Source: Promethearchaeota archaeon (GTDB lineage: Archaea; Asgardarchaeota; Lokiarchaeia; Sigyniarchaeales; SOKP01). Taken from it: a DNA stretch of 44,164 nucleotides. Shown here piece after piece: positions 1 through 44,164 of the stretch; position 1 is the stretch's first letter, and each line of letters opens with the position of its first letter. Made by a program: the position numbers and the translations under genes. The DNA lies in contig JAEOTS010000059.1 of assembly GCA_016839745.1 (NCBI GenBank), positions 1 to 44,164 of the forward strand, in the 5' to 3' direction. The notes beneath the pieces are model-generated. The model saw only the letters and a program-made list of their open reading frames with translations, made no database searches and was not told where the DNA came from.

Positions 1-2
1 AA

Positions 3-1106
3 GACTTGAAAATTGTTTGGAAAAAATGGTTAATTAAGAAGTCATTATACAGTAAGGAATCTGAGGTAAATAAGTTAAAGAAACTTGAAAATTTTACTAC
101 TACTCCTGTAGTAACTTCTGGAATAACAAATGGGATATTTTTATGCTGTACTTTGCTCTTAAATCCGGGAGAATTCATTATATCTCCAAATAAGAGATGG
201 GGGAATTATGATAATATCATTGAGAAATTAATCGGGGCTAAAATCAAATCATTCGATTTTTTCATTGAAGAAAAATTCAATATTCAGGGATTAGAAAACG
301 CCATTTATGAAATTTCTGAAAACCAAGAAAAGTTAGTCTTAATTTTAGGATTTCCTAACAATCCTACAGGTTATATCCCTAATAATGAAGAATTAGATGT
401 AATTATTAATAGATTAAAAGAAGTTCAAGAAGATATATCTAAACCGATTATTGTTTTAGTTGACGATGCTTACGAGCCATACATTTATTCTGAAAATGTA
501 ATAAATCGTTCGATTTTTTACGCATTACACGAATTAGAGCAAGATATAATTCCTATTAAGCTAGATGGAATAACAAAGGAAATGTTACTTTATGGAGGGC
601 GTATAGGATTCATTACAATTGGGTTAAAGCCGAATTGGGTTGACAATCAAAAAGAATTAACCGTTTTAAAATCTGAATTAAACAATAAGTTATCCGGGTT
701 AGTTAGAACTACTGTTTCAAATTCAAATCACTTCTATCAAACCATTATCGTCAAACTCTTTAAGGATATCGGTATGGACGGTTTAATCCAAAAACGAGAT
801 AGAGTCAAAAATCTCCTTAAAGAGAGATACAAGAAAATTAATAGTGAACTAAAAAAGATTAATAATTCGAATTTTTCAGTAGATCCAAACGCGGGTGGTT
901 TCTTTATCTTTGTTAATTTAAACCCTAATAAAATTAGTGCTAACCACTTTGCAGATCACCTATTAAGAAAATATAAAATAGGAGTGATCCCTCTTGAAAA
1001 AGAAAGTGATAAAATAAATGGAATTAGAATAGCCTACTGTTCTATAGATTTAACAAATATTCCCGAGTTTGTTAGCCGAATAAATCAAGCGTTAAATGAT
1101 TTTTGA
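3..1106 (+). CDS. PLP-dependent aminotransferase class I/II (5'-truncated by window edge)
   Basis: Motifs PNNPTG, DDAY, KLDGITK (PLP Lys), GGRIGF, GGFF, IRIAY. The frame is open upstream of the TTG at 6, so the true start probably lies outside the window. Confidence 0.9.
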   Translation, partial: DLKIVWKKWLIKKSLYSKESEVNKLKKLENFTTTPVVTSGITNGIFLCCTLLLNPGEFIISPNKRWGNYDNIIEKLIGAKIKSFDFFIEEKFNIQGLENAIYEISENQEKLVLILGFPNNPTGYIPNNEELDVIINRLKEVQEDISKPIIVLVDDAYEPYIYSENVINRSIFYALHELEQDIIPIKLDGITKEMLLYGGRIGFITIGLKPNWVDNQKELTVLKSELNNKLSGLVRTTVSNSNHFYQTIIVKLFKDIGMDGLIQKRDRVKNLLKERYKKINSELKKINNSNFSVDPNAGGFFIFVNLNPNKISANHFADHLLRKYKIGVIPLEKESDKINGIRIAYCSIDLTNIPEFVSRINQALNDF

Positions 1107-1231
1107 GTTAGTTCAAATATTTTCTATATATTATCCCTTTACCTTTTATTTGTTTTTGCACACAGTTAAAAAGTCTGAATTTATAATTTTGTTATAATAA
1201 ATTTGTTAAAAAAATATTTGAGGATTATTAT

Positions 1232-2248
1232 ATGAAACTATTTTTAGTCGATCAAGGTAATTTAAAAGAAATATCTAAGCCAGTATTCTCAACAGGAGAC
1301 GTATATGTAGCTGATGATGATAGAACTATTTATGTATGGATTGGTAGCAAGGCTTCAGTCGACGAAAAGACCGCAGGAGCTGCTCAAGCCCGAACTCTTG
1401 ACCAACAAAGGGGAGGTGCTGCTAAAATAATCACTGTAGACGAAAATCAAGAACCTAATGCGTTTTTAAAGTTAATTAATCCGATGGGTGCCATGAAAGT
1501 CGTTGAAAAGAACTTCGCAAAAACTCTTCTCAAAGATGTAGATACGGGAGATTGGGCAGGATTTGAAGAATGGAAAAATGTTCTATATCGCGTTTCAGCA
1601 GAAGAATTTGAAGGGATTAACTCAATGAAAATGATTCAAGTTCCTTTCGCCAAAGATTCTTTAGATTCAGAAGACTGTTATGTTGCTGATTTAGGAAATA
1701 AAGTTTATGTTTGGCAAGGACGAACGTGCAATGTCAAAGAAAAAGTAAAAGCAGGCCAGTGGGCAAGAAATATTGATGCTGAAAGAGCCGGTTCTCAGAA
1801 TGAACGAATTTTTGAAGAAGGGGACGATTCTGAATTCCTCGCAGCGATTGAAAGGGGAGTAGATTATAGAGAATCTGATGCGGTACAATTAAGAGCTGAA
1901 TCCGTATTAGAACCTGAAACTGAAGCAGATAGAGAGACAGCAGAGATACAACCTGAATTTAAATCGGAAGTAAGAGAGGTTACTCCTGATGAGATTAAAT
2001 CAGATATTGCCCAAATTAAGGAAACTAGTGCTTCAAGTGCAGGTCCGGGAATTCCCGGTTCTGTGGATGATTCAATCTTAACAATTGAGAAGCCAGAGGG
2101 TCGGAGAAAATGTCCAAAATGTGGATTAGAGGACAAATTAATGATCCATGAAACTGTTGATAAGAGTAATATAATACTTGATTATCCGCGAGTTTATGGT
2201 AAAAAATATAAATGCGGAAGCTGTGGAATAGAATGGAGGGAGAAATAA
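1232..2248 (+). CDS. Two-domain gelsolin-family protein with acidic linker and C-terminal Zn-ribbon
   Basis: Two gelsolin repeats (FSTGDVYVADDDRTIYVWIGSKASVDEK; LDSEDCYVADLGNKVYVWQGRTCNVKEK..A), each followed by an E..E...F motif (ENQEPNAF, EGDDSEF); C-terminal CPKC...CGSC. Confidence 0.9.
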   Translation: MKLFLVDQGNLKEISKPVFSTGDVYVADDDRTIYVWIGSKASVDEKTAGAAQARTLDQQRGGAAKIITVDENQEPNAFLKLINPMGAMKVVEKNFAKTLLKDVDTGDWAGFEEWKNVLYRVSAEEFEGINSMKMIQVPFAKDSLDSEDCYVADLGNKVYVWQGRTCNVKEKVKAGQWARNIDAERAGSQNERIFEEGDDSEFLAAIERGVDYRESDAVQLRAESVLEPETEADRETAEIQPEFKSEVREVTPDEIKSDIAQIKETSASSAGPGIPGSVDDSILTIEKPEGRRKCPKCGLEDKLMIHETVDKSNIILDYPRVYGKKYKCGSCGIEWREK

Positions 2249-2249
2249 C

Positions 2250-2303
2250 TCCCCAGTAAAAAATAAATAATTATTTTTATCTTTTTTTAAAATTTTTCGT
2301 CAT
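2250..2303. terminator. A/T-tract region between convergent genes, likely bidirectional archaeal terminator
   Basis: T-runs on + (2274-2297) and A-runs (T on -) between two convergent stop codons. Confidence 0.4.
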
Positions 2304-3584
2304 TTATGCAGTTTTTTTAATATCTCTGCGTAGTATTTTTATTTTTTTCTTTAACTCAACTAGTTCTTTTTCCTTGACTTCGAGTTGTGATTCTACTTTC
2401 AGTTTATCATCCTTTACATTCTGCATTTCGGTTAATATTCTATCTTCAATCTGTTCAGCTTCAAAAATTTTATTTTTCAGGCTATCTTCTTTTTCTCTAA
2501 GTTCTTTTATTTCGGAAACCTGTTCATCAACCACATTTCTAAGATTCATTATTTCTAATTCAAGTTTTCCAGTGATATTACCAGATTTTTCCTGGGATTC
2601 TTCCAATCTTACCTGAATTTGATTGATAAATTCTTCATTCGTTAGGTTTTTTTGTGTCAATTTTTCAATTTCTATTACTAAATTTTTGATACGTTCTTCC
2701 TTTTTTGACAAATCCTTTTTAACTAAGCTGAAAGTTTCTAATTTCTGCTGTAACTCTTTTATTGATTGAACTGACGATTGATGAGAGCTTTCAAGGCTAA
2801 AAATCTCTTTTTCTTTTTCTGTAATAATTTCATCTTTTTTTTCTAGTAGGATCTTAACTTTTTCAAATTTAGATTTTTGGACAGTATCATTCTCTAAATA
2901 TTGAATTTGTTCCATTAACTCCTTGATTTTTTCATCTTTTTCTTGTAATCTCACAACAAGCCCAGTGTTAGCTAGTTGTTCAGATTTTATTTGCTCTAAA
3001 TCGGAGTTAAGGCCTTCTACTTCTTGAGATCGCTCTGCAATACTTTTATTTAATTTTTCAATCTCAATTTTTTGGTCTTGAATGATTTGATTTTTTTCAT
3101 TGGCGGAGAATTCGAACTCTTCAATTTGCTTGTTTTTTTCTCCTAATTTAGATTGAAGCGATTCAATTTCTTTTTCTTTACTTTCAATTGATTTGCTTAC
3201 TTCTAAATCTACTACATTAGTTTCGTTAAGAAATTCGACTTTTGACTCGAGATCTTGTATTAGATTATCTTTTTCAATTACTTTTTGTAATAAATCTTCT
3301 ATGGTAGCATTATTTTCTTTAGTTAATTGAATTGACTTTTCTTTTTCCATGTTAAAAGTATCAGAAATGGTTTTAAGGCTTTCGTATTCTTCCTTAAGCG
3401 TGCTAATTTCATCAGTTAGTTTTTTATTCTGTTCAATAAAGAAATTTAGTTGGTCTCTTATTTTATCTTCCTCAGAAGTTGGAATCTCCTCTTCTTCATC
3501 TTTCTCTTCTATCCAACCAAGTGAACTTAGCGCATCTACCATAGATGTGTCTTCTTCTTTTTGATCCCTCTGTTCATCAGACAT
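2304..3584 (-). CDS. Long coiled-coil protein, function unknown
   Basis: 426 aa, E/K/L/I-rich heptads over nearly the whole length; short acidic N-terminal head; no NTPase motifs. Confidence 0.8.
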   Translation of the reverse strand: MSDEQRDQKEEDTSMVDALSSLGWIEEKDEEEEIPTSEEDKIRDQLNFFIEQNKKLTDEISTLKEEYESLKTISDTFNMEKEKSIQLTKENNATIEDLLQKVIEKDNLIQDLESKVEFLNETNVVDLEVSKSIESKEKEIESLQSKLGEKNKQIEEFEFSANEKNQIIQDQKIEIEKLNKSIAERSQEVEGLNSDLEQIKSEQLANTGLVVRLQEKDEKIKELMEQIQYLENDTVQKSKFEKVKILLEKKDEIITEKEKEIFSLESSHQSSVQSIKELQQKLETFSLVKKDLSKKEERIKNLVIEIEKLTQKNLTNEEFINQIQVRLEESQEKSGNITGKLELEIMNLRNVVDEQVSEIKELREKEDSLKNKIFEAEQIEDRILTEMQNVKDDKLKVESQLEVKEKELVELKKKIKILRRDIKKTA

Positions 3585-3679
3585 AATATTATAAAATCAA
3601 TATTCCTATTTATTTTAATCTAAACTACATTATACGCGAACTCTGACTTATGAAAAAAAAGAATTAGTCGTCAATATTA

Positions 3680-4159
3680 CTAGTATTCTTTAGTGAAAAC
3701 ATACTTTCTGTCTAAAAAGAATTTTGTTAAATATCCAATAGAGAGTGCGATAATAAAGCTCAATTCTAATGGTGTATTGAAAAAATTTGTTAAGAGGAAC
3801 TGGATTCCAATGTTTTCTATAGTAGTTAAAATGGCAAACCCGAAGTACTTCAAAAATTCTTGTGAGGTTTCCTTAAGTTTTAAGCTCGATTTCTTGAAGA
3901 CGATGTATTTATCTAAAAAGAATTTGATAATATAAGTAATACCAACAGCCGCGATTGAACCCATCAATTCAGGCATATTAATAGGGTTTGTAGAACAATA
4001 AATCATATGAACAAATTCGTTGCTTCCAAGAGTGCTACAAATAAAAGGAGCTATAGCAAGTTGATTAACTTTTTGTATAATATAGTTTAAAATAATCATG
4101 CAAGCAGCAAAAATGAAGTATAAAACCAATTGCCTTTTCATATCATTTTGTTCTTCCAT
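3680..4159 (-). CDS. GtrA-family membrane protein (putative lipid-linked sugar flippase)
   Basis: 4 TM in two internal half-repeats: QLVLYF...KFFLDKYIVF and EFLKYF...KFFLDRKYVF, a typical GtrA pattern. Confidence 0.8.
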   Translation of the reverse strand: MEEQNDMKRQLVLYFIFAACMIILNYIIQKVNQLAIAPFICSTLGSNEFVHMIYCSTNPINMPELMGSIAAVGITYIIKFFLDKYIVFKKSSLKLKETSQEFLKYFGFAILTTIENIGIQFLLTNFFNTPLELSFIIALSIGYLTKFFLDRKYVFTKEY

Positions 4160-4207
4160 AAGTACTATTGTTTAAAATTGGTTAGTTCAGTTAAATCTCA
4201 ATTTAAT

Positions 4208-4846
4208 TCATTTTTTTATGCGATCTTTCCATGAATCAACTTTCATTTGATCGTCTTCATCTAATTGTATGTCTTCATTTACTACTGCTTGTATTGATTC
4301 ATCAGGTAGTGATCTAGTTAAATGGAGATGTTGCTCTTGATCTTCTGTTTGGGGTGATAAACCCCCTAAAATACCTCCTAATGGTTTTTTACGTTTAACT
4401 TCCTTACCCGTTAATTTCCGGTATAATCTTTTTAAACCATATAAAATTAAACTAAACGAAATTGAAAATAAGAAGTAAATAGCGAACCAACCAGATCCAA
4501 AAAACCAAAGATCAAATGGGAGTAAATTTTTTTCGTAATTTGCGTATATTACTCCAATCAAAGCAAATATTCCAAGAAATATAATACATCTTACACAAGA
4601 AGGAATCAATTGTTTTTTCATCATTTGTTTCGTTAACTCAATTGATTCTTGCTGGAGTTCCATCATTTCCTGAGGGTTTCCAGTGAGGCTTGCGGTTCTC
4701 ATTCGTTCCTGTAAGTTCTGTGATTTATCTCTTATTTCTCTCGCAGCTTCCATATTTAAACCAAAAATTCTATTAAGAACCTCTCCTAGACTTACCATTC
4801 CGATTGTGATAAGCATTATTTGGATAATGATATCTCCGTTTGTCAT
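4208..4846 (-). CDS. DUF106/EMC3/TMCO1-like (Oxa1 superfamily) membrane protein
   Basis: TM1, cytosolic helical hairpin (IRDKSQNLQERMRTA...MMELQQE...QMMK), P-containing TM2, LLPF loop, GW..IYFLFS TM3; extra acidic C-terminal tail. Confidence 0.75.
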   Translation of the reverse strand: MTNGDIIIQIMLITIGMVSLGEVLNRIFGLNMEAAREIRDKSQNLQERMRTASLTGNPQEMMELQQESIELTKQMMKKQLIPSCVRCIIFLGIFALIGVIYANYEKNLLPFDLWFFGSGWFAIYFLFSISFSLILYGLKRLYRKLTGKEVKRKKPLGGILGGLSPQTEDQEQHLHLTRSLPDESIQAVVNEDIQLDEDDQMKVDSWKDRIKK

Positions 4847-5068
4847 TAAATCATCACAAATATAGGAAAAGTATGATTTTAATTAAATTTTATCAATTCA
4901 ACTTAGTAAAAAACAAGAACAGAGTAATCTTGTTAAAAGTAAACATATAATTAAGTTTCTTTTAATGTTCTTTTAGATATCTTTACATATATTTAGAACA
5001 TGGTGTTTTTCAATTTGTTGGAGGTTTAGAAAAAAGATATAAAGAGGTAAAGAAATTCCTTATAGTTT

Positions 5069-5404
5069 TTAGGCTTCCGTTCCGCAATTTCTACAAATAT
5101 ATTTTTTCGCGTGTATTTTTATTCCTGCTTGTTGGAATAATACTTGAGATTTGTCTTCCTCTGTATTAAATGAGGTTCCACCACACGCTGGACAGACTCT
5201 TCTTCCTTCTATGGGGGGTTTTTCTTTTGCTTTTTCTTCTTCTTCTTGTTTTTCAACAATTACAGAAGGTTTAACATATGAATCTTCCGTTGAAGTTGAT
5301 AATTTCGTCGATTCTGCTTTTTTACTTTTTTTAACTAGAAGCATATCAAGTTTTTCGTCAATTTTTCTTAGTAAACTTAAAATTTCCTCTTCAAATTCAG
5401 ACAA
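5069..5404 (-). CDS. Small protein: N-terminal coiled-coil helix, linker, C-terminal Zn-ribbon
   Basis: EILSLLRKIDEKLDMLL helix; EGRRVCPACG...DKS...KKYICRNCG; TTG start with AGAGGAG upstream. Confidence 0.8.
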   Translation of the reverse strand: MSEFEEEILSLLRKIDEKLDMLLVKKSKKAESTKLSTSTEDSYVKPSVIVEKQEEEEKAKEKPPIEGRRVCPACGGTSFNTEEDKSQVLFQQAGIKIHAKKYICRNCGTEA

Positions 5405-5540
5405 TTTAATATCTCCTCTCTATTTGCATCTTGAAATAATCTTTTTATTAAACGATCTTAATCAGATTTTAAAAATTTATGTAAAAAATAGAAATACAGA
5501 AAGGGTTCGGGAAGTGTGAAAATGGAAAATCTTAAAGCTA

Positions 5541-5825
5541 TTATACTATAGGCGCTCTTAACTTATTCTTTGGAATTGCATCAGGATCAAAATTTTTCTC
5601 TTGGAAATATGTGTATATTCCTAAGCTTATTATGAATACCGATAATAGTAAATAACCAATCCAAAAAGAGAGTCCTATAATGAAATTACCAGGATTTACA
5701 ATTCCCTCTTGTTGCGTAAAAATTGCAATACCAATAAAAGCAGATATTGAGCATATGGTTCCGCAAATGCAATCAAAATATATCGCGATCCTCTGGGATC
5801 TAAGATTTTTATGCTGAAACGACAT
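5541..5825 (-). CDS. Small 2-TM hypothetical membrane protein
   Basis: ATG start, two hydrophobic segments, fills the gap between genes. Confidence 0.6.
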   Translation of the reverse strand: MSFQHKNLRSQRIAIYFDCICGTICSISAFIGIAIFTQQEGIVNPGNFIIGLSFWIGYLLLSVFIISLGIYTYFQEKNFDPDAIPKNKLRAPIV

Positions 5826-5942
5826 AATAATATCATTTTTTAAACTAATACTATATTATGATAATCTTAGAAAGTTAATATAAATTTTTGTTAAAGGAAA
5901 ATAGTTTAAACTAAGGTTATTAACTTGTTTTCGAAACAAAGA

Positions 5943-6416
5943 CTACCGATAGATTTGTTCCCTTCTTGTTCCCTCTATAGATTCAAAATAATCAAGAATT
6001 GATTCTTTTATCTCAATTGCGGGAAAAACTAACCTTGATTTGTTAACATATTCTAAAGCGTCGTTCCAACTCCATTTTGGATTTTGTTTTAAAAGCCATG
6101 CTATAATAAGACCGCCACTTCGAGAAATACCCATAGCACAATGAACTAGAACTTTTCCATTCGTTATATGTTGATCTATGAAGGATATAATTTCTTTCAG
6201 ATAATCGTGGGGAGGGTACCAATCGTCTGGAAATCCTTTGTAAAGATACTTAAATCCTAAGGGAGTAGGATCATAATAATTCTCTTCCATTAAATTTACG
6301 ATTGCAGTAATACCAATCTTTTTAAATTTCTTAAAATTTAGCCTTGGCCAATAAGCACCAATGTATAAATTTTTGTGCACCTTATAAATTTGATCTAGTT
6401 CTACCATGTACCTCAA
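5943..6416 (-). CDS. Dual-specificity protein phosphatase
   Basis: P-loop VLVHCAMGISRSG (HCX5R), LYIG, GITAIVNL, FPDD acid loop. Confidence 0.92.
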   Translation of the reverse strand: MRYMVELDQIYKVHKNLYIGAYWPRLNFKKFKKIGITAIVNLMEENYYDPTPLGFKYLYKGFPDDWYPPHDYLKEIISFIDQHITNGKVLVHCAMGISRSGGLIIAWLLKQNPKWSWNDALEYVNKSRLVFPAIEIKESILDYFESIEGTRREQIYR

Positions 6417-6466
6417 AAAGTTTTATTATAATCATTATTAAATTTTATTATATTTATTAAGAATAA

Positions 6467-7609
6467 TTAAGCAGGTAAGAGTTTTAGTTTACTAGGTGAT
6501 TTAAACTTATTTAAAAGGTTACCAAAAAGCGTTCCAAGTCCCATGTTTATAAAAGATCTTTTCAATGCTTGCGTTAACTCTTTATTATTATTATAAATAA
6601 GTAATTGCTTTTCTGAATTTTTATTAATTTTTTTTATAGTTTTACGCATATACTTTTTATAGAGGGTCAGGGGAGGTGTATTATTTTCTTCACCTTTTAT
6701 TATTGCATTTGCTAAAAGTCTACCAATTAAATCTGCTGCGTCCATCCCTAAACCTCGATAGATGTCGACTAATCCTGCTGCATCTCCAATAAATAGCATA
6801 TTGTCACAACCTAAAAACACATGATTAGGAGCATCCAATTTGAATATTGACGCATACCCTTCGCGTTTCACAATTTCTCCCTGTAACCCGAATTTATCTT
6901 GAACGTATTTCAACAAATTATCACACCGTTCGATTAAATTATCAGTATGACCCGTTCCCACTACCCATAACTCATTTTTTTTATACATCCATGCAAACAT
7001 TAAGTTATTAAATTCAAGGTTCCAAAACTGGTAAAGAGTGTGAGGATCTAGATCTCCATCCCCTTCAGTTTTCAGATAATAATTCATCGTTGGAGCTAAG
7101 GGTTTCCGAGCAAAATCATCAGGTCTGATTTTTTTTCTAATTGAAGAAGATAAACCATCTGCAGCAATAACGTACTTAGCTGATACTAGTTCAATATCTT
7201 GGTGTTTTGGTTTGAGCGTTAGTATGTAACTACCATTACTTTCTTTAATATCGTTACATCTTACTCCATCCCTAAATTCTGCTCCTGATTCAATAGCAAT
7301 TTCATTTAACCAATTATCTAAGACATCATGAGTGAAGTTGAACATCTTGAAAGGAAATTTATATAATTTTTCATTCGGAAATTCCATGTAAAGCGTGTTT
7401 AGCTCATTTTGACATAATCTATCTTGGGGTTTTTTTTTACCTAATATTTTATCAAAATATCCAAATTGAATCCTACTGCAAGGTTTCTCTCTTGGAGTAT
7501 TAGCAACTTCCACGATCAAGACTTTTTTACCTGCATTTGCAAGGTATCTTCCCGCAACTGAACCTGCAATAGAACCTCCAACTATTACAACATCATAAAT
7601 TTTAATAAT
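6467..7609 (-). CDS. Geranylgeranyl reductase-family FAD-dependent oxidoreductase (non-canonical ATT start or decaying gene)
   Basis: The frame extends 90 nt upstream of the called TTG (7519) and encodes IIKIYDVVIVGGSIAGSVAGRYLA (FAD Rossmann motif). Also REKPC, VIAADG..S, FIGDAAG. In-frame TAA at 7618-7616. Confidence 0.8.
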   Translation of the reverse strand: MIKIYDVVIVGGSIAGSVAGRYLANAGKKVLIVEVANTPREKPCSRIQFGYFDKILGKKKPQDRLCQNELNTLYMEFPNEKLYKFPFKMFNFTHDVLDNWLNEIAIESGAEFRDGVRCNDIKESNGSYILTLKPKHQDIELVSAKYVIAADGLSSSIRKKIRPDDFARKPLAPTMNYYLKTEGDGDLDPHTLYQFWNLEFNNLMFAWMYKKNELWVVGTGHTDNLIERCDNLLKYVQDKFGLQGEIVKREGYASIFKLDAPNHVFLGCDNMLFIGDAAGLVDIYRGLGMDAADLIGRLLANAIIKGEENNTPPLTLYKKYMRKTIKKINKNSEKQLLIYNNNKELTQALKRSFINMGLGTLFGNLLNKFKSPSKLKLLPA

Positions 7610-7687
7610 TTTTTCTTAACCCCGTAGATGTATGAATAAATAGATTTGAATAAATAATTCTTTAAATTGTAAAAGAAGTAAGAATAT

Positions 7688-8071
7688 TTAATTTTTAGTC
7701 AGATTCCGACTAGCAATTACATTTGATTCTAATCCGAGTATATTTTCTATTAGAATTTCTCCCATCTCTATTGGAGCACTAACTTTGGTATTCGCAATCT
7801 CGATCAACGCTTCACTTAATTTCTCTTTTAGAATCGGTTTATCGGTTCTCACGGGGATTAAAGGTAAAAATCCATTCTCAACTCTGATTGTGGTTGTAAG
7901 GATTCGTTTGGGTTCAAAAAATTCTTGATTCGCATATTCTAAGCCTCTATCACATGTATAACCTTCGAATATTATGCTACCTTTCGGGTCTTTCTTAGCT
8001 TGTATTTCACAGCCAGTAGGACACACAATACACCTTATAACTTTTATAACACTTGCACTACTTTCACTCAT
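7688..8071 (-). CDS. DUF1667-type CxxC/Fe-S small subunit of the GlpA-like operon
   Basis: CIVCPTGC, GYTCDRG..YA, P.RILTTT, LIPVRT; GGAGAG ribosome-binding-like site upstream. Confidence 0.85.
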   Translation of the reverse strand: MSESSASVIKVIRCIVCPTGCEIQAKKDPKGSIIFEGYTCDRGLEYANQEFFEPKRILTTTIRVENGFLPLIPVRTDKPILKEKLSEALIEIANTKVSAPIEMGEILIENILGLESNVIASRNLTKN

Positions 8072-8092
8072 TTCTATACACTCTCCTATAAT

Positions 8093-9391
8093 TTAATCCT
8101 CCTCAATTAATACCTCAGGGCGAGGTATTACTTCTATTGTAATCGATTTGCAGTCAGGAATTATGTTTGCATCTTCTAAATTTAGATTTAGCTCAATCAT
8201 CTCACTAGGAATTACATAAATTTTCTTTCTTTTATAGATTACATTATTATTTTCGTCTTTAAATTGTATTTGAACTCTTCTATCAGGATATTTTACTCTA
8301 AATGTGAAGTTTATCTTTTCAGAGATATCAACTTTATTAATGACATCTGGTTTTACATAATTGACATTATCCCCTGGTATACATTTAATGATATCTTTCT
8401 TCTTTAATTCTTTACCATATCTCGAGTTAATGAATTCTATGGCGTTATTTCCAGCTCTTTTAGCTTCAGCAGTGACCATATCAACTAAATCATGAACTTG
8501 TAATACATTTCCACAAGCAAATATACCTTCGATCGTAGTTTCTAAATTTTCATCCACTACGGGGCCTCCATTTTTAGATAATTCAGCTCCTGCTTGTAAA
8601 GTTAATTCATTTTCGGGAATTAAGCCCACTGATAATAGCAGAGTATCACATTCAATAAATTTGTCTGAACCTATAATTCTATCAAAATTACGATCGACTT
8701 TAGAGATGGTTACTCCTTTAATCCTATCTTTACCATGTATTTTAGTCACAGTATAACTGGTGATTAATGGGATTTCGTAATCTTCTAAACATTGAACTTG
8801 ATTTCGAAGCAAACCGCTGACATAAGGTTGAATTTCTACTACAGCTTTAACTTTACAACCTTCCCAAGTCAATCTACGAGCCATAATCATTCCGATATCT
8901 CCACTTCCTAAGATTACATAAGAATTTCCCGGTAAATAACCTTCAATATTAACGAATCTTTGAGCTTGTCCTGCAGTATAAATACCAGCGGGACGAAATC
9001 CTGGGATATTAATCGCTCCTCTGGGTTTTTCTCTACACCCCATAGCTAATATAACTGCTTTTGCTTTTACCTCAATTAGCCCATCTTTGTTATTGACTGC
9101 ATAAATAACTTTTTCTTTAGTGATTTCGATTACCATGGAATCTAATAAATATGGGATTTTTAAATCTACTATTTGATTTATGAACCTCTGAACATATTCT
9201 GGACCGGTTAATTCTTCTCCAAATTCTTTTAAACCAAATCCATTATGGATGCACTGCAGAGTTATACCTCCTAATTCTCTATCTCTTTCAATAATTAGTA
9301 CATCCAATTTTGCCTTTTTTACTTCGATAGCAGCGGCTAATCCCCCAGCTCCAGCTCCAACCACAACGACATCAGCTTTATATTGCTTCAT
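8093..9391 (-). CDS. NAD(P)/FAD-dependent oxidoreductase, partner of GlpA-like dehydrogenase
   Basis: VVGAGAGG, LGGI..QCIHNGFG, ELTGPEY, AMGCRE, GSGDIG.IMARR, FACGNVLQVHDLVD; ATGA overlap with the upstream gene and GAGGTG SD. Confidence 0.9.
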   Translation of the reverse strand: MKQYKADVVVVGAGAGGLAAAIEVKKAKLDVLIIERDRELGGITLQCIHNGFGLKEFGEELTGPEYVQRFINQIVDLKIPYLLDSMVIEITKEKVIYAVNNKDGLIEVKAKAVILAMGCREKPRGAINIPGFRPAGIYTAGQAQRFVNIEGYLPGNSYVILGSGDIGMIMARRLTWEGCKVKAVVEIQPYVSGLLRNQVQCLEDYEIPLITSYTVTKIHGKDRIKGVTISKVDRNFDRIIGSDKFIECDTLLLSVGLIPENELTLQAGAELSKNGGPVVDENLETTIEGIFACGNVLQVHDLVDMVTAEAKRAGNNAIEFINSRYGKELKKKDIIKCIPGDNVNYVKPDVINKVDISEKINFTFRVKYPDRRVQIQFKDENNNVIYKRKKIYVIPSEMIELNLNLEDANIIPDCKSITIEVIPRPEVLIEED

Positions 9392-10857
9392 TCTTCAATG
9401 TCACCTCTCATTTTATTAAGTACAACATCTTTAGTTTTTGCGACAAGAAAATTAGTATCTTCTCCCATTTTTACTACTTCTTCATATGAAATATTCAATT
9501 CTCGTGATAGAATTTCTATCACTCTTGGCCGACAAAAACCACCTTGACATCTCCCCATACCGGGTCTACACCTAAATTTAATTCCATCTAAGGTAGTTGC
9601 TCCAACAGGAGAATGAATAGCATTTAGAATTTCTCTTTCTGGAATCGTTTCACATCTACATATAATTCTTCCCCAGGTAGGATCTTTTTTTATTTTATCA
9701 TCCAATTCTTTTTTAGTAAATTCATTAAATCTTTCGGGTTTAGGGCGATTTGGATTGTAATCTTCTTTAACTTTTGTATTTACACCTAATAATTCTAAGA
9801 ACTCAACAACTCTTTCAGCAATAGCATAACAAGATGTTAAACCAGGGGATAAAATACCAACTACATTAATAAATCCATATACATCCGTATTGTCAATAAT
9901 AAAGTCGTACGTGTCTGGTACTGCTCTTAAGCCTGCAAAGTTTCTAATAGAGGATCTTACTGGTAGTTTTGGGACTAAGTTCATTCCTCCGTCCAAAATT
10001 TCTTTTAATCCTGCCGCAGTTGTAGCAATATCTTTTTTATCACTAATATTTTGAGCGTTTGGTCCTACAAATGTATTTCCACTTACAGTTGGGCAAACCA
10101 AAATACCTTTAGAAACTTTAGTAGGTGTGGGAAATAATATTTTGTTTAAATGCATCGCATTCCTATCGAAAAGGATGTATTCTCCTTTTCTTGGCATTAT
10201 ATTGAAATAGTCCAAACCAACCAATTTCGAAATCTTCGCTCCGTAAACACCAGCAGCATTAATAATATTTTGCGCTTTGAATTCCTCTTTTTTAGTTTTA
10301 ATCGTAAAAGTATAGTTTTGATGTTTAATTCTCCTTACTTTTTGGTTTCGAAAGAATTTTACCCCGTTCATGGCAGCATTCTCAGCGAGCGCAATAGTCA
10401 TCCCATAAGGACTAACAATCCCTGCTGATGGTGCATGTAGAACTCCAACTACCTCGTCTGTAAGATTAGGTTCCATATATTTTATTTTTTTCTTATCTAA
10501 GATCACTTCCAAGCCAGGAACTCCATCTTGAGTTCCCTGTCTTCTCTCTTCTTCAAGTTTTTTTATTTGATTATCCTCTAAAGCAACCACAAAAGAACCA
10601 ATTCTTTGAAATGAAAAATTTAATTCTTCCACAGCTTGAGTATACATTTTATTTCCAGTGATACACATGTCCCGCTTTAAATATTCTCGTGGTGATGCAT
10701 AACCTGCGTGTACTACACCTGAGTTTGCTTTAGTAGTACCTGATGCAATATCTGCTTCTTTTTCTAATAAAGCAATATTGAGATCAAATTTTGACAAAGT
10801 TCGAGCGATACAACAACCAGTGACTCCACCACCTATAATAACAACATCATAAATCAA
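9388..10857 (-). CDS. FAD-dependent glycerol-3-phosphate dehydrogenase-like protein (GlpA/LhgO-like) with C-terminal BFD-like [2Fe-2S] domain
   Basis: IGGGVTG, GTTKANSGVVHAG, PRKGEY, FAGLRA, SPGLTS; C-terminal ICRCE...GMGRCQGGFC. Confidence 0.85.
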   Translation of the reverse strand: MIYDVVIIGGGVTGCCIARTLSKFDLNIALLEKEADIASGTTKANSGVVHAGYASPREYLKRDMCITGNKMYTQAVEELNFSFQRIGSFVVALEDNQIKKLEEERRQGTQDGVPGLEVILDKKKIKYMEPNLTDEVVGVLHAPSAGIVSPYGMTIALAENAAMNGVKFFRNQKVRRIKHQNYTFTIKTKKEEFKAQNIINAAGVYGAKISKLVGLDYFNIMPRKGEYILFDRNAMHLNKILFPTPTKVSKGILVCPTVSGNTFVGPNAQNISDKKDIATTAAGLKEILDGGMNLVPKLPVRSSIRNFAGLRAVPDTYDFIIDNTDVYGFINVVGILSPGLTSCYAIAERVVEFLELLGVNTKVKEDYNPNRPKPERFNEFTKKELDDKIKKDPTWGRIICRCETIPEREILNAIHSPVGATTLDGIKFRCRPGMGRCQGGFCRPRVIEILSRELNISYEEVVKMGEDTNFLVAKTKDVVLNKMRGDIEE

Positions 10858-11014
10858 TAGAAAGACCTCTTACATTCTTAAAAGCAAATAAAGTAGCTTA
10901 AATAGTAAAACATCTTATTTCTTTAAAATTTATTCGGTACAAAAATATATTCTACTTGATAAAGGTGATGAATAGGTAAAATATTGATTATACCCTATTT
11001 AGATACACCAAGAA

Positions 11015-11401
11015 TTAGATAAAAAAGAACCAGAGTATGTTAAATACCAACGCAATGATTATTAAAGCAATTGTTATAGGGTTAATTAGCGTACTTCTTA
11101 ATGCTTTGGAGTATTTAATTTCGAGATCCCCTTTTAGAAGGGTGTTAAATGTTTTGTATTTTGGATTCATATCTTCTTTCATGTGGTAAGAACCAAGAAA
11201 GCGAGGACTTGTTAGACTTTTCAAGCGACTATTATAGTCACTAGCAGGAAATAAATGTAACTTATTATTATTGAGAACATCCTCGTAATCTTTTATATTT
11301 CGGGTTTTGATTAACTCTTTTTCAGTATCTTTGTTCTTTTTATTATTGTTCATAGGAATAATACCAATTGATTTTATCTCATGTTTTTTATATCCATTCA
11401 T
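11015..11401 (-). CDS. Hypothetical tail-anchored membrane protein
   Basis: Hydrophilic basic body with a single hydrophobic segment at the extreme C-terminus. Confidence 0.6.
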   Translation of the reverse strand: MNGYKKHEIKSIGIIPMNNNKKNKDTEKELIKTRNIKDYEDVLNNNKLHLFPASDYNSRLKSLTSPRFLGSYHMKEDMNPKYKTFNTLLKGDLEIKYSKALRSTLINPITIALIIIALVFNILWFFFI

Positions 11402-11418
11402 TCTTAAATTTTTTACGG

Positions 11419-11808
11419 TTATTTTTCTAAAGATTTATCGATAAAATCACCAAAACCAGAAAAAATACTTACATCGCTATCCCAATTTACTAGATTTTTT
11501 GCATAAATTCTAAAAAAAACATCAGAGATTCGCATTAATTCATCAATAACTTTTTTCTCTTTCATTTTGGTTAAAGAGCTTCCAATAAAAAGAAAACTTC
11601 TCCGCTTAATTATGACAAATCGGAGATCGGATTTTTCAAATGAACTGATTCCACCATCACTAAGAGCTTCAGCGAATTTGTTTAGTGCACTCATTAATGC
11701 CCCAAAAAGTTGAGGATTTACTTTTTGATCGAATACTTTTGAGAATAGAACAATTCCGTTATCTGTTAAAACCCAGAGATCTTTTAGTATCTTCGGCACT
11801 AATACCAC
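11419..11808 (-). CDS. Stand-alone longin-like (adaptin sigma/roadblock-related) domain protein
   Basis: Pattern LWVLTDNGIVLFSK, QLFGALMSALNKFA, beta strands ISSF/RFVII/FLFIG, helix with F...Y, and F..F...ID; typical Asgard longin-like pattern. Confidence 0.7.
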   Translation of the reverse strand: MVLVPKILKDLWVLTDNGIVLFSKVFDQKVNPQLFGALMSALNKFAEALSDGGISSFEKSDLRFVIIKRRSFLFIGSSLTKMKEKKVIDELMRISDVFFRIYAKNLVNWDSDVSIFSGFGDFIDKSLEK

Positions 11809-11980
11809 AAATTACTGATTTTCCCTATCTAATATTCAATTAATATCGTGTTTTTACTTTTTAAAAAATCTTTTTTAGAAATTTTTCTTAACTGTATTAG
11901 AAGTAAAAAAATAAAATAGATAAAAATTTGTTTTTTATCTTCAAATTAAATTTTTATTAAAAAACATAGTTCAAAACTCA

Positions 11981-12862
11981 ATGATTTGGCAAACTAGAAT
12001 AACCAAAATAACCGGGGTTAAGTTACCACTTATAATGGGTGCGTTTGCAATAATAGGAAGAGCAGAATTTGCTAGTGCTTTTTCCAACGCTGATGGATTA
12101 GGTATTATTACTGCTATTAATTATCCTAAAATTGAAGCTTTCCGATCCGATCTTGAACTAATGATGAAATTAACAGATAAGCCTTTTGGAGTTAATTTTA
12201 CTATAACACCTCCATATCTTTTAAAAAAACGCTATGGAAGAACTGAGGAATCTTATTACGATTTCTTAGATTTAGCAATTGATATGGGAGTAAAAATATT
12301 TACTACTTCTGCGTATCAAGCTCCAGGATTAGGAACTAAGATAAAAGACGCAGGATGCTATTGGTTCCATAAATGCGTTACTATAAAGCACGCATTAGCC
12401 GCTCAAAATGCTGGAGTAGATGCAGTCACACTTGTAGGTCTTGAGGGAACGGGCTTTAAAAATCCTGTTCAAAATACCACGCTTGTTAATATTACGATGG
12501 CACGAAGATTACTCAATGTGCCTATAATTGCTGCTGGAGGCATAGGGGACGCAAGAGGTTTTCTTGGAGCGTTAGCGATGGGAGCGGACGCAGTTTGTTT
12601 AGGAAGCTCAATTATTGCTACAACAGAAAGCATTGCTTCAGAAAATTGGAAACAAAAGGTCTTAAATCAAGATATATTTGACGAGAAATACTACAAAAAA
12701 ATATTCCATCTCGAGTTAAAAGATTCTCCCATAGCATCAATGGCGATTGGCCATGTTGACGAAGCTTTGCCAATAAAAGTATTTATTGATAATATTATTA
12801 GCGAAACGGAGCATGTTCTAAAATGTTGGGGTTATAAGTCTGACACTTTTAACACAATATAA
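11981..12862 (+). CDS. Nitronate monooxygenase/FabK-family FMN TIM-barrel oxidoreductase (divergent)
   Basis: TRIT...G...P.I, GLGII, TDKPFGVN, PIIAAGGIGDARG...ALAMGADAV.LG. Confidence 0.85.
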   Translation: MIWQTRITKITGVKLPLIMGAFAIIGRAEFASAFSNADGLGIITAINYPKIEAFRSDLELMMKLTDKPFGVNFTITPPYLLKKRYGRTEESYYDFLDLAIDMGVKIFTTSAYQAPGLGTKIKDAGCYWFHKCVTIKHALAAQNAGVDAVTLVGLEGTGFKNPVQNTTLVNITMARRLLNVPIIAAGGIGDARGFLGALAMGADAVCLGSSIIATTESIASENWKQKVLNQDIFDEKYYKKIFHLELKDSPIASMAIGHVDEALPIKVFIDNIISETEHVLKCWGYKSDTFNTI

Positions 12863-12897
12863 GATATTACATATCAAAATGTAAACATCTTGATATC

Positions 12898-14178
12898 ATG
12901 AAGTTAGATTATGGAAGAAATGGAATTGAGCTAAATGTTAATCCTAATTGGAACACCGCAGTAATCCATCCTGTGGAGCAGAATGTAATTGAAAATCCAA
13001 TTAAAGCGATTAGAGAAGCTATAAGAAATCCTTTGGGAAGCCCTTCTTTAGAGTCTATTATTAAGACTCGGCAAACGATAAAAAATGTTTGTATAATTGC
13101 ATCGGACGCAACAAGACCGGTTCCAACACATCTTATTTTGAATGGGCTTTTACAAGAATTAGTCGATTACGGGATTCAAGAAAAAAGTATTACTATCTTA
13201 ATTGCCACAGGATTACACCGTCCATCTCGTAAAGACGAAATAGAAAGAATATTAGGTGAAGTTAAAGCTAGAGATGTGAAAGTATTTAATCACACTGCAA
13301 CAGATGCTCAATCTCTAGTATCTTTAAATAAGAGTGGACTTGATAGTCCAGACTCTATCAATAAGTGCTATTTTGAAAGCGATCTAAAAATTGTAACCGG
13401 TTATGTCGAACCCCATTTCTTCTTTGGTTTTTCAGGCGGTTATAAATCTATTGTACCCGGTATTGCTGGTGCCGAAACGATTTTAGCAAATCACTCCGCT
13501 GAAAATATTGCTTCTCCTTATGCTCGATTTGGAAGCTATGAAAACAATCCATTAACAATTCAATCTGCTAAAATAGCTAAAAGAGTTCGTCCAGATTTTA
13601 TAATTAATGTGTGTATTAACAAAAATCATGAAATCACCAAAGTAGCTGCTGGTGATTTAGAATCTGTTCATAAGAAATTAGTAGATTTTCAAAACAAGCA
13701 CATCTTCAAAGAAATTCAAGAACCTTTTGATATTGTAGTCTGCGGAAATGGAGGATATCCTTTAGATCTTAACCTGTATCAAGCGGTAAAGAGTATGGCA
13801 ATTGGAGAAATGGGTGTGAAACAAGGAGGTACTATAATTTCCGTGAATGAATGTAGAGAAGGAGTTGGCGTTGGCCAAGACAAGTTTAAAGAGCTAATTT
13901 TTTCTGGAAAATCTCCTGAAGAAATCTATAAAAAAATTCTAAACAAAGAGATAATTGTGCCTGATCAATGGGAAATTCAAGTGTTAACCCGAGTATTAAT
14001 GAAGGCTGAAATTTATCTTGTATCAAATATGAGAGAAGAAGAAATCGGAAATATTGGGTTAAAATATGCTGATACCGTAGAAAATGCTATTAACCAAGCT
14101 TTAATTAAACACGGAAAGAACGCAAAGATACTTGTTTTACCTAATGGCCCCCAAATTCTTCCAATTATAAACAAATAA
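12898..14178 (+). CDS. larA: Nickel-pincer-dependent lactate racemase family protein
   Basis: SDATRP, ATGLHR, EPHFFFGFSGGYKSI.PG, LANH, GGYPLDLNLYQAVK, PDQW, LPNG. Confidence 0.9.
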   Translation: MKLDYGRNGIELNVNPNWNTAVIHPVEQNVIENPIKAIREAIRNPLGSPSLESIIKTRQTIKNVCIIASDATRPVPTHLILNGLLQELVDYGIQEKSITILIATGLHRPSRKDEIERILGEVKARDVKVFNHTATDAQSLVSLNKSGLDSPDSINKCYFESDLKIVTGYVEPHFFFGFSGGYKSIVPGIAGAETILANHSAENIASPYARFGSYENNPLTIQSAKIAKRVRPDFIINVCINKNHEITKVAAGDLESVHKKLVDFQNKHIFKEIQEPFDIVVCGNGGYPLDLNLYQAVKSMAIGEMGVKQGGTIISVNECREGVGVGQDKFKELIFSGKSPEEIYKKILNKEIIVPDQWEIQVLTRVLMKAEIYLVSNMREEEIGNIGLKYADTVENAINQALIKHGKNAKILVLPNGPQILPIINK

Positions 14179-14235
14179 TTTAAATGAGTTAATTAGTAAT
14201 GTTATATAATAATTGTAGATTTATTCTAAAGTGAA

Positions 14236-15264
14236 ATGGAATCAACAAACGCTATCATTTATCTTGATATAGATAACGATACTCCAAGGATTAAATTTTG
14301 GTATCCTTTTAATCTTCCAGAAGAACACCGTAATTATATCAGTGAAGAATGCATTTCGATCATCTCTGGAGATACATCTTTCATCCCCGAAGTTCTCTTA
14401 ATTTTTCCTATTTCAGCTTTAAAAATCAAGGTCTTAATTAAATATTTTAAAAGGGAAGGATCCGCTATTAGAGAGGGAGTTTCGAAATCCGCAATAATTT
14501 TTATATTTGCTGAGGAAGAGGATCAAATCTATTATCGATATATGAGTTATATCGATTCGTATTTTAGTAAAACTGTTAGTACTCTGCTCACGCTTGAGGA
14601 AAAAGAGACTATCGACGAAGTTTTAAACGAAGAAATCGTGAAGTTGCACATGATATTATGTAACTTAACAGATTATTTGTCTTCTAAAAGCGAGTATGTA
14701 CCAGAGAAAGCGGAACCGACCAAAAAAATTATTCTTAATAGTCAGGTAGAGAAAAAGAAATTTAAAGTTGTAGTCCTAGGAGACCCTCAGGTAGGTAAGA
14801 CTTCTACAATTCTCAGATACACTGACGGTGTTTTCATCAGAGCATATATTCCAACGATGGGCTTAAACATCACCCACAAAATATTCGATATTGATACTAA
14901 CATCGTTGAATTAGTGCTTTGGGATATTGGGGGGCAAACTAAATTTGAAACCATAAGAAAAAAATTCTACGAGGGAGCAAGTATCATTTTAGTACTCTTT
15001 GACTTGTCAAGCGCGATGTCTTTTGCTAATGTTCCAAAATGGTATCAAGACACTAAAAACTACATGAAAAATGATCAAGCACTCAAGGGTTATCTTATCG
15101 GGAATAAGAATGACTTAGTTAAAAAAAGAATTGTAAGCGAGTCTGACGCTATAAAACTTGCTTACACTTTAGACTTAGAATATATTGAAATATCTGCTTT
15201 AACGGGTTATAATGTGGAGAAAACTTTCAAGAGTGTCGCAAGAAAATTAGTCAATTTCAATTAA
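14236..15264 (+). CDS. Rab-like small GTPase fused to an N-terminal longin/uDENN-like domain
   Basis: G1 GDPQVGKT, G2 YIPTMG, G3 WDIGGQ, G4 GNKND, G5 EISA; ~150-aa N-terminal alpha/beta domain; no C-terminal prenylation cysteines. Confidence 0.88.
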   Translation: MESTNAIIYLDIDNDTPRIKFWYPFNLPEEHRNYISEECISIISGDTSFIPEVLLIFPISALKIKVLIKYFKREGSAIREGVSKSAIIFIFAEEEDQIYYRYMSYIDSYFSKTVSTLLTLEEKETIDEVLNEEIVKLHMILCNLTDYLSSKSEYVPEKAEPTKKIILNSQVEKKKFKVVVLGDPQVGKTSTILRYTDGVFIRAYIPTMGLNITHKIFDIDTNIVELVLWDIGGQTKFETIRKKFYEGASIILVLFDLSSAMSFANVPKWYQDTKNYMKNDQALKGYLIGNKNDLVKKRIVSESDAIKLAYTLDLEYIEISALTGYNVEKTFKSVARKLVNFN

Positions 15265-15502
15265 ATGAGTTTAAATTGCTGATATGCAGTAATGTTTTTT
15301 TTCTTTAAATTAAATGAATTTTAATCTAAAAACCGATATAATTCTAAATTAATCTAATCTGGGATAAAATCGTAACTAAAATTACCCGTAATAGTGCTAC
15401 AATAAAATCTCACGACATCAGCTTATAAAAAATAAATTCACTTTTTTCCCACCATCTGCCCGCAAATCCCGTCCAATGTTATGTTCTGGGGAATATCACG
15501 TC

Positions 15503-15603
15503 TGTACATAAAAACATTTTTAAATAGTGGAGTTACATAATTTACATTGTACATAATTTATAATAATATTATTCGTAGTGATATTTTCGAAAAACTTATA
15601 AAT
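15503..15603 (+). promoter_or_regulatory. Candidate tfb promoter with upstream repeats
   Basis: TACATAATTTA twice (15534-15544, 15550-15560); TGTACATAA at 15503 and 15548; BRE/TATA-like GAAAAAC-TTATAAAT at 15589-15603. Confidence 0.35.
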
Positions 15604-15693
15604 TAAAATCGTCATACATTTTAACGAAAGTTTACGTAATAATATTGAATAATCATTATTTAACAAAATTATCAAAAAACAAAGTGAAAATAT

Positions 15694-16617
15694 ATGTCAT
15701 ATCGAGACCGCCTACGATCAGCGAAGGTTAGTTCAGAAGAGGATAGTCCTAGTGGACACTGTTGCGAAAATCCTTCAGTTGAATCTAAAGATGGTGATGT
15801 TGTCTGTTTAAACTGTGGAATGATTCAGAGTAGAAACTTGGTTGGAAACGAGAGGAGAGCATATACAGTAGAAGAAGTAAACAAACGAAGACGAACCGAA
15901 CCACGATGGCGAGAGTTCGGGCCAAGAACTATGCTACCAAATTCCAAGATTGATTCGAAAGGAAGATTAATTAACGCTAAAGGAAAAACTTTATTTTCCA
16001 GACTTTCAAAAATTCAAAATTCTTTAATTTCCAGCATTGAAAGAAACTTTTGGGAAGCAAAACCAAAGTTAAAAATGCTTACATCGAAATTGAACATTCC
16101 TGAATATATCAAAGAAACAGCATGGAAAATATATAGTGTTGTTGCAAGGAAGAAGTTAACCATGGGTAGATCTATCGATGGTTTTATTGCTGCTTCATTA
16201 TATGCTGCAATCAGAGTTCACGAATTTCCACGATTATTAGAGGAAGTTTGCGATGCTTCAATGACTCCGCGAAGGACTGTACATAGAAGCTTAGGAATGA
16301 TTGTGAAAGAAGTTTTACCAGAATTGAATCTAAGATATAAGCCAATTACAGCCGAACAGTTAGTATTTCGATTCGGAAATGATTTGGGCTTACCTATGGA
16401 AGTTCAGAAGAAAGCAATCGACATGCTCGCAGACGCATCAAAAAACGGACTATTAAGAACTGGGAAAGATCCTAAGGGATTAGCGGCAAGTGTAATTTAT
16501 ATGGCGGCCAAATCAAGTAACTGCCGAAAAACACAAGCAGAAGTCTCAGAAGTGGCCAAAGTTACAGAGGTCACATTACGGTCCCGATCCAAGCAAATTA
16601 GAATGAAATTAGCTTAA
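15694..16617 (+). CDS. tfb: Transcription initiation factor IIB (TFB), divergent paralog
   Basis: Zn-ribbon CCENP...VVCLNCG; two cyclin repeats (GRSIDGFIAASLYAA.R; GKDPKGLAASVIYMA); C-terminal HTH TQAEVSEVAKVTEVTLRSR. Confidence 0.93.
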   Translation: MSYRDRLRSAKVSSEEDSPSGHCCENPSVESKDGDVVCLNCGMIQSRNLVGNERRAYTVEEVNKRRRTEPRWREFGPRTMLPNSKIDSKGRLINAKGKTLFSRLSKIQNSLISSIERNFWEAKPKLKMLTSKLNIPEYIKETAWKIYSVVARKKLTMGRSIDGFIAASLYAAIRVHEFPRLLEEVCDASMTPRRTVHRSLGMIVKEVLPELNLRYKPITAEQLVFRFGNDLGLPMEVQKKAIDMLADASKNGLLRTGKDPKGLAASVIYMAAKSSNCRKTQAEVSEVAKVTEVTLRSRSKQIRMKLA

Positions 16618-16639
16618 TCGGTTAAGAACTAGCTTTAAT

Positions 16640-16680
16640 GGTTTTTTTATTATCTTTTTTTTTATTTTATATTTTTAAAT
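16640..16680 (+). terminator. Oligo-T terminator after tfb
   Basis: Several T7-T9 tracts 25-50 nt after the stop codon. Confidence 0.5.
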
Positions 16681-16953
16681 TCTGATTAATTTACATTCAT
16701 TTATTATAAGCTAACGTTAAATAACTTAAAACTGAGTTTAAATGCATAATTTATGATATTTAAATTTTTACTTTTTCGTCTTGTATTCCAATTTTGTACA
16801 AATAAGGGAAATTATGGTTGTCTTTATTTTATACTTATTTTTTATTTTAATTAATACTAAGGGTTTAAATCATCGAGTTTAGATATTATAATAAGCTTGA
16901 TTGAAAGGTATACGAGTCCCAGTTAAGAAGTGACACTTGCGTAAGCGGTTTTA

Positions 16954-18684
16954 TTGAATTTCAAATATACTGTACGGAAATTTAAAGGCATTTTTACTAT
17001 AAAGAATGTAAGTTATTCTTTACTTTTATTAAATACATTTTGTTTTGTCTCAGGTATATTATATATAGTTATTCCTGAATATTTACTACTTTGGGACATA
17101 TTTGGTGTAATTTTAACAGTTACTCTTTTTGATAACCTTTTATTAGTATATCTTAATTTATTGAAAGTTAATAAAGGGAGTAAATTAGGATATAGGTTGT
17201 ATATATTGGGGTATATTTTTCTTGCTTTTATGATATTTGCAATGTTTGGCATGATGCAAGGTAATCTTTTAAGTTCTGGAGCAATTTCTGATGGTTTTTT
17301 AGGAGGATATGCATTGACTCATCTCAGTTATTTTGGAATTTTAACATTTGGTATTATAATGGGATTATTTGATATTTTAACAAGAAAGAATTCTGATATA
17401 TGGAGTAAAGATATAGGAAGCGATAGAAGAAAATCCATGAAAGGTGTTAGATTTCAAAGAATTTTTAGGAAAATTTTAGTAGTTATATTTTGGAGTGGTT
17501 TTATTTTCGGTGTTTTTTGTGCTTTCATAACTCTCTTTGGCGTGTTTGAATTTGTAACAACCCAACTTGCTTATATTTCATCTCAATATGGAGTTTTCTT
17601 GTCGTTTATCTTCTTATCTAACACGATCATTCTATTAAAGTTAAAGCGGGGGAGATGGGATCGGAAGAAATTCCGTAGAGTAGCCCTCGTAGGAATTTTT
17701 GTTTCTACAGCATTACTAAGTCCTTTATTTCTTTCAAACATCACGGCATTAAATGCCGAAGTACGTTTTTCAGAGGCTTTTGGTCAAAATTGGCAACAAA
17801 AAATTCCTTCAGAAACTAACGATTACTTTTTACAAACTTCTTTTTCGACAGCAGGGTATTATTTAGGAATTCCATCTAAAGATTGCAATATAATAGAAAA
17901 TGTTCTATTTTACGACAATGAAAGCATTAAATTGTATTTTGATGCATATATGCCATTGGGGAAAGGAGAAGGGCTTCCAGGGCAGAATTCCACATTAATT
18001 CGAATTCACGGTGGAGGTTGGGTATCAGGTGATAAAGGAGAATCAAACATGATGCAGATGAATAAGTATTTCGCGGCTCAAGGGTATATAGTGTTTGATA
18101 TTCAATATGGTTTGTATGATTCCCCGATTGCAGCTATGGATTTTATTACACCTAGTTATAATAAAGGAGATTTTAATATTGACGACATGATTCGTCATAT
18201 TGGTGAATTTACTAAATACCTCACTGAAAATGCGAACGAATACGGAGCTAATCTAGATTCTGTTTTCTTTAGTGGAGGATCTTCAGGAGGACATCTCGCA
18301 AGTGCAGCAGGTTTAGCACTAGCGAGTGGCAATTATTCAAATTTATTTAGTCAGAACTTAACAATAAAAGGATTGATTCCATTCTATCCATCAAATGGCC
18401 AGATGGTATATTTTGGAATTGATGGAAAGGAAGAATTTACAGACCCAGCTAAATTAATCGAGCCTGGAAGTCCACCTTGCTTAATTTTTCAGGGTACTCA
18501 CGATGTTCTTACTTATTTTGGGATTAGTAATATTTTTAGAGATTCTTATTTAGCAAAAGGGAATACTAATTGTGCAATTATTTGGATGCTGTTAGGGGGG
18601 CACTCAAGTGATTTCTATTTTTCTGGTTATTATAATCAAATTTTTCTATACTTTATGGAACGCTTTATGTATCTTCATCTCTAA
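16954..18684 (+). CDS. Polytopic membrane-anchored alpha/beta hydrolase (HSL-like lipase/esterase)
   Basis: ~7 N-terminal TM segments; HGGGW oxyanion motif, GGSSGG nucleophile elbow, QGTHD (Asp), GGH (His). Confidence 0.85.
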   Translation: MNFKYTVRKFKGIFTIKNVSYSLLLLNTFCFVSGILYIVIPEYLLLWDIFGVILTVTLFDNLLLVYLNLLKVNKGSKLGYRLYILGYIFLAFMIFAMFGMMQGNLLSSGAISDGFLGGYALTHLSYFGILTFGIIMGLFDILTRKNSDIWSKDIGSDRRKSMKGVRFQRIFRKILVVIFWSGFIFGVFCAFITLFGVFEFVTTQLAYISSQYGVFLSFIFLSNTIILLKLKRGRWDRKKFRRVALVGIFVSTALLSPLFLSNITALNAEVRFSEAFGQNWQQKIPSETNDYFLQTSFSTAGYYLGIPSKDCNIIENVLFYDNESIKLYFDAYMPLGKGEGLPGQNSTLIRIHGGGWVSGDKGESNMMQMNKYFAAQGYIVFDIQYGLYDSPIAAMDFITPSYNKGDFNIDDMIRHIGEFTKYLTENANEYGANLDSVFFSGGSSGGHLASAAGLALASGNYSNLFSQNLTIKGLIPFYPSNGQMVYFGIDGKEEFTDPAKLIEPGSPPCLIFQGTHDVLTYFGISNIFRDSYLAKGNTNCAIIWMLLGGHSSDFYFSGYYNQIFLYFMERFMYLHL

Positions 18685-18840
18685 AATCTTAAGACTTTAT
18701 AATCTTCTATGAGTTTAATCTTGAATATTCAAAAATGATAATCATTTTTTGAAATTCTACTCATGTTATGTCTATTTTTGCACATATGTATAAAAGGAAG
18801 CTAATAATAATATCTTAGTATATATAATTTTGTATATTTA

Positions 18841-20061
18841 TTGCGTGATAGTATGGAGCCATTTACAATCATTATAAATGTTTTAGTTATTGTCATCGGT
18901 TACCTAATTGGTTCAATAAATCCAGCTTATATTTTTGGAAGATTGAAAAATTTCGACATACGTGAAAAAGGAGATGGTATTGCTGGAACGGTTAATACTT
19001 TTAAAAGTTTAGGCATGAAATATGCTATACCTACGGGTACTTTTGATTTTTTTAAAGGTATTTTAGCGATCTATTTATCATTGTTAATTGGTGCTGATTT
19101 TATATTTGCACAATTAAGCGGTTTAGCTGCTATTGCGGGACATGTTCTTCCTTTTTACATTAAATTTCGCGGAGGGCAAGGCATGGCGACCACTTCAGGC
19201 ATCTTACTTGCGTATTTGTTAAATTATCTTCTTACTGGTCCCGAAATGCTAATCTTTATTTTTGCCTATTTAATATTTGTACTCGCCATTTTTGTTTTTG
19301 TTACGAAAACAGGGATCATTGTAGCTATTATAGCGCTCGGTTTAGTTGGATACGCAGCATTTATTTATTATCCAGGAAATCCTTATAATCTTTTCTTTTT
19401 GATTGTAGTCGTATACGATATATCGGTTTCTCTCTATGATACGATAAAAGGAAAAGTCATAAAAATTGAAGATGAAACTTTTAAAACTCACTGGTGGCGG
19501 GTAGCTATGAGACCATTTGCTTTTTTATTTATCTTTTTTTATATAATCTTCACCCAAATTGTAGCTCTTCTTATTATAGGGATTGTTGCAATGGTTTTTA
19601 TTGCGCTTGATATAACGAGATTCCTAAATAAACAAACCAACGAACTTTTAACGGTGAAAATCAAATCTATCTTTAGGAAAAACGAAGTAAAGAAATTTTC
19701 TTCTATGACAATATTTCTTGTGGCTGCTTTCATTACCATTCTTGTGTTTGAGAAAAATATTGCCATTACTGCTTTAACATTCCTAATTTTTGGCGATATT
19801 TTTAGTAAAATATTTGGATTAGCTTTTGGTAGGCATAAGATATTTCAAAAGACTTTAGAGGGCACATTAGCGTATTTTGGATGCGTGTTAATCTGCGGTT
19901 TCGTCCTTTACAATATTTTAGACATACCTTTATTTATATTGATAATCGGAGGAATTACGGCGCCCCTTGTTGAATTATTTTCCTTTCAACTCAACGATAA
20001 CTTTACGGTTTCTCTAATAAGTGGATCTGTTATGACTGTAGCAAGAGTCTTTGGTGTTTAA
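18841..20061 (+). CDS. Fusion of PlsY-like acyltransferase and CTP-dependent dolichol/phytol/diacylglycerol kinase-like domain
   Basis: N-half: GYLIGSI, DIREKGDGIAGTVN, DFFKG, GHVLP...FRGGQGMAT. C-half: GDIFSKIFGLAFGRH...KTLEG...VE....NDNFTV. Alternative ATG start at 18853. Confidence 0.85.
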   Translation: MRDSMEPFTIIINVLVIVIGYLIGSINPAYIFGRLKNFDIREKGDGIAGTVNTFKSLGMKYAIPTGTFDFFKGILAIYLSLLIGADFIFAQLSGLAAIAGHVLPFYIKFRGGQGMATTSGILLAYLLNYLLTGPEMLIFIFAYLIFVLAIFVFVTKTGIIVAIIALGLVGYAAFIYYPGNPYNLFFLIVVVYDISVSLYDTIKGKVIKIEDETFKTHWWRVAMRPFAFLFIFFYIIFTQIVALLIIGIVAMVFIALDITRFLNKQTNELLTVKIKSIFRKNEVKKFSSMTIFLVAAFITILVFEKNIAITALTFLIFGDIFSKIFGLAFGRHKIFQKTLEGTLAYFGCVLICGFVLYNILDIPLFILIIGGITAPLVELFSFQLNDNFTVSLISGSVMTVARVFGV

Positions 20062-20180
20062 TTGGGTAGAAATTTAATCTAAAACTCTTTTTTTTATTTT
20101 TCAGTTCCTCATAAATATGTCAGTTTAAAGAGTTTATGAAAAAAATTGTTATATAATACTACATTATCTTATTTATAGAA

Positions 20181-20969
20181 ATGTCTTATATAGAGAAGAA
20201 GTATAACAATAAAATTTCAGAAGTATTTGATGAACTTACTATTATAGAGGAAGATATCCTTAAACTCTTTACATTCAAATCCACTAAGCACTCTGAGAAA
20301 ATCGCAAAATTATGCGCTCTAAGCAATAGAAATGTTAACCTCATTTTAAAGAAATATTATCCAGAAATTAAGCAAATTAGCGATAAGCTTAGGATTAAAT
20401 CTCGCTTGAAATTTTATTACGATTTAATAGATAAGTTAACGCACTATATAAGATGTGTTGAAGAATTTCAAAAATTAGACGATCAATACTACGACACCAT
20501 TATTGATTTCATTGAAGAGAAAGAAAGATTGATTTCTGGCAAATATCGAGAAATTTGTTCTCACGAATTAACTGTGTTTTACGACAAGACTACCCGGGAA
20601 GAACTTGAGCGCGTATTGGCAGAAAAAATAGAAATGGGAAGTAAACAATATTTTACTTTTGGTTCATTAGAAACAGAAATCAAAAAGATAGCAGAAATCG
20701 CTGGAGCAGATGAGATAGCCATCATAGATAACGAGGAAATGTTAAGAAGGGCGGAGTTTATCAGGAATCCTAGAACAATTATCAACTATTCTGTCTATTC
20801 AACAGACGAGGAATTATTGAAAGATATCGGGAGAGAACTAAAGGAATTCCTCATCTCGAAAGGTTATGAAGCTGTAATCTTACTGCTAGAAATCACTGAT
20901 CTTACACTCGAGCGAGAATTTATAACTGCTTCTATAATAACTAATGCCAAGTTAAATCCTGATTATTAA
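20181..20969 (+). CDS. Hypothetical soluble protein
   Basis: 262-aa ORF with ATG start and normal composition; helical N-half, alpha/beta C-half; no motif recognised. Confidence 0.7.
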   Translation: MSYIEKKYNNKISEVFDELTIIEEDILKLFTFKSTKHSEKIAKLCALSNRNVNLILKKYYPEIKQISDKLRIKSRLKFYYDLIDKLTHYIRCVEEFQKLDDQYYDTIIDFIEEKERLISGKYREICSHELTVFYDKTTREELERVLAEKIEMGSKQYFTFGSLETEIKKIAEIAGADEIAIIDNEEMLRRAEFIRNPRTIINYSVYSTDEELLKDIGRELKEFLISKGYEAVILLLEITDLTLEREFITASIITNAKLNPDY

Positions 20970-21058
20970 GTATATTGGAAGATATTAATTTTTTAATTCA
21001 TACTTGTTAGAGCTCAAAAAATATATAACTTTTAATGCATTTATTTTAATGATAGTTT

Positions 21059-22534
21059 ATGGCTAAAAAGAAGGAGGAGGCTCCCTTAACCGGAATAACA
21101 ATATCTAAAGAAGAGGATTTTTCTGGTTGGTTTACGGAGCTAATAAACAAGGCAGAGCTAGCGGATATTAGATATAACATTAAGGGATTTGTTGTATATC
21201 GAGAATGGGCAACCATCACAATAAAAAAGATGTATGCCAAGTATGAAAAATGTCTGGAAGATAAAGGACACATGCCGCTGACTATGCCTTCGTTGATTCC
21301 AGAATCGAATTTTCTCTTAGAAGCAGAGCATGTCAAAGGTTTCGCTCCAGAAGTATTTTGGGTGACTGAAGCAGGTAGTTCAGGAAAGTTAGCAGAACGA
21401 TTAGCATTACGACCTACAAGTGAAACAGCTCTATATAAAATGTACTCCTTGTGGATTCGAAGTTATAAAGATTTACCTTTCAAGAGGTATCTGTCATGTC
21501 AAGTTTGGAGATATGAAGGTAAAGCAACAAGACCCTTTTTTAGAGCAAGAGAATTTCATTGGATTGAATCACATAATGTATTTACTACTATGGAAGGAGC
21601 AATGAATCAAGTAAAAGAGGATATGGAAACGACCTATGAGATGCTTCAGGATGAGGCTTGTATTCCTATTATTTTTTTCCAAAGGCCAGAGTGGGATAAA
21701 TTCGCAGGGGCAGTTCACACATACGCTGCGGATGCTTTAATGGGTTCTGGAAAAGTCCTTCAGTTACCATCTACACATCTATTAGGGCAGAATTTTGCCA
21801 AACCATTTAATGTAAAATTTATCGATACCGATGGGAAAGAGCAATATGGGTATCAGACATGCTATGGCCCTGCTCAGAGCAGAAACTATGGAGCAATGAT
21901 CGCCTATTTGGGTGATGATAAAGGCTTAGTGTTACCTTTTGATTTTGCACCAATTCAAATTATTATAATACCTATTATCTTTAAAGGAAAAGAAACTCTA
22001 GTGTTGGAAAAAGCAAAAGAATTATACAACATCTTCAAAGATGAATACAGTGTTAAAATTGATGATTCAGACGAATCTGTTGGAAATAAATTTTATTTTT
22101 GGGAGTTAAAAGGAGTTCCTATTCGAATTGAGATAGGTCCCAAAGACATTGAAAAAAGCCAAGTAGTAATTGTCAAAAGACACGATGGTCAAAAATTCTT
22201 TGTTGAAGAAAACGAATTAAAAGAATTCATAAATAACCTCGCAGATAATTATACAAAAGAAATAAAAGAGAAAAGTTTTGTCGATTTTGAGTCACAGATA
22301 GAAGTTGCGTATGAAAAAGACGCTGCTATTAAAGCTATTAATAACGGAAAAATTGTGTGTTGTGGATTTTGTTCAATAGATTTTGATGGTGAACATTGTG
22401 CAGAAGTAGTTGAGAAAGATATTGGGGGATTCGTGCGTGGTAAACGAATTGATGAGGAAAAACATGAATTTGCAACTTGTATAATTTGTAAAAAACCAGC
22501 GACTTGTACAGTTTATATTGCTAAAAGTTATTAA
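21059..22534 (+). CDS. proS: Proline--tRNA ligase, archaeal/eukaryotic type
   Basis: EAEHVKGFAPEVFWVT, LRPTSET, RYEGK.TRPFFRAREF.W.E.H, H.LGQNFAK, WELKGVPIRIEIGP, C-terminal Zn cysteines and AKSY end. Confidence 0.97.
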   Translation: MAKKKEEAPLTGITISKEEDFSGWFTELINKAELADIRYNIKGFVVYREWATITIKKMYAKYEKCLEDKGHMPLTMPSLIPESNFLLEAEHVKGFAPEVFWVTEAGSSGKLAERLALRPTSETALYKMYSLWIRSYKDLPFKRYLSCQVWRYEGKATRPFFRAREFHWIESHNVFTTMEGAMNQVKEDMETTYEMLQDEACIPIIFFQRPEWDKFAGAVHTYAADALMGSGKVLQLPSTHLLGQNFAKPFNVKFIDTDGKEQYGYQTCYGPAQSRNYGAMIAYLGDDKGLVLPFDFAPIQIIIIPIIFKGKETLVLEKAKELYNIFKDEYSVKIDDSDESVGNKFYFWELKGVPIRIEIGPKDIEKSQVVIVKRHDGQKFFVEENELKEFINNLADNYTKEIKEKSFVDFESQIEVAYEKDAAIKAINNGKIVCCGFCSIDFDGEHCAEVVEKDIGGFVRGKRIDEEKHEFATCIICKKPATCTVYIAKSY

Positions 22535-22579
22535 GTAATGATAAAAGAAAAAAAGAGGTATTAACAGCTAATTTTCATT

Positions 22580-22873
22580 TTATCTTTCTGTGTATCCAAT
22601 AAATCCAGCAACTAAGATTAGTATTCCTCCAGCCAAGCTGCTAAATATTATTATTACTATACCTAATCCCACAAATAATAACCAATTCATAGGTACAGGA
22701 TTACCAGGTTTAATAACACTAAGTAAAACAATGACACTAAGAATGATTGATATTACTATTGATATTACTTTGGAAGTATCAATGTTCCGTTCGTTAAAAC
22801 CTATTATAGTTTCAATTAATGTAATTGCTCCACCTATACCTGCTAACAATCTCATTAAGTCTTCTTCTCTCAT
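22580..22873 (-). CDS. Small multi-TM hypothetical membrane protein
   Basis: 97 aa, mostly hydrophobic, GGILIL.AG C-terminal motif. Confidence 0.65.
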   Translation of the reverse strand: MREEDLMRLLAGIGGAITLIETIIGFNERNIDTSKVISIVISIILSVIVLLSVIKPGNPVPMNWLLFVGLGIVIIIFSSLAGGILILVAGFIGYTER

Positions 22874-23072
22874 TTCATCACTTCATATTTTATTGTTTAT
22901 AGAAATTGTTTTAGTCGTGTCTAAGTGCTTTTTTTAGATTTATAGTGTTAATCTAGTTATTTAAATCCAATTGGAATAAGATTAATATTTTTTAACTTAT
23001 TTTCTAAAGAAAGAGACTTTTTATCTTTTTCAAAATTAATTTCGTACAATATACTTTATAGGATGTAGGAAT

Positions 23073-23708
23073 ATGAAACAGGTGGATAAATTCTATGGAA
23101 ATATGATTGTAAGTCACATAGTCGTAGTTGGAGCTTTGATTGGTTTTTTAACAGCTATCACAGCAATATTGTTATATATTTCAGGAGATCCTACATTTAG
23201 CTTTATAACTCATTGGGTTAGTCATTTAGGGGTAGGTCCGAACGGTTCCAATGTTGTTTTTAATGGAGGTATGGTATACTCAGGTATTATTAGTTGGATT
23301 TATAGTTTATATCTAGCAGGATATTTACACAAAAAAGGAGCAATAAAATTTTTAATTATTATATCTCTAGGATGCGGTATTATGTTAGGAATTGGCCTTC
23401 TGTTGATTGGAATCTTTCCTTTAGAGTTAATTTTTGGAATACACAATATTGCTGCTGGACTTTTCTTTTACGGAGGAATGTTTAGTTGTATCATTTATGG
23501 AATCACTGCGTATCTCACTCCAAGTATATCAAAATTACACTCTATTATTGGATTTATGATAGCAACAGTTTTTTTAGCATATATCATAATTAATTCTCTA
23601 CCTCTTAACATCTCATTTAAAATGGTCGCGGAATGGGCTGTATTTTTCGCAATTCCGACTTGGATATTGTCTCAAGGTATTATTATTTTAAGATCAAACC
23701 GTACATGA
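23073..23708 (+). CDS. DUF998/Frag1-DRAM-like membrane protein
   Basis: 6 TM; F.....VSHLG, FN.G, GIFP, IH..AA..FF, EW in the last helix. Confidence 0.75.
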   Translation: MKQVDKFYGNMIVSHIVVVGALIGFLTAITAILLYISGDPTFSFITHWVSHLGVGPNGSNVVFNGGMVYSGIISWIYSLYLAGYLHKKGAIKFLIIISLGCGIMLGIGLLLIGIFPLELIFGIHNIAAGLFFYGGMFSCIIYGITAYLTPSISKLHSIIGFMIATVFLAYIIINSLPLNISFKMVAEWAVFFAIPTWILSQGIIILRSNRT

Positions 23709-23741
23709 CTTTAAGAATTTAAAAATTTAAATAAGTTTATC

Positions 23742-24647
23742 ATGGAAGAGTTCATTAAACCTTTATCTATTGAATTTGAAGGTATTTATTTTATTGAAGG
23801 AGAACAACGTGCTAGATACCCTTATTCGAATTCTATGTTAATCGGAGATTATTTAATAGATACGGGGATTTCTCCTAGAAGATTAAAGAGATTAAAAAAG
23901 AATTTTCCAATCAATAAGGTTTTTTTAACCCATTGGCATGAGGATCATATTTCTGGTAATTATTTATTAAGAGATGCGAAGTTCTATTGTCATTCTAAAG
24001 ATAAATCACCAATTGAAAATGTTGATGAAATGATACCTCTTTATAATGTTAGAAATACTCCCGTTGAAGATGAGCTAAAAAGCTTAATTGAACTTCTTAG
24101 GATGCGTAACATTAAAATAGACAACTTAATTGAAGACAACGATATTTTTAACATTGGGGATCAGTTGAAATTAAAAGTTCTTTTTACTCCTGGTCATACT
24201 GCCGGGCATTGTGCATTCTATGAACTCAATTCAAAAATAGCTTTTCTTGGTGATATCGACCTGACTAAGCATCCCTATTATGGAAATCTTGATGCTAGTT
24301 TAATAGAATTTGAGGAATCTATAGCTAAAATTAAAAGTATAGATGCGGATATTGTGGTTACAGGACATAGGGGAATAATTGAAGGGAAGACACAAATTCA
24401 TGAGGAAATTGAGAAGTACAAGTCAATCTTGCAAGAACGGGACGATAGAATTCTTACTTTTTTCTCAGAAATCAGTAGTCCAGTTAGATTAAACGATTTA
24501 AGAAGCAAAAATATTATATATCGAAAGTATTCTGCCTTTAAGGATTTTGAACTTATTGCTGAAGTTTTAATGATTGAAAAGCATTTAGAGAAGTTCCTAA
24601 AAATGAATATTATTTCAAGAAAGGATGATGGTTTCATTCTAAATTAA
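23742..24647 (+). CDS. Metallo-beta-lactamase-fold hydrolase
   Basis: LIDTG, THWHEDHISG, TPGHTAGH, GD, TGH. Confidence 0.9.
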   Translation: MEEFIKPLSIEFEGIYFIEGEQRARYPYSNSMLIGDYLIDTGISPRRLKRLKKNFPINKVFLTHWHEDHISGNYLLRDAKFYCHSKDKSPIENVDEMIPLYNVRNTPVEDELKSLIELLRMRNIKIDNLIEDNDIFNIGDQLKLKVLFTPGHTAGHCAFYELNSKIAFLGDIDLTKHPYYGNLDASLIEFEESIAKIKSIDADIVVTGHRGIIEGKTQIHEEIEKYKSILQERDDRILTFFSEISSPVRLNDLRSKNIIYRKYSAFKDFELIAEVLMIEKHLEKFLKMNIISRKDDGFILN

Positions 24648-24669
24648 ATAAAAGAAAAAATAAAATTTA

Positions 24670-26106
24670 TTATTCGTCAATTGATACTGATTCAGGTAAT
24701 TTCCTCATCGTTGCTTTAATATCTACTCCTGCTTTTTTAAGCCTAGAACTTTTGATGAAATATAATATTATTCCAATACCCATGAAGGGGAAAACAATCA
24801 TAGAGATTATTAAACCAGCATCAGGATCCAAAAACAGTAAGAGAAGGAATAATGCTGAAAATATAGCTCCTAGGATGCCAAAGATTTTTATCATTATTGA
24901 AGAGGGTTTAAATCCAGCTTTCTCATGCCATTCAGGAAATTTCTTGCGGAAGAATATGGCTCCAATACATAAAGGGATTTGAATGATTAGAACTACTACG
25001 CCAACAACAGCACTCAATAACGTTGCTGCGAGTTCAATTGTTATTCCGGCAAGCGATCTAAGTATCGGTATAAATGTAATTAAAAAAATTACGCCGATGA
25101 TGTAGAGTAATGTTAGTGCAGGGATAGGAGTTTTATGTTTTTCATGTACTTTTGAAAATTTTTTTGGAAATAGATTTTCTCTACTTATCATTAAAATGTC
25201 GCGGGAATAAGCCATATAGGATGGATGGACAGTTGATGCAATAGCAACAGCGATCAAAATAGCAACAAAAACCACCATTCCTTGAGGGAGGAGCCCTCCA
25301 GTTAATATTATCTCGAGAACAGTCCCGACTACTACATTATAAGGTTGGACGCCAGCAACCATTAACGCTTGGAGAGTATACAATGAAAGTAAGATGACGA
25401 AGCTAATTAGTAGAGCTCTAGGAATATTCTTTTTAGGGTTCTTAACTTCCCCAGCAACATCTAAAATCAATGTAAATCCAACATAAGAGAAAAAGAAAAC
25501 CAAAGCAGCAAATAAAACTGGTGTAACCCCTAAGGGAAATAGATTTGAGAAATTAGATGGATTAAAAGCGGGAATTGCCGCAACGATGAAAATGACCATT
25601 ACGAGAACATCTCCAACAAGAGTGATGATTAACTCAATTAAACCAGACAATTCAATTTTGATCCAATTCAAGAAATAGAAAACTGTTAATACGACTAGCC
25701 CAACTAATATAACAAATATCAATTCAAAATCTGCAGGAATTAGAAATGCCTGAGCAAGAAATACTCCAAAAGTTGCCCCTAAATACGCTAAGGTTGATCC
25801 TACTGCTAAAATTATTAACCAAACAGCCATAAATCCTCCAAATCCCCCTAAAATCCTACTTGTTATAACATATGAACCACCAGCCACGGGAAATGCTGAT
25901 CCAAGATATGCTGAAATGTATGCTACAAAAACGGCAGGAATTATTGCTAATAAATATGCAAAAAACATTGCAGGTCCTGTCTCAGAAAGATAAGCTGCAG
26001 GATTTACCCAAATTGATGCTCCAATAACCATTCCAACTATAATAAAAATCGCCATTGGTAAGTTCAAACCGCGACTAAGTTCTTTGTCTTCAACCATAGT
26101 TTTCAC
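24670..26106 (-). CDS. APC-family amino acid permease
   Basis: 12 TM; G.VIGASIW, ..FPVAGGSY, FSYVGF......GEVKNPKKNIPRA, SR......FPK.F.K.H....TP. Confidence 0.92.
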   Translation of the reverse strand: MKTMVEDKELSRGLNLPMAIFIIVGMVIGASIWVNPAAYLSETGPAMFFAYLLAIIPAVFVAYISAYLGSAFPVAGGSYVITSRILGGFGGFMAVWLIILAVGSTLAYLGATFGVFLAQAFLIPADFELIFVILVGLVVLTVFYFLNWIKIELSGLIELIITLVGDVLVMVIFIVAAIPAFNPSNFSNLFPLGVTPVLFAALVFFFSYVGFTLILDVAGEVKNPKKNIPRALLISFVILLSLYTLQALMVAGVQPYNVVVGTVLEIILTGGLLPQGMVVFVAILIAVAIASTVHPSYMAYSRDILMISRENLFPKKFSKVHEKHKTPIPALTLLYIIGVIFLITFIPILRSLAGITIELAATLLSAVVGVVVLIIQIPLCIGAIFFRKKFPEWHEKAGFKPSSIMIKIFGILGAIFSALFLLLLFLDPDAGLIISMIVFPFMGIGIILYFIKSSRLKKAGVDIKATMRKLPESVSIDE

Positions 26107-26167
26107 ATTTTTGTCAGATTTTCAATTATATTATAAATTCTAAATTACTTTAATTTTTGATAGATTT

Positions 26168-27370
26168 CTATTTAAATCTTTTATTTAATTTTTCAATTAA
26201 ATTTGCTTTTCTTTTTATTTTCTTTTTAAGTTCATTCAAAGCGTCTTCTACAGCATAATCATAAGGTGACATGCCTTTATCATTAGCTGCTTGAATCACT
26301 TGAAATGTTTTTTCACTTATTTTAGAGTTAATGTATTCAAATATCTCATCAGCATTTTTCGCCACCTTATTTACTAATACAGCTAATACTTCACCTGCAT
26401 TTGCAACAAAATCTGGAAAAGCAATAATTCCTTTTTCAGCTAGAATTTTAGTTGTACCTTTCTCATAAGGAATATTAGCAGCGGGAACGAGGGCAATAGC
26501 ATTGATTTTTTCGACATTTCCTTTGTGAATCACATCAGGTCGTGCACCGGGTATAATAAAATCAGTTTTAAATTCAGAAGATAATTCAAATAATTTCTCT
26601 TTTGGAACTTTCGTTAGGTTTTTGTTTTCATATTGATTTACAAGGTCATCACCAAATTCGAGTTTAAGTCGTAATAGTTCGTCTATATTTAGTCCATCCT
26701 CATCATAAATGGCACCGTTAAGCGTAGAAATTCCTGTCAATAAAAATCCTTTTTCTTTTAAACTCATAGCTAGAGCTGTTCCTACTTTACCAAATCCTTC
26801 TAGAATAACTTTAGGTTTCTTATTTGGATCGCGTCTCAATTTTGAGAGCTTATCTATATTATTATAAATAATTTCAAGACAACTAGATACTCCATAGCCG
26901 GTAAATAATTCTTCTACAGGAATTCTTTCTTTAAATAAGCCAATTTTTTTTGGTGCAAGATTTGGAACACCCATGACACTAAACATTTTGAATAAGTCAT
27001 TATCGTTGGTGCCCATGTCTGGCCCAGGATAATACACATCATTTTTAATAAAAGGCTCTGTTGCTTTTGCAAAACCTGTTAACAATGTATCCTTTCTCTC
27101 TTTATCAAGAGGATCACCCCATATTCCCGCTTTTGCACCCCCAATTTTCAACCTATAAGCACAAAATTTGAGAGACATAGCCCGCGATAATCGAATTATT
27201 TCATCAATTGAAATATCCGGCGCAAGTCTTACACCACCAGCAGGAATTCCATAAGCTGAGTTGTCAATAACTAAAACGGCGTTTAAATCTGTTGATGGGT
27301 TTCTTATAACTATAATCTTTTCGGGTCCAATATCATCCAGTAATGAATAATCTTTAATACCAAAATCCAT
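26168..27370 (-). CDS. Glu/Leu/Phe/Val dehydrogenase family protein
   Basis: GGVR, LSRAMSLK, GGAKAG, GPDMGT, EGFGKVG, AANIP, PDFVANAG. Confidence 0.88.
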   Translation of the reverse strand: MDFGIKDYSLLDDIGPEKIIVIRNPSTDLNAVLVIDNSAYGIPAGGVRLAPDISIDEIIRLSRAMSLKFCAYRLKIGGAKAGIWGDPLDKERKDTLLTGFAKATEPFIKNDVYYPGPDMGTNDNDLFKMFSVMGVPNLAPKKIGLFKERIPVEELFTGYGVSSCLEIIYNNIDKLSKLRRDPNKKPKVILEGFGKVGTALAMSLKEKGFLLTGISTLNGAIYDEDGLNIDELLRLKLEFGDDLVNQYENKNLTKVPKEKLFELSSEFKTDFIIPGARPDVIHKGNVEKINAIALVPAANIPYEKGTTKILAEKGIIAFPDFVANAGEVLAVLVNKVAKNADEIFEYINSKISEKTFQVIQAANDKGMSPYDYAVEDALNELKKKIKRKANLIEKLNKRFK

Positions 27371-27515
27371 CTTAAATTATACCTCTATAAAATTGTACAT
27401 CTATAGATAATTTGATAGATATACTTATATTTTTTCAAATTAAGGATAACATAGTATTCTTCTCTCATTTAGAAAATTTATAAGATTTTTTTTAATATAG
27501 CAAATTCTAATCTTC

Positions 27516-28805
27516 ATGGAGAAAAAAAAGCCAATTTTGTTTGGTGTATATCCGAATTTAGAAGGAAAAGTTCCTTGGGTATCTCTATTAACGGGAGCAC
27601 CATCTAAGGTTGAGAGACTGAAAGAATTAGAGAAATATTTGAATTTAAATGATGGAGCTATATATATTAAGCGGGATGATAAAGTACATAATATATATGG
27701 AGGGAATAAACCTCGAAAGTTCGAATTCATCTTTGCAGAAGCGCTTCTTAAAAAAAAGAAAGGTATTATTACCTTAGGAGGTATTGGAACGAATCATGGT
27801 ATAGCTTGTGCCATAATCACCAAAGAACTAGGCTTGAAGTGCGAATTGTTTTTATCCCTCCAACCATTAACTTGGCACGTTCAGCGTTCACTTCTTCTAT
27901 ATGATTACTTTGGAGCAAAATTACATTTCACAAAGAGTTTTGAGCTAGGACTTCTCAAAAGTTTACTTTACAGATTATTTCATCCAAAATATTTTTTAAT
28001 GTCGATAGGAGGATCACCACTTCTGGGAGTTGGGACACCTTTAGGATCAATTGGTTTTATTAATGCTATGTTCGAATTAAAAAATCAAATAGACCGAGGA
28101 TTACTAACAGTACCTGATATTATTTTTGTAGCTGCAGGATCGAGTGGAACTACAGCTGGTCTAATAGCTGGTTGCCAACTTTTAGGATTAAAAACTAAAG
28201 TGTATGCCGTAAATGTTTCTCAAGATATTGTTGTAAATCCTAAAGCTGTTATTAAAATCGCGAAAAAAGCCATTAAATATTTGAGAAAAAGAGATAATGG
28301 AATTGAAAATGTAGATATCACTAAAGAGAATTTCGAAATTATAAAAGGGTATCTCGGATCAGGGTATGGTGTAAAGACTATTAAGGGTCAAAACGCGGTA
28401 GATTTAATTTATAAACTAGAAGGAAAGAAAAGTGATTTCAAACTAGAAACGACATATACAGGTAAAACCATGGCAGCAATGCTAGATTTCCTTGGAAAAG
28501 AGGAAAATAAATCGAAAAATGTTCTATTTTGGAATACCTATAATTCGAACGATTTAGATAAATATCTTAGAGAAACCAAATTTGATTTTGAGAAGTTACC
28601 AAAAAAATTTCATAAGTATTATGATAAAAAATTATTTCAGTGCTGGCAACTCTCAAATTGCCCTAAAGAGATAAGAAACAAATGTCTCGCGTATCTTAAT
28701 CATGAGTATCGTTTTTGGAAAGTTACAGAATGTAAATTAGAAAAAGATAAACAATCAATAATTAAAGAGAAATTAAGTAACGTCATAAAACTAGAAGAAA
28801 CATAA
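27516..28805 (+). CDS. D-cysteine desulfhydrase/ACC deaminase-family PLP enzyme with Cys-rich C-terminal extension
   Basis: YIKRDD....YGGNKPRKFEF, GTNHG, AAGSSGTTAG, LETTYTGK, LFWNT. Confidence 0.88.
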   Translation: MEKKKPILFGVYPNLEGKVPWVSLLTGAPSKVERLKELEKYLNLNDGAIYIKRDDKVHNIYGGNKPRKFEFIFAEALLKKKKGIITLGGIGTNHGIACAIITKELGLKCELFLSLQPLTWHVQRSLLLYDYFGAKLHFTKSFELGLLKSLLYRLFHPKYFLMSIGGSPLLGVGTPLGSIGFINAMFELKNQIDRGLLTVPDIIFVAAGSSGTTAGLIAGCQLLGLKTKVYAVNVSQDIVVNPKAVIKIAKKAIKYLRKRDNGIENVDITKENFEIIKGYLGSGYGVKTIKGQNAVDLIYKLEGKKSDFKLETTYTGKTMAAMLDFLGKEENKSKNVLFWNTYNSNDLDKYLRETKFDFEKLPKKFHKYYDKKLFQCWQLSNCPKEIRNKCLAYLNHEYRFWKVTECKLEKDKQSIIKEKLSNVIKLEET

Positions 28806-28822
28806 GGGATTTCTATGGATTT

Positions 28823-30313
28823 CTACATTTCATTAAGTTCCTTAATTATTAATTTTATAAGGTTATAAATTAATCCCACATCAGAGATTTTTAATCTTTC
28901 ACTCGGCGAATGCAAACCTTCGATTGTTGGACCAAAAGAAACCATTTGGAGTTCACTTATCTTAGTGCTAATCATTCCAGTCTCTAATCCACCATGAATT
29001 ATATTAGTTATTACCGGTTTTTTTATAAGAGTCTCGTATTGTTTAATAACATATTTTAAGAACTTAGATTCTAAATTAGGTAACCACTCGGGTAAAACGG
29101 GTCTTAAAAACACTTTCCAATCTCCTAATAACCCTAATTGTTGCAATGAAACGCAAAAAGAATCCAATTCGCTTCTGATTATACTACGTGGATAGAACCA
29201 AAAAATTTCGTCATTTTTTTCAGTATTTACAATGGCAAAATTGTTCGAACTTTCTACAAATCCTTCATAAATGTGAGACATCTTAAGAACACCACTAGGG
29301 ATCAAATGAGCGGTAGATATTAATATCTGTGAATCTTCTATTGAAAAGTAATTGTCTGGAAGAGATTTTTTATATTCGATTTTTATGTTAGGTTCAAATT
29401 TTTCATAATAATCCTTAATCGATGTTATTTCTTTTTTAATTAATTCTTCCAATAAATTTTGATCCTTTGAATTAATACCAAATTTTGCTATAGATTTAGC
29501 CGGGATGACATTTGCTTTAGTACCACCTAGCCATTTACAGACATATAATTTCATTTCTTGAGACGCTTTTGACAGAATTCTACACATTATTTTATTTGCA
29601 TTAGCCCTAGGTAAGTGTACGTCCCCCCCTGAATGGCCACTTAATAATCCATACACAGAAAGTTCAAAAAATTCTAAACCATCGTCTTCTTGATAAACAT
29701 TCCTATCAAATTCTTTTGAAAAACGCACTCTTCTTCCACAAACAGAACCAACTACGATACTTCCGATAAGTCCACCATCTAAATTAATCATTAATTTACT
29801 CATTATGTCAAGAGCCAAAGGATCTAATAAAGTTGCTCCATCAAATCCATCCTCCTCATTTACCGTAAGAAGAACTTCAATTGGGCCGTGAGCATCTATT
29901 GTAGGATCAATTAAAATAGCTAAAGCAAAAGCAACTCCGATACCATCATCAGCACCTAGCGTAGTTCCATCGGCATCCAACCACTCTTTATTATCTTGAA
30001 TCCTTAGGGGGATTCCAGACTCCATAAAATCAAATCCTTCTGCTCTATCTGTTTCACATACCATGTCCATATGTGCTTGAAGCATTAAAGAAGGGGCTAA
30101 CTCCATTCCTCTAGTAGCTGGTTTTCTAATTAAGATATTTCCTACGGAATCCTGATTAATCTGATAATCAATATTATTTGATTTGCCAGATTCTAGAATA
30201 AAATCTTTTATCACTTCACGGATTCTTTCTTCATGTTTAGAAGGTCTCGGAGTTTTTGCTATAATTTCAAAAATCTCCCATACAATTTTAGGTTTTAAAT
30301 TTTCCAACACCAT
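28823..30313 (-). CDS. pepD: Aminoacyl-histidine dipeptidase (peptidase M20C)
   Basis: PRPSKHEE, LQAHMDMVCE, TTLGADDGIG, NEE.G, GHSG, IHGGLE.G, SFGP.I...HSP.E. Confidence 0.9.
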   Translation of the reverse strand: MVLENLKPKIVWEIFEIIAKTPRPSKHEERIREVIKDFILESGKSNNIDYQINQDSVGNILIRKPATRGMELAPSLMLQAHMDMVCETDRAEGFDFMESGIPLRIQDNKEWLDADGTTLGADDGIGVAFALAILIDPTIDAHGPIEVLLTVNEEDGFDGATLLDPLALDIMSKLMINLDGGLIGSIVVGSVCGRRVRFSKEFDRNVYQEDDGLEFFELSVYGLLSGHSGGDVHLPRANANKIMCRILSKASQEMKLYVCKWLGGTKANVIPAKSIAKFGINSKDQNLLEELIKKEITSIKDYYEKFEPNIKIEYKKSLPDNYFSIEDSQILISTAHLIPSGVLKMSHIYEGFVESSNNFAIVNTEKNDEIFWFYPRSIIRSELDSFCVSLQQLGLLGDWKVFLRPVLPEWLPNLESKFLKYVIKQYETLIKKPVITNIIHGGLETGMISTKISELQMVSFGPTIEGLHSPSERLKISDVGLIYNLIKLIIKELNEM

Positions 30314-30444
30314 ATATACTATCTTGGTCTATAGTTATTTAATCTTATAATCTAGAATCACTTCTAGAACCGAACACATTCTACAATTACGGATGTTTTT
30401 AAAGCAAAATCTTTTTTCTTTTAAACTCTTTTTATTAGTCAAAT

Positions 30445-31464
30445 ATGCTACGTACTTATTTTTTGCTTTTTGTGATGATTTTTGTCTGGGGATTTTCATT
30501 TATAGTTGTTGATATAGCCATGGATTTCGTAACACCGCTTTCGATCGCGTTATATCGGTTAATTATTGCCTCTATTTCAATGATAATAATTGATCTGTAT
30601 CTTAGAAAGAAAAGTAACAAAACTGTTACCTTAAATGTTTATAAAGACACCAATAAAGGATCAATAAGAAATTACTGGTTGTACATAGTGTTAGCAAGCT
30701 TAGCTGGAGTATCTTTGTACCTTTTTATTATTTACTCGGCTATTTCCTTGATAGGTCCTTCTTTACCCGTACTTGCAGATTGTCTAATCAACCCTATTCT
30801 TATTACAATACTTTCACTTGTTATTTTCAAAGAAAAACTGAGTAAAAATAGAGTGATTGGTTTCATAATTGCTTCCTTTGGTGCGTATTTATTAATTACT
30901 GGAGGTAACATTGGAGTCCTTCAACCAAATTCACCTAATTTCTTAGGATATGTCCTTGCTCTTTTAGCTCCTCTGGTGTGGTCATTTTATACCATTGCTA
31001 TAAAAAAAGTAAAGCAATTTGATAGCTCTAGGACTGAATTTCAAAATCTAAAGAATATTTCCATCTTTGGCACTATCGAATTCTTTATTCTCATTATAAT
31101 TACAGGTGAAATGAATATTTTTTTAAATAACTTCTTAAATCTTATTGTTTTTCTGTGTGCTTCATATTTAGGTTTGGGAGCTTTCATAATTGGCTATTAT
31201 ATTTGGAATTACTCTCTTAAAAAGCTGAGGTCTTCGGGCGTTGCATCATTTCTATATTTACAACCATTTATAACTCTTATTTTATCGATAATTTTTCAAC
31301 GAAGCGATGTTATAGGTTTGTGGAATATTATTGGAGGTTTAATTGTAATGGTAGCATTAGTTATTATAAATTATAAAAAACAAGAATTAACAACCCAATA
31401 TTCTTCAAAAGCGAAACCATCTCGAGAGAGAGATGCCGCATCTATTGGAAGAATGGAAAATTAA
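30445..31464 (+). CDS. EamA/DMT-family transporter
   Basis: 10 TM in two repeats; VWGFSF, P......R, P.....LS...FKEK, YLQP. Confidence 0.9.
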   Translation: MLRTYFLLFVMIFVWGFSFIVVDIAMDFVTPLSIALYRLIIASISMIIIDLYLRKKSNKTVTLNVYKDTNKGSIRNYWLYIVLASLAGVSLYLFIIYSAISLIGPSLPVLADCLINPILITILSLVIFKEKLSKNRVIGFIIASFGAYLLITGGNIGVLQPNSPNFLGYVLALLAPLVWSFYTIAIKKVKQFDSSRTEFQNLKNISIFGTIEFFILIIITGEMNIFLNNFLNLIVFLCASYLGLGAFIIGYYIWNYSLKKLRSSGVASFLYLQPFITLILSIIFQRSDVIGLWNIIGGLIVMVALVIINYKKQELTTQYSSKAKPSRERDAASIGRMEN

Positions 31465-31517
31465 AAGACAAATTAGATATTAAAAAAATGGGAAATTTTA
31501 ATTCTGAGGCTTTTTTC

Positions 31518-33122
31518 TTAAAGAAGTAGTAAATCTATCTTACGAAAATAATCTAAATTGATATATTGGAAACAGGAGTCGATTGACTCAATTCCTTCTA
31601 ATTCGCTTATAGATAACCTGCTTTTATCTTTAAAATCTTTAGCCACCCAGATTAATTTATTAAATCTTTGATGATGATTGTGAAAACGTTGATTAGCATA
31701 ATCTTTAGCTTGCTTAGTGTATAAGAGAAATGGCCAATCGCTTCCTTCCATTAATAATAGTTCTCTTGCAATTTGTTTTAAAATCCTTTGTTGTAATTGG
31801 TTAGGGTTTGGATATAAAGCTAGAACATTTTCAAACTCCACCATAGAACTATTTATGTAAGGCCAAATCCAGCCATGTTCTGGATTTTTCCAAACTTGAA
31901 AATGACCGCCCTCACCCCAACTACTTTCATTCATCTTAATAATAGAGAACTTATCTTTATTTTTAGAGAGATAGGATGAAAATGATATCATCTTGATATC
32001 TTTTTCTCCATTAATTAATTCAAAGACTCGTTTAAGCCATGGTATTCCCTCCATCCACCAATGACCAAACAGCTCAAAATCATAAGGAGATATAATTATG
32101 CCTTTCTCGTTATATTTACTTGAAAATGATGCCACTTCTTTTAAAAGAGAAGAAACAAAACGATCTGCGTCCAAATTAACATTCTCTTGGGCCCTTTCTA
32201 TATCATATAGTTCCTTCTGCTCGTTATCAATTGATTTATCTGTAATCCTCCAATAGTGTAATCCAGAATCATAATCTTTTTTATGAAATTCTCTATAATA
32301 ATCATTACCAGGATAACCTATTTGTGCATCCCATACTTGTCTGCTTGTGTTTCTATTCCTACCAAAAACCGAAACTCCGGTTTCTAAATTATATCCAAAG
32401 TTCGTGTTCAAACCTATTTTGTTTTTATTCTCAATAATCTCAGCAGTTAAAATTCCATGAGAATCAACAAAAAAGTATTCTATTCCAGAGTTATGAAGCC
32501 AGTAATCAATACTTTCCTGTAAAATATTTCCATTTTTCTTCTTAGGTCGATATGCACATTCTGGAAGCCATATTCCTTTTGGTTCTTTCTTGAAGTATTT
32601 TTTGTGGGTCTCGACAGCAAGTTGTATCTGAGAAAAAATGCTAGAATCTCGCTCAAAAAGTGGTAAAAAACCATGAGTTGCCGCACAAGTTATTAATTCT
32701 ATCATCTTCTCATCTTGAAGCCATTTAAAGGTACCTAAAAGGTCGGTGTAATAATTATGATAAAAAGTAGAGAGGATATTTTCAAAATTATGCAAATGAA
32801 ATTCTGCAATTTTCTTTCTTGAAGGATGATTAATATATTTTTGAATGTCAGATTTAGCTCTTTTTATTAAGTCTTCAACATATTGGACGAAGCGTTCTTT
32901 CATGTAGTTATCGGCCATTAATTCTGCCAATATTGGAGTGATATTAATTGTTAAGGCAGTTTTAATTCTTCTATCATTAAGTTCCCTTAGAACATTCAAT
33001 AGAGGTATATATGTTTCCAGAGCAGCTTCAGTATACCACTGTTCTCCTGCAGGCCACACCCCGCTCTTCTTACACCAAGGCATATGACCGTGCAATAATA
33101 ATCCAAAATATCCTTTAGTCAT
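31518..33122 (-). CDS. GH57 1,4-alpha-glucan branching enzyme (DUF1957-containing)
   Basis: LHGHMPW, ETYIPL, ATHGFLP, WLPECAY (nucleophile Glu), PYDFELFGHWW.EG (acid/base Asp), RELLL..SDWPF. Confidence 0.93.
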   Translation of the reverse strand: MTKGYFGLLLHGHMPWCKKSGVWPAGEQWYTEAALETYIPLLNVLRELNDRRIKTALTINITPILAELMADNYMKERFVQYVEDLIKRAKSDIQKYINHPSRKKIAEFHLHNFENILSTFYHNYYTDLLGTFKWLQDEKMIELITCAATHGFLPLFERDSSIFSQIQLAVETHKKYFKKEPKGIWLPECAYRPKKKNGNILQESIDYWLHNSGIEYFFVDSHGILTAEIIENKNKIGLNTNFGYNLETGVSVFGRNRNTSRQVWDAQIGYPGNDYYREFHKKDYDSGLHYWRITDKSIDNEQKELYDIERAQENVNLDADRFVSSLLKEVASFSSKYNEKGIIISPYDFELFGHWWMEGIPWLKRVFELINGEKDIKMISFSSYLSKNKDKFSIIKMNESSWGEGGHFQVWKNPEHGWIWPYINSSMVEFENVLALYPNPNQLQQRILKQIARELLLMEGSDWPFLLYTKQAKDYANQRFHNHHQRFNKLIWVAKDFKDKSRLSISELEGIESIDSCFQYINLDYFRKIDLLLL

Positions 33123-33418
33123 TTATGAGTTCAATATTGGGATTATTTCTAATACATTAACTAAAGTTTTATTTTACTTATTTTTATGGTATAATGATCT
33201 TCGTTTTAATGTAGTTTAGCATGAAGAGATAGGGGATATTCGAAAAATTTTTTCTAAAGTAGACCTATTTCCCGAATGAAATCGGTCTGTATTTCAGAGA
33301 GATTAAATCTTTCTATAATAATTAAGATTTAACTCTTGATTACAAGAATTAATTGAGAATATTTTAATTTTCTATAAAATTCTACTTTTTAATAAAAAAA
33401 AAATAAGAAGTTCTCATA

Positions 33419-34186
33419 ATGGACGATATTATTTTATATGAAAAAGAGGGAGATATAGGAAAGATCACACTCAACAAACCAGAACAAAGAAACACAATTG
33501 ATCTTCCACTTCTAAAACTTCTAGGGGAGTATTTCGAATTAAGTGCAAAAAACAGGGATGTTTGTGTTATTTATGCAGCTAATGGTAAGCATTTTACAGT
33601 AGGAGCAGATCTAAAGTATGGATACGATTTGCTAACAAATAAAGAGCGCCTTGCAGAGGCATTAGAGTTTCTTGAATCTTGGCAAATTCTGACACGAAAA
33701 ATGATAGCTCATCCAGGTATAATAATAGTAGGTTATCATGGGTGGGTAATAGGGGGTGGTTTTGAGCATACTCTTGTGTGTGATTATAAAATCGCAGCAG
33801 AAGATACAAGGATTATGCTCCCTGAAGTAGGTTTAGGGCTTTTCTTTTCTAATGCGTCTACTAAACTTTTACCAAGAATTATAGGAGAGGGAAGAGCTAA
33901 AGAGATGATGATAATGGGTAAAGAAATCTCTGCTGAAGAGGCATATAGATTTGGACTGGTAAATCAAGTATGTCCAACACCAAGTTTACCAAGAATATTA
34001 AAAAAAACGGCAAATATGATAATTTCGAAGGATCATTTAGCATTAAAATACGCTAAATCATTTATTAATGAAAATCAAGACTTAAGCATTGAATCAGTCC
34101 TAGCGCGCGAGTCAATCGCGATGATTACAACTGGCCAATCAGAAGAACTCAAAAAAAGATTAGAAAAATTTGATAAGAAAGAATAA
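33419..34186 (+). CDS. Enoyl-CoA hydratase/isomerase (crotonase) family
   Basis: ITLNKPEQRN, FTVGADL, GGGFE...CD, LPEVGLG, AEEAYRFGLVN. Confidence 0.9.
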   Translation: MDDIILYEKEGDIGKITLNKPEQRNTIDLPLLKLLGEYFELSAKNRDVCVIYAANGKHFTVGADLKYGYDLLTNKERLAEALEFLESWQILTRKMIAHPGIIIVGYHGWVIGGGFEHTLVCDYKIAAEDTRIMLPEVGLGLFFSNASTKLLPRIIGEGRAKEMMIMGKEISAEEAYRFGLVNQVCPTPSLPRILKKTANMIISKDHLALKYAKSFINENQDLSIESVLARESIAMITTGQSEELKKRLEKFDKKE

Positions 34187-34190
34187 ATCT

Positions 34191-35069
34191 TTATGTTAAT
34201 TTCCAGATCCTAATTTTTTTATCAGCAGCTCCCATTAACAATAATTTACCATCTGGAGAGAAGCATAAGGAATCTACACCTTTGGGTTTTACTTCAATAG
34301 AATCTAATAATTCTCCGTCGCTTATATTCCAAATTTGTGCTTTGTAATCAAAACCAATAGCGATGATATTTGAATCGGGAGAAATTGCATGAGGTCGAGG
34401 AAATTTAGTGCTAAATTGAACAGTTTTTAGCAATTCCCAATTTTTAGCATTCCATATCTTTAAAGATTCAGAACCTATCGATACAAAAAACTTTCCATCG
34501 GGAGTAAAACGCGCTCCAGATACGACGATTTTATGTTCGGCTATTGTTTTCAATAATTTTCCTGAGGAGATCTCCCAAAGACTAAAAGACTCCCCCAAAC
34601 CTCCTCCTATCAATATCTTGCTGTCTGGTGAAAAACTTACCGAAGCTACATTTCTTTCAAAGGCTTTGATGGTTAAAAGCTCATTTCCATCAACACCATC
34701 CCATAACTTAATCTTTCCATCGTAAGATCCTGTAGCGATAAATTTTGAATTGGGCGATATTTCTGCAGCCATAACAGTTTTTTTATGCCCCTTCAGTGTA
34801 TGTAGGATGCTCCCAGAGTTAAAATCCCATACTTTAGCAGTTAAATCCGTGGAACTAGTTGCAAATATTAGACCATCCGGAGCAATGGATATCGAATTCA
34901 CACTTTTGGAGTGTTCTTCTAAAGTTTTAAGTAGTTCATATGAAGGTATTTTCCAATATTTTACTAAGTTATCCATACCTGTAGAAATTAATGTTGAATT
35001 ATCTGGAGTAATTGCAAGACCTAATACATAATTTGAGTGAGCTTGGAATGTTTTCACTAATTCAATCAT
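34191..35069 (-). CDS. Stand-alone WD40 beta-propeller protein (7 repeats)
   Basis: About 42-aa repeats H...V......SPD......S.D...K.W(D/E/N/K). Confidence 0.93.
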   Translation of the reverse strand: MIELVKTFQAHSNYVLGLAITPDNSTLISTGMDNLVKYWKIPSYELLKTLEEHSKSVNSISIAPDGLIFATSSTDLTAKVWDFNSGSILHTLKGHKKTVMAAEISPNSKFIATGSYDGKIKLWDGVDGNELLTIKAFERNVASVSFSPDSKILIGGGLGESFSLWEISSGKLLKTIAEHKIVVSGARFTPDGKFFVSIGSESLKIWNAKNWELLKTVQFSTKFPRPHAISPDSNIIAIGFDYKAQIWNISDGELLDSIEVKPKGVDSLCFSPDGKLLLMGAADKKIRIWKLT

Positions 35070-35169
35070 GCTTAGATATCCAATATCGAATTAGTATTTT
35101 ATATCTTTAGTTTAAGAATTATAAATATAAAGTTAACATCAAGAATAAAAAAAATTATTAGAAAAAAAA

Positions 35170-36717
35170 TTACTGATTGACTAAGTCTTTTTCTAATTTC
35201 TTACCTTTCATTGCTTTTCTGAATTTTTCGAGTTGCTTTCGAGGAGTTACGGTAGGTCTTTCATATCTTTTCAATTTCGATTTTATCCCAAAGAGGTATT
35301 TAGATATATTTTTCAACTTTTCAATGTCGTAACGCATCATCATTGTAATGGTTTCCATAGCGGGACTCCCTCCACCGTGGAGACCGGCAACCTGCAGAAG
35401 TCCAGCAATTTCTGACACAGCGAAGGCTTCAATACCTTTAAAGCAACGTAAAACATTTTCTGGTTTGACTCTTGGATTTCTCTGCATATATTTCATAGCA
35501 AGAGGTCCTACCTCTTCAGAGAAGAACGATCCTTCAAAAGGTAAAGTTGCGATTAAACCACCTGAAAGGTCTGCTAAAATTTTATATTCTTCGTAAATCA
35601 TTTCACCCGCAAGTCTTCTTCCAGCATTAGTTAATATTTCATCTGGAACTTGAGTGCCTGAGGGCGCTTTTTCAGAGTGTTTCGCACTGGATTCTCCAGC
35701 TGCAAATACTAGTTCTGCTGTACCTATGAGATGTGAGAGCTTATCTTGAACATGTGATGTTTTTTCAATGCCATTATATTCTGCGACTAACGCTGCAGCG
35801 CTAGCTATTACTTCTGTTACAGCCGGCTTACAACCAGTGTAACTATGGCGATGATAATGAGCAAACATTAACGCTAAAAAGCCTGCATACGCTGTTTGTC
35901 TAGGATCTCCATGACCATTTAAAAATACTCTCTCGTTGGGAACAAAAACGTCATCAAATATTATAAATGTCTCAGCATCTCCAAACTTTGCGGCAGGCGA
36001 ATCTAAACGTTCACCTAACCTAAAACTAGCTGGTCGAGTTAACAATTTGACACCATCCCAATCGGCGGGCAAGGCAAAAGCGACTGCATAATCTTTATCT
36101 TCTGGCCCCATATATCTACAGGGAACCACAATCATTTCATCTGCGTATGGTGTGTTCGTTATATTTATTTTACACCCTCTGACAACAATGCCGTCTTCTC
36201 TTGTTTCGATAACTCTTAAGTACTGATCTGGATCTACTTGTTCGTGGGGCCTCTTCAAACGATCTCCTTTAGGATCAGTTTGAGCTGCGCTACCTACTAA
36301 ATCGTTCTCTTGAAAATACTCTAAGAATTTCTTAAATCTTTCATAGTGATCGGTTCCTAAAGCTTGATCCAGCTCGTACGTAATTACGGAAAGAGCGTTC
36401 ATAGCGTCGCAACCCATGCAGCGCTGGATACAACCACCTACGCGATGACAGAGTAATCGAGTCATCAATTGCTTTTTTAAAAGGTCATCTTCGCTCTGAT
36501 GGATGTGGGTAAACCTATTTATTTTTTTTCCGGTTAAATGAGAATTTACTACACATAAATCTTCGTATTCTTCGTCATGAGCGCAATCAAAGGTAACTTT
36601 CACGATATTCATCCCTCCTCGTAATCTGGGGTCGTCCCGACCAACTACTTCGTCACCGATATAAATATTCGGTTTCATTTTTAATAGTCTATTATAATAT
36701 TCTTCGAATGTTTTCAT
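35170..36717 (-). CDS. abfD: 4-hydroxybutyryl-CoA dehydratase/vinylacetyl-CoA isomerase family
   Basis: INRFTHIHQS.DDL.KK, CIQRC.G.DA (Fe-S Cys), QTDPKGDR, HYHRHSYTGCK (His/Cys ligands), LHGGGSP. Confidence 0.85.
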   Translation of the reverse strand: MKTFEEYYNRLLKMKPNIYIGDEVVGRDDPRLRGGMNIVKVTFDCAHDEEYEDLCVVNSHLTGKKINRFTHIHQSEDDLLKKQLMTRLLCHRVGGCIQRCMGCDAMNALSVITYELDQALGTDHYERFKKFLEYFQENDLVGSAAQTDPKGDRLKRPHEQVDPDQYLRVIETREDGIVVRGCKINITNTPYADEMIVVPCRYMGPEDKDYAVAFALPADWDGVKLLTRPASFRLGERLDSPAAKFGDAETFIIFDDVFVPNERVFLNGHGDPRQTAYAGFLALMFAHYHRHSYTGCKPAVTEVIASAAALVAEYNGIEKTSHVQDKLSHLIGTAELVFAAGESSAKHSEKAPSGTQVPDEILTNAGRRLAGEMIYEEYKILADLSGGLIATLPFEGSFFSEEVGPLAMKYMQRNPRVKPENVLRCFKGIEAFAVSEIAGLLQVAGLHGGGSPAMETITMMMRYDIEKLKNISKYLFGIKSKLKRYERPTVTPRKQLEKFRKAMKGKKLEKDLVNQ

Positions 36718-36886
36718 TTTCTTTATCCACCTAACTTTTCATTTTTAAATTTGTATTTTTTCCAATTAATATTTAAGAATTTTCGCGTAATTTAAAGATT
36801 ATTGCTATAAATTTTGCTTAAAATCAATATAAATGTAAGATTTGGTAAGCCTTATAAACAAAAATTTTTGCCTAAAACTAAACTAA

Positions 36887-37402
36887 TTAAACTTCTCTAC
36901 TTATTTGGGATAATTTTTTTCTCAAAGTCGGTATTGGAATGTTCCCCTTTATATATCCCATTGGCAATACTGTCAAAAGATTATCGTTTTTATCTAATCC
37001 TAGCATTTCCTTTACAGCATCACGCTCTAACGCTCCAATCCAACAAGTCCCTATCCCTAAAGACCAGGCCATGAGCATCATATTCATTGATACAAAAGAT
37101 GTATCTTGAATGTAGTAGTTAGGATTTTCTTTTATTTTACCTACAATCGCAATAGCAAGAGGAGCTCTCTTAATGTGAATACCATAAAAAGCTTTTTTTG
37201 ATATTTTCTTTAGAATTTCTTTATTTTTGATAACTAAAAATTCCCAGGGTTGTTTATTAGATGCACTTGGACTCCATCTTCCTGCTTCTAAAATCATTTC
37301 AAGTTCCTTATCGGAAATCATTTTATCGAGATATGTTCTGATACTCCTTCTTTCTTTCAAAAATTTTAAGAATTCTTCTGGTTCTATCATTGTTCTATAC
37401 AA
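36887..37402 (-). CDS. Nitroreductase-family flavoprotein
   Basis: RRSIR.Y, SPSASNKQPWEF, NMMLMAWSLGIGTCWIG, PMGY; possible ATG start at 37390. Confidence 0.93.
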   Translation of the reverse strand: MYRTMIEPEEFLKFLKERRSIRTYLDKMISDKELEMILEAGRWSPSASNKQPWEFLVIKNKEILKKISKKAFYGIHIKRAPLAIAIVGKIKENPNYYIQDTSFVSMNMMLMAWSLGIGTCWIGALERDAVKEMLGLDKNDNLLTVLPMGYIKGNIPIPTLRKKLSQISREV

Positions 37403-37511
37403 TTAATCTAGTATTGCAGATTAAAATAACTAAATTAGGCGATAATTTAAATCTGATTATAATGGTTTATTATAAAATTGAATCAATCAATTGAAAATAT
37501 ATATATAAGTT

Positions 37512-38930
37512 GTGAGAATTTCTAAATTGATGACAATTGCTGAATTAAAAGCAAATTATTCGCGGAAAAAGCATGGAGTATCACATCGGGATGACAATTA
37601 TAAATTAATGGTTAAGTATTATCCAGCTAACTATGAACCGCATAACAATTTTCTTTACGCTTTTTTATGTTTTTTGTACGATGGGGTAAACAAAATTGAA
37701 GAAATTAAAAAAAAAATGTGTAACCTTTTTATTTCATCAACATCACAAGTAATAGTTGGAGAGGAAGACGTAAAAGAGTATTATCTAATTGCGATACGCA
37801 AAGGTTTGATTAAAGATAATAACGGTGAAATAAAACTTACAGAAGAAGGCAGGAAATTAGTTGAAGTCAGCTACCACCATAATCTATACACTTCCTATTA
37901 CATGAGAATTTTTTTGTCTGAGAAAACAGTTATGATAGGTACAGCACTATTTCTAATCATCATTTCTCTATTAAAAATTTTTACGGGGTTACAATTAGGT
38001 TCTCAAGCAATGCTTACAGAGGGATTCGAGAACTTTACAGATTTATTCAAGATTGGAATAGTTGGTTTATTAGGAATAAAACTTAAAAAAGACAAGTTAG
38101 GGAGTATTATAATTATATGCTTGATGATGTTCACGGGGGTAACCCTTGTTTGGTCAGGTATTGAGGCTTTATTAGATCTTTCTCCTATTGTTCCAACAGT
38201 AGAAGCATATATTATTGGTTTTGTGTCAATTGCTTTAAATGCGGGTTTAGCGTTCCTTAAAAGTATGGTTGGAAGAGCTTCTGGAAACCTTTCTCTATTA
38301 AGCGATTCTAAGGATTCGTTATTAAATGTAAGAATTTCCATTGGAGTTTTGATTGGATTTACTTTTGCGTTATTTAATATTTATTTTGTAGATTCTGTTA
38401 TTGGAATTATTATTGCTATTTTCGTTTTTAAGGAAGGGATTGAAGTATTAAGAGAAATCTTGGCGAAAGATGAAAATTTCGATATTACTTCAATAAGGGT
38501 CGTAGCAGACACCATTTATGATAATAGATTGACTGCATACATCTTAGGTAGTATAAGAAGAGAAAACCTAACGATTAAAAAATTGGTTGATAATTTTGAA
38601 GCGGGGTTAGCTCTTGGGCGCCATTATTATGCGGGATTCGCTGATTTCTTCTATACTGGTTTAGGAGCAAAAACTGCCGCAAAATATATTACTGAACTAA
38701 TAAATGGGGAATATATGGAAATTATTAACGATAAGTTGTTTTTAACAAAGAAAGGGTTGAAAGCGTTCTATCGTGCAAAAGCGAAAGAGTTTCGAGGACG
38801 AAGCCAGAGTATTACGATCAGATCTAAATTTAAATTAAAAGATGTTTATTGTGTTATTGTAATTATACTTATCTTGCTGTTAATAATATTTGGTCCGCAG
38901 ATTAATATATGGATAACCAATTTGTGGTAA
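37512..38930 (+). CDS. Cation diffusion facilitator (CDF)-like TM domain flanked by winged-helix-like domains
   Basis: KIFTG...GSQAMLTEGFENFTD, SG.LSLLSDSKDS, VDSVIGIIIA....KEG; flanking segments end in KGLI....IKLTEEGR and GEYM......FLTKKG; C-terminal TM. Confidence 0.75.
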   Translation: MRISKLMTIAELKANYSRKKHGVSHRDDNYKLMVKYYPANYEPHNNFLYAFLCFLYDGVNKIEEIKKKMCNLFISSTSQVIVGEEDVKEYYLIAIRKGLIKDNNGEIKLTEEGRKLVEVSYHHNLYTSYYMRIFLSEKTVMIGTALFLIIISLLKIFTGLQLGSQAMLTEGFENFTDLFKIGIVGLLGIKLKKDKLGSIIIICLMMFTGVTLVWSGIEALLDLSPIVPTVEAYIIGFVSIALNAGLAFLKSMVGRASGNLSLLSDSKDSLLNVRISIGVLIGFTFALFNIYFVDSVIGIIIAIFVFKEGIEVLREILAKDENFDITSIRVVADTIYDNRLTAYILGSIRRENLTIKKLVDNFEAGLALGRHYYAGFADFFYTGLGAKTAAKYITELINGEYMEIINDKLFLTKKGLKAFYRAKAKEFRGRSQSITIRSKFKLKDVYCVIVIILILLLIIFGPQINIWITNLW

Positions 38931-38953
38931 TCTCCTAACCTTTTCAAGAATTT

Positions 38954-40207
38954 CTACATATCTTTATTATTATAATAATCTGACTCCAAATTGGGAAAGA
39001 TTTTTTTCTTTCTCCCTTCACTTTTGAAATTTATTAGGTTGAGATCCTTTAACTTATCGACGTGATATTGAATAGTTTTATGATCTACCTTAAAGTGTTT
39101 TGTTATTATGCTATTCCATAGACCTGGTTCTTTTTCTATCATTTCTAAAATCTCTAATGTCAATTTACTCTTACTTAACTGAAGATCAAGATTTGAGATA
39201 GGATTTTTTTGGTAATATGGAAAGTACGCAATAAAATTTCCTATTCTCTTTTTCCCCACAACTTTGTACGTTTCTAAAATATCGAGGTGCCATACGAGAT
39301 TACCTGCGGCTATTTCAGTTTTTCTTAATAACTCGTTGAAATGAATTCCAGGTTCTTTAAGAATTAAATCAATAATTTTATTCCTATTCTCGTTTTCTAA
39401 AACATCTTCTAAGCTTAAACGATGTGCACCTTTTTCAATTGGTATTGTTCTAGTTTTAAGATACTGGAAATAATCTTTTTTTGAAATTAAAATAGCAAGT
39501 GAGGCAATTCCTACCGCACCTACAATTAAAACAATTACAAAAATCCAATCGTCAAAGGCATTACTGACTTCATAAAAAGTAATAAAATATTCAGTATCTG
39601 CTTGTAGGTTAGAGACGGATCCCGTTAAAGAAACTTCTGAACTTGATTCATTTAACTCCTCGATTGTATCAATAAGCACCCATGAGTCTTGCGAAGATTC
39701 ATACAACGCTAAAGAATAATCTAAATTAGGGATTAATCCGTATTGAGTCCTTTTACTGCTACTTATAGTCAATTCATCTATAGATGTATTAGTTTTAATT
39801 CGAAGAATACAATTATACCCATATCGAAATTGAGTCTCGCCTCTTCTTGGTCCCTGAGGTGGTTGAGGCATTCCAAAATTCTGCATTAAAACTTTAGAAC
39901 TTACATTGAGTGATATAGGGTTACTATTGTTAATCTGAAAAAAGATCTGACGATTTTCGATATTATTATCATACTCAATGTTAAGATCGATAAAATTATC
40001 AGTTGAGATATCGAAAATAATGTTGTTAAAAAAACTATATTTAACAGATTCGTTAGGATAAATCCTATCCTGAGTAGAGAATCCTGGAATATTTTCAGTT
40101 CTATGTGATAAAACGTGAGAAATTAGAATATTGAAATTAATGAAAACTAACAATAACACAAAGATACTGAATAATTTCGATCTGCTCTTTATTTTCAATT
40201 TAATCAT
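38954..40207 (-). CDS. Single-pass membrane-anchored transcriptional regulator with tandem winged-HTH domains
   Basis: N-terminal signal/TM, ~185-aa beta-rich ectodomain, TM (WIFVIV...AILISKK), then two wHTH: NRNKIIDLI..EPGIHFNEL......G.L.WHL..LE and EILEMI..EPG...........TIQYHV.KL....LI (COG3398-like). Confidence 0.85.
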   Translation of the reverse strand: MIKLKIKSRSKLFSIFVLLLVFINFNILISHVLSHRTENIPGFSTQDRIYPNESVKYSFFNNIIFDISTDNFIDLNIEYDNNIENRQIFFQINNSNPISLNVSSKVLMQNFGMPQPPQGPRRGETQFRYGYNCILRIKTNTSIDELTISSSKRTQYGLIPNLDYSLALYESSQDSWVLIDTIEELNESSSEVSLTGSVSNLQADTEYFITFYEVSNAFDDWIFVIVLIVGAVGIASLAILISKKDYFQYLKTRTIPIEKGAHRLSLEDVLENENRNKIIDLILKEPGIHFNELLRKTEIAAGNLVWHLDILETYKVVGKKRIGNFIAYFPYYQKNPISNLDLQLSKSKLTLEILEMIEKEPGLWNSIITKHFKVDHKTIQYHVDKLKDLNLINFKSEGRKKKIFPNLESDYYNNKDM

Positions 40208-40289
40208 ATATAATAATCCAATTTTTGATCGTAAGAATATTTTTTTAAAATAAAAAAAAAATTTTGTTATATATTTATTAATTTACAAC

Positions 40290-40988
40290 CTATTTTCTCT
40301 TTTTTATGTAGAACACTGAAGCGATTATTATTAGGGCAGCAACTCCGCCACCAATGGTGAATCCTAAGATTAGCATAGTGTAATCTGGTAAGAGTATTGT
40401 CCATGTTGAAAAATGTGATACTTCAGCAGTTAGATAACCATCATCCACAGTCGTAGGTACGCCAACCCATTCTTCGGTTGTTTCGTCGTAATAAGCAAAT
40501 TGACCCATTTGATTTTCGTTAGTTGCTCTTATTCTCATTCTTGCGCGTGTAAAAGTTCCATTACAATCTATAGAAATAACAAATCCTTCTTGGTATTGGT
40601 ATCGGTTGCGATTTCTGTTTTGATATGTGTTTCCCATCATTAGCCCTAATTGCACCTGTTCTTCAGTACAAGTCATAGTCATTTGAAGATCGCCATTTCC
40701 TTCAATTTCTAGAGCAAAGTCTTTAACACCGATTCTTAAAGCCTCACATTCAAGGTCTAAATCTAGATTAACGTTAGCCATTACCCTTAATTGAGTTCTC
40801 TGCCTAAATCGAAACATAGTCGCAATATTAGCTTGTACCTGTGCTTGATGTGAATCTGTAGGGACCTCAACGACCTGATCGGGATCAGCAATCGCTACAA
40901 CATTAAACGATGTGATCGTCGAAAATAGGATCATTAGGAAAAAAGTGCCTAAGAGAATTTTACTTAATTTTTTCATGTTTTTTTTCAC
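40290..40988 (-). CDS. Surface protein with signal peptide, GPS/GAIN-like HFS motif and C-terminal membrane anchor
   Basis: Basic-hydrophobic N-terminus; YYDE...EW..V.T.....LTAEVSHFSTWTIL directly before a TM helix and KKRK tail. Confidence 0.75.
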   Translation of the reverse strand: MKKNMKKLSKILLGTFFLMILFSTITSFNVVAIADPDQVVEVPTDSHQAQVQANIATMFRFRQRTQLRVMANVNLDLDLECEALRIGVKDFALEIEGNGDLQMTMTCTEEQVQLGLMMGNTYQNRNRNRYQYQEGFVISIDCNGTFTRARMRIRATNENQMGQFAYYDETTEEWVGVPTTVDDGYLTAEVSHFSTWTILLPDYTMLILGFTIGGGVAALIIIASVFYIKKRK

Positions 40989-41289
40989 TAAATTGTTTTA
41001 ATTAATACAAAAAAAGGGCATATAAAAAGGATTGAGGAATAACATTACCCGATTGAAAAAGAAAAATTTTATACAATGTTTTCTAAAAAACTATCGCCCA
41101 ATTGCATTTTTAGATGGAGCAATAAAAACTTAAATTATGAAACTTCTTAATCCTTAAGTTTTAATACAATCATTTTGAAGATATAATTATAACTTTAAAA
41201 TATTATAAAAATATTAAAAAGAAATTCAGATTAAATTTATTTTAATATGAATAAAAACAAATTTTAATTTTAGAAATGGAGAAAAGCTT

Positions 41290-43545
41290 ATGAGCTTAAA
41301 AGAATTTACGAAGGAAATTTTCACGAGATATGGTTTCACGGAAGATCAAATCAATGCTTACATCGTTTATCTTAGAGTCCCAAGAGCTACATCATCTGAA
41401 GTCTACCTCTCCTTAGCAGAAGAACATCCCGAGTTGACATATGAATCCGTTCTTGAAATTACTGATTGGTTAGTGGAAAAAGGCTTTCTCAAAAAAGTAA
41501 CTGGGATTGTAGATAGATTTATTCCTTTAGAACCATTCTTTGAATTGTATATTGGAGAATCCAAAATCTTTAGAGACGAGATTGGTAAAATCAAGGACTC
41601 GATCTTAGCGGATCAATCAAATCGATTTGAAAAATTGGAAGCTATTCAAGATAAAAGTGTTAATGAAGTAGTAACTGCTGTTGATGATCAACTTAAAACT
41701 TTTTTTGATGATTCGGATACTAAAAACAATAATAAAAGAGACAGAATTAATAGCTCTAGAAACCGATTCACAGACACCTCAAAAACTTTGGAAGAAAATT
41801 TACATTCTATTATGGAAACGCTAAACTCTAATCTCAAGAATATTAGCGATACTAGAGTAAAAGAAAATGAATCAATGGTGAATAAAACTAAAGACGGTAT
41901 TACAGGCTTAATATCAAATTTATTAGTCGATTTTACAAAAAGAGTAGAAGAATTAGAAAGGGAATTGAAAAGCGATTTGGACGATCACGTCGACAGACAT
42001 CAAACTATCGCTAATGATCTTAAGCCAAGAATGGAACAAATTCTCGAAAAATATCTCGAACGCATGGACAAAATAGTTATCGATTTGAAAGAGAGGATTT
42101 CAAATCTATTAAAAGAACACTTAAGTCATCTTAAAAACACAACTGACACGCTCCAAACTAATTTGAAAGCTACTGTTGACGAAAGACACAGAGTCTTAAC
42201 GGATCAAACTAACGATTTTAAAAGCATGACTTTAACGCTAATTGATAATCTGTTAGAACACGCAAATAGATTTACGGACTTTACTGAAGAAATGGCGAAA
42301 AAAGGCTTTTTCTGGATGGGAAAGAAGAAAAAATTCAAAGCAAGGCACGAAACAACTATTCAAAATATCTTAATATATACTGAACCAATGAAGGATGATT
42401 TTACAACCACTAGTGAAGATTATATTAAAAACACAAGGGAAACAACAGATGGTTTAAAGACAGATGTTACCGAGATAATGACAACTGAGAACGATAATGT
42501 TGTTACAGAAACTACAGACCTTGATCATAAAGCTCAAGAAACAATCAACGTTCAATTAGAAACGCTGGCAACAGATATGGCGGGTGAAATTGACACTACC
42601 TTGCAAAATGGCGTAAAAGATTGTTCTGACACCACGGTTAAATTGAAAGATTCTTTAGAAAACTCGCTTAAAACACATCACAGACAATACGATGAAGCTA
42701 TTACTAGACATAAAGAGGAATCATTAAGGCATTATAACGAGTACGACACTGATGTCAAGAGAATTAAAGACGACTGGATTAGGGACCTCGATGATAAATT
42801 TATAGGTGGAAAAAGGGACACTTCAGATAAAATTACCGCTGAGATTAACTTATGGGGTGATGAGTCAGCAGATTTGGATAGAAATTTAAGTGAAATGTTA
42901 ATAGATCATAAATCCAAATATGAGGAAAATGCGAAAATCTTAGAAAATAGTCTCTCTACTACCACTCGAGATACTACACAGAATATTAAAGATGCAATAG
43001 CAGATTTCACTCTTCAATTTATGAATTCTATTGACGACGGTACCGAGCTTGCTGAAAAAAATGAAAATAAACTTGGCGATATACACAAAGCTTCAAGTTC
43101 TATTCCAGAAATAAAAGATATTACTACTTGGCAAGTAGTAGGACGAGACGCGTTAATAGCTGCTATAAAGGACGCTATTTATAGGGTTAAATCATCGATC
43201 ATTATTGTAATGCCCTATGTAATACCTGAGATTTTACAAATTATAAGCGAATACGCTTATCAGAAGAAAGCTGTGCGCTTTATGCTTACCTCACGCTTCG
43301 AGATGGGGCAGTATGGTGATATAATACGCAAAATGATGGGGTTAGGCAACATCCAGTTCAGACAACTTAGTGGCGCAGGAGAATTCTTCGCACTCACTCG
43401 AGACGCAGAGGAAGTCATAATTGGTCCCGCAACTGACAAAGAAGGCGAGATGATAAGCGTCATTTCCAATCAAAGCGCGTTCAGTATTTTATATAGTCAG
43501 TTTATAGGGCCTATTTTTCAGGCTAATTCGAGACCTATTAAGTAA
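41290..43545 (+). CDS. TrmB-like protein: N-terminal wHTH, ~520-aa helical insert, C-terminal PLD-like/TrmB effector-type domain
   Basis: YGFTEDQINAYIVYL....ATSSEV...LVEKGFL......RFIPLEP; long amphipathic helical region; W.VVGRDAL...IKDAI.R.KSSIIIVMP...RDAEEVIIGP. Confidence 0.78.
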   Translation: MSLKEFTKEIFTRYGFTEDQINAYIVYLRVPRATSSEVYLSLAEEHPELTYESVLEITDWLVEKGFLKKVTGIVDRFIPLEPFFELYIGESKIFRDEIGKIKDSILADQSNRFEKLEAIQDKSVNEVVTAVDDQLKTFFDDSDTKNNNKRDRINSSRNRFTDTSKTLEENLHSIMETLNSNLKNISDTRVKENESMVNKTKDGITGLISNLLVDFTKRVEELERELKSDLDDHVDRHQTIANDLKPRMEQILEKYLERMDKIVIDLKERISNLLKEHLSHLKNTTDTLQTNLKATVDERHRVLTDQTNDFKSMTLTLIDNLLEHANRFTDFTEEMAKKGFFWMGKKKKFKARHETTIQNILIYTEPMKDDFTTTSEDYIKNTRETTDGLKTDVTEIMTTENDNVVTETTDLDHKAQETINVQLETLATDMAGEIDTTLQNGVKDCSDTTVKLKDSLENSLKTHHRQYDEAITRHKEESLRHYNEYDTDVKRIKDDWIRDLDDKFIGGKRDTSDKITAEINLWGDESADLDRNLSEMLIDHKSKYEENAKILENSLSTTTRDTTQNIKDAIADFTLQFMNSIDDGTELAEKNENKLGDIHKASSSIPEIKDITTWQVVGRDALIAAIKDAIYRVKSSIIIVMPYVIPEILQIISEYAYQKKAVRFMLTSRFEMGQYGDIIRKMMGLGNIQFRQLSGAGEFFALTRDAEEVIIGPATDKEGEMISVISNQSAFSILYSQFIGPIFQANSRPIK

Positions 43546-43746
43546 GAGGAGCTTAACCAAAATCCAAAACCCGCAGATTAAATACAGGATTCATTTTTTA
43601 TCTTTCTTTTTTTTACATTTTGAACGGATCCCTTCAAAGAAAAAACTTTTTTCGAAAGCTCAAGGTGATTAATCATATTTAGTATTAATTATCTTATATC
43701 TTTTTTTTTTTCGTAATTAAAAAGAAATTATTATCTTATTAAATAA

Positions 43747-44163
43747 TTATTTAATCTCTTCCTCAATTTTCGTTGGTTTTACCTTTCTTACAAATGATCG
43801 TCCTATAATGGCAATAACGACTCCCCCAAATCCTAATCCTGTACCATAATTGAATCGATTAAAAAGCTCTTCTATGTAAAATACTATAGTTGGATCTGTT
43901 ATAACTCCTGTAAGACGTATTATCAGTGAAAGTATCCATATAATTAGAGCTATAGTTCCAAAAGCTAATCCAATCGTAATTATAAATTTCCCTAGCCTTA
44001 TTGCACCCATCGCTATTAATATTACTCCAGCAATTACAGCAGCGCCTCCTAAATCCGCAATCCATCTAAAAATTACATTAACAATTACATTGAAAATTGG
44101 TTCGTATTCTGGCCATTGATTCGCAACTATCAAATAAAGAGTCTCAAATATTTGAATACCTCC
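43747..44163 (-). CDS. Hypothetical membrane protein (5'-truncated by window edge)
   Basis: Multi-TM, Gly-rich; frame stays open upstream of the TTG at 44133 (GGIQIFETLY) to the window end. Confidence 0.7.
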   Translation of the reverse strand, partial: GGIQIFETLYLIVANQWPEYEPIFNVIVNVIFRWIADLGGAAVIAGVILIAMGAIRLGKFIITIGLAFGTIALIIWILSLIIRLTGVITDPTIVFYIEELFNRFNYGTGLGFGGVVIAIIGRSFVRKVKPTKIEEEIK

Positions 44164-44164
44164 A

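Follow-up and report, generated by a model that had tools for sequence, protein, structure and literature searches.

A cargo-less MAIN/GAIN_B-like membrane protein of Lokiarchaeia with a predicted autoproteolysis site and a winged-helix paralogue as its neighbour

We wanted to know whether a short membrane protein of a Lokiarchaeial genome carries a site of self-cleavage, and what such a protein might do beside the gene that follows it. The protein is encoded on contig JAEOTS010000059.1 (assembly GCA_016839745.1, Promethearchaeota archaeon); the whole stretch of 44,164 nucleotides that was analysed is referred to as the window. A preliminary description, made from the letters of the window, had noted an H-F-S motif close to the membrane, compared its surroundings with the GPS consensus and proposed cis-autoproteolysis between F193 and S194. 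The open reading frame has the following parts, with residues numbered from the GTG as in that description.

40290..40988, minus strand: whole ORF, 232 amino acids counted from GTG, stop codon TAG at 40290-40292; cargo-less MAIN/GAIN_B-like membrane protein
40974-40976, minus strand: ATG, probable true start, giving 228 amino acids with the N-terminus MKKLSK
40887..40976, minus strand: N-terminal signal peptide or signal anchor, MKKLSKILLGTFFLMILFSTITSFNVVAIA (AlphaFold2 helix 5-23, low pLDDT)
40380..40880, minus strand: extracellular beta-sandwich, residues 37-203 (approximately 165 amino acids), GAIN_B/ZU5-like (AlphaFold2, Foldseek, VIA)
40407..40415, minus strand: H192-F193-S194, predicted autoproteolysis motif, scissile bond between F193 and S194 (conservation and model)
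40386..40406, minus strand: last beta-strand TWTILLP, residues 195-201 (DSSP strand E195-201)
40293..40379, minus strand: C-terminal TM helix 204-228 with a GxxxG-like run, then a KKRK stop-transfer tail (AlphaFold2 helix 204-231; family alignment)

The upstream GTG is out of frame with the conserved ATG in orthologues, and this ATG lies four codons later. The protein is therefore probably 228 amino acids long, as its database homologues are annotated (approximately 228), and the motif becomes H188-F189-S190. All homologues in the alignment share an n-h-c leader pattern, which suggests that the N-terminal leader is a signal peptide. The sandwich begins approximately 3 residues past the leader, and neither hmmscan nor the AlphaFold2 model revealed any other domain, in line with the earlier remark that the protein has almost no cargo. 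We found the string quoted in the preliminary description to be exact on the translation of 40290-40988 (minus strand), with the codons of H192 at 40413-40415, of F193 at 40410-40412 and of S194 at 40407-40409, and S194 does stand ten residues ahead of the TM helix. The strand TWTILLP is followed by PDY, the TM helix and KKRK; the surface anchor C-terminal to the domain is thus this helix with its basic tail and not a sortase or SLH anchor. The region had also been called cysteine-free. This is true of residues 160-232 but not of the ectodomain, which contains three cysteines (C81, C107 and C142).

A single N-x-T sequon, N143-G-T (40560-40562, minus strand), is present on the sandwich. Since most homologues have N-x-[ST] at the N143 column, it is a possible N-glycosylation site. 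Two sediment metatranscriptomes contained contigs covering the HFS gene, one of them at an identity of at least 99%. Such RNA-library contigs are a weak sign of expression, and strand and co-transcription are not readable from them.

We assessed how well the motif is kept among relatives. There were approximately 280 word-indexed homologues of the HFS protein, and the best 120 of these were 72-95% identical; those carrying names among the same best 120 of approximately 280 came from Lokiarchaeota/Promethearchaeota MAGs, with one labelled Thorarchaeota. When 1.84 billion cluster representatives were searched exhaustively with phmmer, 98 of them matched. Every domain-containing copy in these 98 had H-[FLY]-[ST] at the motif site, except P0156, and the motif was followed by x-[WYF]-x-[VIL]-[LIV], proteins with two or three tandem copies included. 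The strand after the motif kept the pattern [ST]W[TA][VI]L in the cluster representatives. When we aligned 54 sequences (mean column identity 24%), the only near-invariant columns were F61, W164, H192, F193 and S194. The near-invariance of the motif holds although the family diverges to about 20% identity.

Standard profiles did not recognise the protein. Pfam and NCBIfam scans of it and of the 54 family members gave no significant match (DUF5803, E 0.054, was sub-threshold), and phmmer and hmmsearch against PDB sequences returned only noise for the HFS protein. The Pfam GPS profile (PF01825) had no match in the HFS protein by hmmscan and none in the whole genome at E<=1, and the Pfam ZU5 profile (PF00791) had none in the HFS protein, the 54 family members or the genome. 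The HFS protein belongs to neither the GPS nor the ZU5 family of Pfam.

The family is centred on one group of archaea. Only archaeal clusters matched the HFS protein in the ESM Atlas. Its own genome has exactly two copies of the domain, one in the HFS gene and one in a paralogue, and the family was present in 127 of the 151 sampled genomes of the class, nearly all inside the order and usually with two matches. In the other Asgard families sampled, most matches began at about position 89-138 of the profile and ran to its C-terminal end, and they were often tandem arrays in longer ORFs. A search for longer relatives found two proteins of approximately 617 amino acids only.

Some of these relatives have layouts of their own. 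P0127, P0193, P0195 and P0200, and likewise proteins of other Asgard genomes, contain two or three tandem HFS domains, each with HFS intact, and a single C-terminal TM helix after the last copy. Cleavage in every tandem copy would turn such a protein into a string of modules joined by non-covalent contacts. There is also a second paralogue class, represented by P0123 (306 amino acids), with an insert of approximately 75 residues of CxCxC-type repeats (CECKCQDECQC...) inside the sandwich. This class keeps HFS and the TM helix, and it occupies second loci in several Lokiarchaeial genomes, for example G049:C18:65404-66273.

The C-terminus of the protein could be read in another way, as an archaeosortase/exosortase sorting signal of the GGIII type, made of the TM helix and KKRK, with enzyme-driven release unrelated to HFS. 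The layout of helix and basic tail does resemble sorting signals, and NCBIfam GG_III-CTERM gave a weak match (E 0.11, 12.5 bits vs the cut-off of 22). This match is sub-threshold, no conserved signature motif precedes the helix besides HFS and its strand, and the invariance of HFS would be left unexplained. The GGG of this helix, described earlier as a helix-breaker, is present at 213-215 but confined to close relatives in the family alignment; other orthologues have IIGIVAAL, VGVVVGIV and similar stretches at this site, and a GxxxG-like spacing is commoner. As neither GGG nor the rest of the TM sequence was conserved, we dropped the sorting-signal idea, which we consider very improbable.

To describe the fold, an AlphaFold2 model of the HFS protein was built on the 54-sequence family alignment. 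The mean pLDDT was 85.7, with values >90 over most of the ectodomain, and the model showed an all-beta sandwich at residues 37-203. Its last hairpin consists of strand 185-190, a turn S-H-F-S and strand 195-201, after which comes helix 204-231 (AlphaFold2 and DSSP). We compared this model with known structures in two ways. In Foldseek against the PDB, GAIN domains were at the top (BAI2 8oek, BAI3 4dlo, CD97 9mqr; probability 0.95-0.99, E about 1e-2), with ankyrin ZU5 a little below. VIA-align was run against 48,161 representative chains and gave CELSR1 GAIN (Z 6.7), CD97 (6.3), CARD8 FIIND (5.8), BAI3 (5.6) and ankyrin-B ZU5 (5.6). When VIA was applied to Foldseek's list, BAI3 GAIN reached Z 7.4 (rmsd 3.5 A, 128 residues, model 44..203), rNLRP1 FIIND 6.5 and ankyrin ZU5 6.1. 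All of these Z values are below 8, which is middling by the tool's own standard, so the match to the GAIN fold rests on the consistency of the hit lists and on the register of the cleavage site. Generic glycosidase beta-sandwiches also scored Z 5-6, but over the C-terminal two-thirds of the domain only, whereas the self-cleaving families lead two independent rankings and span the whole domain.

The register was read from chains that are N-terminal cleavage fragments. Mouse GPR56 (224..382), human NLRP1 (1081..1212) and GPR110 (..566) all aligned up to model residue 193. The cleavage site of GPR56 is H381-L382/T383 (PMC13123842), and in NLRP1 Ser-1213 of SF/S is the nucleophile (PMC3210808). 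Because the fragment chains end at model residue 193, F193 would be the P1 position. Both the conservation of HFS and its place in the turn of the last hairpin, within a sandwich of the GAIN_B/ZU5 type (AlphaFold2, Foldseek, VIA), agree with the preliminary description.

Since the GAIN domains of adhesion GPCRs and polycystin-1 (PF01825) were the best structural matches over the whole domain and agreed in cleavage-site register, and since they share the H-hydrophobic-S/T motif and, between it and the nearby membrane, a hydrophobic strand, one could take the protein for a true, adhesion-GPCR-like GPS/GAIN member, in which an STWTILL Stachel laid bare by shedding is the tethered agonist of a membrane receptor. 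We found a sequence link pointing the same way. The remote homologue P0207 (958 amino acids) matched Pfam GPS at residues 412-447 with 27.8 bits vs the gathering threshold of 22.5, and BLASTP aligned query residues 164-201 with P0207 410-447, placing H192-F193-S194 over H440-L441-T442. However, the HFS protein differs from these receptors in several respects. Its model is without the helical GAIN_A subdomain and ends in a single C-terminal TM helix, not in a 7TM region; GPS disulfide cysteines are absent from residues 160-232; the Pfam GPS profile is silent on this protein and across its genome; and only 3 residues separate the strand from the single TM helix. The earlier likening to GPS therefore stands at the level of fold and, through P0207, of sequence, and it fails for the Pfam profile, GAIN_A and the GPS cysteines. 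The Stachel interpretation of STWTILL fell away, as the protein has no 7TM receptor on which the strand could act, and we regard receptor agonism of this kind as highly improbable.

A second large protein extended the sequence bridge. P0218, which is SLH-anchored, 1460 amino acids long and has the motif HFT, matched with E 6.7e-4 and gave a probability of 88% against the family profile in hhalign. The links of P0207 (E 2e-5) and P0218 to the HFS family span the last approximately 45 residues. Through these large bacterial surface proteins the family is tied, remotely and only indirectly, to proven carriers of MAIN (Microbial Autoproteolysis INducing) domains, the name given by Brogan & Rudner to microbial GAIN_B-like domains (bioRxiv 10.64898/2026.05.12.724683). 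The likenesses to MAIN proteins are the GAIN_B-like sandwich, the HFS turn before the last strand, its position just outside a surface anchor and the probable signal peptide. In B. subtilis YfkN, Edman degradation placed the cut between F and S of HFS; replacement of S by A abolished cleavage, S-to-T restored it, and the fragments stayed associated (bioRxiv 10.64898/2026.05.12.724683). A typical MAIN protein has a mean mass of 158 kDa and joins enzymatic or adhesive cargo to MAIN and to a sortase or SLH anchor (bioRxiv 10.64898/2026.05.12.724683). Unlike these, the HFS protein has no cargo, a plain TM anchor and an obligate neighbour of the type pseudo-MAIN-TM-2xwHTH. In the parts of the supplementary tables of Brogan & Rudner available to us, the archaeal entries were Bathyarchaeota, with no Asgard entry and no winged-helix partner. 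We would class the HFS protein as a variant of the MAIN domain that lacks cargo and has a TM anchor.

The motif itself has a longer history. PIDD ZU5 and Nup98 classically cleave themselves at an HFS motif, in which the buried Phe strains the backbone and Ser is the nucleophile (PMC3210808), and ZU5, GPS and the Nup98 domain were joined in one superfamily by Zhang et al. 2012, who noted bacterial surface versions (PMC3482391). The HFS protein is like ZU5/FIIND (PIDD, NLRP1, CARD8) and Nup98 in its motif (SFS in FIIND), in the predicted cut before Ser and in the predicted burial of the Phe, and the fold matches to ZU5/FIIND had Z 5.8-6.5. It is unlike them in that they are cytoplasmic or nuclear eukaryotic proteins, in which ZU5 is followed by UPA and death-fold domains, and in that the Pfam ZU5 profile does not detect it.

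Self-cleavage is not universal for this fold, since it is missing from many ZU5 domains and from some GAIN domains. The HFS protein might likewise be a non-cleaving GAIN/ZU5-like sandwich, comparable to the ZU5 domains of ankyrin or UNC5, and a plain surface or partner subunit in which HFS merely packs the last hairpin. Ankyrin ZU5 domains are not known to self-cleave, and these scored about as well as GAIN domains in VIA. Burial of the Phe is structural in Nup98, PIDD and CARD8 (PMC3210808). Against this stands the paralogue, which has the same fold without the His and the Ser.

38954..40207, minus strand: downstream paralogue of 417 amino acids; signal anchor, pseudo-MAIN sandwich 34-216, TM 220-238, cytoplasmic part of about 240-417 with two winged helices
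39581-39589, minus strand: Y207-F208-I209 of the paralogue in place of HFS (hhalign and AlphaFold2 model)

The ectodomain of the paralogue matched the HFS domain in hhalign with 98% probability (E 1.8e-13). In its AlphaFold2 model (pLDDT 80) the sandwich recurs, YFI 207-209 occupies the turn that precedes the last strand, and the model has tandem-wHTH fold matches; Pfam matches were HTH_HVO_0163_N, HTH_24 and HTH_5. In 20 orthologues of the paralogue the motif site was Y-[FY]-[IVF] and never H..S. The paralogue is thus a natural control: it keeps the aromatic residue, the fold itself does not require His and Ser, and that both are invariant in the HFS lineage speaks for a chemical role and not for packing. 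Further, His and Ser stay near-invariant down to about 20% identity, the third position is only S or T, and HX(S/T) is the rule of the cleaving GAIN and MAIN domains. A merely structural role of HFS is in our estimation unlikely, though it is the strongest of the competing explanations.

We consider it likely that the product of the ORF is a type-I membrane protein with nothing in its ectodomain but a single autoproteolysis domain of the GAIN_B/ZU5 (MAIN) type. Autoproteolysis between F193 and S194 is well supported as a prediction, because conservation, fold, register, the sequence bridge and the bacterial MAIN precedent agree, and the preliminary description, with its GAIN/GPS-like self-cleavage site ten residues from the membrane, appears right in its core. 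The steps of cleavage can be proposed by analogy with GAIN domains and bacterial MAIN domains, whose chemistry is proven. Once the protein has been exported and has folded, the buried F193, probably packed against F61 and W164, would strain the backbone, and H192 would activate S194. An N-O acyl shift and hydrolysis would then cut the chain between F193 and S194. The outer fragment of approximately 160 amino acids and 18 kDa would be kept non-covalently by the strand S194-TWTILLP, which would stay on the stump of the TM helix, until force or unfolding pulled the outer fragment off.

What could a cleavage module without cargo be used for? The paralogue was found directly 3' of the HFS gene in 29 of the 29 related loci from other genomes. 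The lack of cargo and the constant adjacency to a non-cleavable TM-wHTH paralogue suggest that this membrane-tethered regulator may have the HFS protein as its labile sensor or as a partner subunit. The regulatory, rather than adhesive, role proposed in the preliminary description would fit the conserved pairing. GxxxG-type small-residue spacings occur in both TM helices, GFTIG... in the HFS protein (40293-40379, minus strand) and GAVGIAS in the paralogue (39494-39550, minus strand), and they would fit helix-helix pairing between the two.

Fused forms also exist. In P0185 (two contigs) and in P0137, one chain holds an intact HFS domain, a TM helix and the double wHTH known from the paralogue. 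P0137 is a singleton on one 2.5-kb contig and may have arisen by recombination between the two neighbouring genes. A search with the P0185 ectodomain found only P0185 itself.

We also looked at the DNA around the pair, where the following elements lie.

41020..41050, minus strand: conserved promoter block, about 45-65 nt upstream of the ATG, conserved in orthologous loci
41036-41050, minus strand: semi-palindromic box GGGTAATGTTATTCC (upstream alignment)
41029-41035, minus strand: TCAATCC, part of the promoter block
41020-41028, minus strand: TATA-like TTTTTATAT, part of the promoter block
40252..40261, minus strand: T10 run between the HFS gene and the paralogue, resembling an archaeal oligo-T terminator

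In the alignment of upstream regions the conserved block reads GGGnAnnnTTATTCC-TCAATCC-TTTTTATA, and in some relatives the core of the box is a perfect palindrome, GGAATAATTATTCC. If the HFS protein does serve the paralogue as sensor or partner subunit, the box would be the likely operator. A second promoter-like site was not found in the 89%-complete genome with a PWM, with the core GGGNANNNTTATTCC or with the palindrome GGAA-W6-TTCC, and the counts of the box pattern in this genome were within or near those of shuffles. As no second convincing box was found in the genome, the box could here be no more than an auto-regulatory site. A T7-T11 run occupies the same place in the related loci that have an intergenic stretch, with one exception, L023. 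The T10 run may be a terminator, and with a T-run conserved between the genes the pair may not be a simple operon.

From these elements a split transmembrane device could be imagined. The cleaved MAIN protein would dock on the double-wHTH regulator, with its ectodomain against the pseudo-ectodomain and the two TM helices against each other, and mechanical or chemical loss of the outer fragment would switch the regulator at the pair's own promoter, the GGG..TTATTCC box. The rarity of the fused forms, the T-run between the genes and the absence of a second promoter box in this genome count against the signalling step, and we put the device forward as a tentative idea that is rather more doubtful than probable. 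Among known systems, RsgI anti-sigma factors with SEAL domains come close to it, as they combine an extracellular autoproteolytic beta-sandwich, one TM helix and control of transcription (per Brogan & Rudner). They differ in that sensor and regulator form one chain, in place of the two paralogous chains here, and in that they act on transcription as anti-sigma factors and not through a DNA-binding wHTH. The SEA-like fold and the cleavage motif of RsgI SEAL domains are also different from those of the HFS protein. For MAIN domains, Brogan & Rudner state outright that the stump has been tied to no signalling (bioRxiv 10.64898/2026.05.12.724683).

Two other genes flank the pair. Divergently upstream, at 41290-43545 (plus strand), lies a gene for a long, helical, coiled-coil-like protein of 751 amino acids with weak apolipoprotein and ZorA-type coiled-coil matches, and this gene has the same position in most of the 29 related loci. 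At 37512-38930 (plus strand), convergent with the wHTH paralogue, is a gene for a cation-efflux (CDF) membrane core (Pfam Cation_efflux, E 7e-19) with winged-helix-like flanks (HTH_45, weak). Its C-terminal end is kept beside the pair in some loci.

Animal adhesion GPCRs rely on GAIN-type autoproteolysis for mechanosensing, and the host lineage studied here is widely regarded as comprising the closest known archaeal relatives of eukaryotes. MAIN was described only in 2026, and the sole function given for it was the release of large surface cargo (bioRxiv 10.64898/2026.05.12.724683). The Lokiarchaeial family differs from this: the cleavage module stands alone, it is anchored by a TM helix, and it is coupled, through strict gene neighbourhood and rare fusions, to a membrane transcription factor with a dead copy of the domain. 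The HFS protein is a small, tractable protein for asking whether archaeal MAIN domains cleave, and it bears on whether GAIN-like cleavage already served transmembrane signalling in Asgard archaea. Should the split transmembrane device prove true, it would be the first prokaryotic case in which gene regulation is coupled to GAIN-type autoproteolysis.

Follow-up and report, generated by a model that had tools for sequence, protein, structure and literature searches.

The closest described systems are TrmB (PDB 3qph, 2f5t) and TrmBL2 (5bpd, 5bpi, 5box, 5bqt), in which a winged helix-turn-helix is joined through a single helix of ~30 residues to a PLD-like domain without the HKD motif. TrmBL2, a chromatin protein of Thermococcales, has been shown to bind DNA (PMC11840125). 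Long antiparallel helical hairpins are found in the chemoreceptors (MCPs), which are built from heptads, form four-helix dimers of ~20 to 26 nm, and are membrane-anchored at the end away from the tip. Their length classes arise through insertions and deletions (indels) placed symmetrically in the two arms, and conservation is highest at the tip (PMC5907407). In SMC, Rad50, and MukB, an intramolecular antiparallel coiled coil, tens of nanometers long and with a specialized apex, interrupts the head; these proteins have an ABC ATPase head and a hinge or zinc hook, and SMC arms contain typical breaks. EEA1 and the golgins are likewise rigid rods of tens of nanometers, in which one end binds membrane and the opposite end carries a module for partners; they dimerize in parallel, have heptad repeats, and are anchored by FYVE, GRIP, or transmembrane elements.

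The window analyzed here was a stretch of 44,164 nucleotides (contig JAEOTS010000059.1 of assembly GCA_016839745.1) from a member of the Lokiarchaeia. The sole long frame at 41290..43545 on the forward strand was translated to a protein of 751 aa (Table 1). It carries the same two modules as TrmB and TrmBL2 in the same order, and as in TrmBL2, the sugar-binding β-barrel subdomain is missing. In contrast to both, ~520 residues go out and back between the modules, and the acidic winged helix contains a degenerate-looking recognition helix. The gene is monocistronic, with a divergent gene upstream and a convergent gene downstream. No conserved operon was found across the genomes compared: the divergent gene pair was common to the genome of a 72%-identical orthologue and extended no further, and the neighbors differed in a 45%-identical relative and in a Jordarchaeales relative. 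Neither this locus nor those of the relatives indicated a membrane or chromatin partner.

Table 1. Features of the gene and its product, with nucleotide positions in the window
Feature	Residues	Nucleotides	Strand	Remarks
GGAG Shine-Dalgarno-like box		41278..41281	+	8 nt 5' of ATG; read directly, putative function
Whole CDS		41290..43545	+	751 aa plus stop; M1-S2-L3-K4 invariant in 29 orthologues
TrmB-type winged helix-turn-helix	1-82	41290..41535	+	Acidic (net -5); recognition helix degenerate-looking
Arm 1	83-337	41536..42300	+	One continuous helix, ~23 hendecads; a-d-e-h core, Asp-rich f positions
Tip	337-350	42298..42339	+	KK-GFFWMG-KKKKFK; Gly-flanked hydrophobic loop between Lys runs
Arm 2 (returning helix)	346-603	42325..43098	+	Hendecad a-d-e-h core, more Thr and Ala; net -27
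Linker SIPEIKDITT	604-613	43099..43128	+	Short, non-helical, leads into C-domain; pLDDT <50 at 594-616
PLD-like domain, TrmB/TrmBL2 "middle domain" type	614-751	43129..43542	+	No histidine, no HKD motif
T-rich run		43594..43614	+	~50 nt past stop; read directly

The initial annotation had assigned a TrmB-type winged helix-turn-helix to residues ~1 to 80 and a TrmB/PLD-like domain to residues ~607 to 751, and both assignments were borne out by profile and model comparisons. As a single sequence, the N-terminal domain scored 15.5 bits against PF01978 (E 0.016; cutoff, 25.6 bits). The same family was matched by 22 of 27 full-length relatives (best value, 1.3e-11), short-rod relatives exceeded the Pfam cutoff (32.1 bits), and the top PDB match of an N-domain profile was TrmB 3qph, residues 11 to 93 (E 0.0026). 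Judged by these comparisons, the winged helix appears to be real despite its sub-threshold score, belonging to the family by transitivity. The C-terminal domain alone gave no Pfam match in a single-sequence search. The first match of its profile was again TrmB 3qph (residues 88 to 201; E 0.001), and one relative, P0239, exceeded the PF11495 threshold (29.6 versus 22.2 bits, model positions 3 to 122 of 233). The AlphaFold2 model of this domain (pLDDT 93.8) matched TrmB 2f5t (E 2e-9) and TrmBL2 (TM 0.74), followed by PLD-fold proteins. The domain is a pseudo-PLD, like that of TrmB: the catalytic HxK(x)4D (HKD) motif is absent, with zero histidines in residues 607 to 751. N687, D705, and E708 were invariant across the family. 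Only ~138 residues lie between the beginning of the PLD-like domain and the C terminus, the β-barrel subdomain being absent; matches reached the first half of PF11495 alone, and 3qph only to ~201 of its 342 residues.

Since both ends are homologous to one protein in the same order, derivation from the TrmB/TrmBL2 family can be regarded as shown or nearly shown. The same holds for the expansion of the single TrmB linker helix into an antiparallel two-helix hairpin with ~255 residues per arm and a length of ~38 nm. The descent from TrmB, the JGI label of "sugar-specific transcriptional regulator TrmB" on some orthologues, and the existence of paralogues with short rods would all fit an ordinary sequence-specific transcription regulator, its long coiled coil being an elaborate dimerization or sensor domain. 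This appears very improbable, given that the sugar-binding C-terminal subdomain is absent, that the acidic recognition helix looks degenerate, and that dimerization alone would leave the strict 751-aa length, the matched 11-residue steps, and the invariant tip unexplained.

The insert of ~520 aa had been proposed to fold back as an antiparallel hairpin with the motif KKGFFWMGKKKKF at its tip. In the translation, KKGFFWMGKKKKF occupies residues 337 to 349 (nt 42298 to 42336), as claimed, and its center at residue 343 coincides with the midpoint of the insert (~83 to 603; midpoint, ~343). AlphaFold2 modeling of the full-length protein gave continuous helices at residues 83 to 337 and 346 to 603, broken only at 338 to 345. 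Overall confidence was moderate (pLDDT 63), and the low pLDDT at the tip was consistent with a flexible loop. The same topology emerged from a comparison of arm lengths. In seven relatives of 751 to 1,050 aa, arms 1 and 2 measured 257/269, 301/313, 257/269, 319/331, 363/375, 308/320, and 407/419 residues, so that the difference between arm 1 and arm 2 was -12 residues in 7/7 cases and likewise in one Heimdall protein, a constant offset mostly due to the linker at residues 604 to 613. Every arm-1 indel (11, 18, 22, 44, or 88 aa) was matched in arm 2 by one of equal size, equally far from the tip, and the 144 residues on either side of the tip were free of indels. The three indels of a distant long clade (22, 29, and 114 aa) all straddled or abutted the exact midpoint.

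A Foldseek search with the full model returned nothing at E≤0.001, with winged-helix matches only. With VIA-align, the matches of the model were long hairpins centered on residue ~340, namely the antifreeze protein Maxi (residues 242 to 438), a chemoreceptor (180 to 501), and an Smc coiled coil (212 to 469). Because the compensating mirror-placed indels, the AlphaFold2 model, and the structure matches agree, a fold-back hairpin of ~38 nm, its arms of equal length pairing antiparallel in the predicted structure, is close to proven. It is also shown, or very nearly so, that the two head domains lie together at one end of the rod and the Gly-flanked FFWM loop at the other.

The hydrophobic periodicity of the insert was 3.65 residues, and the 11/3 phase stayed constant over ~240 residues per arm and shifted only once, at the tip. 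Both arms displayed the a-d-e-h core pattern, with core positions 50 to 80% hydrophobic and better conserved than surface positions. The insert is a hendecad (11/3) coiled coil, unbroken and in register along each arm, and such an unbroken 11-residue a-d-e-h repeat results in a straight rod. The mirror-placed indels can be set against the same repeat, the 18-residue step corresponding to 11+7. More than 120 clusters at 72 to 95% identity were all exactly 751 aa long, and a 29-row sample of these clusters aligned with zero indels. The exact length across so many clusters and the indel-free alignment imply that the architecture is not a product of chance. Within the clade, the length is always 751 aa, and between clades it differs by matched, mirror-placed steps only; selection on rod length is likewise shown or nearly shown.

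An 11-residue amphipathic periodicity is shared with the exchangeable apolipoproteins (PF01442), to which there were weak Pfam and PDB sequence matches. The hairpin might accordingly open, as in a lipid binder of the apolipoprotein or perilipin type, with both 11/3 amphipathic helices lying flat on lipid and their hydrophobic faces kept straight by the periodicity. PF01442 was matched by 27/27 relatives (best value, 1.5e-35), the top PDB sequence matches were apoA-I and apoA-IV, and a whole-protein PDB sequence search returned apolipoproteins only, at E≥0.001. However, the present protein scored 25.1 bits against the PF01442 cutoff of 90. Where apolipoproteins have Pro-punctuated 22-mers, the 520-residue insert has P246 and P366 only, together with arm pairing and the a-d-e-h core of a classical hendecad coiled coil, conserved above the surface. 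The rod is also strongly acidic and Thr- and Asp-rich, and the mirror-matched indels demand paired arms. Lipid binding in this opened form is therefore given very little weight, and the PF01442 matches seem best explained by the shared periodicity. In the whole-protein Pfam and NCBIfam searches, the only matches were of the coiled-coil type (Apolipoprotein, ZorA tail, and SpiroCoCo); they were sub-threshold and were rejected as periodicity matches.

Chemoreceptors and SMC proteins are similar in architecture. The model superposed on the chemoreceptor hairpins 2ch7 and 3zx6 over residues 180 to 501 and matched the Pyrococcus Smc coiled coil 5xg2. Unlike in MCPs, the periodicity was 11/3 and not 7/2, and no MCPsignal domain was matched at E≤1 in Pfam. 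No transmembrane segment or signal peptide was found (Kyte-Doolittle 19-residue maximum, 1.67, falling in a buried β-strand and helix of the C-domain), and the tip is basic and hydrophobic. Unlike in SMC, Rad50, and MukB, there is no ABC ATPase head, hinge, or zinc hook: ATPase and SMC families were without matches in Pfam or NCBIfam, the apex has no CxxC, and the hendecad repeat is strict, with no breaks of the SMC-arm kind. An SMC/Rad50-like bridge would consist of two rods joined either by their heads or by their tips, the hydrophobic loop in the latter case serving as a "hook," and would link two cargoes ~76 nm apart. The split head, antiparallel coiled coil, special apex, and matched arm indels follow the Rad50/SMC layout, and an exposed FFWM loop would be prone to self-association; even so, the eight basic residues at the loop are expected to keep two tips apart in the absence of a bridging polyanion, and neither a Cys or His metal hook nor an ATPase head is present, which makes such a bridge improbable. 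With EEA1 and the golgins, the rod has no sequence or fold relationship, and any analogy would be functional only.

Within the whole protein, GFFWM was the Wimley-White interfacial minimum (-4.3 kcal/mol), and the net charge over residues 337 to 353 was +8, making the tip the sole segment that is both hydrophobic and basic in an otherwise acidic protein. In the 751-aa clade, F340, W342, G344, and K345 to K348 were invariant, while position 341 varied between F and L and position 343 between M, L, and V. In sister clades, the tip was replaced by G-SAWKALFL-G-KHK, with the hydrophobic-basic character kept and ranking 1 to 6 among 500 to 800 windows. The expected conservation and central position of the FFW/K motif in Asgard homologs thus held for the 751-aa clade and, in character, for its sisters, but not family-wide. 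The basic/aromatic/Gly-Pro maximum was found at the midpoint in only 10 of 39 cluster representatives, and the long "PPF...KTWN" clade, a large sister clade, has a plain tip without the hydrophobic-basic chemistry. A different topology for that clade, which had failed the midpoint test, was rejected, as all its indels fall on the midpoint; the hairpin stands and the tip chemistry alone differs. In view of this plain tip, a membrane anchor cannot be the universal mechanism of the family. Nucleic acid or protein would be equally conceivable ligands of a basic-aromatic loop.

A lipid-inserting tip is plausible for the present protein, and the aliphatic replacements (WKALFL) suit lipid insertion better than base stacking. 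The basic-hydrophobic-basic motif was unique in a search of its own genome, so a shared targeting signal lends no support. Conservation was highest in residues 251 to 350, comprising the tip and the adjoining part of arm 1 (0.90 to 0.93 per 25-aa bin). The surface of arm 1 at 251 to 335 reached 0.89, as strongly conserved as the globular domains, versus 0.77 for its mirror in arm 2. Such one-sided conservation fits a specific partner surface, and the tip may instead dock a non-membrane macromolecule, either nucleic acid or protein, with the rod as a scaffold or signaling stalk. KKGFFW has a superficial likeness to the RNP1 and cold-shock KGFGF motifs, and nucleic-acid binding typically involves aromatic residues together with Lys. 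If the partner were a protein, the binding of CheA and CheW by the chemoreceptor hairpin tip would be a parallel, and the chemoreceptors, whose hairpins the model matches, also show symmetric indels and a conserved tip (PMC5907407). Yet no conserved neighbor gene suggests a partner, the motif is unique in the genome, and the sister clades carry WKALFL or FKALLS in place of the aromatics, a change more easily reconciled with lipid. Docking of this kind was considered possible but not likely.

The net charges of the segments were -5 for the winged helix, -12 for arm 1, +8 for the tip, -27 for arm 2, and +1 for the C-domain, with -39 for both arms together and -35 for the whole protein. The winged helix carried -5 to -7; among 26 relatives, all except one had a winged helix with a net charge of 0 or below, the lowest being -19. 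Its recognition helix reads YESVLEITDW in place of the YNRVYDTISS of TrmB, with E, S, L, E, and D at positions where TrmB has N, R, Y, D, and T. Because the winged helix is acidic and has acidic residues where those of TrmB are basic or polar, the head seems ill suited to reading DNA in the canonical way, and DNA binding by the present protein is doubtful.

These data bear directly on the role proposed in the initial annotation, a chromosome-membrane tether or structural chromatin protein whose TrmB head binds DNA like TrmBL2 while its tip inserts in lipid. The ancestry on which the proposal drew was upheld by profiles and fold, both head domains being homologous to TrmB and TrmBL2, and in Thermococcus, TrmBL2 belongs to the nucleoid and acts as a roadblock to Smc (PMC11840125). 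The wing retains K67 to K69 and R76, and the hydrophobic-basic tip is invariant in the clade. The DNA-binding head fared worse, with a winged helix that is non-basic in nearly the whole family and the substituted recognition helix; a whole-protein charge of -35 would be unfavorable near DNA, and no chromatin or segregation genes were found near this locus or the relatives' loci. The tether to the chromosome appears only partly supported, and not as stated; overall, it is judged unlikely.

The reading we favor, with a probability of about 0.4, is a fixed-length spacer or tether anchored peripherally to a membrane through its tip. The tip, carrying +8 and the most interface-hydrophobic segment, would attach peripherally to an anionic surface, which is most likely to be the cell membrane on its inner side. 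Being strongly acidic (-39), the rod would be repelled by that surface and stand off from it, holding the head ~38 nm away. The degenerate winged helix and the pseudo-PLD may together form an oligomerization or docking module, the partner of which need not be DNA, and the arm-1 surface at 251 to 335 beside the tip would be a likely second contact, for dimerization or for a partner. More speculatively, and with only a slim chance of being correct, the protein may belong to an Asgard-wide family of length-quantized hendecad fold-back rods, ~38 nm here and longer elsewhere, that fix the distance between the cell membrane and a head-bound cargo, for example the nucleoid, the cytoskeleton, or a second membrane. 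If true, a transcription-factor scaffold would have been recruited into a prokaryotic equivalent of the long coiled-coil tethers of eukaryotes or of nucleoid-envelope spacers.

At E≤1e-10, the A2 profile was detected in 278 of 301 Asgard genomes, a count that also takes in shorter paralogues sharing the head domains, and in 88 of the 90 high-quality genomes. The family is near-universal in Asgard archaea and slowly evolving, yet unannotated, its members being listed as "hypothetical protein" or mislabeled "TrmB," although the architecture is that of a rigid rod of selected length and not of a regulator. Literature searches on TrmB and coiled coils in Asgard archaea, archaeal antiparallel hendecads, Asgard tethers, and Prometheoarchaeum TrmB found no description of the family. 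Asgard cell architecture, including protrusions, the actin cytoskeleton, and nucleoid placement, bears on the origin of eukaryotic cell organization, and a conserved spacer of 38 nm whose tip is of the membrane type offers a concrete candidate for one of its components, and one that can be cloned. The family also provides a very clean natural case of hendecad coiled-coil length engineering through matched, mirror-placed indels.

At the nucleotide level, the GGAG box lies in an AT-rich intergenic region of 300 nt with TATA-like runs, and the T-rich run downstream of the gene resembles an archaeal oligo-T terminator and may act as one.

Searched alone, the rod protein (P0001) matched PF01978 at 15.5 bits, below threshold, and its C-terminal part gave no match in a Pfam search. 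The TrmB identity of both ends was settled by its relatives, of which 169 were obtained from an exhaustive search. PF01978 was matched by 22/27 full-length relatives (best, 1.3e-11), and short-rod relatives exceeded the Pfam thresholds for both PF01978 (32.1 bits) and PF11495 (29.6 bits; model positions 3-122). Against the PDB, the top match of the N-domain profile was TrmB 3qph (residues 11-93), and the C-domain profile matched the same chain at residues 88-201, with TKSSIxIVxP, GNIQFRQ, and RDAEE aligned to AKNEVIVVTPS, GNFFVRQ, and TDGKE. The predicted C-domain fold (pLDDT 93.8) had TrmB (2f5t, E 2e-9) and TrmBL2 (TM 0.74) as its top structure matches, followed by PLD-fold proteins such as FAM83, Nuc, Zucchini, and PLD. 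Together, these matches supported the TrmB-type domains assigned to both ends in the initial annotation. The C-domain of P0001 contains no histidine and therefore lacks the HKD motif. Since P0001 also lacks the second, sugar-binding half of the TrmB effector domain, the head is of the TrmBL2 type.

An AlphaFold2 model built with 29 orthologues as input consisted of helices at 83-337 and 346-603, with GFFWMGKK as the sole break (pLDDT 63). When the middle of the model was compared with known structures using VIA-align, every match was a long antiparallel hairpin centered at about residue 340. The evolutionary evidence for a hairpin was stronger than the model. With arm 1 taken as the stretch between the conserved Pro that follows the wing and the Gly of the tip, and arm 2 as that between the Lys of the tip and the conserved Trp in the C-domain, the arm difference was -12 in P0001 and in six relatives of 755-1050 aa, and likewise -12 in a Heimdallarchaeal relative of 762 aa. 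Realignment of the seven proteins revealed indels mirroring each other in size and place, with an indel-free zone of 144 residues on either side of the tip. The fold-back into an antiparallel hairpin that had been proposed for the insert was therefore borne out by the helix pair, the structure matches, the equal arm offsets, and the mirrored indels.

Arm lengths (aa) and mirrored indels in P0001 and six relatives
Item	Length	Arm 1	Arm 2	Difference
P0001	751	257	269	-12
P0122	848	301	313	-12
P0123	755	257	269	-12
P0124	873	319	331	-12
P0125	962	363	375	-12
P0126	853	308	320	-12
P0127	1050	407	419	-12
Mirrored indel		11, at -157..-147 from tip	11, at +144..+154	
Mirrored indel		18, at -210..-193 from tip	18, at +188..+205	
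Mirrored indel		22 + 22	44	
Mirrored indel		88	44 + 44	
Mirrored indel		150	62 + 44 + 44	

In a distant clade of 1000-1140 aa, only three indels were found (22, 29, and 114 aa), all straddling or abutting the exact midpoint, which is what trimming of a hairpin at its tip would give. This clade (P0191, P0193, P0202, P0208, P0212, P0216, and others) has the anchors PPF...KTWN and acidic N-terminal extensions (net charge down to -19); at its midpoint, neither a Gly/Pro/basic/aromatic break nor a jump in the hendecad phase is seen.

The hydrophobic periodicity of the insert was 3.65, and the 11/3 phase was steady for about 240 residues per arm, with a single jump, at the tip. Written in rows of 11, the insert displayed a clear a-d-e-h core with Asp-rich outward positions, and core positions were more conserved than surface positions (0.92 versus 0.80 and 0.89 versus 0.79). 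Indel sizes were 11, 22, 44, 88, and 18 (11 + 7). These patterns are those of a strict hendecad coiled coil, and the computed length of the rod is ∼38 nm (255 residues at 0.15 nm per residue). That the protein comprises a TrmBL2-derived head and a 38-nm hendecad fold-back rod is close to certain. The weak matches to apolipoproteins are best explained by the common 11-residue periodicity; the insert holds only two prolines and no 22-mer punctuation.

The motif KKGFFWMGKKKKF was located at aa 337-349, as initially annotated. Among the 29 orthologues (72-95% identity), F340, W342, G344, and K345-348 were invariant, while positions 341 and 343 varied among hydrophobic residues only. The Wimley-White interfacial energy minimum of the protein was GFFWM (-4.3 kcal/mol), the sole segment pairing lowest-type energy with positive charge. 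Net charges were -5 for the winged helix, -12 for arm 1, +8 for the tip, -27 for arm 2, and +1 for the C-domain (total, -35). Sister clades (40-54% identity) carry KRG-SAWKALFL-GKHK at the tip position, ranking 1-6 in interfacial hydrophobicity among 500-800 windows with a net charge of +2 to +8, and a Jordarchaeal relative has SFFG. A basic/aromatic/Gly-Pro maximum fell at the midpoint in 10/39 cluster representatives, compared with about one by chance. The expected conservation and centrality of the FFW/K motif thus held for the 751-aa orthologues and, as a hydrophobic-basic character, for the sister clades, but faded beyond them. Conservation was highest in the tip and the adjoining stretch of arm 1 (251-350) and not in the mirror stretch of arm 2; this one-sidedness points to a putative second, asymmetric contact surface.

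We infer, with a probability of roughly 0.4, that the protein serves as a fixed-length spacer, in which the basic-hydrophobic tip would dock onto a membrane and the acidic rod would stand away from it. By analogy with the chemoreceptor, whose tip binds partners, the tip might instead bind protein or nucleic acid, although this appears rather unlikely. The initial annotation envisaged a DNA-to-membrane tether, which is quite improbable because the head appears unfit for DNA. The winged helix is acidic in P0001, and among 26 relatives a single one had a winged helix of positive net charge, the others lying at 0 or below (lowest, -19). The recognition helix reads YESVLEITDW where TrmB has YNRVYDTISS, the few basic residues are kept only in the wing, and the gene surroundings gave no pointer to chromatin. 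DNA binding by the head is accordingly doubtful on sequence grounds.

Proteins of exactly 751 aa formed >120 clusters at 72-95% identity, the named ones all from Lokiarchaeia-type MAGs. The wider family profile matched 278/301 genomes of the phylum (88/90 high-quality; 68/70 genera), a count that takes in shorter paralogues with common head domains and frames of 751 to ∼1800 aa. Named members came from Loki-, Hel-, Hod-, Heimdall-, Jord-, and Atabeyarchaeia, and short-rod forms of 350-390 aa exist. A literature search found no published account of the family.

The source genome (G000) encodes three further proteins with the PLD-like domain, two of which, the 293- and 431-aa paralogues, have nearly identical coiled coils. 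Fusion to a receiver domain in the 431-aa paralogue suggests a capacity of the PLD-like module to serve as a regulated output domain, and the joining of this module to TPR repeats in P0158 and P0225 (311-373 aa) indicates that it is promiscuous. Stand-alone PLD-like proteins of ∼190-220 aa (P0157, P0159, P0174, P0185, P0188, P0190, P0192, and P0200) have polylysine C-terminal tails (e.g., KKKKEKKKKK), and in many cases a G-L/I-x-E-S-D-L motif comes after the tail. These proteins might act as separate, basic-tailed partners or as analogues of the rod head domain; none was found in G000 (89% complete).

Coordinates of the rod gene, its neighbors, paralogues in G000, and structure matches
Feature	Position	Strand	Description
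Rod protein CDS	41290..43545	+	751 aa; sole long ORF at site
Upstream neighbor	40290-40988	-	232 aa; divergent
Upstream neighbor	38954-40207	-	417 aa; divergent
Downstream neighbor	43747-44133		convergent
CDF protein	37512-38930	+	472 aa
HpaB-family protein	35170-36717	-	
WD40 beta-propeller protein	34191-35069	-	292 aa
Paralogue, 655 aa	C130:64253-66259	+	TrmB winged helix, ~260-aa helical region, PLD-like domain, long tail
Paralogue, 431 aa	C116 around 11732-12115	-	receiver domain, coiled coil, PLD-like domain, Cys-rich tail
Paralogue, 293 aa	C147:20573-21469	+	coiled coil, PLD-like
Antifreeze 'Maxi'	model residues 242-438		VIA-align match
Chemoreceptor	model residues 180-501		VIA-align match
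Pyrococcus Smc coiled coil	model residues 212-469		VIA-align match

The rod gene is solitary, with a GGAG box 8 nt 5' of the ATG and a T-rich run ∼50 nt 3' of the stop. The divergent pair was also found upstream of a 72%-identical orthologue in CP070805.1 and was absent from that position in more distant genomes. Its 417-aa member has N-terminal and central hydrophobic stretches resembling membrane segments by eye and ends in a double winged helix (HTH_HVO_0163_N, ArsR-like), whereas the 232-aa member is hydrophobic at both termini and had no Pfam match. The cation-efflux (CDF) protein is atypical of CDF transporters in its layout: it begins with a segment resembling a winged helix (HTH_45, sub-threshold) and carries a long extension at the C terminus, the last part of which is hydrophobic and may form a transmembrane helix. 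The WD40 protein adjoins the HpaB-family protein (4-hydroxyphenylacetate hydroxylase/4-hydroxybutyryl-CoA dehydratase-like), and both gave ordinary Pfam matches.
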